Source: Haliotis rubra
Lineage: Eukaryota
NCBI RefSeq assembly: GCF_003918875.1
Contig: NW_025767657.1
Coordinates: 1,364,001-1,428,000 of the forward strand
Length of the DNA stretch: 64,000 bases
Direction: 5' to 3'
Of the stretch, positions 1 to 64,000 are shown piece by piece. Under the pieces are notes generated by a model. It saw nothing but the letters and a program-made list of their open reading frames with translations, had not been told where the DNA came from and ran no database searches. How positions within the stretch are numbered: the stretch's first letter is position 1; each line of letters begins with the position of its first letter. The position numbers and the translations under genes were made by a program.

Positions 1-244
1 ACTGATACTAGGGTTATGATATTGCTTTATACAGCACTAAACCCACTCTCTGGACATCCTGCATACCACTAACTTTGATGTTGGTCCAATTTAACAAGGA
101 CTGTCATTTCAATGTTCACGGGTACAAGGAGACTAGACTGGCATTTTCACACAACATGCATGTTCTTGCTCATAATAAGCTTAGGCTGCGTATTTATTTC
201 TTATATTTGACTCTCATTGCAAAAATAACTTTGCATACTTTTTT

Positions 245-690
245 TGCCAAACTGAGAACACGAGCTTTACTTGTGTTATGTTTTTAAGTAAGTGGCTTTT
301 CAGCATACTGCAGTGTTGTTTTATTTTTGGTGTATGTTGCCAAACTGAGAACACGAGCTTTACTTGTGTTATGTTTTTAAGTAAGTGGCTTTTCAGCATA
401 CTGCAGTGTTGTTTTATTTTTGGTGTATGTTGCCAAACTGAGAACACGAGCTTTACTTGTGTTATGTTTTTAAGTAAGTGGCTTTTCAGCATACTGCAGT
501 GTTGTTTTATTGTTGGTGTATGTTGCCAAACTGAGAACACGAGCTTTACTTGTGTTATGTTTTTCAGCATACTGCAGTGTTGTTTTATTTTTGGTGTATG
601 TTGCCAAACTGAGAACTCGAGCTTTACTTGTGTTACGTTTTTAAGTAAGTGGCTTTTCAGCATACTGCAGTGTTGTTGTTTTTATTATTA
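245..690. repeat. 93-bp minisatellite (~5 units; ~3 units at 6757-7015, ~2 at 12590-12780)
   Basis: Unit TGCCAAACTGAGAACACGAGCTTTACTTGTGTT... starts at 245, 338, 431, ~524 and ~602. One shorter 78-bp variant is present. Confidence 0.95.
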
Positions 691-1553
691 TAAAACATTA
701 AAGGACAGTTGAAGGGGAAACTAAAGAACTGGAAGAAACTGAGAAGAAATTGATAGAAATCACTTTCAAAATTATTTTCTCAAGGCTTTCTCTGTTTCGC
801 ATCATACGTTGAATTTGTCCAAGCTGCAAGATTTTGGGGAGATAATAATCGAGATGTAATCGAGATGTAATCGACTTATGCGATCAACGGATTCAGTTTG
901 ATATTTTTAATGAATCTATTTTTTTCTTATGCAAAACTTTCTGTCTTGGTCAATTCTTTGCGTTTCTTGTCTACACTGATACAACAGCAGGTTAATAAAA
1001 GGTGGGTAGATATGATTTACAGGTAAACTTATTGATTAAAACTGTAGATAAACTTGTAATTCCTTTGACGAAAACGTTGTTACTGCAGTTTATGTCGAAC
1101 CTGTCTTGTCCAGTATTCATAGCAGAGCGCGACATTGCAGTATTTTTACAAATGGCACAAACAATTACTTAGAAGCGGAACCGCGACTTTCTTCACTGCT
1201 TTAGTGCCAAACTTGACACTGCTCAATCCCGCCAAAATTACTATCACAGTGATTGAAACCAAATACTCACCTTATTTTGATGACACCTGCCATTCTAAAG
1301 AAATCTCACACTGCACAAACACAATACTTTCCACATTATACTATGTCATTCGAAAACTTTAATATCAAATAGGGCATCATTTCTTTTCAGTATGGTGTTT
1401 CACGTAGCCACCAAATTCTGAACATGGGTCGGTCGGTCGGGAGAAAAAACATTTAATAAAGACAAAATTATCTGAATAATGTTCTTGGTTCTCATTTATT
1501 GTAATTCTTACTATAATTTCTCGCGTTCCTTGGACTTCGACTGATTGAAAGAT

Positions 1554-2456
1554 ATTTGATGTGACGGTTTGCCAATGTAGGGGATGGATATCTTGATGGG
1601 GGCTGAATCTGGTTTGGGTCTTTTGGTAGGAGGTGACAGGGTTGCAGCGATGGTTCTGTTGACTATTTGGGATGGAAAGTGGTTACGTTCTACGAAGACT
1701 TTCAGCCCCCATCAAGATATCCATCCCCTACATTGGCAAACCGTCACATCAAATCAGCCGTCTACTAAAACAACAAGCTGGCATAGACACCACCTTCTCC
1801 GCGTCCTCCAACCTTAACAACATTCTCCATGCCAATGGAATAAAACCCGCCACCGTAAAGAACAACAACCCAAAATGTGTCATCTACAAAATAAACTGTG
1901 ATTGTGGGCAGAGCTTCATAGGCAAAACTTCCCGACCCATCAACACCCGAGTGAAAGAACATCAGACCTCTGTTACCAATTCCGACAGCAAATCAGCCAT
2001 TTCCGACCACATCAAAGCAAGCCCCAATCATCAAATAGAGTGGTCTCACCATTCTCTCCAACAAACAAACAGACTTCACTAAACGCAAGCTCACCGAAGC
2101 CATCCACATCAAACGCCATAAGTCAACCCTCAACAGAGACCAAGGATACTTCATTCCATCCGCTTATGATGCACTCATCCGCCAAGCCCAATCTACTGTA
2201 TAAACTCTGCTGTATAAACATCTCATAATTATTTGTACATCATTGGCTTCCACGCCTGTCCTTTGTTTACTCTCTGGCTTCATCAGCTTTCTGCCTAGCC
2301 AATTATGTTGTTTTCTTTGTTACATTGTTACATCCAGTATATATACACTTCCCCCTTCCTATCCCATTATGCTTGACAACGGTACAAGAATCTGTATCGA
2401 AACGTCGCACTCACGAATAAAAAGAAGTTGTTATCCATAAAGTTTGTTCTATATTG
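1554..2456 (+). mobile_element. 5'-truncated Penelope-like retroelement (GIY-YIG endonuclease end + pLTR) with inverted 5' segment
   Basis: ORF 1672-2082 has ISIPYIG...CVIYKINCDCGQSFIGKTSRPINTRVKEH...SAISDH, then EAIHIKRHKSTLNRDQG in a shifted frame. 1554-1700 is the reverse complement of the upstream part of the same ORF. Absent from copy 2 of the array. Confidence 0.92.
2372..2408 (+). ncRNA. Variant minimal hammerhead-ribozyme-like motif in the Penelope pLTR
   Basis: CTTGACAAC-GGTACA agaatc TGTATC-GAAACG: a stem flanked by a degenerate CUGANGA core and GAAAC, followed by AATAAA at 2416. Penelope pLTRs are known to carry hammerheads. Confidence 0.55.
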
Positions 2457-2651
2457 TAGATTTGGGGTTGTTTTGTTCAACCGTATTAATCATTTCACTA
2501 ATTTTGTCCCCAATCATCCCAAATTGTTCGTTAAAAACTTAAATTTACTTATTACAAATATTTATTTTCATATTATAGCTATGTTAATCAATACCATTAT
2601 TAATTGAACACACTCGGGTTGTGAGTAGAACTTAATCATATTCCCATTAAC

Positions 2652-3500
2652 TTGTTGAACCAGTTTACCGACTGGAGAGAATATGATATTCTGCTTTCAC
2701 TGCTTACTGTACTCAATGATGAAACAAAGTATTTGTCTGAAGAAGGTCTACAAATTACGTGTAAGAATATGTTTGCAGATCAGCTAAAGGTGACAGATGA
2801 GAAGACTACAGCACTGGAGAAGGCAACAATTGTCAGAATACATCGTCAGTATGGTTTTAGTATTGAGTCGGACGTTTCACAGCCTCCTGATTTGGTGGTA
2901 TCTTTCATTATCAATGTAAACCTGATCAGATTTCGTTATTGGAAAAGAAAATGCCGTATGACCAGACTACTGACAGCGAGAGGAATTGCCGAACTGGGGT
3001 ATCAGTTTTTTTGTGAATGGGGTCCAAGCACGAGAAAGATGTCCTTAAAGAGTTCCCGTGCCTTATGATGTCACCTCATACCAACCTTGCCTTAAGCAGT
3101 TCACGTTTAGTAGTTTCTCACTTTTCGAAACTCCCTTCCCTAAGATAGTCGTAAGTACCATACATTAACATTAACTTACGACTATCTTGGCGCAAAGAGA
3201 GCTTGGAAAACCTAGGCCCTGATTCTTATGTTTCATGTGATTGCTGTGGGTGAGGACTAATTGAAGTGAAATGTCTCTTTAAAACATAAAGATCAACAGC
3301 CACGCAAGTTAGCAGACCAACAGTTCTTCCTCAATCCCCACACCGTGTCAAACCCCCTCTGTAGCAATGCTCTTAAGCTTTCTCACAATCACTGCTATCA
3401 AATCCAAAGATAGCTACATGTTAAAAATCTGAATTTTGTGACTGTGGTGCGGTATATTAAAGGTTTCCATGTAGAACGTTTATTATGTGGTGCAGACATT
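2652..3500 (+). pseudogene. Decayed YqaJ (lambda-exonuclease-like) gene, ISL2EU/Kolobok-type transposon accessory ORF, copy 1
   Basis: Across frameshifts: LEKATIxQNTSSVWF*Y*VGRFTAS (~2812-2890; YqaJ T-x-GQ...W...GR-x-TAS), DSYVSCDCCG-EGLIEVKCLFK (3221-3283), HCYQIQ, and GFHVER. A MITE end interrupts it at ~3040-3219. Confidence 0.8.
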
Positions 3501-5424
3501 AGGCAGTGTTTATCGGGCGGAACCAACGAACCGCGCCGAGGTCTGGAGGAGGAAGAGAGAGAGGTGGAGGTGCGACAGGAGTGTCCTACTCGAAGTAGGC
3601 AGAGGAGCCATGGAGAGCGTGTGGTGGTCCGGCCCACTGTGGAGGGGATTCCGGTGCAGGTTGTCATCCAGCACCGGAGGAGATCGCCGCCATGCCGGAG
3701 GAGAGAGGTGGAATACCAGCTGTCACCACCGCCACAACCGAAGAGGCCAAGTTCGACGGTGACAAGACCAGACCTTCCTCAGGGAGGGCCCTGGGGGCCT
3801 AAAAGGACAAGAAAGCAGGAAGAGAGATACCCCGTGGTGTGGGACCACTTGGGGGGGCCGGAAGGGGCCGGTTCCTGGAGCAGACCAAAGACAGGAGGGG
3901 TCCTCATCCAAGACAAAGGGGGGTCTTGGAGTCGACACCCTCGGTGGTGTCGAGGGGAGAGCCCAGGAGTTGGAGGGGTCGAGGATCCCGTTGTCCCGTA
4001 GAGGGATGTGGGACAGTAACCCATAAGCTGCAGGACCATGCCTTTTTTGCGCACCTCCCGCGTTATTTTCGGGCCCGGTTTCCCCAAGAGAACCCTCCCG
4101 AACGAGAGGTGATAGACAGGATAGTGACGGCCCTACGACAGCTGGCGTCATTGGTTCTGGGTCCGGGCGCAACCCTAGAGGGACTACATGAATTCTGCAA
4201 CCGCAACATTCAGTTGTCCCCTGACTGCACGCTACAGGAAAACTCGATAGCCGGACTGAGACACTTGTGCACGGCTCAGGGATGGCGCATTCCAACAAAG
4301 TTCAGCCTGCGGCCCTTCAATTCTCCCGCGTGTCTGAAACAGTGGAGGGTGCTGCTTCATCTCCTTAATTTCGTGCCCCAGGACAAGAGGAGGGAGTTCC
4401 GCCTGCCTCTGGTGTCAGCGCCCCAGCATACTCGCTGGACTGCTCAGGTCCAGGCCCCCCAGGATTGGGACCAAGAACTGATGGACGTTGAACCAGCTGA
4501 GGCCATGTGGCTGCCGGAGGGGGAAGGGTCAGGGAAGTAGAGACATCGTGGGGAGAGGAGCTTGCGTCTGGGGGGTCGGCAGAAGAAGGCATGCTCCAGG
4601 GTCCAGGGGGTCTCGAACATTTGTTCGATGCCCACTTCCACCTGGATAGGGCATGGGCGGGCACGTTTGGGAAAACGACCAAGGGAACCACTCCTGAACT
4701 GTTGGCAGCAGCCCCAGAGGTGGATCACCCATTTGGAGAGCTGCCCGTCTGGGATTAGAAATATATTGTGATCCCCCTACGTATCCTCAGCAGATCAGCG
4801 ATGACCCCAGATATATCACAGCAGTGGGGATCCAGCCGAAAAAGATTGCCAGTTTAACGGACAAAGTGTTTCGCCAGCTTCTGGGATTTTGGCAAAACGC
4901 CCGATGTCTAGTGGGGGAGGTCGGGTTAGACCACTCGGTCCCTGCGTGGGAATGGAAAGCCCAGGAATCCGCCCTGAAAGAACTGCTACCACATGTCCCA
5001 GCCAAGCGGGTGGTAATTATGCATGTACGGGGACCTGCTGGAGATGAGGAGGCGGGGGCAACCCACGCCCAGGCGATCCAGATCTTGAGGGGAATTCTGC
5101 CTTCAGAGCAACCGTACACGTGCACTGTTTCGCTTGGGGCGGGAGGAGAGGCGGTGCAGAATGCCTGAATGCGTTTCCCCAGGCCTACTTTGGCTTCACT
5201 GGCCGGGTGCGGGATTCACGCCAGACCAGGTGGCGGTCTGAGAGTGGTACCGGCGACCGGCTGTTGTTGGAGACGGATTCCCGTACATGCCGCCAAAAGG
5301 GTACGGTCAACTCCCCAGCACTGCTGTGCCTGATTGAGGACATGGTAGCTGGGAAAAGGGGATGATTACAGAGGAGCTGCTTGCGGTCAATACCGCGAAC
5401 GCAGCTCGGTTGTTCGCTCTGTAG
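3500..5424 (+). pseudogene. GC-rich intronless ZnF + TatD-family DNase gene, copy 1 (multiple frameshifts)
   Basis: CPVEGC...H...H, then FDAHFHLD, VGEVGLDH, IMHVRG, HCF and LLLETDS in shifting frames. Stop TAG at 5422-5424. The start is undefined. Confidence 0.9.
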
Positions 5425-5573
5425 AGGTGCAGGGAGCCCACCCCACAGGGGAGTGGGGTAGGTAGAAGAGTGACAAGGGATGAGAGGTTTCACCCTAAGG
5501 AGGGGGTGAAGGGGGAAAATCAAGTTTGAAGAACTATGGGTTCCTCCCCATGGAGAAGGTAGGACAGGGGACA

Positions 5574-6192
5574 TGTGAAGAGCTGTGTGCCATATTCTAT
5601 TGGAGGTGGAGCCCGGGTATGTTGTGCAAGGGACAGTTGGTCCCACCCTAACGGTGGGGTGGGTTGGGGTTAAGGATATTACGAACTGTTGGTTCCACCC
5701 AAAAGGGCGGGTGTGATTCAGACGAAAGAGCAGGGGATCACCCGCTCATGTGAACAAAATGATAAAGGGACGGACTCTTGAACCTGGGTGAACAGGAAGT
5801 GATTTCTCCGGGTTGACATTCATAAGGAGACCCCTCAGAGAAAAAGTTAACAAGAGGGGTGTGATGGCGTTCGTTCCGCGGGAAGGAGCCTATAAAACAG
5901 GGAGGGATGTGGTGATCGGAGCTGTCAACCGGAAGTTGGGGGACCCGACGGAAAGAGCCGGAGACAGCCGATCGCCACAGCGAGTTCGTGGAAGCCATCT
6001 TGTGAGTATAACATTGCCTGATTCAGGGGTCTACATAAAACCGTAGATTTGGGCCTAAATACTTACAAGGTGCGAGCTGCGATTAACTCCACGGTGATAT
6101 AATAACGTGGTGAAGCCTGTGATCACTAATACATTTTACGAGAACATTCGTGTGACGTCACCTATATTCGTGAGTCCGTTCCAGGAACTACA
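5574..6192 (+). promoter_or_regulatory. LTR-like segment after TatD: purine tract, TG...CA ends, TATA box, splice donor (copy 2: 11410-12028)
   Basis: GGAGAAGGTAGGACAGGGGACA precedes TGTGAAG at 5574. CCTATAAAA at 5889-5897, ETS-like ACCGGAAGT at ~5928, GCCATCTT|GTGAGT donor at 6002, end GGAACTACA at 6192. No second LTR of the same element or TSD was found, and boundaries are tentative. Confidence 0.5.
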
Positions 6193-6258
6193 TAGTGTAG
6201 CATAATGGCTTAAATATGATATTGCATAGGGCATCTTGGTGCATTGTATATTATTATA

Positions 6259-7429
6259 TCTATATAAAATCTAAAACTCCGCCGACAGTATGGATCCGAG
6301 AGGCGAAAGGCTACTTCCGGCATAACGTCATAGTATTGCCAGTTCCCGGTGGTTGGTGAGAGAGAAAAGTTGGGCGTTTGCGAGAGGGACTGAAACCGGG
6401 ATCAGTAGCTGTTTGCAAAGTAGAGGGAAGCGGGTATTGTATAGTTTCAAACTGAAGGTCCAGCATTATTATATCCATTTGTTTTCATACGAAGGGATTA
6501 TTTCGACTGATACTAGGGTTATGATATTGCTTTATACAGCGCTAAACCCACTCTCTGGACATCCTGCATACCACTTACTTTGATGTTGGTCCAATTTAAC
6601 AAGGACTGTGTCATTTCAATGTTCACGGGTACAAGGAGACTAGACTGGCATTTTCACACAACATGCATGTTCTTGCTCATAATAAGCTTAGGCTGCGTAT
6701 TTATTTCTTATATTTGACTCTCATTGCAAAAATAACTTTGCATACTTTCATTTTTTTGCCAAACTGAGAACACGAGCTTTACTTGTGTTATGTTTTTAAG
6801 TAAGTGGCTTTTCAGCATACTGCAGTGTTGTTTTATTTTTGGTGTATGTTGCCAAACTGAGAACACGAGCTTTACTTGTGTTATGTTTTTCAGCATACTG
6901 CAGTGTTGTTTTATTTTTGGTGTATGTTGCCAAACTGAGAACTCGAGCTTTACTTGTGTTACGTTTTTAAGTAAGTGGCTTCTCAGCATACTGCAGTGTT
7001 GTTGTTTTTATTATTATAAAACATTAAAGGACAGTTGAAGGGGAAACTAAAGAACTGGAAGAAACTGAGAAGAAATTGATAGAAATCACTTTCAAAATTA
7101 TTTTCTCAAGGCTTTCTCTGTTTCGCATCATACGTTGAATTTGTCCAAGCTGCAAGATTTGGGAGAGATAATAATCGAGATGTAATCGACTTATGCGATC
7201 AACGGTTTCAGTTTGATATTTTTAAGGAATCTATTTTTTTCTTATGCAAAACGTTCTGTCTTGGTCAATTCTTTGCGTTTCTTGTCTACACTGATACAAC
7301 AGCAGGTTAATAAAAGACGGGTAGATATGATTTACAGGTAAACTTATTGATTAAAACTGTAGATAAACTTGTAATTCCTTTGACGAAATGGTTGTTACTG
7401 CAGTTTATGTCGAAACCTGTCTTGTCCAG
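6259..7429 (+). mobile_element. Putative non-autonomous Helitron carrying the 93-bp minisatellite (also <1-1113 and 12095-13143)
   Basis: 5' A|TCTATATAAAATCT and 3' GTCTTGTCCAG|T (CTAG-like), inserted at AT with no TSD, internal tandem repeats. No convincing subterminal hairpin. Confidence 0.4.
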
Positions 7430-7663
7430 TATTCATAGCAGAGAGCGACATTTGCAGTATTTTTACAAATGGCGCACCTAGAAGCTTCAGCTTTAGTGCC
7501 AAACTTGACACTGCTCAATCCCCCCAAAATGACTATCACAGTGATTGAAACCAAATACTCACCTTATTTTGATGACACCTGCCATTCTAAAGAAATCTCA
7601 CACTGCACAAACCCAATACTTTCCACATTCTACTATGTCATTCTAAACATCTTTAATATCAAA

Positions 7664-8001
7664 TAGGGCATCATTTCTTTTCAGTATGGTGTTTCACGTA
7701 GCCACCAAATTCTGAACATGGGTCGGTCGGTCGGGAGAAAAAACAATTAATAAAGACAAAATTATCTGAATAATGTTCTTGGTTCTCATTTATTGTAATT
7801 CTTACTATAATTTCTCGCGTTCTTTGGACTTCGACTGATTGAAAGATAAACATTTTATATTATGACGAGGCGGTACGTTTTAGGTTCGAGTCAGCTGTGA
7901 ACATTGGAATGAAAAAAAACCCCAGTTTTGGGAGGGTCGGCAATACAATTAGAAGGGTCGCTCGGGCGATGAGAAACAAAAAAATAGAAATGCTACCCAA
8001 A
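7664..8001. mobile_element. MITE within the array unit (truncated by Penelope in copy 1, 1370-1554; related fragment at 50321-50492)
   Basis: Imperfect termini TAGGGCATCATTTC / GAAATGCTACCCAA. A clearly homologous dispersed copy lies at 50321. Confidence 0.6.
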
Positions 8002-8035
8002 TTGTATACTAGTATGTCAAACTTCTTTTCAGACA

Positions 8036-9260
8036 TGGAGAAGTGTGTTTTCATGTTGCTAGAATTTTGTTCAAAATAGAGGCCTGTGTTCCGTCTTGAA
8101 TTCAATAAAGTTGCTCGCACATCAATGCCCTGTGCATGGAATCAGAACTTCACTTAAAAGTTAATTAACTATATAGTAATTGGAACTGAACTAGATTTTG
8201 TGTTGTTTTGTTCAACTGTATTTATCATTTCACCAGTTTTGTCCCCAATCATCCCAAATTGTTCGTTAAAAACTTAAATTTACTTTATTACAAATATTTA
8301 TTTTCATATTATAGCTATGTGAATCAATACCATTATTAATTGAACACACTCGGGTTGTGAGTAGAACTTAATCATATTCCCATTAACTTGTTGAACCAGT
8401 TTACCGACTGGATAGAATATGATATTCTGCTTTCACTGCTCACTGTACTCAATGATGAAACAAAGTATTTGTCTCAAGAAGGTCTACAAATTACGTGTAA
8501 GAATATGTTTGCAGATCAGCTAAAGGTGACAGCTGAGAAGACTACAGCACTGGAGAAGGCAACAATTGTCAGAATACATCGTCAGTATGGTTTTAGTATT
8601 GAGTGGGACGTTTCACAGCCTCCTGATTTGGTGGTATCTTTCATTATCAATGTAAACCTGATCAGATTTCGTTATTGGAAAAGATAATGCCGTATGACCA
8701 GACTACTGACAGCGAAAGGAATTGCCGAACTGGGGAAACAAAATTGCCGAACTGGGGTATCAGTTTTTTTTGTGAATGGGGTCCAAGCACGAGAAAGATG
8801 TCCTTAAAGAGTTCCCGTGCCTTATGATGTCACCTCATACCAACCTTGCCTTAAGCAGTTCACGTTTAGTAGTTTCTCACTTTTCGAAGCTCCCTTCCCT
8901 AAGATAGTCGTAAGTACCATACATTAACATTAACTTACGACTATCTTGGCGCAAAGAGAGCTTGGAAAACCTAGGCCCTGATTCTTATGTTTCATGTGAT
9001 TGCTGTGGGCGAGGACTAATTGAAGGGAAATGTCTCTTTAAAACATAAAGATCAACAGCCACGCAAGTTAGCAGACCAACAGTTCTTCCTCAATCCCCAC
9101 ACCGTGTCAAACCCCCTCTGTAGCAATGCTCTTAAGCTTTCTCACAATCACTGCTATCAAATCCAAAGATAGCTACATGTTAAAAATCTGAATTTTGTGA
9201 CTGTGGTGCGGTATATTAAAGGTTTCCATGTAGAACGTATATTACGTGGTGCAGACATTA
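8036..9260 (+). pseudogene. Decayed SWIM + YqaJ gene, copy 2
   Basis: GEVCFHVARILFKIEACV...ARTSMPCAWNQ (SWIM C-terminal part, 8036-8150), followed by the same YqaJ motifs as copy 1. Confidence 0.8.
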
Positions 9261-11260
9261 GGCAGTGTTTATCGGGCGGAACCAACGAACCGCGCCGAGG
9301 TCTGGAGGAGGAAGAGAGAGAGGTGGAGGTGCGACAGGAGCGTCCTACTCGAAGTAGGCAGAGGAGCCATGGAGAGCAGGTGGTGGTCCGGCCCACTGTG
9401 GAGGGGATGCCGGTGCAGGTTGTCATCCAGCGCCGGAGGAGATCGCCGCCATGCCGGAGGAGAGAGGTGGAATACCAGCTGTCACCACCGCCACAACCGA
9501 AGAGGCCAAGTTCGACGGTGACAAGACCAGACCTTCCTCAGGGAGGGCCCTGGGGGCCTAAAAGGACAAGAAAGGAGGAAGAGAGATACCCCGTGGTGTG
9601 GGACCACTTGGGGCGACCAGGGGCCGGAAGGGGACGGTTCCTGGAGCAGACCAAAGACAGGAGGGGTCCCCATCCAAGACCAAGGGGGGTCTTGGAGTCG
9701 ACACCCTCGGTGGTGTCGAGGGGAGAGCCCAGGAGGTGGAGGGGTCGAGGATCCCGTTGTCCCGTAGAGGGATGTGGGACAGTAACCCATAAGCTGCAGG
9801 ACCATGCCTTTTTTGCGCACCTCCCGCGTTATTTTCGGGCTCGGTTTCCCCAGGAGAACCCTCCCGAACGAGAGGTGATAGACAGGATAGTGACGGCCCT
9901 ACGACAGCTGGCGTCATGGGTTCTGGGTCCGGGCGCAACCCTGGAGGGACTACATGAATTCTGCAACCGCAACATTCAGTTGTCCCCTGACTGCATGCTA
10001 CAGGAAAACTCGATAGCCGGACTGAGACACTTGTGCACGGCTCAGGGATGGCGCATTCCAACAAAGTTCAGCCTGCGGCCCTTGAATTCTCCGGCGTGTC
10101 TGAAACAGTGGAGGGTGCTGCTTCATCTCCTTAATTTCGTGCCCCAGGACAAGAGGAGGGAGTTCCGCCTGTTTCTGGTGTCAGCGCCCCAGCATACTCG
10201 CTGGACTGCTGAGGTCCAGGCCCCCCAGGATTGGGACCGAGAACTGATGGACGTTGAACCAGCTGAGGCCATGTGGCTGCCGGAGGACGAAGAGGTCCGG
10301 GTCAGGGAAGAGGATGAGTCCGCGGACATGGTGGCTGCTGGAGAAAGCCAAGAGGTGTGTGGGGAAGTAGAGACATCGTGGGGAGAGGAGCTTGCGTCTG
10401 GGGGGTCGGCAGAAGAAGGCATGCTCCAGGGTCCAGGGGGTCTCGAACATTTGTTCGATGCCCACTTCCACCTGGATAGGACATGGGCGGGCACGTTTGG
10501 GAAAACGACCCAGGGAACCACTCCTGAACTGTTGGCAGCCGCCCCAGAGGTGAATCACCCATTTGGAGAGCTGCCCGTCTGGGGGTAGAAATATATTGTG
10601 ATCCCCCTACGTATCCTCAGCAGATCAGCGATGACCCCAGATATATCACAGCAGTCGGGATCCAGCCGAAAAAGATTGCCAGTTTAACGGACAAAGTGTT
10701 TCGCCAGCTTCTGGGATTTTGGAAAAACGCCCGATGCCTAGTGGGGGGAGGTCGGGTTAGACCACTCGGTCCCTGCGTGGGAATGGAAAGCCCAGGAATC
10801 CGCCCTGAAAGAACTGCTACCACATGTCCCAGCCGAGCGGGTGGTAATTATGCACGTACGGGGACCCGCTGGAGATGAGGAGGCAGGGGCAACCCACGCC
10901 CAGGCGATCCAGATCTTGAGGGGAATTCTGCCTTCAGAGCAACCGGTACACGTGCACTGTTTCGCGGGCGGGGAGGAGACGGTGCAAGAATGGCTGAATG
11001 CGTTTCCCCAGGCCTACTTTGGCTTCACTGGCCGGGTGCCGGGATTCACGCCAGACCAGGTGGCCGGTCTGAGAGTGGTACCGGGTGACCGGCTGTTGTT
11101 GGAGACGGATTCCCCGTACATGCCGCCAAAAGGGTACCGGGTCAACTCCCCAGCACTGCTGTGCCTGATTGAGGACATGGTAGCTGGGAAAAGGGGGATG
11201 ATTACGGAGGAGCTGCTTGCGGTCACAACCGCGAACCCAGCTCGGTTGTTTGCTCTGTAG
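9260..11260 (+). pseudogene. ZnF + TatD-family DNase gene, copy 2 (nearly intact; two compensating 1-nt shifts at G runs)
   Basis: ORF 9197-10588 ends ...LFDAHFHLDR...VWG*. The -1 frame reads GVEIYCDPPTYP...AVGIQPK. After an extra G at ~10748 it reads EVGLDH...MHVRG...VHCFAG...YFGFTG...LLLETDSPY...NPARLFAL* (11260). All canonical TatD metal ligands are present. Confidence 0.93.
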
Positions 11261-14049
11261 AGGTGCAGGGAGCCCACCCCACGGGGGAGTGGGGTAGGTA
11301 GAAGAGTGACAAGGGATGAGAGGTTTCACCCTAAGGAGGGGGTGAAGGGGGAAAATCAAGTGTGAAGAACTATGGGTTCCTCCCCAAGGGGAAGGTAGGA
11401 CAGGGGACATGTGAAGAGCTGTGTGCCATATTCCATTGGAGGTGGAGCCCGGGTATGTTGTGCAAGGGACAGTTGGTCCCACCCTAACGGTGGGGTGGGT
11501 TGGGGTTAAGGATATTATGAACTGTTGGTTCCACCCAAAAGGGCGGGTGTGATTCAGAGGAAAGAGCAGGGGATCACCCGCTCATGTGAACAATATGATA
11601 AAGGGACGGACCCTTGAACCTGGGTGAACAGGAAGTGATTTCTCCGGGTGGACATTCATAAGGAGACCCCTCAGAGAAAAAGTTAACAAGAGGGGTGTGA
11701 TGGCGTTCGTTCCGCGGGAAGGAGCCTATAAAACAGGGAGGGATGTGGTGATCGGAGCTGTCAACCGGAAGTTGGGGGACCCGACGGAAAGTGCCGGAGA
11801 CAGCCGATCGCCACAGCGAGTTCGTGGAAGCCATCTTGTGAGTATAACATTGCCTGATTCAGGGGTCTACATAAAAGCGTAGATTTGGGCCTCAATACTT
11901 ACAAGGTGCGAGCCGCGATTAACTCCACGGTGATCTAATAACGTGGTGAAGCCTGTGATCACTACAACATTTTACGAGAACATTCGTGTGACGTCACCTA
12001 TATTCGTGAGTCCGTTCCAGGAACTACATAGTGTAGCATAATGGCTTAAATAAGATATTGCATAGGGCATCTTGGTGCATTGTATATTATTATATCTATA
12101 TTAAAATCTAAAACTCCGCCAACAGTATGGATCCGAGAGGCGAAAGGCTACTTCCGGCATAACGTCATAGTATTGCCAGTTCCCGGTGGTTGGTGAGAGA
12201 GAAAAGTTGGGCGTTTGCGAGAGGGACTGAAACCGGGATCAGTAGCTGTTTGCAAAGTAAAGGGAAGCGGGTATTGTATAGTTTCAAACTGAAGGTCCAG
12301 CATTATTATATCCATTTGTTTTCATACGAAGGGATTATTTCGACTGATACTAGGGTTATGATATTGCTTTATACAGCGCTTAACCCACTCTCTGGACATC
12401 CTGCATACCACTTACTTTGATGTTGGTCCAATTTAACAAGGACTGTGTCATTTCAATGTTCACGGGTACAAGGAGACTAGACTGGCATTTTCACACAACA
12501 TGCATGTTCTTGCTCATAATAAGCTTAGGCTGCGTATTTATTTCTTATATTTGACTCTCATTGCAAAAATAACTTTGCATACTTTCATTTTGCCAAACTG
12601 AGAACACGAGCTTTACTTGTGTTATGTTTTTTTAAGTAAGTGGCTTTTCAGCATACTGCAGTGTTGTTTTATTTTTTGGTGTATGTTGCCAACTTGTGTT
12701 ATGTTTTCAGCATACTGAGAACACGAGCTTTACTTGTGTTATGGCTTTTCAGCATACTGCAGTGTTGTTTTTTATTATTATAAAACATTAAAAAGGACAG
12801 TTGTATGTTTATAGCACTTTCAAAATTATTTTCAAGGCTTTCTCTGTTTCGCATCATACGTTGAGTCCAAGCTGCAAGATTTGGGAGAGATAATTCGAGA
12901 TGTAATCGACTTATGATCAAAACAGTTTGATATTTTTAAAGGAATCTATTTTTTTCTTATGCAAAACGTTCTGTCTTGGTCAATTCTTTGCGTTTCTTGT
13001 CTACACTGATACAACAGCAGGTTAATAAAAGGTGGGTAGATATGATTTACAGGTAAACTTATTGATTAAAACTGTAGATAAACTTGTAATTCCTTTGACG
13101 AAATGGTTGTTACTGCAGTTTATGTCGAACCTGTCTTGTCCAGTATTCATAGCAGAGCGCGACATTGCAGTATTTTTACAAATGACGCAAACAATTACCT
13201 AGAAGCGGAACCGCGACTATCTTCACTGCTTCAGTGCCAAACTTGACACTGCTCAATTTGCCACAATGACCCTTGAGGAAGGCTTGCAAGGACGAGTCCA
13301 AAGGATGGACAGAAGCCTCTTCCATCACAAGTGCTTGCTCTCCCTGGCACTTCTCTCAACACCGAGGACCGTTCACCAGCTAGAAAGTCACGGCTATACA
13401 ACTACCGTACCTTGCTAGACATCTCGCAAGGAAGGATCAGTGGTCAAACTGCCAGAGCCACGATCCTGATGTATCAAGCTACCCAACGCCACGGACAGAG
13501 TTGCTCGCTGTATAGAGGCAGGGAGGATCGGTCTCTGTCTAGAGGCTGATTAATAGGTCAGGGCACCTGACCTTTGAAGATGTGATGGCCATCACGACGA
13601 TTTAGATATTCCTGAATTTTTAATTGCAAAAAAGTGTTAGACTCTTCCTGAAACCAAGACGGACAAGGTTTATTAGAAGTTTGAGTCCCAGCAGCCACAA
13701 TATATTTGAATATATGTTATATCACGTCTATTCCTCGTTGATATTTGATAGTAATGAGACTTATGTGGCCATAAATGTTCCACATCGTGCAACATTTCTG
13801 TGCAGGTCAATGTGGGACAAGCAGATAGAGCGAAAACACATGTTTTTCCCCCCAAGATATTTGTCTTTCACTTTATCTTTGTTGGATTTAATTTAGACAA
13901 CTGGTAGGATTTAATTTAGACAACTGGTAGGTTTCATAACTCCTATTGTCTTTGTAGAGTATGACCCGAAACCTGAAAATATCATTTATTACGAATTTTG
14001 AAATATTTATGTTAAAGGGACAAAACAAGTTTCAATCCATCACCACTGC

Positions 14050-14700
14050 AAGGACTAAGCTTTGCCTTGGAGACTTCAGAACCTCACCGATTCATTGTTA
14101 ATATGTAGAGGCTGATGAGCCAAGCTAAAACTACACCGTCATAAATTATCTTCACGGTATTTGTAAATTACGTTCTACTAAATCCAGCCCTGCATGTGAC
14201 TGTGTTTTAATCCTCTTTGAAAAGGAATAACAACTCATCATGTATTCCACCTCTTGGAGTCAGAATACAATCTGCAGTTGGTGCAGCTAAAATCGATCTC
14301 GGAAATACAAACTCAGCTTTTCTCTTCTCCACCATGGCAGTTAATACGGCCAAAGGTGGGCCTAGAATTAACTGAACAGAATAAATCTGAAACATTCCAA
14401 CAACAATATAATGAATTAAGAAACATTTATGATACTTTTAAATCAATCTTCACAGATGGATCCAAGGTTGGTGACACAGTTGCTAGTTCCACGGTCATTG
14501 AATCCAGAACAATACCTTCAAGATGGCGGCTCCATTTTTACACGAGTCCAATACCATACTAGCAGCTCTAAAATATATATAAACAACCAGTCTACATATA
14601 CACAGTTCCTCATATTTTCAGATTCTCCCTGGAATCTGGCTATTTAAAACATGTCTTCAAAGCATCCTGTTAATTGAAATTATTGAATTAATTAACGCTC
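14050..14700 (+). mobile_element. Fragment of RNase H-containing (I-group/Nimb-like) LINE
   Basis: GLSFALETSEP region corresponding to LRLCLGAFRTSP, SPPWQL, IFTDGSK, FLIFSDS. Frameshifted. Confidence 0.85.
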
Positions 14701-14708
14701 ATTCTTAA

Positions 14709-15774
14709 AGGTCACATGCAACGTAAAACACAACTTTGCAGATTCTGATACCTTTCGGTATGGACTTACCGAAACAAATCATCAAAAAATGCAAATTCAA
14801 CTTATAAAGTTGAAAAATAACGCGATGAAAAAACCCGCGCGAAATCGGAGTTCAAACGATTCACTAATTTTCCCCCGACTTTTCGGGGGAAAACTGGTTT
14901 CAACAGCTGGGCTGCGCTCATAGCACGTGCGCAGTGAAATAGGTTCGCGCAACTTGGAAGCGGGCTGTCCGGTGAATACTCGGTGAAGGCTTTGGTGTGA
15001 GCCATTTTCCTAATGTTTTGTTGATATCTCACAGGCGCGAGCTTTTTTATATGTTATGACAGTAAATAAACTGTTTATATAATTTCATTTGTCTATTTCA
15101 CCACACGTTCTTCTTACCGAGTCACTTTCTCAGTTCGATACTTAAAAGCAATGTCATTATTTAGCGTTGACAGAATTTCTAACTGTGATATAGATATGTC
15201 GTTGTCACAGACAAAACTCAATGTCTTGTTTTATTGACACCTGTGTGTCTGCCTGCCTGTCTGCTAATGACAATATTCAATACACAACTGCGATCACTGA
15301 CCACATGCAATTTGAACTTAACACCAATCAGGCTATACACCATAAACAAAACGCATTGATTTATGGCCCGAGTTCGGTCTCTGTCACATTATGTAATTAC
15401 ACAGAAAGGCAGGTGTGATACTTGAACACATGACATGTTATGATGTCTGTTGATTGCAAAATGTTATACACAAAAAAATGAACATGTATTTACCCAACCC
15501 AACATCTCTATATATATACACACACACAATGAGCCGTGAGGGGCATCTGCAAATGAACAAGCCGTTACATTTGAGTGCACTCCCACCCGCTCTGACTGGG
15601 TTCGGTATCCCGGCTGCTTCGTTTCTTGGGAAGTAAACCCAAGTACACAATATTGCACTTTTGATTTGCGATTGTACGCTTATAATTTTGTTTATATGTT
15701 TTTTTCATAACCAGCAATGTATATTATATGTCATGAATAAGTGATAATTGTGTTTTAATTATTGCATGTGACCT
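14709..15774. mobile_element. Non-autonomous DNA transposon, Kolobok-like
   Basis: TIR AGGTCACATGCAA / TTGCATGTGACCT with TTAA on both flanks (14705-14708, 15775-15778). Confidence 0.85.
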
Positions 15775-16689
15775 TTAATGCATCATTAGTTAATGGCATC
15801 ATTAAAAACAGTTGTATCAAACTCGTAATGCAAATATTTTCATCAAATTCGGGGATTCTCCTAAATCTATCCCACAATTCCGCGACGTAAACATGTAAGC
15901 GTTACTCTCGGTCGTCTATCAAAATGGCTAAACCTCGGAACAAAAACAAACATTTCGACTGCTGTAAAGAAACAGATCTCTATAAATCTGAAACGTCGAC
16001 GATAAACCTAGAATCGGTTGGGATGTTCTGGAAAATACAGGAACACGATCACCGAAGTGACCTTTCCTCCATATTGGATAGTTTACAAAATCAAGTTTCG
16101 TTAAGGTCGGTAATCGGGGTGGCAAATACCGTACACCTCGACCAAGAGGCGGTCTCATCTCTTCTACCTTCAACCTTCTGGATATCAAAATACAACTCAT
16201 CCAATCAACTTGGTCGTTAAACAAACCGTTTCCGCATTCCGGTTTTGGTTTATCATGAGATGACGAAAACAAGCATGGGATAAGCGATCTTCTAATACTG
16301 TACACGGGAGCCTAAAATTGTACATCAAATCTTCAAATACCGTACAGGGTATTTAATTCCGTACACCATATGTATAGTGTGTCTTCACACTGCATTATAC
16401 TGAAACGAATGTGTAAGGTTTACCTATTTAATAGTTCGGGTGTTTATCAAATATCTTTTTACTCTATTCTGTTTGTTTCGCAGTTATTCAATTCATTACC
16501 TGGTGCAAGTCCTATGATTTTAATGAATCCGTCATCAACTGGATATACAGTTGATACTGAGGAAATTACTCGAGGTGTGCCTACTGCAGATCTATCATAT
16601 AAGACATCGTTAATAAAATTATAAAAAGACAACGCAATTGTGTTTACCTATATGCTTACCTAAGACAGTTATTGTGATAACAATGTTGG

Positions 16690-17480
16690 ATAAAAGGTAA
16701 TTTTATCATACTTTATCAAGTACGGGTGGGTTCCACATTGTCTGAGTATTTCCACCAAGACCAGGGCGTCCCTCAAGGCAGCATCCTGTCTGCCACACTT
16801 TTTAGCATAAAAATTAACAGCCTCACTAACGTTTTGAACAGCTGTGTTGATGGGTCCCTTTTCGTGGATGATTTCAATATTTCATAAAGCTATCTTCACA
16901 GCTTTGACCTATATTAAACAACAGAACCATTCCAAAAACTTCATCATTTTAACAGATTCATTGTCTTGCCTTCAAGCACTTCAAAATGTTACTTCAAGTC
17001 ACCTTATCATCCTGGAACTTTACAATGATCTTTCCACTGGCCAATGCGACATCCTGGAACTTTACAAGGATCTTTCCACTGGCCAATGCGACATCGTCCT
17101 CTGCTGGTTGCCTGGTCATGTCGGCATAGCAGGTAACACGAAGGCCGATGCTGCAGCTAAAGCAGCTCTTGACAAGCCTCTTATCTCTTGGGTTGTCAGT
17201 CAAGACGTGATGAGGTGATTTTTTGACGGATGTGGTATTGGCCACAGTCGGTTTACTCATGACTATCTCCTGAAAACGGATTGGGATGGACCTCCTATGT
17301 GTGTCGCTTTCTGGCGATGAAGTGTTCACCATAAAGCATATTCTGATTGACTGTGTGGACTTATCGTCTGCAAGGGACTCACATTATGATGCGAGAAATC
17401 TGAAAGATCTTTTTCCCCGCCTGAGCGGACATCTCATTTTAACTACCTGAGGGAAGTTAACCTGTATCATAATATGTAAT
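16690..17480 (+). mobile_element. Internally deleted RNase H LINE fragment
   Basis: QGVPQGSILS (RT) is joined directly to TDSLSCLQAL...WLPGHVGIAGNTKADAAAK (RNase H) and HILIDC. Homologous to 32210-34505. Confidence 0.9.
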
Positions 17481-18159
17481 AATGTAATGTGAATGGCGAA
17501 TTGCTCGTTTCTAAATTTGGTATGACATTCTGTTTTTTAAATATTAATGTAATCAAATTATATGTCTTTAAACCTGGACTTTGTACTTGGAATGCTTATG
17601 AATAAATACTTCGCTATCTGAAATAATGCCGATCGCGTAAAACCAAACTCATGTTAGTTAAGACTGATAATATTTTTATTTAATGCCGATACTGATTATG
17701 CATACTATTTATAAGACAAGTGTAAAAAAAAGATCATTCACGAAAGATATGCTAAGTGAGTCTACACTTTTGAAGAGAACTGAATTAATCATATTCTTCT
17801 AAAGAAGTTATATAACTCTATTTATGTCATCTTTAAACTTCATTTAAAAGGGACTCCCAAACTTGTAAAATAGGCTTCCATAAGCCATTTCTTTTGGATT
17901 AAGCAGGAGACTTATGGTCACTCCTTCCACAAGCTGTGCCTCGGCTCGTCGTGACGTGAATATGGCGGCAGCGTTTTTTAAGATTGAGCTTTTATTTTCC
18001 AATCATTCATGGAGTGTTGTGACAACTGAAAACTGAGAAGATTATATTCTGTCATACAAGTCAAATAATTGTTATTAGTGTCAGTATATAAGGTTTCAAG
18101 TGGGCATGTTGTAAAATTCAAGCTGTAAAAAACTATATAAAAAGAAATATATTTGAAAG

Positions 18160-19030
18160 GTGTGCACGATAGTTTTATAACCTAAAAAGATTTGCTATGC
18201 TATCTGCCATTGAAATACTACAGGGCGTTGTTTGAGTGTTTCTAGTTGAGTGTTCAAAAACATCTTTCACATACACACTTTTTATGAGGGGAATATACCA
18301 TCAGGTGAAAGGTGTTTGCAAGTAATAGTAATAGTTTTATAATTTAAAAAAACATTGTTATGTTATTTGAGGTGTGTGAAAAGGGCAATATGACATATAT
18401 CGCCGATCTGCCATTGAAATACTGCAGGGGCGTTGTTTGAGTGTTTCTAGTTAGTGTTCACAAACATCTTTTCACATACCATTATGGTGAATATACCATT
18501 AGGTGAAGAGGTGTTTGCAAGTAATAGTGATAGTTTTATAATTTAAAAACATTGTTAGTGTGTATTTGAGGTGTGTGAAAAATATGACATATCGCCGATC
18601 TGCCATTGAAATACTACAGGGCGTTGTTTGAGTGTTTCTAGTTAGTGTTCAAAACATCTTTCACATATACCTTTGAATTTTTGAGGGGGAATATACCATC
18701 AGGTGAAAGGTGTTTGCAAGTAATAGTGATAGTTTTATAATTTAAAAAACATTGTTAGTGTGTATTTGAGGTGTGTGAAAAATATGACATATCGCCGATC
18801 TGCCATTGAAATACTACAGGGCGTTGTTTGAGTGTTTCTAGTTAGTGTTCTAAAACATCTTTCACATACGCCTTCAATTTTTATGAGGGGAATATACCAT
18901 CAGGTGAAAGGTTTTTGCAAGTAACATTGATACCTTTTTTCCTTTTTTTTTTTGTTAGTGTGTATTTGAGGTGTGTGAAAATATGACATATCGCCATTGA
19001 TGCTTGTGATGCTTGAGTGTTATAGTTCTA
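18160..19030. repeat. ~200-bp tandem satellite, ~4 units
   Basis: TCTGCCATTGAAATACT(A/G)CAGGG recurs at ~18203, 18408, 18599 and 18799. Confidence 0.92.
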
Positions 19031-20274
19031 AAACTTCTTTCTTTCTTGTTGATCTTAGTATTTGACAAAACTGGAAAGGTGTTTACAACGCTTTGTGATA
19101 GTTCTAAACTTTCTGTTCTTGAGGGGTCTGTGACAGTGTCAGTTAACATTCTGTCAATGCCCATGTCATTCCACACATGCAATACGATATCTGAATTAGT
19201 TACTAATGTAAAAACATGTCTCAAAGTAATGACAGCTGATGTTAACATTTGTGTTCTACCGATAGTTTTGCGTTCTTTAACATGTTTGGGGAGGGATGGC
19301 CGTGGTGTATCATTTATTCTTTCATTCATTCACATATGTTCTTTTTCTTTTGTTCTTTTTCTTAATTTCTTTCATTCATTCACATAAAATTCTTGCTCTT
19401 AATTCATTCATTCATTCATTCATTCATTGTAAAATTCTGACTGATACAATACACTGGCTGAAGTACTGTTAAACGCAGCCGAAGTTGCGCTGGGACCGAA
19501 CCAAGTCACTGTGTGCGTTGGAGCATGACGAGGCACACGTTAATTAGTACAAATGGTAAAGAAAGCAAGCGAGTGACCTATCCCTGTTGTAGAGTATCCC
19601 TGGATTAAGTAAGCAACATGAGACCTTCAAATTAACGAATTGGCCCTACAGAACGACAACATGCACATCGTTGCTACCATGAGAAAGTTAGTTTTGGGGA
19701 TTTTTACTTAACTGTCTCTGTCTTCTTTTTTCACAAGCTATTATCTCATCACTTGTAAGAATCCTGTGGCAGGTTAGTTTTGTGTGTGTTTGCGTTGTTT
19801 CTTTACTTCAATTTTTGGAATAGTAAATTCACGGACCACCTCATACGTACTTCTGCCTCCACACTCATGCTTTCCGTTTCAACAACAACATTACCAGTCT
19901 CGTCCATTGAAAATGGGACATCTCCTGTCAAAAAAGAAAGAATTAACTCTTCGTTTGACAGGAGCGTAGGACCCTCCGGAATAGCTACAAGAGCTTCGGA
20001 AGGTGTGTCGACTCAGTATCAGACGTCTCTAGAGCAGATATAATGACATCGTCTTCTACTGGAGTTGTCCCATCACCTGGCCCCGGGGTCATGAAAGTGA
20101 CTTAAGTCTAAAATTTGCTTAAATCTGTCATTTTGATCTTAAGTCCAAAAATTGTCTTAAATCGGAGATCACGTACATTTTTTAGTCTTAAAAGTTAAAG
20201 ACTAAGATCGTTTTTTGTTTTAAATCCTGAGACTGTTACCTACCAGACTTAAGTCAATTTTATTCCTGGCAAAC

Positions 20275-22377
20275 ATGGCGGAGACACGCGTTTTGAGACT
20301 TGTTAGACAGAAGGAAAGGAAAGAGCGAAACCCAAGAAAATTTACGGATAGATTCAACCCTCTCGAATGTTATGGTGACGAGGAACTTTCCATCGGTATC
20401 GTTTCAGACGATCAACAATATTTGTTTAGGTAAACCTCGTCAGTGGACAAATTGCTCACGAGACGAGGAGATCTTAAATTTGAGCCTTCCACCTGTGCTG
20501 CAGGTGCTAACCTTTTTGCAGTTCGTAGCAACGGGGGCATTTCAAGTGCTTCTCGGTGAAGCCTTACACATCAGCAAGTCGACCGCGGGGAGGTGTGTTC
20601 GGCGAGTGGCCGATGCCATTTGTCGTCACGCCTCCACCTTTATCAAATTCCCAAGTGGCCAGCGTCTACTAGACGTGAAAAGGAAGTTTCACGCAAATCG
20701 CAGGTAAATAATAATTCTGTAGCAGTGATTCATTAATATAGATTTACAATTACTGTATAATATTGAACAATATTTCTCTCTTCACAACAGACGCCATGAT
20801 ACTGTTGAAATACCCGGCTCGACTAGAGTGACGTCCCCTTGTTTGACAAAGCATTCGTAACCAAATCCAAATCGCACTATAAAATATTTCTCAAAATGAA
20901 TTTTAATGTGTGCTAAAATATTTTAAGTATTACTAAAAACTTGCATGTCTTACATGTAAACCATTTCGCGATGAAGATTATCATTCGGGACAGGGACAAG
21001 TCTTTCTGAGTGCGAACTGTCCAGTCTATAATTGCAGATACCAATGCCACATGTTGAAAGCTGTGTGAACAAATACCGTAAATAAGTTCAAAAATTAATT
21101 TAGAGACAATATAACAGGAAAACAATGTTAAAAGGTAAAATTGGCTTTGTGATTTTTCTTTCAATTTTAGGCTTCCCAAAGGTTGCATCGACGGCACCTA
21201 GATTTGCATTATCGCACCTGTTGAAAATGAGCCTGATTTTGTGAACAGAAAGTGTTTTCATTCCTTGAATGTTCAGGTAACCCAAAGCAATGTTGGTTGT
21301 TTGAACTATATGCAATGCACCATCGATCTTTTAAATTTAAAAAAACATTCTTATTAAAGGAGAAACATTATTAGACTACAAAATATTCATGTAAAAAATA
21401 TTGTCAATTTTTATTCATAATCACATAAACAATGAAGTATTGCAATTTGACGAGTATTTAACATCAGACTTACTACCCTTCCCCAAACAATTCTATAAAT
21501 TGTAATACTAATAAAACAAAACAAATTACTTGAATGTGATCATTGATGACATGATATTTTTAAATGAAATGATTCCTTGTTACACCTTATGACTTTTACA
21601 CAAAACCGCAAACTGACAACTTTACCATTATCGAAAAATGTAGTCAAACTTATGTAGAAATATATTTTAATTGGTTAACTTGAACAGAAAATTCAATGTA
21701 CTTTTAATTATTTCAGATGGTATGCGACCTCAGTTTCCTCATCACTAACTGCGTGGCTAACTGGCCTGGCTCATGCCATGACTCTAGGATCTTCAGGGAG
21801 AGCAAACTGTCAGAAAACTTTGAAAATGGTAAAGTATTTCTACTGTTTCCATGAAATTGTTTTTATAACAAGCTTGAAATTTTACAAAATTGTAATGTTC
21901 ATATCAATCGCATGAAATTATGAATTATTTTGGATACAGGACACTTTTTCTCTTCTATTTCAATTCACTGACATCATGAAATGATTCTTTTCCAGGACTA
22001 CACGATGGCATTCTTCTCGGGGATCCAAGCTACCCATGCCGGAGATACTTAATGACGCCATACAACATTAATAATATTCGGCACAAAGAAACATTTAACT
22101 TAGCTTTGTGTAGGACACGGGTACTGGTTGAACAGACCTTTGGGATAGTAAAAAGACGATTTCCTCGCTCTCTGTAGGTCTTAGAACAAATCCATCAAGG
22201 GCATGCAAGTACATTGTGGCCTGTGTTATCTTACACAACATTGGCATATTACAGTCTGATACAGTTATCAGTGATGTGGAAGAGTTGACACTGCAAGGCC
22301 CTCAATCAGCTTGTGGCCTTTCATGTCAATGAAGGATTTGGTATCAGAGATTTAATTGCGCAAAATTACTTGCTTGA
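20275..22377 (+). pseudogene. Harbinger (HARBI1-like) DDE transposase, 4 exons (~20275-20703, 21171-21276, 21718-21828, 21996-22377)
   Basis: FVATGAFQ...SKSTAGRCV; GCIDGT*I...FVNRKCFHSLNVQ; WPGSCHDSRIF; LLGDPSYP...LMTPY...RVLVEQTFGIVKRRF. GT-AG introns, in-frame stop and frameshifts. Confidence 0.93.
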
Positions 22378-22566
22378 GTATCCGATCTGTTATCTGCCAA
22401 TAAAAGTGTAATTCAGTTGCAATTGTTAATGAAATATTAAAATTGGATGGATCAGTGGATTTTACAGAATACAATGTGTTTTTCTATCTGAAAACCTATC
22501 TGTGTTATTGTAAATACGGTACATTTTGTAGTTCAACTCCTTCTTGTTTGTTGTGCAAGTGTGTTG

Positions 22567-23270
22567 TCACTTGCTCTCTGAGTCAATGCCGCCGGATATG
22601 CCACAGAGACTGGGACTGCCCTCCAGGTTCTGCAGCACAAGCTGCTCAGGGGTTGTAGGAGAGTCTGGGCGGGGTCCACCTTCAGTTGGGGGCCGCATAG
22701 CATTGCTCCTCTTAGCTTTGGCTGTAATCATTGTCAGATTAGGTTTAATATTATAATTGCAACACATACCATTACTTGCTATTCATAACTCTTCATGTTG
22801 ACAATGACAATATAAGATATTGAGGGAACTTGTATTTTTTAATTCTTCCAATTTCCAGATTAAATGATCATTGCACCATTGGGTCATATAACCATTATCT
22901 TGGTGAATTCTTACTGTAATTACTTTTTATCTAAATTTTCTTTTATTTTGGACCTTTGATAAATATTTCCAGATGAAAATGAGACTAATTACACTCAAAG
23001 ATCATAAAAATGTATGTAAGATAACAGTTATGTGTAATATGTGACCCACAAAATATATTGGGTTTCAGTAACCGAAATTTGTGTAATTTACCCAATTACG
23101 CAGTCCAGATGCAACAATGTTATTATATTTGTTCAGCAATAAGGGCACAGTGCCTAAATTGTTATTCTCGTGTACTGACTATGTAATTGTGACCTACCTT
23201 TCTGTTTGATGTTCTGGTATTTCTATTTCATTTCAGTGACGGATCTGATTTCTGAGTTACCGTTTCTAAC
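22567..23270 (-). pseudogene. Harbinger Myb/SANT-like accessory gene (partial exons)
   Basis: RSVTEMK*KYQNIKQK (~23200-23250) and TEGGPRPDSPTTPEQLVLQNLEGSPSLCGISGGIDS (22567-22730). Confidence 0.8.
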
Positions 23271-24599
23271 CAAATCAAGATCATAGTATTCAAAATGAAT
23301 TTGCAACTCAAAATCTACCTGTAGTTATGGAGATTGATAAGATACTAGTAGTTAATGAAAAATTATCAAGAAAACATGCAGGTGAACCACGAAAACATGT
23401 AACACGAGTTTAACACGGATCAAAAATGCAAAATAGAAACTTAGCTTTTTTCTGTAAATCCGATCCATATTTACATGTACTATTTGTATGTGAACATTTC
23501 AAGTATATGTATGTGTGGTTATCATTCTCACTGACAACTTATCCGGACTGAAGCGTAATAACAGCCGATACACGACAACGTGAAATCAAAATAAAAACTA
23601 CACCGACATGTAATGTAACCAGCCTTGTGATTTGTCAACACAAAAATATGAACCAATCAGGAAATAGATTATGGCTACTTGGAATGAAGTAAGAAGAGCT
23701 TCAGATGATATGTAGCAGCTTTTCGATGACATTCACGACTCATTGCCATATTAGAATTTGTTTTTAAATTTATAAACTGAGAGTGCATGAAGGTGGCAAG
23801 TATTGGATTCTTTTTGTCCGCCAAACGAATAAATCCACAAGTGCTCATTCAGCTCAGTCTATTTTGATTATTACATTAGAACAATTCGCCCAACTAGATA
23901 CGCAGTACATTTCATAAATCAGTTAGCTGAGGAATAAAATTTATCAGCAGAAATATTTTATTTCAGTTAGGTTGAAATATTGCATATTATATTTGTGATC
24001 GAATCTATATCTTTATACAAGCAAATTAATCTCAACTTACGAGTTCACAATCGCCGCACTTATCCTACTGGAGCCGTCAAGTTTTTCCGAAGGGAGACTC
24101 TTCCTCTTGGTCACCTCTTCGATGAGGATCGTCTTCTCTGGACGAGTCCAGTTGGATCTTCTCGGTATCTGAACCTAGCTGGTACTCCGCCATACTGACT
24201 GAGCGACTCTAGCAGACGATAGCCCAGCACGTGTTTGTGTTGATAAACATATCCATTACGTAACTTCCGGTGACTGTTGATTTCCCATCATACCGTAAAG
24301 ACACTAAAATTCACCACGGCAGGGATGACAACTTGACTTGACTTGTTTGGAACCTTTCGGCAGGTGCCTGCTACTAAACTATGTTCCTCAGGAAGAGTCA
24401 CCGGACATGATTACAACATTCTAAACTTGCCATGGCAGCTGTCTTGATCTTAGCTAGGAGATTTTGCTGAGACAGTTTCATGATCCAGTCTTATCTAAAA
24501 TCTTAGCTAAGCAAAATGTTTTAGACTTAAGATTTGTTAGTGCTAAGCAAATTTTAGACTTAAGTCACTTTCATGACCCCGGGGCCTGGAGCTGCATTA

Positions 24600-25560
24600 G
24601 CGTTGGCCTCAACGGAGTGCTTTTCCATTTTCATCAGACGAGACAGAAGTGGGCAATCCGAATGGTTGACATTGCCATTACTTGAAAGGGTAAATACCAC
24701 CCTTTGTGAACCCACTTTGAATATTCTGCGAGGTGAATGATGCCCCGTATGTATGCCTGGTTGAAAAGACGGGCCACTCCCACTTGCTGACTATATTGTT
24801 GGGGCTCTGGGCCATGAATTCTGTACAGATTATGTTCCAGTTACGGCTCAAGGGACCGAATACCGTTTTGTCAAGGTAACAGAGCCACTGGGTTGTGTGT
24901 GTGGTGGCATCGCAAACAAAGTAATATTGTTTGTCTTGGCTTCAAGCAAGAGTTCGACAGTCTCGTGGCTGCTGTGGCTGTTGAGGATGAGGTGTTGTAG
25001 TCTTCCTGGGCCACAGTGGCTGGTAAACTACTGAACCCCCAGCACTTCCATCCAGGCTTTACTCAGCACCCTCTACGCCAGCCTGCAACATTTTGTGGTT
25101 TGCCATGGGTGGAATGCTTTTTCCTGCAGCATTGATACATGCAAGGACAGTTACATTGTCCCTGCGGTTCCCAACACCACTTTCAGACAGCACTTTTGAC
25201 GGCTTATGCGTGAGAGGTACGCTAGATTCATCCATGTTCCAAACGTGCTGTGGTTTGTCCTGCAAACTTCGTGTAGCTATGGTCCCATTTAAGGCATCGA
25301 AATGGTAATCAACAACTTACTTTATTGAGCATCCTAGCTCAAACTGTTGACGGGGGTAACAGGAGAACGCAATTTGATGTCGGGGTTTCTTTTCAGAAAT
25401 CCAGATAGCCACCCGTTCCTGAAAGTAGATTTAATTTTAGCTTTTGCAGATTCTTCAACTTTCATTAACATTTTGTCGGCGGGTAATGCCGAAACTCCTA
25501 AAGGCTTTGCTTCTTTATTTGATTGGCGATGGCTTTGCTCCACCTCTCTGACTGTCGATT
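24600..25560 (-). pseudogene. pogo/Tigger-type DDE_1 transposase relic, abutting the Harbinger
   Basis: GWLSGFLKRNPDIKLR (CENP-B-type HTH) and VWNMDES...VTVLACINAAGKSIPP. Confidence 0.88.
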
Positions 25561-25629
25561 TCTAAGTCTCCCCACCCCCTTTACGTGGTTGCTTATTGTC
25601 ATAAACTAGCGCTTTCGTTTCTTACTCAA

Positions 25630-26955
25630 AATTTTGCCCTTTCTAGCAGAAGCAATCGCATATTCTCAAACTAAAGCATACCAATATTTCCTTTTTTTGA
25701 AGCTACAACTAAATTACTGGCTACACAAACTCATATTATTCCATCCTCAATCTCTTACTCTGCTGTCGTTTCTGCGTCAAAATCCAAAGTTAACAGTCCA
25801 TATCTTCAATTGATAGTGATGTCAACAACTTGTCATCAGCTGCATCACAGACTGAGATTCACCCTGAACCTCCGACTTCGCCTGAACCAGAAACTGAAAT
25901 TGGGACAGTACAAAAATCACACAAAATCTGTAAAACTGACAAGTACGGAAAGAAAACAATTAAAATAGAAAGAATTATAATCCCTCAAACATGTTGAGGG
26001 GCATTCCCCATTAACATCCTCCATAGAGGTTCATAACAACTTGAACCTTTGGACAAGGAAGTCAATACATCTCCGTCGTCCATTCAACGGAGAGGATCTA
26101 CACCAAGATCCCGATCTCCAGTTAAACCTCCATGAGCTGTTCTTTTAATATTCTTCAGTGGAATTGTAGAGGATTAAGAAACCATGTTAATGATTTGCAA
26201 CGTTTAATTTAAAACCATCAGCATTATGTTTGCAGGAAACCTACCTCAAATCCACAGATAATTTTTTATTTAAGGCGATATGATTCCTACAATTGTTTTT
26301 CACCTCCAGGTGATATCATGGAACTATCCACAGCGTTGTTCCTCTCAATACCCCTCTTCAGGCAGTTGCGGTTCGTGTTACTCTCCATATTGTTGTCGCC
26401 TTGTGTTCACTGTACATTCCGCCATCATCGTCTCTGCAGCAGTCTGACCTTCAGATGCTTTATGACCAACTCCCCAAACCTTGCATTATCATGGGAGATT
26501 TTAATGGTCATAACCCGCTTTTGGGCAGTAGTAACACCAACACAAAAGGAAAGATTCTCGAGGATTTCTTCACAAGTACCGGTTTATGTATTTTTAATGA
26601 TAGTTCTAGCACATATCTTCATCCTGCAACTGGTTCATACTCCTCTCTGGACTTATCTGTTGCGGATTCAAGTTTATACAATGAATTTGAATGGTCAGTC
26701 CACGATGACCTTTATGGAAGTGACCATTTTCCCACTATTCTATCACCCATAAAGCCAAGTGATGCCGCCCCATCGTCAAGGTGGAACTTTAACAAGGCAG
26801 ATTGGTCTTTATTTGAGACTTTATGCAATAACAGATTAAAACCCGAATTCCTTCCAAATGTGTTTGATCCTATTCAGGTGTTTTCTGATGAATTAAATAT
26901 GATTGCTGATGATTGTATTCCAAAGTCCTCTATGGTTCCACACATCCGTAAGCCA
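25630..26955 (+). mobile_element. 5' part of an I-group LINE: ORF1 end + APE endonuclease
   Basis: NISFFEA (ORF1 tail); ILQWNCRGL, CLQET, CSLYIPP, MGDFNGH, SSLDLS, GSDHFP, RWNFNKADW. Confidence 0.93.
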
Positions 26956-28443
26956 ACGGTATGTCCATATACCGTTTGATCCAATAATGTCACGATTGCA
27001 ACAAACTCATCATCTTCTTAAGAAAATAGTGAGCAAATTTCATAGATGGGTTTCCAACACCATATATCTCGCGCAGACTGATGTAATTGAATATTGACAT
27101 CTGGAAAGTGACAAAGAAAAACACTTTAAAATATGTATTTAGCTATGTTTTGGTTTCTACAAGTTTTAAAAAGACATAAGTTATGCTTTTTACCAATTCA
27201 ATTGCGGTACTTTTGTTTTCTATCACTGAAAAATGGGTGTACGGTATTACATGCACTATATTTATTGTGAATGAAAATGATCCTGTAATATCGTACACCT
27301 TATTTTACACTGATTCTGAGAATATTTGTATGGTGGTGTTATGTTTTTTTAATGTTTATAAAGCTTAAGACATAATGAATCTGATTTCATATTTGTAAAC
27401 ATGATGCGTATTTCAAACATACCGCGATTGGATGTTGAAGTAGGTTGTTCCTAGGCAGCGTGGTTGGGCTTTCCGTGCAGAGATTGGAAGAGGAGCGCTT
27501 ATGCGCAGGTTCACCCACAGATAACCAATCACATCGTTGATAACAAAGGCGATAACATACGGGTCTCAGTCTTAAAATATACCGCGGGTTTCCCAAATTA
27601 CAAAACCATTGCTTTACGAACAGACAACAGACACACAATTTGTTATTCGAATTATTATTCAACTGTACGGAATTAGGCGCCTGTACGGTATTTGCCACCC
27701 CGACTCTATACTTCAAATGCAGTTGTGACAAATGCATCGCTGAATTCCTCATACATTTTAGAATCAACTTACAAATGGTCTTTGTCACTAAAACCAAGTG
27801 GTTACAAAAAAACGAAACAGGATGTGAAAACGGAACGTTGTGATCATAACAGTATTTTTTTAGAATATGCACGGAAAGAGTATCGTAGCAAGAACTAGAA
27901 AAGTAAAAACAGATACAATACTGTAATTTGATATTTTCACACGAAAGCTCTGTGCAGCGTGACGCCATGCCAGACGCAAAATCATGGAGAACGACATAGG
28001 CAATTGGCATTTCTTGCTTTTTCAATGAAAACAATAAAAACATATAACCATAAGCAGATAGTCAGAAAGTTTCTGATTACATACATCATACATTTATGGA
28101 CTAAGGTTCCCTCGTAAAATCGCGGGCCACGAAGCCGCAATTTTAATGAGTAATCGCTCATCGGTAGTGATGTCATACGTCAACATTGTTGTACATATGT
28201 GGCAATTTCTTTGAGGCGAAATCGGTTGAATAAGAGTAAACAATCACACTGTCCTGCGAACTATACTTTCAGTATTAATGTATAATTTGCGTATAGGACT
28301 TCCAGTTCGATGGTAATGGCGACAGGTCGCTAATTTTCACCGCTTCTGCAATATACCCCAATCTTCGCTGAACACAATGCCCAACGGTCGCAGGGCCACA
28401 CGTCTGGGTAAGCAGGACAATAAACAATCACTCTACGGGAAAA

Positions 28444-29190
28444 ATGGACATCTATCTTGTGAAGACGAAAGCAAACGAGACAAATACCAACGAAAATGTC
28501 GAGGAAGAAACGGACATGAAAAGTTTCATTCAGAACGCTCCAAAGGCTCAAACTCAAGAGCTAACACAGAAAATGGATGAAATAAATACAGAACTAATGA
28601 AAATACGAGACGTGACAGATGTCGAAATGAATACAGAAAACATTGCTGACAACATACAAGAAATTGAGAAAGTGCGACAAAAATTTTCAGCCTTCCGAAA
28701 GGAAATGGAAGATAAACTGTTGACGCAAGAAATGTACACGAGAAAACAGAATTTGCTCGTATACGGGATTCCCGACGCTCAGGACCGAGAGGATGCATGT
28801 CCCAAATTAGTTGCTGACATTGGCGCCAAAAGTGACATACACGTGGTGGCCATTCACCGCCTGCCAAGGTCTAGTACAAATGAGCATACACAAAAGACTC
28901 TTCTAAGCCTATTGTGATCAAGTTTCTTCGAATGGAGGACAAACAATAGGAGTGGCAGGCACATTTCGCCAAATCGGCGTTACTGCGACAGCGAAAAATC
29001 TCTATTCGCACAGACTTACCGGTAGTTTTGAAGAAATGCAGAGGGAAACTGGCCGCGAGAGCATACACCCTGCGACAGGAATACCGTGTCTAAACGAGGA
29101 TATATGAGAAGGGCATCGATGTGATTCTGGAATGTAGGAACTTGACTTCAGCTTGGCAAGCGATCAAACTCGGAGAAACACCACTTTTCT
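28444..29190 (+). pseudogene. LINE ORF1-like protein relic (coiled coil + RRM; L1/CR1/L2-type)
   Basis: Heptad-rich N-terminus, EMYTRKQNLLVYGIPD, AIHRL, then PIVIKF...ISIRTDLP after a frameshift. Confidence 0.75.
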
Positions 29191-29275
29191 GAACTTACCG
29201 AAGAATGTGACTGGAATTGTTGACAGTGATTTTTTTGAGTGATCTATATCAAAACTGCAGGTATTACTTACCAAC

Positions 29276-29774
29276 TAGGGCTGGGACGGGTAATCGGGTA
29301 CTCGAATCCGGGTCGGGTACACCTGGAATCGAGTCCTATTTCTAGGAATCGAGTACCCGGAAAGGGAGAGAACTCTGTAATAACAAGGGCAGATAATAAC
29401 TTGTCTTTCATAATTGACGTAACACACATTTACATCATTGGTATTGTCCGATTAATGAAGGTTATCATTAACGACTGTAATTTATCTAAGCATGAGCGGC
29501 GGGAACGAAAGATTCTGTGTTTTAACGAGGAATGTAAGTAATGCTGTTACTCTTTATGTTGGTTAAATAGACGTAAATTAAATAGCCTAAGATCTGTTTT
29601 AATGTCTTATTGCAATCCTTTCAAGTTTCTATAATAATCTCTGTCAACTCGTGATTGAATATTCAGACAGTTGACAGAAGCGCTGTATTCCTTACATTTC
29701 CGGGTACTCGATTCCGATTCGGGTAAGCACATGCGGGTACTCGATTCCATTTTTTCCTACCCGTCCCAGCCCTA
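29276..29774. mobile_element. hAT-type MITE
   Basis: TIR TAGGGCTGGGACGGGTA / TACCCGTCCCAGCCCTA, exact 8-bp TSD TTACCAAC, subterminal CGGGTACTCGA repeats. Confidence 0.95.
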
Positions 29775-30311
29775 TTACCAACCTTTTTTCTCTGAATGAA
29801 TATATATCATAAACGTAAGTATATTACCTACTTCCTTTAATTGTACTATATGCAATGTGTTGACTGTCATTCTTTGAGTGGATGTAACCACCACAAACCC
29901 AAGTATTTAGATCTACCTACCTATTGTGATTTTTTGAGCGGGTGTATATATTACCAACGCAAGTATTTTCTTTAATTGTTGCTTTTTAGAATGATAGTCG
30001 ACAAAAAAGGAATGAAAGCCCGTGAAGCATTTTGATGTGTCTAATAGTGAGCATGTTGATTTGTTGGGTTATAGCTAAAACGGCACCACAGCACCAAATC
30101 TGTTTGGAGAAAACGGCTACTGATTTCTGAGCTGAAACGGCACCATATGTTGTAATAGGCGCCCTCTAGTAGGCAGCCCAATGACGGGAGTTCAGTGTAG
30201 AGTGTACCTCGGTGTTTCCCTGACTTTGCGTTGTGTACTGTTATTAAATGATGGAAAGCTTTAAAAAAAAATAGCGGAACAGTGTACAGTCTTCTTCGGT
30301 TAAGTGGCATT

Positions 30312-32114
30312 TGTCAACTCTTTCTGCAAAATATGACACAAGGCAGAAATGTAGATATTAATAATTTATTATGTTAAATAAAAATAAGGAAAACAAGCAA
30401 AACAAATGATAACAAAAAATAAACAAAAGTAGCTCTCTTTCACTCATTAAAAAAACCTATTCCCTACACTAATTCCTAAGTTCTACATAACCTACTTAAT
30501 TCTTAACGCTAGTTTCTCCCCCAACCCACACTACCTACATATTATACCCGAGAAAATAAACTATGTCATAATCTATTTCTTTTCCTCCCCGACTACAGTA
30601 TAAAACTACTTCAACAGTACGAGTCTTAAAAGATAAACCAACCCTAACGAGCCGTAGGGAACATCCCCAATAGGCAGTGGACTTACTTGCTCGGAACACC
30701 TACCAAGACAACGATATCGGTCGCATCCGGCTCTTATATACCCCGTGAGCTAACCACCGAAAGGTCACGACGAAGTGTTATGATTGGCTACGCAACAGGC
30801 AACAACTGCACTGCGGCACTGCGCACCCAACATGGCGGACAGCGAAGGGATACGACAGATACCCAGCTATATTACATGACCGACGAAGGAAATTCCAACG
30901 GAATTTTACTGCCAAACATGAATAATAAGTAGAATAAATGACTACAAGATAACGACGTCAATACAGTACTTGCAAAATAGTCGGAAACGTCATTATAAGC
31001 CACCCAACCTATTTGTTTACATTAGCAAAACCACGTGTATAAAAAGCCACCCAACCTGCCGATAAAAAAATATAAACAACCCATAACACTATACTATTCC
31101 ACCAAACAACCCATTTCTAAAGTATAAATTATCCGATCTCCTACATTCCTCCCCTCTTAGATTAAAATTATTTTCCCAAAATAATTTTATCCCCAGGTTT
31201 CGGTATAAAAAAATAACAAAACCAATCTTTCTTCCAGGTAATGTCGCTCATTCACGTTGTGATGACATAGCTTCATTCATCTCTATCTCCTCATCCTGTC
31301 GTTCCTCCAGAGACCGGCGGCGTGATGGAAGGGAATGCCTGCGTTCCTTCTCCAGTTGCCTGAGGGGGGGGGGATCCTTCCTGGCGACAAAGGAGCTGGT
31401 GGAGAAGAAGAATCAAGGTCGAAGTGAGTGACCTGGGCAGAAGACGCTGCTGGCGGACAGCCAGCAGGCACGAGGCAGCAGCACATGGCCTGGATCTATG
31501 AAACGCTCGTTCTGAACCTGAACTCCTCCATCCAGGCTTTCTTATGACGTTTAAAGTGCCGGCGACAGGAAGACTTCTTCCTGAACAAGGCACCACAACC
31601 AGTGCACTTGCGCCGCCGGACCTGTTCCTTATGGGCCTCTAGCCAGTGGTCCAGAAGGTCCCAATACTTTTTGTAGAATATCCCCGTTCCCAAGCAGGCG
31701 AGGACTTGGCACTGCATACCCATCTTTGGAAACACACCTTGATCATCCTCTAACTCATTTAACTTCTGCGGTGCAACAGTAAGATCTCATACATACATTC
31801 TCAAATCCAATTATAAAACGGAAACTGAATAAAAATGCAACTGAAGGCAAACAAAGAAATGAAGCAAAGCAAAATGCGAGCGAGCGAAAAAAAAATGCCT
31901 TCCCTACGGTGATATTCCCCAATGCCCCTTTTCCAAGACTCACTTATTAAAAAATATTTCAATACAACCTGATATATATAAAAAAAAAAACGCCACTTAA
32001 AACTTGCAAACCACACTTCTATAGACTCATGGAGAAAATACACATCTTGGGTTCACAGCTCTACCAACTCACAGGAGACTTCGACTTTCGACACAATTCC
32101 CCTCCTCCCCCATT
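30312..32114 (-). mobile_element. 3' LTR-like segment (~1.8 kb) with polypurine tract and an internal zinc-finger ORF
   Basis: Minus strand: PPT ATGGGGAGGAGGGGAAT then TGTGTCGA (32095), CCAAT (~30785), TATATAAG (~30733-30740), donor CAA|GTAAGT (30686), AATAAA (~30365-30370), end GTTGACA (30312). Confidence 0.65.
31400..31765 (-). pseudogene. Two-C2H2 zinc-finger small ORF within the LTR-like segment (frameshifted)
   Basis: CQVLAC...LLDHWLEAH and KCTGCGALFRKKSSCRRHFKRH. The frame is open from a splice acceptor at 31766 and continues as VQNERFIDPGHVLLPR after a 1-nt shift. Confidence 0.6.
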
Positions 32115-32209
32115 AAAAAAAGGCTCAGAATCGTCCTTAGATTCTGATGCTACCTGATGACACCTCTCAGCTGGTATCCACAGAACTATCTAACCAGTTG
32201 TGCGGTATA

Positions 32210-34505
32210 GTTGAGTTTAGTTGGGCTTTGCGTCACATCGCCTTTATTCCAGCCATATAGTGACGAGAACAAGTCTGCATTAATAAACATTGTAGGTACA
32301 GAGTCAAAATGAGTTTTATTTCAAAAGCATATATTCATTACATTGTCATTTAAAAACAGAAAAAGTCATAGCACTAAATTTAAAGGCAGGCATTTGTTAG
32401 TCACATTACACAGTTACAATTTATGATACAGATCAACTTCCCTCATGTACTTCACTATCAGATGAGCGCTCACGCGGGAGAACAGATCTTTCACATTTGT
32501 TGCATCATAATGTGAGTCCCTTCTAGACGATAAGTTCACACAGTCAAGCAGAATATGCTTGATGGTGAAAACCTCACCACAAGAGACACACATGGGGGGG
32601 GGTCCATCCCCATCCGTTTTCAGCAGATAGTCATGAGTAAACCGACTGTGGCCAATACGACATCGTCGTAAAATTACCTCATCACGTCTTGACTGACAAC
32701 CTTTTGCTGCAGCGTCGGCTTTTGTGTTACCTGCTATGCCCACGTGACCCGGCAACCAGCAGAGGACGATGTCACATTGGCCAGGAGAGAGGTCGTTGTA
32801 AAGTTCTAAAATGTCCAGAATGATGGGGTGACTTGAAGTAACATTTTGAAGTGCTTGAAGGCAAAATAATGAATCTGTGAAAACGATGAAGTTTCTAGAA
32901 TGATTCTGCTGTTTAATATAGGTCAAAGCCGAAAAGATAGCTTTGGCCTCGGCAGTGAAAATGGAACTGTTGTCGGGAATCCAGTCTTGGATCCAATGAC
33001 TGTAGAACTGGCAACTTGGCCCTCATCCTTGGATCCGTCTGTGAAAATGGATCTATGGGTGTCATACTTGAAACGTAACTGGTTGAAACGTAACTGGTTG
33101 TATTCCTGCTGGAACACCAAAGGATTTGTTTCGGACTTTTTTAGTTTAGTGAGGGTAAGATCGACCTGTGGTTTCACCATCTGCCAGGGTGGTGATGACA
33201 TGAGTGCTATGATATTGAGATCAATTTTAGCTGCAGATATGTGTGGTTGAATTCTGATTCCAAGTGGTGGAAGGCTTGGTAGTTTAGGAAACAGGTTTTC
33301 ATAGAGAGGGTTGAAAACACAATTGTATGCTGGATTGGACTGTTTTGAACGTAATTTAGTGATATATTGCAGTGAAATTTAATGCAGCTTTGTTCAAGGT
33401 AAGGTTCGGTAGCCTATGCATATAGACTGTCTACCAGCGAGGTCCTAAAAGCTCCCAGGCAGAGCCTCAGGCCTTGGTGGTGGATAGAATCTATTTTTTC
33501 TAAATTGCTAATCTAGTTAAGAGCGAACCAAAGATCTGTACAAGCGAAGGAGAATAGTCTGATCCTCTCCCCACTCTGTATTTGAAACGACTTTTAGTAA
33601 GTCCAGAGCCTTCAAGCACTTGGTTTTCAAATATTTTATGTGTGGTAAGAATGTCAGGTGACGGTCGAATATGAGTCCCAGGAATTTAGCCTCTTCTACT
33701 CCCTTGATGGGAGTACCATCTAAAGATAGGTCTGGAACCTTGTGTGGTTTATTTACGACAAAAGTGAATACACTTTGTTTTGGAGTTTGAAAACTTAAAG
33801 CCATTTTCATTGGCCCATTTTTGGATTTTGTTAAGGCAGAGTTGTAGTTGTCTTTCTATTGCATGCATGTTCTTACCACGACATGAAATATTGAAATCGT
33901 CCAGGAAAAGGGACCCATCAACACAACTGTTCAAGACGTTAGCGAGGCTGTTAATTTTTATGCTAAAAAGGGTGACAGACAGGGTGCTGCCTTGAGGGAC
34001 GCTCTGTTCTTGGTGGAAATAATCAGACAGTGTGGAACCTACCCGTACTTGAAATTGTCTGTTGTTTAAAAACTGAGATATGAACCGAGGTAATCTGCCC
34101 CTCAATCCAAATTCATGTAAATCTTTTAAGATACCATGTTTCCACGTTGTATCGTATGCTTCGTAAGTCGAAAAAGATGGATACAGTATGTTGTTTGTTG
34201 ACAATGGAATTTTTTATAAAAGATTCCAGATGGTCAATGGTACTTCGGGTTTTTTTCGGAAACCACATTGGTCTCCAAGTACCAGATTAATCGATTGTTG
34301 AGCGTGCGCTCCATGGTTTTACAAACACAGCTAGTGATATAGGACGGTAGTTTGATCCCGGCCAGGTTTTGGTATAGGGATGATAATGGCATCGTGCCAC
34401 GAAGGAGGAAAGTTGCCGGTTGTCCAAATGTCATCAAATATATTGAGTAGTGTTTCCAAAATTCAATCAGGGAGGTGTTTGAGGAGCTGATAATGAACGT
34501 AACCA
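32210..34505 (-). mobile_element. 5'-truncated RNase H-containing LINE (RT, RNase H, CCHC-like end, 3' tail)
   Basis: CVCKTMER, AYDTTW, SVPQGSTLS, LFLDDF, KFLGLIFD, IFTDGSK, WLPGHVGIAGN, CVSC...HILLDC. 3' tail TTCTCGTCACTATATGGCTGGAAT...AACTAAACTC. Confidence 0.95.
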
Positions 34506-35040
34506 AAAAGTGGAAATAAAAAAACCGAATAAATAAATAATTTCATTATCAACATTTAGTAAAACTGACAAAATTCACAAACATGATTTATTTATTTCAT
34601 GAAATGTATATGGACACATTTTTAAAGGAATTGTTTTGTTCATTGAATTTGTTTATGTTGTTCTATCGACAAGTTATAGGCGTATAATCGTTGGCCAGGT
34701 GCGCGTTTGTTACAAATGTTTCACTATCAATTCCGTGAACAAAACATAACAAAGATAGTATGTCCTTACCCACAGCAAATTCTCTCCAAGTGATCTGAGT
34801 TACAATGACTTTGTGTTAAGCATAGCGGAGTGATGCCCCCTTATCTTTATAAGCGTATGACCTTTTTACAGTCATTGACGTCATAGAGGAAAATCCATTT
34901 TCAACACATATTGCGAGTCGTTTTTTGACATTGAGTGTATGCGTTATACATAAGTACACAAACCAATTTCATATATACTTATATCGTTTAGATATCAGAT
35001 AGTATTTTGTTTGTTCACACTTCCCGAAAGATGCCAAATT

Positions 35041-36173
35041 AACAAGAAAAAATTGTGTCCAGGGACGCGGATGCCCCCGCTGACATTCATAAGACATATA
35101 AAGATCAATAATTGAACAAAATTCACGAACAAGTATAAGCTTAATCAATTCTGTTGAGCAGTTTTTGTGGAGAAGTTTATGCCCTATTTCACTATCATCA
35201 GAGAGAAATTTAATAAAATATATTTAAGTTCAAATGTCTCTAAACATAAAAAACCCCTATAAAATACAAAAACGAAATATGAGATGCACACCTTTAGAGT
35301 CTCTATTAAAGACATATGTAAGCTAAATGAGTTTTGTGCAGTTGTTTTTGAGAAGAGGTGGATAGAGTACACCCCCTGTTGTATGGGACGAACAGGATGA
35401 ATAGAACCAAATTCAACTAAGTTCAAACATCTGTAGAAGTGACAAAATTAAGAAATTGGATGAACAAGGTATGAGATGCACACCTTTAGAGTCCAAATAA
35501 AACACACGTAGAAGCTCAATCAATTCTGTTGAGCAGCTTTTGTGGAGAAGTGGATAGACTTCATCCCCTATAACACTATATTCAGAGAGAAATTCAACAA
35601 AATTTATGTAAGTTCAAACGGCATTAAAATTGGAAAAATAAATAAAATACAAAATCAAAATATGAGATGCACGCCTTTAGAGTCCCTATAAAGCACATGT
35701 GTAATCTAAATGAATTCCATAAAGTAGTTTTTGAGTAGAAGTGGATAACGTACACCCCCTGTTGGATGGAACGAACAGGCTGAATAGAACAAAATTCAAC
35801 TAAGTTCAAACATCTGTAAAAGAGACAAAATTAAGAAATTGCATAACAAATTATGACATGCACACCTTTAGAGTCCCTACAAAAGACATGTAGAAGTTCA
35901 TTCAATTCTGTTGAGCAGTTTGTGTGGAGAAGTGGATAGACTATCATCAGAGAGAAATTCAGCAAAATGTACCTGAGTTCAAATGTCTCTAAACTTACAA
36001 AAAAAAAAGAATAAAATACAAAAACAAAATATGAGATGCACACCATTAGAGTCCCAAGAAAGCCCATGTATAAGTTCATTGAATTCCACAGAGCGTTTTT
36101 TGTGGAGAAGTGGATAGAGTACATTCCCTGTTTCGTAAGGACGGACACGGAGGGTAACCCTATATGCATAAAA
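35041..36173. repeat. Degenerate ~190-bp tandem array inside a probable Helentron/HINE (pearl-like) element
   Basis: GA(G/C)ATGCACACCTTTAGAGTC-like motif at ~35281, 35473, 35663, 35855 and 36032. Starts AACAAGA...GGATGCCCCCG and ends GACGGACACGG...CATAAAA. Classification is from recalled pattern only. Confidence 0.65.
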
Positions 36174-37431
36174 ATATAGTAGCACAGTAAAAAGCGGAGG
36201 AATTTACTATTTTGAACGGATAACAAAATTCGGGATGACATATAGCAGTGTCTATTTTTCACTTGAGTTTACACTATGGGATAGGCAAAGTACTGTCGGA
36301 AATAGAAAAAAACTTTTTTGGGCTGTTACTCTGTATCCCTAAAATTTACACAATTGCAAATAGCATATGTTGAAATAACCCACATCGGCCTAACTGGGCG
36401 TTCAGTGGGATGCGTAATAGGATATCCAGAAAAGCATGTTTACTCGTAAAATCGGGCAAAACTTAGAAAAAATACGAATAGCTGCTTAAAACAATAGATC
36501 AGACTATAGATGACAATTAGGTCGCTCGGCCAGGTATGATGACGGACCGTTCTACATTTCTGCGTAATTTTATAGCTGTAGGTAGATCCAGTGCTGCGCA
36601 AACGAAATTCAACGTTAACTTTTCGGAAGTTAATGACGCTCTAATGATACCCCCAGAACCTTCATTAATGACGCGCTAAGACAACACGACGCCATTAAAA
36701 CCTTAGTACAACAGAATTTTAATGACACATTACATAATGAAAGTTTAATGGCACGTTAATGCTTCATTAAATTCGATACAACCGGGTCCTGAAAAACAAG
36801 AAAGAAACAAATATAGCGACACACAAAGTACGGAATATCAGCATTTTGTGCAAACCAAACCCTTGAAGATCCGAGTTAGAATTGGTCTTCAGTAACCCAT
36901 TCTTGTAAGAGGCAACTAACGGAATCGGGTGGTCAGGCTCGCTGACTTGGTTGACACATGTCTTCAGTTCCCAATTGCGCAGATTGATGTTAATGTTGTA
37001 GCTCACTGGATTGTCTGGTCCAGACTCGATTATTTACAGACCGCCTCCATATGGCTGTAATATAACTGAGTACGGCGTAAAACTAAACTCACTCACTCAC
37101 TCATTGTGCAAACCACGTGTTATTCCTCGGTGTTATCAGTACTGCACCAGCAACCCGGATGTCATAGTGCCTGCAAGACGGTACAGGTGCAACGTTGCAC
37201 TGGAAGTCCATTGGTTGTAGCAGTGAGCACTGTCTACAACCCCTTAACTATATTTCCATTTATAGCCGCATGCCAGGTCGTATAATCTCGAGACATGTTT
37301 GTCTTATCTGACACAATGTTATAGTAAGTGTGTACGTGTGTGCAGGTCATGCTTGAGAACTGACAGACTGCATCCGGTATATACATATGATATAACCAGC
37401 TAGGTTGGTGTTAGTTCAAGAAGGGTACACA

Positions 37432-40400
37432 ATGCTGAAGTACGGCTTGACTTTACTAGGTAGGTATATAGATGTTTTATATGACAGTGTTTCGTTTGTT
37501 CGTTGTTTAACGCCGTGTTTTTCATCTGCAAGATTGCGATCTGTAAATGATCGAGTAAGAACTAACAATCAAGTGATAGACATCGCTAGCATCGATCTAC
37601 GCAATTGAGATACGATGACACGTGTCAACCATGTCAGCGAGTCTAACCACCCGATCCTTTGGTCGTCTCTTACGACAATCTTTATACTTATTGTAGTTTT
37701 TTTGCTTCAGTAAGCAGATTCCATTCTCGTTTCTGTTTTATGTGAGCTTTCTTATTTCTTCATTTTATATGATTTAGTTTTATCATGTTTATCGAAGCAT
37801 TTAATATAATATTTATCTTTTGGGAAACTGTTGGCAATCTATAGCCTGTTTTTATATTGTATTGTCATTTATAGTTCCAATATTTTAGATTTAATTGCTA
37901 GTTTTAAATGGATATCTGTGATACACTAGTAGTTTTACTGTTCTTCGTCAACAGGTTTTTTAATGTCCTACTTTATTGATCTATAATATAATTATAAACT
38001 GTTCTCGTCACGATATGGCTGGAATATTGCCGATGTGACGATAAATATTAACTCACTCACTCACTCACTCACCTTTGGGAAACGGATAACATATTTTGTT
38101 TTCTCTGAAGACACGTTTTAAAAAAACATTTCATGAAAAACAGGAGTTATCTTCCCCTCTTCGTCTTATCCGTATGCCCATTTTGTACCTAAATATGTCT
38201 TCTTAGGGTTTTATTGCTCTCCTTATGATTTTGAGTGAGTGAGTTAATATTTAACGTCACATCGGCAATATCTCAGCCACATCGTGACGAAACCAATTTA
38301 TACAATAAAAAGTGAAAACATTTTGAAGATTAAAACCTGTCGACGATGGACAGTAAAAATACTAGAAAATCACAGATATAATATAAAACTAGAGAGCAAA
38401 GTTAAAACATATCAATTATGGAAGACAATGCAGTCTGAAACACGTGCTATAGATCGGCAACAACTGAAGGTATGATTTTGATGCAAACGGAAGTGAATTA
38501 TAAAAATGTCAGTACAGGCAATGGGAACTTTGTTGCTCTGCATACGAAGGCCTTAAAACATGAAGCTGGATGAATTATTTAGTTCAGACTCTATGGTTTG
38601 GGAGACAGAATATGTCTCAACGTTTCTTGATAGCAGGTATTATTTATCACAATATGAATCACTGGACTGTCTGATCCAGACAGTATGATTTAAAGGGTGC
38701 CTTTGTATAGCTGATGTATTGCTGAATACGGCGTTGAACAATTGTTTGTAAAACCTACGTTATTAAGCACAGACAGTGATGCTCAAGTTGAAAACTTTTA
38801 ATAAAATTTGTATATAAAATATATATGCAATACATCCAGCCATAATCTCGCGTCACAGACCAACACACAGTATCGTTATATGAACCTGTATAGCGATAAC
38901 CATTATAATGAAATGTATAAACCTTAAATAACAGAAGTAACAGACAATGCAAGGGTGAGTAGTTTCGTATCACTGGACTGTGCTTATAACTACTGTTTCT
39001 TACAATAGTAATCACTTGAATGTCTGGTCCATACTGTGTGATTTACAGGTTGCCGTCGTGTAGCTAATATATTGCTGATTAAGGCGTTAAACAACAAATA
39101 ATGACAAAAGGGTAATCGAAGGCTTCAGTCCTTACGTTCACTTCCTTACCTATGTTTCAGCGCTGCTGTCTTGTATTTGCGCCAAGACCGCCATATATGA
39201 GTACACGTGTTTCGGCTACTCTGTTATTGACGAGCACGAGGTGGTCTCGGTGATCAGATGTAACTCCACCGACGTCTTCGACCCCACCACTAATAGATGT
39301 GTCACGTGAGTGTCGTTTCACAGACATTCATAAACAACAATCCTTGAAACAATCTGGAGCCTGTTTCACAAAGCTCTCGTAAGCTTAAGATTCATTCGTA
39401 ACTAGTCGTGTCTTTCCGGCAAGCCGGATGGCGTCTTGTGGCCATGTTTACGACTAGGCCCTGTCTAAGCCCAAACGGGCACGGAGATGAAAATAGTCTA
39501 GTACTAGTACCAAGGAAAGATAACTCAGAATTTCCAAACATGGCTACTCCAAGAATATCCTATAGCTATATCCCGTGGAGAAAACAACTATACAGTCATT
39601 CCCTTTTGTAAGTATGTTTTAGTGTTGAAAGTTGCTGATCCTTTAGCTGAAAGTTTATGTTGAAATTGTGCTTTGCATAGTTAGCGAGGTTTCAAAGTTC
39701 AATGGTGCCGCCATTTTCGGGCTTCGAAATGCGTTTTACTACGCGCGATTTGATTGGTTTGCCACGATTCTTGGCAATAATGGCGTACGATAGGGGTACG
39801 AGTCTTCTTGTAGGTCACGGAAAGAGGTGAGTAGTTACGAATGCATAAGATCTCGTAACCTTTCTCGTAGCATTCCTACCGCATATACTGTAACATTGAC
39901 TTTAGGATAGTCGTAGCGCTACGAGGGCTTTGTGAAACGGGGCCCAGGAAAGGTATTTCTCGATTGCCTGCGCAGCATATCTCTCAACAGGTTCTATTGC
40001 GGACATATGAAAGAAGTATTTAACACACTGGGTGACAAAAACCGTATTTCGACCTATACTGTCACAATACTGTTTCGTGTGAACCATTTACCTGCCTTTG
40101 GGTTTGTTTGAGTTGTGTCTGTTTGGCATAGTTTTCAACAGGTTCTATTGTGGACATATGAAGGAACTAATTAACACATACAGGGACAAAAATGACGTTC
40201 GATGGCATATCGTATTTCGAGTTGTACTATACCATTTCTGTTTGTGTTAACAATGGACTTGCCTTGCATTTGTTTGTGAGATGTGTCTGCGCAGCAAAGC
40301 GTTCAGCAAATTCTATTGTGGACATTTGAAGGCAGATTCCGTATTTGACACATTGGGGCAAAAATGAGTGAGTTAGTAATTATTTATCGTCACATCGGCA

Positions 40401-42888
40401 ATATTTCAGCCATACTGTGACGAGAACAACCTATACGTTAATCTTAAATAAATCTATACCATCAATCGTCAAAGGACAATATAAATACCAGAGTATCACA
40501 GATTTGGATGACACTGACATTTTTGCCGCCAACACCAGCAATCGCGGAAGAGAAAAATTGATGGAGGCCATCTGGATCCACCGCGCCAAACCTGAAATTA
40601 ACAGGGATCAAGGTGTTTTCCTACCGAATGCTTGATGCGTAGAACAGTAAGCTTTCAATGTACATGTTTTATCGATCGTTTACCCACCACCTATTGTTCT
40701 AGGCGGGCAAATCACTGAAGCAGAATGCTGCTACACAATAGATGTCTCTTAGTTTTGCTCCCCGTGAAATAAGGTCCCTCCATTATTGCTCCCTCGTGAA
40801 ATAAGGTCCCTCCACCATTGTGATTCCCATAAGGTGTGACAAATACATGTAGAAAATCAATTTATTTCTGTGTTCAATGCTGCACAAATATACAATTCAT
40901 TTCATCCATTTCACACATTTCATACATTTCATACAATTCAATACTCTGTTAAATGAGAAACTGCGTTTTATCCCATGTTCCCCTTAATCACTGTACATGC
41001 TTTGATGTGTGTTTTCATATGTGTGTTTTCCTATCATTGTTTTCATAAGTGGCTTCCAATAAATCATGTCATGTATATCCTATCCTTTTTGTTGTATAAA
41101 CACTCTGTACATCCATTGCATAAATATACGAAATAATCTCTTTGAACTCTGTACATCTCAATCAAAACACATCGCTTAATCTATTTGATCTCTGTACATC
41201 TCAATCTGTAATACTATCTCACTGGCTTCCTGTACATACTATATATTTTGCTGGTAATCTTATTCTGTCATTCACCGGATGAAGGGGCAAGAAGTAGCCC
41301 AGAAACGCCGTGTTGTAAATATTAATGAAGTTGTAAATCCATACCATACGTTGTTATGTTACATTCCAACTTCTAAATGCCCATCAAACACCTATCACAG
41401 ATTTGGTTTAAAACCAGCATGTTCTAATAAGAGGTATCACTACAGAAAACAATACAATATAAAATGGGTTAAGATCGCCAGAAGCCAAACTTAGTCACCG
41501 CACTAGGAACCATGTGGACTGACGGTACTTTTGCTACCTGCATGTACCCTAGCTGGATATACACCATCCCTCATCCCTTATTGCAAATTAAAATGAGTTT
41601 TAACGTTCGACTTGTACTGTTTCGAGTTAACACTTGACCTGCCTTTGCATGGGTGTGTGTCTTGTGTCATGGGAGTGGCATAATACGAACACCTGTCACG
41701 AACGCCTGGTAGTGAGTGAACGAGAGAGTATGGTTTCACGCCGCTTTTACCAATATTCCAGCAATATCACGGCGGGGGATACCAGAAATGGGCTTCACAC
41801 AATGTACCCATGTGGGGAATCGAACCCGAGTCTTCGGCATAACATGCGAACGCTTTAACCACTAGGCTACCCCGCCGCCCCTGAACGTCTGGTAGGGACG
41901 GTGGGGTTGTCTTGTGGTTATAGCGTTCACTTTACAGACTGAAGACCCGGGTTCGTTTCCCCATTTGGGTACAATGTTTTAAGCCCATTTCCGGCCCCTC
42001 CCTATCGTGATGCTGCTGGAATATTGCGAAAAGCGACGTAAAACTAAGACTCACTCATCAATAATTGTTTTCTACGTCAAAGGGAATCGGGCGTTTACGT
42101 GTTGTATATTGTAACTTCAGCCCACAGAAAGGCAACTGGCCATGCACGGACGTAGTGGACTGTAGCAAGCTGCCCGACAAGAGATACGTGGACGTCGACA
42201 GCAAGGACCACACTGGGAAGTGCAAGACATACTACACCTGTCACAACGGCTACTTCTACGGCCACAACTACTGTCCCGGGGGTGAGTGCCTGATAATGTG
42301 GTTTGGTTTGGTTATTCTTTAACTCCGCGCAGCAATATTCAAGCTATTTAGCGGCGGTCTGTAAATAATTCTTTTGGGCCAGACAATCCAGCGAATCTGA
42401 CAACCCGATCCCGTTAGTCGCCTCTTACGACAAGCATGGGTTACTGAAGATCAATATTCTAACCCGGACCTTCATGGGTCGTGTATATCAGTGACAAGTA
42501 CATATCAGTTTGATGTTGACATGTGTGCATCATATGACCTATCCCACCGGGTGCCCATTCACTGCTGGCTGACCACTGGCAATATTAAACTAACGGGATC
42601 AGGTGGTCAGGTTAGCTGACTTGGTGGACATTGTCTTGTCCAGATTCGATTATTTACAGACTACCGTCATGTAGCTGGAAGAAGCTCAGTATGGCTTTAA
42701 GCAGCAAGCGAACAAACTCATGCGTTAGAACTACTTCCTTAGCTGCTTGGTAATTGTGAATGAGATTCCGATCGTCACCTGATGTTGTTCTGATTTCAGT
42801 GCTGGTGTTCAATGAAGAGCGACAGTACTGTGATTGGGAGTATGACGTCAAGCCACCATGTGGAAGTTTGGCTACAGTCCTGGGATGA
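37432..42888 (+). CDS. Secreted chitin-binding type 2 (CBM14/peritrophin-A) protein, 140 aa; exons 37432-37459, 39161-39305, 42121-42281, 42800-42888
   Basis: GT-AG junctions with matching phases (1,2,1) give 423 nt: MLKYGLTLLALLSCICA-KTAIYEYTC...CNSTDVFDPTTNRC...WPCTDVVDC...CKTYYTCHNG...CPGVLVFNEERQYCDW...PCGSLATVLG*. TATA-like at ~37378, AATAAA at 42895. Confidence 0.92.
39357..39944. mobile_element. Harbinger-type MITE in intron 2
   Basis: Termini GAGCCTGTTTCACAAAGCTCTCGTA / TACGAGGGCTTTGTGAAACGGGGCC with flanks CTG/CAG. A related end lies at ~3130-3219. Confidence 0.85.
40508..41392 (+). mobile_element. Truncated Penelope-like element with 14-bp flanking duplication and hammerhead-like motif
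   Basis: KLMEAIWIHRAKPEINRDQG (GIY-YIG C-terminus); CCGGATGAAG-GGGC...GCCC-AGAAACG at ~41275-41308; TATCACAGATTTGG at 40494-40507 and 41393-41406. Confidence 0.85.
41713..42058. mobile_element. Two head-to-head tRNA-derived SINE copies (41713-41881 minus, 41894-42058 plus)
   Basis: Both are homologous to the SINE at 48550. GAACG(C/T)CTGGTA flanks the first copy. Confidence 0.88.
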
Positions 42889-43290
42889 AATTGAAATAAA
42901 TATGAAATTTTCCATTTATAAACTGACTTTCGTGCTGTGTGTGACGTCATTAGCCAAATTTCACGTCAGGCGAATCCGATTTGGGGAAAGTGAGCACACA
43001 CACTTTTAGGGGTTTTTAACTTCAATAAACGCAAAATATATGTTGAAATACATTCTTCATAATCGACTAGTTAAGGAAAATAACAGTGTGTTACGAAACA
43101 GTACTAGTGACATCTTTCAGCGCATAACTGCATCACAAGCACTCTCCACTAAAACGGAATACTTCTGGTGAAGTCACGTGCAATGTATTTAAAGAATTCT
43201 GTTAGTGTTTGTTCAAACATCTCCATTAAACTTAAGAAAGAGCCTCTTACTTCATTTAGAGATTTTGTGTATTGGTGGTGATGTTGGGGC

Positions 43291-43515
43291 GAGTGAGTGA
43301 GTTTAGTTTTACGCCGAACTCAGCAGGGCGGTCTGTAAATAATCGAGTCTGGACCAGACAATCCAGTGAGCAACAGCATTAACATCGATCTGCGCAATTG
43401 GGAACCGATGATATGTGTCAACCAAGTCAGCGAGCCTGACCACCCGATCCCGTTAGTCGCCTCTTACGACAAGCATGGGTTACTGAAGATAATATTCTAA
43501 CCCGGACCTTCACGG
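43291..43515 (-). mobile_element. Abundant ~240-bp SINE-like repeat (representative copy; others at ~36860, 37500, 42300, 45120, 46918, 51225, 53838, 59940, 60568-61016, 62277, 63390)
   Basis: Shared GTCGTAAGAGGCGAC hairpin, GGATTGTCTGGTCCAGACTCG core and (ACTC)n tail. Confidence 0.92.
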
Positions 43516-43723
43516 TATTGAAGCATGAAAGCGATAGGTCTGGTGAAATCAAAATTTAAAGAAAGAGTTTGTTCAAACATCTCCATTAAACTTTAGAAAG
43601 AGCCTCTTGCTTCCTTAAATGCTTTTGTATTATGATGAAATTGGGAGCCAGGAAAAATACTGCGGTTCGGCGACTGGGAGATGCTACAACTGAATACATG
43701 TTGAAACATCACCACTCTTTAGT

Positions 43724-44055
43724 CAGTGTGCGAAATAGTTTCAAAATGTTGCTAGCGAGTCGGGCCAGCTTTGCCTGAAAGTTACTTTGCCCACAAAATA
43801 ATTCACTTGTCCGTAATTTGAATGTAGATACGCGTTTCAGCATTAAGCTACTGATAGGAAGAACATTTTTATCAGGTCACAGTCTTGCATGATTTAAAAG
43901 TGTGTTATGATTAACAAGTCGGAGAGAGTGATATATTTCCAAAATGACCCAATGAAAATTCACTAGCCAGTCGGGCCAGTGACTGTGGAGGTTTACTGAC
44001 CCGACTGGAGTTTTACTAGCCACGGGCTAGCAGCCAGTGGCTATTTCGCACACTG
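43724..44055. mobile_element. hAT-type MITE
   Basis: TIR CAGTGTGCGAAATAG / CTATTTCGCACACTG with near-TSD CTCTTTAG / CTCTTTGG. Confidence 0.85.
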
Positions 44056-45719
44056 CTCTTTGGTTCTTTAGTTTGTACCACACAGTTGGTGAAAAGAATT
44101 GTTACATCGTGTTGAATGTGCAACCCTATTCAGATTAATGGATAATCCCCCGCGACACAGTCTCCAGACTGCGAGCCGATTACTCTTTGTACCATCCAAT
44201 GCCTAGCGCCAGACAGGGTAACAATTACCATCTCTAATGCCGTTTGGAAGGGGACCGGGAATCGAACCGCAGACTTTTTGCGCTGTGGACAAAGCTTAAT
44301 GCACTAGACCAAAGAACAGGGTAACCTAGACCGACACTTAGTCTCTGAATGTCTCTAGACACGAAAAAAGAAGCGACAGTGAGGTGGAAGTTTCAGAACC
44401 TGACGAACTCTAGACTGCCTCATTTAGCGCTTTAGCATTGCAGAGGCCTCGCGGAAGGGTAAAATGTTCAGGGACTGTGAGACAGACTAAACGCAAAGGT
44501 CATGTCCGGAATCTTAAGACTGAAAATGAAAACAATCTATCTCCATTTTACAATCATCGAACCGAAATATATAATTGAACTTTTTTCAGTAGTCGGGTTA
44601 GAAGAAAATCCGGGTTAGAATTGATCTTCAGTAACCGATGCTTGTTGTGACAGGCTACTAACGGAATCAGGTTTTCACTGGTCAGGCTTACATTAGTTGA
44701 GAGAAGGTTAAGAGAAATTAATATGATTTGGAAACCCACCCAAGCTTCCCACGGCACTGCGACTGGACCGACAGTTAACATGAAATAACGTTTTATCCGA
44801 CATAATAGATGAACTCCGTACTATTTGATTTAATCCAGCTGATGTATGTCAATTGAGCGTTATCAATTCTATAAGAAAACAAAACTTATCCGCTGAAATT
44901 GCAAGCTGAAAGATAATTTGTCTGGCATTTCTCTTTAGATTTTGGTACTGATGGCGAAGATGTTTGCGCTGGGAATCTGTTTCGGGAGGTGCTAAAGACT
45001 GATTGTTCTCTTGCGCTTAGGCTGTATATTTTAAGACACTTTTTCGACGTAACCATAGCTTAATCAGCAGATTCATCTGTGAGCCATGCCCTTGGAGTAT
45101 GTTTGTTCCTGTGTCTTTCTTGACGCCGCACTCAGCAATTTTCCAGCTGTACGCTTTTTTCGTAAATAATCGCGTCTGGACCAGACAATCCATTGATTAA
45201 CAGCTCGCGCATCGATGAATTGGGATACGATGATATGCGTCATTCAAGTCAGCGGACCTGATCATCCGATCTCTTAATCCAAGAAGTATGGGTTGTTGCA
45301 TACTAATTCTAACGCGCATCGTCAACAACAAATTATCCAATACAGACTAAAAAAACAGAGCCCACTTTTATCTTGCAAACACCAAAGACTATGATGTTGA
45401 GAAAACTAACATATATCGGTACTCAATTTTGTTTGAAATATCTAACTTTGTATTCTAGACATTTACAACTCAAATTTAATATGAGACGTTTGATTACAGG
45501 TATCGAATTACTGCAGACATCTCTTTTTGCGACTTGTTTGATTGCTTAATGCAATATTTTAACTAAATAACGTCGGTCTGTAAATAACCGAGCCTGGACC
45601 AGACAGTTTATGACTGACATCAGTGGCATCGATCATACATTGGCATGTCTTTTTTCTAAACCACCGATTAGGCTTGCCACGTTTTTAATCGTAGAATATG
45701 TGTGTTTTTAATTTATGGC

Positions 45720-46054
45720 TAGATTTCTCTTCTGTCACCAATGGCTGAAGGGATGGTGTAAATCCAACTAGGGTCCATGCAGGTAGCAAAAGTAATGTAA
45801 GTCCACATGGTCCCTGGTATGGTGATCTACCTTCAGTTTTAGGCGATTTATAGCCCATTTTTATACTGTATTGTTTTTCCCCTATAGTTAAAACGTTTTA
45901 GATTTAATTACTATTTTTACATACATATCTGTGATATTCTAGTTGTTTTACTGTCTTCGTCGGCAGTTTTTTTTTATAATATACATATATTTCATTTCAA
46001 TATCAAATGTTCTCGTCACGATATGGCTTAAATGTTGCCGATGTGACGTTAAAT
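45720..46054 (+). mobile_element. LINE 3'-UTR-like dispersed repeat (others at ~37830-38072, 38232-38470, 40365, 49614-49970, 61066-61305)
   Basis: Ends GTTCTCGTCACGATATGGCT...GCCGATGTGACG...(ACTC)n, matching the tail of the LINE at 32210. Confidence 0.75.
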
Positions 46055-46228
46055 ATTAACTCACTCACTCACTCTAAACCACCGAATCCCGTTGGTCGAC
46101 TCGTACGACAAGCATGAAGACCAATTGTAATTCATGTTCACAAGTACGTGTTTAAACCATGCTTATTTTTGTGTCCTAGAGAAAAATGACACATTATTGT
46201 TCGGACCACATGCATGTCTGTAAATAAC

Positions 46229-46286
<58 letters not shown>

Positions 46287-46407
46287 CGGTCGAGGCCTCA
46301 CCACGACCTCCAGATACCACTATCGGCATGTCTGTGAATATTTTTGTTAAATAGCATATGTTGACCTTTGGCAGGACAAGCCTTTCCATGCGATTGCAAG
46401 TGCTGGC

Positions 46408-46609
46408 ATGTGGACTCACGGAATTTTAATATTCAGTAAGTTTTTAATGTTTTGTTGTTAGATAAAAGGTCTTGAACCTTAGATAAGTACCGTGTTTAAG
46501 TTTTGGAAGTGCACATTTGATACTGTCAGTGTGACCTAAGAATTACGACATGTAAGTCCTGGAAGGTCGATGGTCTTGTTCGGACCACATGCATGTCTGT
46601 AAATAACAG

Positions 46610-46671
<62 letters not shown>

Positions 46672-47893
46672 GGTCGAGGCCTCACCTCCCCTGGGAAGGT
46701 TCTATGTTGTTGAGATCGAGCCAGTCTGAGAAGAGTTGACACCCTAAATAACCCTTCAGACACTGCAGGGGGATTTAACATGGGTGCCCTCTTTGGAACT
46801 TTAGAAAGATTTAACATGGACATCCTCTTTGACACGACAGAGAGATTTAACATGGCTACCTTCGTAGACACTGTAGAGAGATTTAACATGGATAGGCTCT
46901 GTAGAGAGATTTAACATTGAGTGAGTGAGTGAGAGTTTAGTGTTATGTCGCACTCAGCAATATTCCAGCTATATGGTGGCGGTCTGTAAATAATCGGATT
47001 TGGACCAGACAATCCTAGGATCAACAGCACGAACATCAATCTACGCAATTAAGTGAATGAGTTAGTTTTACGCCGCACTCAGCAATATTCCAGCTATATT
47101 GCGGCGGTCTGTAAATAATCGAGTCTGGACCAGACAATCCAGTGATCAACAGCATGAGCATCGATCTACGATGACATGTGTCAACCCAGTCAGCGAGCCT
47201 GACCACCCGATCTCGTTAGTCACCTCTTACGGCGAGCAGATTTAACGTAGAAGACGCCGTAGAGAGATTTAACATGGCCACACTCTTAGACACGACAGAG
47301 AGAGAGTTAACATGGATACCTTCGAAGAGATTTAACATGGATGCCCTCTTACACACTGTGGAGATATTTAACATGGATACCCTCTTAGACATTGTTGAGA
47401 TATTTAACAAGCCTACTAGACATTGCAGACGACTTAACACTTCATACAGATTTAGCACATAAAAATAACATAAACGACCAAGTGGCTATCCGACTATTGA
47501 AGTTGTGCAATTTTAAAACTGATCGTGTCACCATAAGCCGACAGTGAGAACCGGTGCCCATACTATTAACCACCAGATTTGCCGTGATAAAACTGTGTAA
47601 TGATGCCGAATGCTGTGTAAACAAGCACTTCCTGTGACGACTGTTGCAGGTGCGGCGTTGTTGTTGGTGTGCGGCAAGCATGATGTGTTCGAGTACACGT
47701 GCTTCAGCTACAAAATCATTGATGAACATCAGCAGGTAGTGCAGATCAGGTGCAACTCTACCGAGGTGTTTAGCCCTGTGGATGCCAAATGTATCAAGTA
47801 AGTCTCTTATTAGGCCGAGTGAACAGGGTGCACATTGCTTACAAAATGGAACGGTTTGACGTTACAAGATATTCCTACTTATAAACTGAATGT

Positions 47894-47955
<62 letters not shown>

Positions 47956-50900
47956 CGTGTGTCACTGTGTGATGGTACTTGTCCAGACTAATGCCAGTTT
48001 TACGGTGCTAGTGCACTGATACGTTTCCGACTTCCAACTGATTATCATTTGCCGCACCAGACTGACCTAAAAACTGGTAGAGAGCTACAAAGAGCGTCAG
48101 AATTGCTTATCTAATAAGTCGCTAATACCGGGTGCATGTGTAATAAGATCACTTTATCAGCAGTATCCCAACTGTGTGTATTATCAGAGAAGGCAATCGA
48201 TGATGAGCCTGCCACTCTGATGATCCATTCTATCTGTCCACAAACACAAACCCCCACTCAAGGTGAGGGGGGTATGGTTCACGAGGCAGCAAACCAGCAG
48301 GTAAAAATATGTTAGGCTCCTCTCATGAAAACATGGCTATGAAGGCAAATGTCGGCTGACAAAAGAATTACGAACCACAGTGCCAGAAAGCATATGATAC
48401 AATCCTTGACAAGCAATGGAATCCCAAGATACCGGGTTATGCAAGTTTATGGTCACAAAAACATTTAATCCATAAACATGTACTCGAGATTCACTGAGGA
48501 ACAACACGTGTCAAACATTCTGTCGTCTAACACCACTTCAAACGCACTCGGGGCGGTGGGGTAGCCTAGTGGTTAAAGCGTTGGCTCGTCACGCCGAAGA
48601 CCCGGGTTCGATTCCCCACATGGGCACAATGTGTTAAGCCCATTTCTGGTGTCCCCCGCCGTGATATTGCTGGAATATTGCTAAAAGCGGCGTAAAACTA
48701 AACTCAGTCAGTCAAACGCACTCAGTCCAGTCATCCCATCAGTTGCTCCTGAATGTCGGTTTTCCCGTCCTTCAAATGAAAGTATGCATCCTCATCCGGC
48801 ATCAATCGCCATGTCTTCCCAAAAGTACGCCATTGACACACAAGCATGATTCAGACACTTTCCGCTCGGCCAATATATGGGGGTCTCTTCAATATCACCG
48901 TTGGCGGCGAAAAAACTCGCAAATGACATGTAGCAGGTGTCAGTCCAAAGGGTCGACGCATTCTCCCAGTTGTCGAGTCAAGCCCTGATTCTGACTGATA
49001 AATTTCCTGTTTACATTTAGGCTATTTCCTGTTGATGCGACCTGAACTGATTCAAAAGTTCGGGGTTTCTTCAAACTTTTCATTTCTTTTACTGACGGTC
49101 GAAAGTTTGACAATCCAATAAAACCAATTTCTGAGCTGACTTGGAAACTTTGTTGTAGATTATGTCTGCATGACCACGTTGTCCAGCCCTGTTTCTGACC
49201 GAATATCTATGAACTTTTCACTCTCCCCATTTCCCTATCCATTTGTTTCTTTCTCAATGCATCCAATTCTCTCTCGCTCTATCCATTTTTCTAGCATTCC
49301 TCTCTGTCTATACAATCATTTCTATCTGCCTCTAGCATTTTTTCTTTCTCTCTATCCATCCATTTGTTTCCACATATATATCCATTTCTCTCCAGATCTG
49401 TCCATCCTTTTTCTCTCTATCCATTTTCTCGCTTTGAGTACATTTTTTTATGTATCTCTCCATCCATTTCCTTCTTTCTATTCATTCTCTATTTCTTTCA
49501 GTCAATCCATTTCTCTTCACATCTTCTCCATCCATTTTTCTCTTGATCCTGTTCTCAATTCTCTTTTTCTATCTTTCCATTTCTATTCAATTTCCTTTCT
49601 ATCCATTTCTCACTGAGAGTGAGTTAAAATTTAACGCCACATCGGCAATATTTCATCCATATCGTGACAAAGAACAATTAATCTTTACATAGTAATTAAT
49701 GTTAAACTGTAAAACCTGTCAACGAAGGACAGTAAAATAACTAGATTATCACAGATTCGAATTTAAAACTAGTAATTAAATCTAAAACAGTTTAACTATA
49801 GATGACAACTTCTACAAGGTAAAAACAGGCAAAATATTGCAATCACTGAAGGTAGATAACCATACTAAGGAGCATGGGGACTTACAGAACATTTGCTTCC
49901 TGCATGGACCCTGCTAGGATTTACACCATCCTTCAGCTAATAGCAATGTTAGATAATCTAGCCACAAATTAAACGGACATTAAATGGTAGTAGGTTTAGA
50001 TTTACTTTGCATGGTTTGGGACTTGCGGTTCTTTCTCAGATGCTTCTGCACGTAAGTCCCAAGTCAACAAGCTAATACCTGCAATTCAATTCGGTGTCAC
50101 TCTCGGCGCACACAAGGAAATATTCCATAAGCAATGGCAAGAAGAGTGTGTACCATTGTTTTGGATGTGGAACAAGAAAAAACTATTCTTAGAAGAATTA
50201 AAAACCTATACTCAAGTACAAAGATATCCATGTGGAGTAGTTAAAGTTCTGTACATAAAGCAATAAAGACATACAAGACATACTCGCTGACTTGGTTGAC
50301 ACAGGACATCGTATCCCAATTAGGGCATCCATTGTTTTATGTGTTTTACGTAGCGACCATATTTTCAACACATGGGTCAGTCGGTCGGGGAATAAAAACT
50401 ATTAAAAATTAACAAAGACAAAATTATCCAAAAAATGTTCTTGATTCTCATTTATTATAATTCCTATTACAATTCCTCGCGTTCTTTGGACTAGTGGCAT
50501 CGACTTCAGGATTATTTTTTGCTTGTTTTGTTTCTTGGTTTTTCTCTGGTTTTTGGGGTGTGTCAGGCGATGAGATACTCAAACAAGAAAAATGCTGCCC
50601 TTACGTAGATCAATGCTCATGCTTTTTATCGCTGAATTGTCCGAGACAGTCCAGACCGCCTCCATTGAGCTGGAATATTGCTGAGTGCGACGTACGCAAG
50701 AAACAAATGAGAAAGGAGGAAGTTGCAGATAAATTTCCAGTCTCTCCATCCCGCATAATACTGAACTTCCCCTGTTTGTTTTCGCAGACCCGAGAAAACA
50801 AATGGCCGTGTGATACAGACATCGACTGCCACACAAAAGGAGACCAGAAATATGCGGACACGAAGGAAGGATGTAAAACGTATTACACCTGCCTTGGAGG

Positions 50901-53644
50901 AGTCTTCTTTGGTCACAACTACTGCCCGGGGGGTAAGGCAAACTTCTTTTAGTGAGTGAGTATGGTTTTACGCCGCTTTTAGCAATATTCCAGCAATATC
51001 GCGGCTGGTACATCATAAATGGGCTTCATACATTTTACCCATGTATGGAATCGAACCCGGGTCTTCGGTGTGACGAGCGAACGCCTTAACCACTAGTCTA
51101 CGCCACCGCCCCAAAACTAGTTGTTGCCGAAAGACGCAGGTATCACCTCAGAAACCAATAAACCAACACATCACATGGTTTTGTCATCCCAGTTTGTTCA
51201 AGAAGTTCCAATACGACGGCTATGCTTAAAAAGGCGACTAACGGGATCGGATGGTCAGGCTCGCTGACGTATCGCATTTGCATCGCATTTGCGTAGATCA
51301 GTGCTCATGCTGTTGATCACTGGATTGTCTGGTCCAGACTCGATTATTTACAGACCGCCTCCATATAGCTGGAATATTGTCGAGTGTGGCGTTAAACAAC
51401 AAATCAACCAACCTAAAAATAACGTTATTGGAAATAACGCAACGATTCTTGATGAAGGTGTACCAGTTAGAAGTGAGCATCAACAAATACGTTCTGTTTT
51501 GTTGGTATTTTTAGATGTTGATGAATAACAGGAAAGGTATGATACTTTATGAATGATGGTGTGTGTGTGCATAAAATCACTCTTAAGGGGATAACTCATC
51601 GGTAAAGTTACCGTTAGATATCTACGGGGTTTACACATCCACTTCAGGAGCCTCGCCATTTGTCAGAATACATGACTGATTCTTGCGGACAAATCGTGAT
51701 GTGGCATTTGTTCTTCCAGGTATTTATACAACATACAATAATTTCTACAATTAGGTTTACCAGGATCATATTTACATATATGTTGTATTCATGTGGAAAG
51801 TCTTAGCTATTGTGTAAAATAGTAAGTGATAGAATGGCGGGTTTCACGGACGCCGTCACCGGTTATGACGTTGTCAGTAATTTGCTATTAGATAAAACCA
51901 GGAATTACAGTTGTAAATAGGTTTGATATATGTAAAAATTCGAAGGATGGTAAGTTTCATTGATTTATTTGTTATTTTAATAAGCCAAATACTTGCAAGT
52001 GCAAAGCAGATAATCTGGATCGAGTTATCCCCCTGTCCGCTAGGTATCGTAAAATCAAGATGGCTGCGCCCACGGTTGTTGAATCGTTATTGTTAACGCT
52101 CATTAGTGTTTACACTGATTATGGTTCTACAAAGGCAAAGTACATATATTTTGGGTTGAACATCATAAACGACAAGTGCTTTGTTTACGCATATAATAAA
52201 CTCTCAATATTTGTTAGATTGAATGAATAATAAAACTTTTCAGTCGATGTGCTTAAACATTTAAATCATGATGTTTTTTTATGAATTATAATGTGTAGTT
52301 TCATAACATGTAATGTTATTATCTTTAAATATCAATGTCACTGTTTATAAATTCATTATAAATCATAACAGTAGTAACTAAGTTGACCACGGTGCCTTTG
52401 ATGCAATGACTTAAAGAGTTATAATTACATAAGTAGTTATAATGCAAACAAGTAATGATAAATATGTCATAATCACCAAAATTAATTGCTTGTGTAATTA
52501 TCATTTTATGCATTTGTAATTAAGTTTGATAAGTTCATGATTAAGGTTAAGATACAAGCAAGTTGAAGTTGTTTTATTTTATTGTGTAGAATTCTTGTAA
52601 CTTTCATGGAGAAATAATACCCCTAGACGATAATCATTGAAAGTATTGTGTAAAGATCAGTACAGCATGCTGTTGAAATAAGATTGTACTCAAGTACTAA
52701 TGTATACCCTGTCATGTACTTATTGTGAGTGTCACTCACACCCCTTCAGGAGCCTCGCCATTTGTCAGAATACATGGACTGCCTTGCGAACCATTTGTCA
52801 TTTAGAATACATGATGTGATATTTTGTATGGATTAAACTTTACTTTTTAATTTCTCTCCGCAACATTCCAGGTCATCAGTTCACCTGATGAAGGGACCTG
52901 GAATGTCATTTGTTCTAATCATAAACTTGGACAAAATCTTGATATGTCATTTGTTCTTCCACCTACCCACACACCTACCTGATATCAATGAACCCGAGGG
53001 ATGCAACATTGTTATACAATTACCTGTATCATTATGTTCACAATATTCCAATATCTCTTAAATTATCCAGCCCTATTAACCACTCTAATTCACGAACAGG
53101 GAACGTAACTCGTATCTTCTGACTAACAAAGTGAGCGAGTGAGGTTTTACGCGCTTTCAGAAATATTCCACATGCTTCCAAGTATAATAAATCATTTTTG
53201 TGTTTTGTAATGTCATCGCCTGCTTGACTTGGAAATGTACGAATTCGTTTTTCCAACAATGGCTTTTCAAAAGAAAGCATCAGCTGTTAATGTCTCCATA
53301 ACAAGCGTTGACCAATCAAAGGGCTTGCTTCGACCACACCCCCGTTGTGTGCGGACCTATCGTCATCCATTTGTGATTACGACGTTCAGTTGAGGGTCAA
53401 AATCGGCTTTCAATAGACTAGGCACACAAGAAATGGCATCACAGATGGTGTCGAAATCGAACCCCGGCACCATTCTAAACTATTTTACCATTAGGCTACT
53501 TTCACCAAGTGGAGGGGATAATAATGCTTCGTACAAAGATGCTTCTGTTTTCCAGTTCTGGTTTTCAACGAAAAGCGCCAGTACTGCGACTGGGCCTACA
53601 ATGTTGAAGCGCCATGTGGTTCTCACGTGGGTGTGATTGGCTAA
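46408..53644 (+). CDS. Second chitin-binding (CBM14) paralog, ~136 aa; exons 46408-46435, 47650-47797, 50788-50932, 53556-53644; apparent 1-nt deletion at ~50797
   Basis: MWTHGILIFSAALLLVCG-KHDVFEYTC...CNSTEVFSPVDAKC / KWPCDTDIDC...CKTYYTCLGG...CPG / VLVFNEKRQYCDW...PCGSHVGVIG*. First and last exon sizes (28, 89) match paralog 1. Total 410 nt is one short of frame. Confidence 0.85.
46760..47457. repeat. ~33-bp minisatellite interrupted by nested SINE copies (46918-47232)
   Basis: GAGATTTAACATGG recurs every ~33 bp on both sides of the SINE. Confidence 0.88.
47895..47961. repeat. (GT)n microsatellite
   Basis: Read directly from the sequence. Confidence 0.98.
48550..48711 (+). mobile_element. 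tRNA-derived SINE, full-length, with 12-bp TSD (other copies 50952-51113 and 54128-54274, minus)
   Basis: A box TAGCCTAGTGG, B box GGTTCGATTCC, tail GCTGGAATATTGCTAAAAGCGGCGTAAAACTAAACTC, TSD TCAAACGCACTC. Confidence 0.95.
49210..49613. repeat. Pyrimidine-rich degenerate tandem repeat (TCTATCCATTT-like)
   Basis: Read directly from the sequence. Confidence 0.85.
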
Positions 53645-55414
53645 CAGACTACATCCGGGTGTCACAACTACCACCATTCGTCGTTATTGTTACTGAATGT
53701 CATATCAAGCGTTTGAATGTGGATGTCGATCCTTTGGTATCCAAAGCTTAGGATCAAATAAAGACTTTTAAGCATATGTGTTTTATTTAATGTCCCCATG
53801 AATACATAAATGTACGCATGCCAATACATGACAAGGAGGAGTGAGTAGTTTAGTTTTACGCCGCAAGCAACATCCCAGCTATATGGCGGCGGTCCGTAAA
53901 TAATCGAGTCTGGACCAGACAATCCAGTGATCAACAGCATGAGCATCGATCTGCTCAATTCGGAACCGATGACATGTATCAACCAAGTCAGCGAAACTGA
54001 CCACCCGATCCCGTTAGTCGCCTTTTAGGACAAGCATAGTCGCCTTTTATGGCCAGCACATGGGTTGCTGAAGGCCTATTCCTACCCCGGATCTTCACGG
54101 GTCACATGACAAGGAAGAACCGCCAATGGATATTGCTTTTAGCAATATTCCTGCAACATCACAGCAGGGGACACAGAAATGGGCTTCAAAACACTGTACC
54201 CATGTGGGGAAATGAACCCGGCCCTTCGGCGAACGAGACGAACGCTTTCACCACAGGGCTACCTCATCGTCCCTTCACACAAACGACATGGAACAATTAT
54301 AGTTAGGAGACCAAAGAAAAGAGACATTAAATTGCGGCGGTTACCATGTATTCATTGTTGTCATGCTCAGCTATATTCATGCTCCATGACCGCAGTCTGT
54401 AAAGGAGACATACGCAATTGGGATGGAATGACATGCACCAATCTAGTCAACGAGCGTGACCAACTCCTTCCGTTAGTCGCCTCTTACGATGACACACACA
54501 GTCAAAGGGGTTTAACTTTCTTAAATAGAAGCGACAAAACCCTTCCACATCCATAAAGAAATATCAGGTAAAAGCAGAGTACATTGTACAATTGTGATCA
54601 TATCACAAGTATATATAGTATATATTTGATTCATCAGTAATGTTGAACCAGACAATCCAGTGATTGTCACCAAGCAATACGATGACAGCATGTGTTTATG
54701 AATCACTATGAAAGTGATGATACCAGGTGTATCCTGCCCCACCGGTGGCAAACGGCATAAACATATGCTAAGTCAAGGCAATTAATTGTTCACCAGAATT
54801 AATTCGGGAGGTCATTCTACCACAGCGGGCAAAACCATGTCTTAATGGCTTTTTAAAAAATAAATTTCTTAAGATTTAAGTAAGTTTCATAAAAATGCAA
54901 TAATGAAATCCCTGCATTTTCATATATACCAGTAATAAAAAAATTATATCATGAAACATTTGTATTAATTTAATCATTTCGACACAATAAGCTGTTTTTT
55001 TAATATGTGTAGACCACATTTTTTTTACATATAACGTCGATATTACCACTGTCTTGTTAAAAGCCCTGAGTAAGACGAATAACCTTTTATCCTTTAATAA
55101 CAACACTTTACCAAATAACAGTGTCAATACCGGAACACCCTATTTGCTACGCCCTGTGACAAAGGGAGGTAACTCTACTAGTTAAACATGGATGACATGA
55201 TGGCTGCTTGTACCAGTGGAGAAGTAGAACATGTCGAATTACAACATAAACCGGGCTGATGAACGAGTATGTTTATTCATTGTCATTACCGCAGACCATC
55301 AATCCGAAATCTTCAGTGAATACAAATGAAACAAAACATCAGTGTGATTAGAAATGGTCTAAGCTAGCTAACAGGGAGTTCATGGAGGTGGTGAAATGTA
55401 TGTTTGCTGAGTAA

Positions 55415-57505
55415 GGCCCTTTTTTTTATTAATTGGTTTACGGATCCGCCGACCCTAATATTTGGCAATGGCAAATAAAAATAAAATTTCAATGAGAAGA
55501 GTTTTTTATTACCGCCGAGTCCTGGGTATCAAAACCTACATTAAAAAAAAAGATCGACTGAAATACCCGATATTAAAATCAGTCATCTATCTGCACTGGT
55601 TCAGAAATAAATATTTCACTTGTAGAAAAATCGCGGGCACGACTACGAATCAATAACAATGTCTGGAAACACTTATTACATTTCAAATGACCATATATTA
55701 TCGACAGAATTAGAAATATAAGATATTTTTCGCAATGTTATTGAAAAAACGATTCTCGGACACATGCTTCGGCAAACGGGTCCACATCAAAGTTGTCAAA
55801 GAACAAAGTAACGATGTTTCGAGATAATAATTAAACAAATTGAATAAACTGAAGAATATATTCAATAACAGTACTCATAAAAGTTGTCAAACGTACATTA
55901 TAACTTACTATTTCCATCTTTATTGTGCGATCGTGTAATGTAATTCAAGTGACATCTCGGCTTTCGTCGCCTCGAACTTCGCGCTCGGACACGATGTTTA
56001 ATGCTAAAATATATGCATGAAGCATTTTTGTCACAGGTCATAACCTAGCACGATACGTCCATTAAGGTCATAATATACGCATAGGTAGTGATCTTGTGCG
56101 TAACACGTTCGGAATAGCATGATTTTACCCAAAACTTTCATCTGAATCTAAAAGTTTTCCTATACGAGGACGGTATCCATTGCTGTAGTATGATTGGCTG
56201 CCTTAGGTCACGTGTGTGATTTTGACCAATCACGATCCTCGTAGCAGACTATGACAGAAAAGCGTCATTAGAAACCAATCTTTATCCAATAAAATCGCTT
56301 CTTACAACTGTGAAAATACTCTTGGCAAGGGTACAGTGATATTGTTGATGTTCAGAGCTTCGAACGATACCCACCATCAAACGAATGGCCTCACATGTTT
56401 TTCATACGAAGCTTCGAAAACGGAGGTATTTCCCATTGTTGTATCACGTTACCGAGCGGAAAGCCACTGGTATCGGGAAATAGACGACCATACATATTAT
56501 TTGAGAAATCTGTTTGTAATAGTTTTCCGATGACGTAAACATGAAAATATAAAAGAAAAACGTAAGGGGATAATTATGACATGTTACAAATGGAAAAAAT
56601 CGCCGCATTTTTTGCTTCCTTCGTTGTTTATCAGGACCTTATAAATGTGTAAGCTTGCATTTTCATTAAATAATAACTTATTTACGTTGCAGTTGTATTA
56701 TTTGAATAATATGATCATATCCATCTGTCATGACTGAATTAAATTATGCCAAAACATATTGTGTGTTTGTTTGTTATGATACCACACCTCTGTCAAATTA
56801 ATTTTGGTTTATTAACGATTGAAATTTGAGGACTACCAAAATTGTTACTACTGTGGCGACGATGATGCGGCCATTATGTGAAACATGTCTGCAGACTGGA
56901 AAGCAGCCTGCAGTGCCAAATGCCCTAAAAGTGGGACCAAAGAAGAAAGTCATTGATTTCTGCATTTTGTAAATAAATAAGCAACAAGTCAAAGACGACT
57001 GGGCAGTATTAAAGTCAGTAGTGAATATGTCCCTTGTTTGTACTTTCATTTTATTAAATATAAAGGATATTTCATGTTTCCAGTGCAATATCAGTTACCT
57101 CTCATCTCATAAGGGAGAAAGGCTGATATTTGAAGAGATATTACACTGGAAACATGACAAATCCTTTACATTCGATGCTTCAAAGATGGAAAAGAGGCAT
57201 GTCCAGACTGTCCATACCATTGTTGCACTGTCACCAAGCAACGACTATTAAATGATGTCAGGTTGATTGTAATAGTGAGGTACCGCATTCTACAGGTGAT
57301 GTCAACATATTTTTGAAAACTCAGTCATTCACTCTTATGATTCACAATAATTATTCTTCTCTTACAATATCAAAATTTGGATTATTTTTTTTAATAAAAA
57401 TGTTGAGACAAACACTTTTAATTTTATTTTTATTTTTATTTCGACCACCGACCCTAGTTATTTTGGAAAAAAATCCGTAAACCAATTAATTAAAAAAAAA
57501 CGGCC
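55415..57505. mobile_element. 2.1-kb non-autonomous PIF/Harbinger-like DNA transposon
   Basis: TAA|GGCCCTTTTTTTTATTAATTGGTTTACGGAT ... ATCCGTAAACCAATTAATTAAAAAAAAACGGCC|TAA. Confidence 0.85.
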
Positions 57506-57672
57506 TAAGGCCATAATTCCACAACAGATCTAACTGACTGGAAGAGGTTAAAGAAATTTCAGTTATGACTCTTCATAAGATTATAATAAGAGTATTAACC
57601 TCGTGTGTTTCCGTATCATTAATATGATATATTAGGAATAAAAAAATGTATGTATATGTACTTTTTATTACA

Positions 57673-58389
57673 GGTATAATTCGCCACATCAAATCTACAA
57701 CATTGACGACAAAGGAATAGTGGAAAATCACAGCCCTCCGTCAGCTGTGTCATCGAGTCAAACGACACCATACGCCGTCACCAACCCTAGATCAAACACA
57801 ACTACAGTTATAGGGTGGGGCAGTGCTTCCGGGGCCGTAGTACCCCGTTTTTCGTCTTCAAGGGAAAATGAATGCGTGAGGAATATTTGGAAGGGTCGAC
57901 ACCCGGAACCTCAGGCACCGTGTTTGATTCTGGTTGGTCGAACAGAGATTTTTCATCATTATCTTGAGCATCACTTCTTGAAGGCTCCGCGTCAGCGACT
58001 CCTGACAGTCCCTAACATATTGTATGTATGCAGCCACCTACCTACCAAGAAAAAAATAAAAGAGGTAAGATAATAAACCCAAAGAAAATCAACACCTACA
58101 GTTAGTGTACAACCTGTTCAAAGTACGTCGGGAATTGAAGTTTGTCGACAAAATGAAAGTGTCTTCCGATTCCGACACTGATATTACAGACGTCGAGGTG
58201 TGTTGTCAGTGTAACAAATTAACCCCTGAACAAGTGATGGGATGTGGTACCGTCGTGTTTGTGTCATGGGTCCAGTGTACTCACCCTTCACGCTGTCATT
58301 GGGTCCACCTCAAGCTGTGCACCCCCGTACGTGTTGTGAGATCTTCTGATGAGTTTTGGTGCCCTTGTCACCACGAACCGGAGGAGTGA
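57673..58389 (+). pseudogene. pogo-type DDE_1 transposase relic with C-terminal PHD finger (internally deleted)
   Basis: PHQIYNIDDKG...TTVIGWGSASGAVVP..VFKGK; DSGWSNREIFHHYLEHHF; CCQC...WVQC...CHWVHLKLC...FWCPCH. Confidence 0.85.
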
Positions 58390-58879
58390 AACATTGCTTG
58401 GACATGTGATGTAACTAGCAACAATTGTTCACGATTAACTTTGACATGAAATTATTACGACTACAGTTTCTAATCATTATTATTGGAAATATTACAAAGA
58501 TTCGTTTTGGACTGGACGGTTATCAACTTTATATAGTGAAAACATCAGCATAGCACGTATACTGTTATTAGAGTTATGTTTTACGGAGAACCAATGAAGT
58601 GAACGAAAACAGATGACGTCACTTCCGCATTCTCGATCTTTGCATAGCGAAGTATGAGACCTGCGGTGCTGTTGATACACGAGGTAAATCCGTCAGAGGT
58701 TTGGATATCATAATATATAACAAACAAACGAGGCAGGATCGTTTATTATCGATTTATTCATGCACATTATGTTACGTTGGCCGGCAATCCTTATATGACC
58801 GAATACACAAGGATGGTATTATTTATATAGTGGAAAAGTGTAATCTAATTGCTTCTGGGAATAATTAAAAGACATGATT

Positions 58880-59630
58880 TTGAAAGACCTCAGACCTGTC
58901 TTGGTCGATATTAGTAACACTCGTCCCAACATTGTCTCTCTCTGTGTACTTCATCAGTGATGAGCCAACAACACAATATCGGAGTAAGAAGAACTTCGAT
59001 GCCTTTAGCACAATCATCCATGATCTTGGTTTCAAAAGAGGAGATTGGGACTTTCTGGAGGCTGGTCATGGCAAGGGGGTATGCTGATGGCGTCGGGGCG
59101 GCAATAAAGAGGAACGCCGACAGTTTTGTCAGACACGGAACTGATATTCCGCACAGTAAAGCCCTCTTCCAGCAGATGAAAAGATACCCTTCGAATGTGC
59201 AGATATATTTCATCACCAAAGAGACACCGAGATGTGAGCGAGTGGGTATGATTTTAGCAATATTCCATTCATGTGAATGCTCTGAACCTTTTCGAGTGAA
59301 ATCTCATCAACAGAAGAGTCTTCAAAGCCTGTCAATGGACTGTAACAGGGATCACCGATGAGCTTAAAGGAAATGGTGTGTTGTCGTCTATGATAGCCTG
59401 CCCTACCCAGGTGTTTAGGATGCACGGGGTGGTGAGGTTGAAGTCATGGTGACGCATAGACTTGGCGACAACAGGTTATTCTGGCAGTCTCTTCTCCCGG
59501 ACATACTTTGGTAGGATCAGAAGTAAATCATTAATTTAATTCCACCTTCTACTCTAGTCGTAAGAAGACATCACCAGATAAATAAAAAAATCTGGAAAGC
59601 TATCCAAAAGTATGTGGATGAATTGTATTG
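58880..59630 (+). pseudogene. DDE transposase relic, probably Sola2-like
   Basis: WDFLEAGHGKG-ADGVGAAIKR across a frameshift (~59045-59112). Superfamily assignment is from a recalled HGKxxxDG motif. Confidence 0.6.
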
Positions 59631-61682
59631 ATGTCAACACAGGATTTTGCCAGTAAGGATTAATACTAAATATTAAATACAGAAACCTAGTTACTACTAA
59701 TATTGTACTATCATTATTTATCAACAATTATTCAATGCTACAGTTCTGATGTTAAAAGAGTTACATTGCGAAGTTTATGGAATTACAACAAATATTTAAT
59801 ACATGTGCAGCATCTGCCCAGCAATAATGCAGTTTGTCCATCGATGATTTCTAACTAAAAGAAAGAGCATAGAGATAGAGGCAAACTACAGGTGGAGAAA
59901 TGAAACTCAAATTTCAATTCAAGGAATTAGCCATCTGTTAGTTGGTTGTTAATTAACGCCGCACTCAGCTATATGGCTGGACCAGACATGGCAGTGATCA
60001 ATAGCATGATCATCGATCTACGCAATTGGGAAACGATGACGCGACAACCAAGTCAGCGAGTCTTACCACCCGATCCCGTTATTCGCCTCTTACGACAAGC
60101 ATGGTTTACTGAAGTGGTCTGACCAGAATCTTTACGGGTCTATTCATCAAGGAAAGGGTTCAGTATTTCAGTCTACATGTTTGGTGTTTTGAATAGTTTA
60201 GTTTTGTTCAAAAACACAAGTTGCATGTTAAAGTTTATTCCAGTACAACAAAGCGAGTATATCAATAAGGACCATCTTACATAATATATGTTATTGTTGT
60301 TGACAGCGCGCCAGTTAGGCCCTGTGCGAGGATTCTCAATTTAGGGTCACAGACACCGCCGTTTGTTTCTTCAGTCTTAAATTTTATCGTAATTATCCTT
60401 AGAAAGCAAGCGTCCCTCGTGTTTTCTTTAACCATATAATAGTTCAGGGCAAAAAGTGTGTTTTATTACACTATACATGGTGGTAGAGCGTAGCGTGCTT
60501 CTTTAAATCAATCACCGTTATTTCAATTCAGATTTTATACAACAAACTTCGACTCAACATCGTAGGACCCGTGGAAGATCCGGGGGTAGAATAGGTCTTC
60601 GCGCAAACCCATGTGCTTCTGCCGCAAAAAGTTTACTATCTTGTCGTAAGAGGCGACTATTAACGGGATCGGGGGTGGTCAGTTTCATTGACTTGGTTTC
60701 GATTACGCTGTCATCGGTTCCCAAATTGCGCAGATCGATGCTCCAAGTGCTGTTGATCACTGGATTGTCTCTGGTCCAGACTCGATTATTTACAGACCGC
60801 CGCCATAGCTGGAATATTGCTGATCGTAGGATCGACTAACGGGATCGGGTGGTCAGGCTCGCTGACTGGGTTGACACATCTCATCGTATCCCAATTACGC
60901 AGATCGATGCTCATGCTGTTGATCCGTGGATGATTGTCAGGTCCAGATCCGATTATTTACAGACCGCCGCCATGTAGCTGGAATATTGCTGAATGCGGCG
61001 TAAAACTAAACTCACTCGGATATGGCGTAGCAGACTCAACTGAGTCTCCAGAACAGAGCGCTTTTGAGTGAGTGAGTGACTTAAAATTTAAAGTCACTTT
61101 GGCAATATTTCAGCCATATCGTGACTAAAGTAAGTTATAGTTGAAGAATAATTAAAGGTAAATTATTTACACCTGTCCACGAAGGACAGTAAAACAACTA
61201 GAAAATCACAGTTATAAATGTAAAACTAGTAATTAAATCTAAAACATTTTAATGATAAAGGACAATACAATATAAAAACAGGCTGAAGATTGCCAACAAC
61301 TGACAGGGCGCTTTTGAATCAAATAAAATATCTAAGGCTGCAATGTGTAAGCAATGGTACAGATCAGATTGTATTGTTTGATGGGGTCCAATTCGTAGTT
61401 AAACCGGTCTATGTTTGTTGATTTCTTGATTGTTTTTGTACGTTTTTTTCTCGTTGGGTGTGTCCATTTTGATAAATCGATCTGTGTAGCCTTTCCGAGT
61501 TCATTATTCAAATTTAAGCCTTTGTAAACATGAAATACAAATATAAAATAATGAGCGAGTTAAAATTTAAAGTTCCAGTATTTGAGCCAGCATATATAAC
61601 GTAACTAAATGTAAAACTAGTCACAATTAATAACTATCAAATACGTCTTCCGGCATAAAGTCTTGTGAACGTGGTGGGTAAA

Positions 61683-63054
61683 TCAGAACTGCGAATGCAG
61701 GGACGAAGGAGGTACTCTTTCGGAATCAAAACATTCGCATCCAGTCTGAAGTTCCAGGATCACTTTCTCATACGTGTAATAGCCGTGATCATTACATCCG
61801 TCCCTACGTTGAAAAACTACTTGCTTGTGGTCGATTCTATTGCACCGGCCTGCGTTATCGCCAAGTAACCTATTACAGTTACAGGAATATTTCTCAATTC
61901 TCTCTGGAATTCGACCAGGAACCTCGTTAATCGCACACGTACATTCCCTTCTAGATGACCCATGACAGAGGTCAGTGACGTTGGTTTCTCTCTCACTTGC
62001 GCTTCTAAGAGCCCGAATTCCTGGCGACTCCAGACAGGTAGTAGCACTGCATTGAGTTGTGACGGTTGTGAACAGTCCTCCGTGGAAGAGTAGCACTGAA
62101 AGCAGCACCTGTAATTAACGGAGCAAGATAAGAATAAAGAACTGTTTCGACTTAAAGGCTTTATGCGATTTTAGGCTCAGCTTGACAGATCATCACTCTC
62201 GATGCATTTAATATTTAGTCGTATGGAATTTAAAAAAAAACAGAATGTACATTAAAAGTGTAAAAAATGACAAAAGTGAGTGAATTTAGTTTTAGGCCGC
62301 ACTCAGCAATGTTCCAGCTATAAGGCGGCGGTCTGTAAATAATCGAGCCTGGACCAGACAATCCAGTTATCTACAGCATGATCATCGATCTACGCAATGT
62401 GTCAAGTAGGTCAGCGAGTCTGACAACCCGATCCCGTTAGTCGCCCTCGTTTCATTGATGGGTCAAATTCCTGTGGCGTTCTGTTAATAATCGAGTGTGA
62501 ACCAGACAACCCATGATCAACATCATAAGCATCGATCCATTGTGAGAAGCTGACTCGTGTCAGCTGATTTTAGACTCGGTAAAATATTTTCCTTGTTTCA
62601 CATGACCCAACCGGTCCAATCACTATGTGACGATTTCGTATTGGCCATTCTACACACGAAGATAAGGATCCTCCTTTGTATACCCAATGATGAAAGAATC
62701 ACGGTACAGCTTGTTCTGCTTTGACTGTGTTGAATTTTCCACCACAAGGGAAAAAGATATTTAATGTGGAAACAGTCGGGTGATCTTTTAAATAATGTGA
62801 GTTTTCGTATAATTATTTATTTTAAAAAAATATATAATTGTTTAAAAAATGTGATTAATATGTTGTATTATTATATAAATAGCACAATAGCCAACAGCTG
62901 AAGTGATGGTGTAAATCTACATAGGGTTTATGCAGGAAGCAGTTTATGAATGAGTTAAAATTTAAAGCCACCTATCGCAATCATACAGCTGGAATATCAC
63001 CGAGTGTGGCGTAGAACAACACGAAAACAGACTCACCGCCCTAAAGTTAATCAT
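61683..63054 (-). CDS. Interleukin-17-like cystine-knot secreted protein, 147 aa; exons 63037-63054 and 61683-62108
   Basis: MINFRA|VLLSVLLFHGGLFTT signal peptide (phase-0 GTGAGT...TTACAG intron), NEVPGRIPERIEKYSCNC...C..I....VFQRRDGC...Y.YEKV....TGCEC. TATATAA at 63141-63147 (minus). Confidence 0.85.
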
Positions 63055-64000
63055 TTTGTTCTTGAACAGTTTTCGTTCTTCAAGTCGCCGCAGTACTGCC
63101 ACAGTGCTGGTTCTGTAACTTTATGACAGCTACCGACTTATTATATACACAACCAGCCTATACATGGCTGATTACAACACATCCTGCTCCAAACCCTGAA
63201 GAAGGAAGAGATGGATTGTTCGAGGAATACGTTTGAAATTGATACAATTCAGAAATTTTCCCGAGACGTGGAATATTTCGTATATGACACGGCTGACATT
63301 ATTTTATGTTAATTAGTGATGCCCAATATGTTTAAAACCATGGCTGCCGATCTGATCATCATGACATGCGAAGTTATGAGTTAAAAACATCCGGGTTAGA
63401 ACTAGTCTTCCGCAACCTATGCTTGACGTACTAGGCGACTAACGGGATCGGGTGGTACGGTTCGATGACTTGTATCCCAACTGCGTTATAACGATGCTTA
63501 TGATTTGAATCACTGGATTGTCTGGTCTATTCTCGAATATTTACAGATCAGCGCCACATAGCTGGGCTATTAACGGGTGCGGCGTTAAGCAACAAACACA
63601 GCAGAAAACTGCTTATATTGATTAAACTTTCGCTGTAATATTTTGTTGATATTTTCATGTACATGTATACATATATTATATATACACAAATTCTCACAGA
63701 ATATACAACTTTGACATACATAGTGGAGGGTTTTCTTAAATCTGTAAGCGGAATAGAAAAACACTTCCTGCTTGGTTATATGGCTTTTGGTGAAACGTGG
63801 GTTGTATAGTGCTAGTATATTAATCCCGAAGTTTTGTTACGTATACTGTCCTTTGTATGCTGGTTTTAAAACATATACTCAAATCCATAATTACACAAAG
63901 TTACACTCCAAAGCAAGGCTTCATATACCCATATTAACACCACAATATCATCTGTAACAATTTACAATTTAGAACATTGACTGTAAACAATATCCTTTGC

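What the first reader, a model, noticed from the sequence alone, without database searches (positions are those of the whole stretch)
9260..11260. Intronless zinc-finger + TatD DNase cassette behaving as mobile, amplified cargo
Seen: a sharply bounded GC/purine-rich ~2.7-kb island in AT-rich DNA. It truncates a transposon YqaJ relic and is present in both full array units. It encodes an Arg/Pro-rich basic N-terminus, a CPxxGC..H...H finger, a helical region, an acidic linker and a complete TatD barrel (DxHxH, GExGLD, HxR, HCF, ETDSPY). Established: TatD proteins are metal-dependent 3'-5' exonucleases/AP endonucleases, and animal TATDN1-3 are typically spliced low-copy genes. Inference: this is not a host TATDN gene but an accessory nuclease carried by a retroelement-like TE. 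I do not know of a described TE family defined by TatD cargo. It could process cDNA or R-loops, or act against competing elements or DNA-based immunity.
Basis: partly seen in the sequence, partly recalled or inferred. Interest (0 to 1): 0.85.

Follow-up and report, generated by a model that had tools for sequence, protein, structure and literature searches.

The report
Dead tail of TatD-carrying gypsy retrotransposon
The GC-rich island is the broken rear end of an abalone Ty3/gypsy retrotransposon whose third gene encodes a zinc-knuckle protein fused to a TatD nuclease, an accessory gene that I also found in sea-urchin and other marine-invertebrate copies and that no paper I could search describes.

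Summary
A 2.7-kb GC/purine-rich island (9247-11966) and its twin (3488-6128) carry a basic region, a CxxxxC..H..H knuckle, a helical domain, an acidic linker and a TatD domain.

The genome is Haliotis rubra. The island is not a host TATDN gene or a processed pseudogene. It is the 5'-truncated tail (ORF3, 3' UTR, polypurine tract, 223-nt 3' LTR) of a ~10.3-kb Ty3/gypsy element ordered gag, pol (PR-RT-RH-IN-PHD finger), ORF3.

- **Window copies are dead.** Both lack the ORF3 start and pol and share one frame break. They were doubled by tandem segmental duplication, not transposition.
- **Genome-wide linkage.** At least 20 of 54 TatD loci have this pol directly upstream.
- **Other taxa.** The same pol-PHD-then-TatD order occurs in sea urchin; a Tara Oceans scaffold also shows gag. 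The two-domain ORF3 also occurs in bivalves, other gastropods and Lingula.
- **Selection.** TatD dN/dS is about 0.1, most members keep the catalytic motifs, and ORF3 swaps between lineages as a cassette.
- **Expression.** A pyrimidine-tract/CAG motif before the ORF3 ATG suggests env-like splicing. This is unproven.

The literature searches found no description. The nearest precedent is rotifer LTR elements with a DEDDy-exonuclease ORF3.

Other first-stage readers of this scan had already noted gypsy+TatD elsewhere in this genome.

The parts
9247..11966 (+). Copy 2 of the 5'-truncated tail of the LTR retrotransposon (ORF3 remnant, 3' UTR, polypurine tract, 3' LTR)
   Evidence: blastn to full genomic elements: 87-90% identity from 9247/9305 to 11966. 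No pol or gag of this family anywhere in the 64-kb window.
9247..9757 (+). Basic Arg/Pro/Ser-rich N-terminal region of ORF3, lacking its own start
   Evidence: Alignment A1. In intact relatives the N-terminus has pI 10-12 and 18-25% R+K. The ATG of full copies lies ~70 nt upstream of where homology begins.
9758..9820 (+). Zinc knuckle C-x4-C-x9-H-x4-H
   Evidence: Read directly from the sequence. The first Cys and first His are invariant in the 7-sequence N-domain alignment; in the 150-sequence alignment a His and the following Pro of the knuckle are >=90% conserved and the consensus keeps CPxxGC.
9821..10200 (+). Helical domain of unknown fold (conserved NSPACLKQWRVLLHLLNF)
   Evidence: AlphaFold2 residues 1-146 are confident. 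No match in PDB or ESM Atlas: Foldseek E > 1, best VIA-align Z 3.4. The profile finds 504 cluster representatives.
10201..10450 (+). Acidic linker
   Evidence: Translation; variable in length among copies.
10451..11260 (+). TatD domain (Group II, HxH type), split over three frames by breaks near 10581 and 10743; stop codon at 11258-11260
   Evidence: Three-frame translation. Pfam PF01026 1.4e-24 on 10745-11257. Indel map against an open genomic copy.
11261..11729 (+). 3' untranslated region of the element
   Evidence: Collinear with full copies.
11730..11743 (+). Polypurine tract
   Evidence: Purine run directly before the LTR, identical to the one before the 3' LTR of the full copy on contig C1780.
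11744..11966 (+). 3' LTR (223 nt, TG...CA)
   Evidence: Matches both LTRs of the full copy on C1780 at 92%.
3488..6128 (+). Copy 1 of the same tail, more decayed; its LTR is about 5908-6128
   Evidence: 96.7-97.0% identical to copy 2. Shares the frame break at ORF3 codon ~493 and has at least 12 further frame-breaking indels.
8570..9040 (+). Weak YqaJ-like relic upstream of the island. The unit-1 equivalent is 2834-3280. In unit 2 only 8974-9039 was hit directly; the start at 8570 is extrapolated from unit 1 by the ~5736-nt unit offset.
   Evidence: tblastn of genomic YqaJ-bearing ORFs, E 8e-6. Not detected by Pfam.
6506..12342 (.). Tandem unit B of the segmental array (unit A is 1-6505; a partial unit C starts at 12343)
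   Evidence: Direct-repeat families with spacing 5.7-6.5 kb.

Best explanation
The island is the rear part of a Ty3/gypsy LTR retrotransposon of Haliotis rubra. The intact element is about 10.3 kb and is ordered as follows: 223-nt LTR; leader with a 41-nt tandem repeat; gag; pol (protease, RT, RNase H, integrase ending in a PHD finger); ORF3; 3' UTR; polypurine tract; LTR. ORF3 encodes a basic, probably nucleic-acid-binding and nuclear N-terminus, a zinc knuckle, a helical domain of unknown fold, an acidic linker and a Group II (HxH) TatD metal-dependent nuclease. The window holds only ORF3 (without its start), the 3' UTR and the 3' LTR. This fragment was already frame-broken when a ~6-kb stretch of host DNA containing it was tandemly duplicated. 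Inferred, not shown: in live elements ORF3 is translated from an env-like spliced subgenomic mRNA. Its nuclease then acts on the element's own nucleic-acid intermediates, either by trimming 3' ends or abortive cDNA, or by removing RNA from RNA:DNA hybrids. It does not act as an envelope protein.
For: Identity of the genome: the ORF3s of two loci equal RefSeq 'uncharacterized protein' entries of Haliotis rubra.

Element anatomy: the full copy on C1780 has TG..CA LTRs 97.7% identical, a 4-bp target-site duplication, a TGGCGC... primer-binding site and a polypurine tract. Pfam gives the pol order PR-RT-RH-IN-PHD.

Linkage: 20 of 54 TatD loci have this pol C-terminus upstream on the same strand, 18 of them within 0.7-2.3 kb. 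This is a lower bound, because only 123 of 1245 pol candidates were scored.

Same order elsewhere: a Tara Oceans scaffold carries gag, pol-PHD and TatD. A Strongylocentrotus purpuratus locus has a pol 49.6% identical to the abalone pol with the TatD ORF 12 nt downstream.

Family size and range: the N-domain profile finds 504 cluster representatives, and 76 of the best 150 carry TatD downstream. Of 95 TatD-region hits, 82 carry the N-domain, including bivalves, gastropods, Lingula and three sea urchins.

Selection: TatD dN/dS is 0.08-0.12 at dS 0.23-0.43. The catalytic D/H/E/D columns are invariant or at least 90% conserved. The AlphaFold2 model has pLDDT 95 and its top 17 Foldseek hits are all TatD enzymes. 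The nearest solved sequence is E. coli YcfH, 3e-29.

Not an envelope protein: no hydrophobic segment.

Splicing hint: a pyrimidine tract plus CAG lies 1-25 nt before the ORF3 ATG in four divergent lineages.

The window copy is dead and was duplicated as dead DNA.
Against: No RNA evidence for ORF3 or for the splice. The only runs available were contigs of uncertain type that cover the pol end and the LTR but not ORF3. No biochemical data exist for any member. 34 of 54 TatD loci had no detected pol; these may be fragments, unscored candidates or host genes. Some relatives have eroded catalytic motifs and stand in pol-less tandem arrays, so the module can also exist outside elements.
Confidence: 0.9

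Rival explanations
1. It is a processed pseudogene or retrocopy of a spliced, low-copy host TATDN2-like gene that landed in AT-rich DNA.
For: It is intronless, GC-rich against the flanks and frame-broken. Like TATDN2 it has a long basic N-terminal extension before a Group II TatD domain (paper PMC10085689).
Against: There is no poly(A) tail; the ORF is followed by a 3' UTR, a polypurine tract and a TG..CA LTR. Relatives sit directly after a gypsy pol in abalone, in sea urchin and on a Tara Oceans scaffold. There are dozens of copies spanning 31-88% identity. The N-domain is specific to this module and finds hundreds of clusters.
Confidence: 0.02
2. The knuckle-TatD gene is a host (or domesticated) multigene family that is only sometimes adjacent to retrotransposons. 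The window shows a decayed tandem gene pair.
For: RefSeq annotates open copies as genes. One 578-aa open copy on C1336 has no pol within 8 kb. An unrelated contig (L027) holds a tandem array of open, pol-less copies.
Against: The window copies end in the element's own 3' UTR, polypurine tract and LTR. The spacing to pol is constant across lineages and phyla. The pol-less tandem copies on L027 have eroded catalytic motifs and dN/dS of 0.5-0.6, which fits derivatives rather than ancestors.
Confidence: 0.05
3. ORF3 plus the LTR is a self-standing, non-autonomous mobile cassette, which is the first reader's 'mobile, amplified cargo'.
For: ORF3 behaves as a module. Between lineages with gag-pol 90-93% identical, ORF3 is only 69-72% identical, with breakpoints just after the pol stop and after the ORF3 stop. 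Tail-only copies exist.
Against: The window copies have one LTR each, no 5' LTR, no primer-binding site and no target-site duplication of their own. They share flanking host DNA and a frame break, as expected from segmental duplication. The cassette exchange is explained by template switching between co-packaged RNAs.
Confidence: 0.03

Closest known systems
Vesta and Juno LTR retrotransposons of bdelloid rotifers, with a DEDDy 3'-5' exonuclease or GDSL esterase ORF3 (Rodriguez, Kenefick and Arkhipova 2017, PMC5408684)
   Same: An LTR element with an enzymatic, non-envelope ORF3 downstream of pol. The ORF3 is a nuclease-type hydrolase without a transmembrane segment, its catalytic residues are intact, and it is exchanged as a module between element lineages.
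   Different: The enzyme superfamily differs: a TatD TIM-barrel metallo-hydrolase instead of a DnaQ-like DEDDy fold. Here it is fused to a zinc-knuckle/helical domain of unknown fold. The hosts differ (molluscs, brachiopod, echinoderms). Purifying selection is clear here, whereas the rotifer ORFs showed no significant departure from neutrality according to that paper.
Cellular Group II TatD nucleases: E. coli YcfH and YjjV, human TATDN2 and TATDN3 (PMC10085689; PMC10711561)
   Same: HxH motif, GExGxD, H, H and ExD metal ligands, TIM-barrel fold. Like TATDN2, a long basic N-terminal extension precedes the C-terminal TatD domain.
   Different: It is encoded inside a retrotransposon, intronless and multi-copy, and has a specific knuckle-helical domain. 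Which cellular clade it came from was not resolved; the search for true TATDN2 orthologues returned only other multi-copy sea-urchin proteins.
Errantiviruses, the env-carrying Ty3/gypsy elements (PMC13524379)
   Same: A third ORF after pol, and a likely splice acceptor before it.
   Different: ORF3 has no signal peptide, transmembrane segment or fusion-protein similarity. That survey reports no env-carrying gypsy elements in echinoderms, where the TatD type does occur.
Retroelements with a chromatin-reader module on integrase (chromoviruses; PHD fingers in retrotransposons, cited in PMC6673714)
   Same: The pol of this family ends in a PHD finger.
   Different: It is a PHD finger, not a chromodomain, and this concerns pol rather than the TatD ORF.

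Membership tests
Ty3/gypsy (Metaviridae) LTR retrotransposon | Pol domain order protease, RT, RNase H, integrase | tested here: met
   Pfam on the 1501-aa pol of the C2270 copy: Asp protease 148-238, RVT_1 490-642, RNase H 707-835, Integrase_H2C2 1049-1107, rve 1123-1220, PHD 1443-1487. The sea-urchin pol shows RT, RNase H, integrase and PHD in the same order; no protease match was listed for its 1180-aa open frame.
Ty3/gypsy (Metaviridae) LTR retrotransposon | Paired LTRs with TG..CA ends, target-site duplication, primer-binding site, polypurine tract | tested here: met
   Full copy on C1780: 222/223-nt LTRs 97.7% identical, 4-bp duplication, TGGCGC... after the 5' LTR, purine run before the 3' LTR. 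The window keeps only the polypurine tract and the 3' LTR.
Ty3/gypsy (Metaviridae) LTR retrotransposon | Gag with capsid and zinc-knuckle domains | tested here: inconclusive
   The Tara Oceans copy has weak PNMA_C, PEG10 capsid and zf-CCHC hits. The abalone 524-aa gag ORF has no Pfam hit.
Ty3/gypsy (Metaviridae) LTR retrotransposon | RT phylogeny inside a named gypsy clade | not tested
   No reference RT set (GyDB, Repbase) was available.
TatD nuclease family (PF01026) | Profile match above the curated threshold | tested here: met
   87 bits against a cut-off of 27 for window 10745-11257; 105-118 bits for open genomic copies.
TatD nuclease family (PF01026) | TIM-barrel fold with metal-ligand residues | tested here: met
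   AlphaFold2 pLDDT 95. The top 17 Foldseek hits are TatD enzymes with TM 0.69-0.75. The D, H, E and D columns are invariant or at least 90% conserved in 18 diverse members. In the window the motifs are present but lie in three frames.
TatD nuclease family (PF01026) | Metal-dependent nuclease activity | not testable with these tools
   Needs purified protein.
Group II (HxH) TatD: TATDN2, TATDN3, YcfH, YjjV | HxH motif at the N-terminus of the barrel instead of (G/A)xN | tested here: met
   D-[AST]-H-F-H in most members. The definition comes from PMC10085689. YcfH is the best solved match.
Errantivirus-type envelope ORF3 | Signal peptide, transmembrane anchor, fusion glycoprotein similarity | tested here: not met
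   Maximum 19-residue hydropathy is 1.0-1.6 in nine members and there is no N-terminal hydrophobic stretch. Pfam finds only TatD.
Processed pseudogene of a host gene | Poly(A) tail, own target-site duplication, no transposon context | tested here: not met
   A 3' UTR, polypurine tract and LTR follow the stop codon. Related copies lie after pol.

The most novel reading that the evidence does not exclude
A deep, multi-phylum clade of Ty3/gypsy retroelements (molluscs, brachiopods, echinoderms) carries its own TatD nuclease, made from an env-like spliced message. The element depends on it, either to clear abortive cDNA and RNA:DNA hybrids and so avoid innate nucleic-acid sensing (a self-encoded counterpart of the host exonuclease TREX1), or to finish reverse-transcription intermediates. 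That would be a new class of retroelement accessory enzyme, with an orphan zinc-knuckle/helical targeting domain.
Probability: 0.3. Interest if true: 0.75.

Novelty: new variant of a known kind. Interest (0 to 1): 0.6.

Why it matters
Accessory genes show what limits retroelement replication in a given host. Enzymatic ORF3s are known from only a few cases. This one is conserved under purifying selection, spans at least two and probably three animal phyla, is exchanged as a cassette, and includes a confidently modelled domain with no detectable structural relative.

It gives a concrete, testable question: what does a 3'-exonuclease or hybrid-RNA nuclease do for a retrotransposon in animals that have large nucleic-acid-sensing repertoires?

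There is also a practical point. These ORFs are currently annotated as host genes ('uncharacterized protein', 'TATDN2', 'D-aminoacyl-tRNA deacylase-like', 'YcfH-like'), and some are even filed as bacterial proteins in symbiont genome bins. That contaminates gene sets and orthology tables for molluscs and echinoderms.

Tried and rejected
- **RNA evidence.** The only runs holding the locus were contigs of uncertain type. They cover the pol end and the LTR but not ORF3. The one long 'joint' (locus L017, 1667-3766) has GGTGGT microhomology at both sides rather than GT..AG, so it is a deletion derivative and not a splice. Inconclusive.
- **Fold of the N-domain.** Foldseek against PDB, VIA-align wide and two ESM Atlas searches all gave nothing above noise.
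- **Origin of the TatD domain.** The search meant to retrieve true TATDN2 orthologues returned only near-identical multi-copy sea-urchin proteins, so no tree with TATDN1/2/3 was built.
- **Lingula context.** No exact gene record was found.
- **Systematic flanks of the remaining TatD loci.** I replaced this with a coordinate cross-match of two genome searches.
- **Spliced-mRNA retrocopy.** I considered whether the window copy derives from a spliced subgenomic mRNA. Rejected: there is no 5' LTR or leader upstream, and the truncation lies ~70 nt inside the ORF rather than at the acceptor.
- **Hypermutation of pol in one copy.** The low protein identity was an artefact of indels; nucleotide identity is 90% with a balanced substitution spectrum.
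Full report
**1. What is in the window**

The window is G000:C2767:1364001-1428000 of a 1.38-Gb assembly. Two ORF3 products elsewhere in the genome are identical or near-identical to RefSeq proteins of Haliotis rubra, so the genome is blacklip abalone.

Two GC-rich, purine-skewed blocks stand out of AT-rich DNA at about 3000-6000 and 9000-12000. They lie in two successive units of a tandem array with a 5.7-6.5-kb period; a third, partial unit starts at 12343.

In unit 2 a 463-codon open frame (9197-10588) holds four parts:
- an Arg/Pro-rich basic stretch;
- the knuckle CPVEGCGTVTHKLQDHAFFAH (9758-9820);
- a helical region;
- an acidic linker, followed by the start of a TatD domain (FDAHFHLDR).

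The rest of the TatD domain continues in another frame (10588-10746) and then returns to the first frame (10745-11257: GEVGLD, HVRG, HCF, ETDSPY). Pfam TatD_DNase matches 10745-11257 at 1.4e-24.

**2. What it belongs to**

A six-frame search of the genome with the C-terminal TatD piece gave 61 matches at 31-88% identity, several inside open frames of 470-800 codons. In the fetched loci, the TatD ORF lies directly downstream of a pol ORF on the same strand.

Pfam shows the pol order protease, RT, RNase H, integrase zinc domain, integrase core and a C-terminal PHD finger. This is the Ty3/gypsy order.

The full copy on contig C1780 has these features:
- 222/223-nt LTRs with TG..CA ends, 97.7% identical;
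- a 4-bp target-site duplication;
- a TGGCGC... primer-binding site;
- a purine tract before the 3' LTR;
- total length about 10.3 kb.

The window matches such elements only from 9247 to 11966. That is ORF3 minus its first ~200 nt, the 3' UTR, the polypurine tract (11730-11743) and the 3' LTR (11744-11966). No gag or pol of this family occurs anywhere in the 64 kb.

**3. State of the window copies**

The two copies are 96.7-97.0% identical. Measured against an open genomic copy:
- both begin at the same internal point;
- both share a frame break at ORF3 codon ~493 (10581 and 4751);
- copy 2 has one more break near 10743;
- copy 1 has at least twelve more, clustered at 5114-5356.

The fragment was therefore already dead when the ~6-kb host segment containing it was duplicated. 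The local 'amplification' is segmental, not transpositional.

**4. Is TatD really part of the element?**

I cross-matched the places of the TatD search with a search for the pol C-terminus. Of 54 TatD loci, 20 have that pol upstream on the same strand, 18 of them 0.7-2.3 kb away. This is a lower bound, because only 123 of 1245 pol candidates were scored.

Outside abalone:
- A Tara Oceans scaffold carries gag, pol with PHD, and a 673-aa TatD ORF.
- A Strongylocentrotus purpuratus locus has a pol 49.6% identical to the abalone pol, PHD finger included. A 745-codon TatD open frame starts 12 nt after the end of the pol frame.

**5. The ORF3 family**

A profile of the knuckle-helical domain finds 504 representatives of 50%-identity clusters (257 at E <= 1e-10). 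Of the best 150, 76 carry TatD downstream; most of the others are short fragments.

In the reverse direction, 82 of 95 proteins found with the TatD part carry the N-domain. These include oysters, scallops, clams, mussels, Elysia, the brachiopod Lingula and three sea urchins. The named members I looked up or saw listed are molluscs, a brachiopod or echinoids. Some are filed under bacterial symbiont bins (Sedimenticola, Thiodiazotropha), which probably reflects host DNA in those bins.

**6. Evidence that ORF3 is functional for the element**

- In 18 diverse members the TatD metal-ligand positions are invariant or at least 90% conserved. A minority of members have lost them.
- The AlphaFold2 model of the domain has pLDDT 95, and its 17 best PDB matches are all TatD enzymes.
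- By sequence the nearest solved protein is E. coli YcfH (3e-29), ahead of EcTatD, TATDN3 and TATDN1.
- The HxH motif places it in Group II of Dorival and Eichman (PMC10085689).
- Between abalone sublineages with unsaturated dS (0.23-0.43), dN/dS is 0.08-0.12 for TatD and 0.17-0.35 for the part before it.
- ORF3 is also a recombining module. The C2270 element is 90-93% identical in nucleotides to three others over 7.7 kb of gag-pol and 86-88% identical in the 3' UTR and LTR. It is only 69-72% identical in ORF3, where dS is saturated. The breakpoints lie just after the pol stop and after the ORF3 stop.

**7. How it may be expressed and what it may do**

Four divergent lineages share a pyrimidine tract ending in CAG that lies 1-25 nt before the ORF3 ATG. 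They are the main abalone family, a second abalone family (L025), the Tara Oceans element and the sea-urchin element. This is what a splice acceptor for an env-like subgenomic mRNA would look like. It is inference only: the available runs were contigs and did not cover ORF3.

ORF3 has no hydrophobic segment and a very basic N-terminus (pI 10-12), so it is not an envelope protein.

Published TatD activities are:
- Mg-dependent 3'-5' exonuclease (PMC4176340);
- AP endonuclease (PMC10085689);
- for TATDN2, degradation of the RNA strand of R-loops (PMC10711561; review PMC12754012).

My preferred model is that the enzyme works on the element's own intermediates or by-products, namely 3' ends, abortive cDNA or RNA:DNA hybrids. 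An innate-immunity evasion role is a secondary possibility. None of this is shown.

The knuckle-helical domain is confidently modelled (residues 1-146) but has no detectable structural relative.

**8. Known or new**

Full-text searches for TatD with retrotransposon, with LTR and Gypsy, and for TATDN2 with transposable element found no description. A giant-squid genome paper lists a 'TATDN2' beside transposon genes in the Hox cluster, which may be the same thing.

The closest precedent is the DEDDy-exonuclease or GDSL-esterase ORF3 of rotifer Vesta and Juno elements (PMC5408684). A 2026 survey of env-carrying gypsy elements does not mention this type. Repbase and Dfam could not be queried.

Within this scan, other first-stage readers had already flagged gypsy elements with TatD on other pieces of this genome.

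**9. Verdict**

The family itself is a new variant of a known kind and deserves a proper description.

Noticed in passing
L016:3364-7866 (pol residues 1443-1487); L030:6408-9947 (residues 1131-1175); L028 pol: The integrase of this gypsy family ends in a PHD finger rather than a chromodomain. The finger is conserved from abalone to sea urchin and in the Tara Oceans element, which hints at chromatin-guided integration.
   Followed up: partly
Merged C2270:167000-181999 compared with C1690, C446 and C1780 (locus pairs L016+L022, L011+L017, L015+L021, L014+L020): Clean ORF3 cassette swap: gag-pol is 90-93% identical and the LTR 86-88%, but ORF3 only 69-72%. The breakpoints lie right after the pol stop and after the ORF3 stop.
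   Followed up: partly
L027:1573-4041, 7453-9954, 12886-14041 (ENA contig from another organism): A tandem ~5.9-kb array of open, pol-less ORF3 relatives with two zinc knuckles and eroded TatD motifs (DAHFY; no GExGLD or ETDxP). dN/dS is 0.5-0.6 between units. This may be a derived stand-alone gene family.
   Followed up: partly
L017:1667-3766: Contigs of two possibly-RNA runs carry a related copy lacking 2.1 kb of ORF3. GGTGGT microhomology sits at both edges, so this is a deletion derivative, not an intron.
   Followed up: partly
Full elements: C1780:57477-58100, C1690:14286-14910, C2270:167529-168038, C446:3006760-3007253: A 41-nt tandem repeat array (12-15 units) lies in the 5' leader between the LTR and gag in every full copy inspected.
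   Followed up: no
window 244-729, 6756-7055, 12641-12803: A 93-nt tandem repeat with open frames on both strands forms part of each array unit.
   Followed up: no
window 26401-26976 (+), 32414-32923 (-), 33749-34201 (-): Other retroelement remnants: an Exo_endo_phos_2 endonuclease (2e-21), an RNase H fragment and an RVT_1 fragment (1e-16). They are unrelated to the TatD element.
   Followed up: no
Proteins P0139, P0068, P0206, P0038, P0128: ORF3 relatives of 490-970 aa are deposited as 'TatD family hydrolase' of Sedimenticola and Candidatus Thiodiazotropha genome bins. This is probably host (bivalve) DNA binned with symbionts.
   Followed up: no
Protein P0031 and its cluster (Mytilus edulis and M. 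galloprovincialis): A 2488-aa gene model contains the knuckle-helical domain at 1639-1774 but no TatD, and is clustered with EF-hand/PDCD6-like proteins. It is likely a chimeric gene model that swallowed an element fragment.
   Followed up: no
window 5114-5356: Copy 1 has about ten single-base deletions within 250 nt relative to other copies. This is an unusual cluster and could be assembly error rather than decay.
   Followed up: no
L019:3345-5078 (C1336): A 578-codon open ORF3 copy has no pol within 8 kb and altered motifs (HFN, HVCG, SPCM). It is annotated as a RefSeq gene (LOC124277357).
   Followed up: partly
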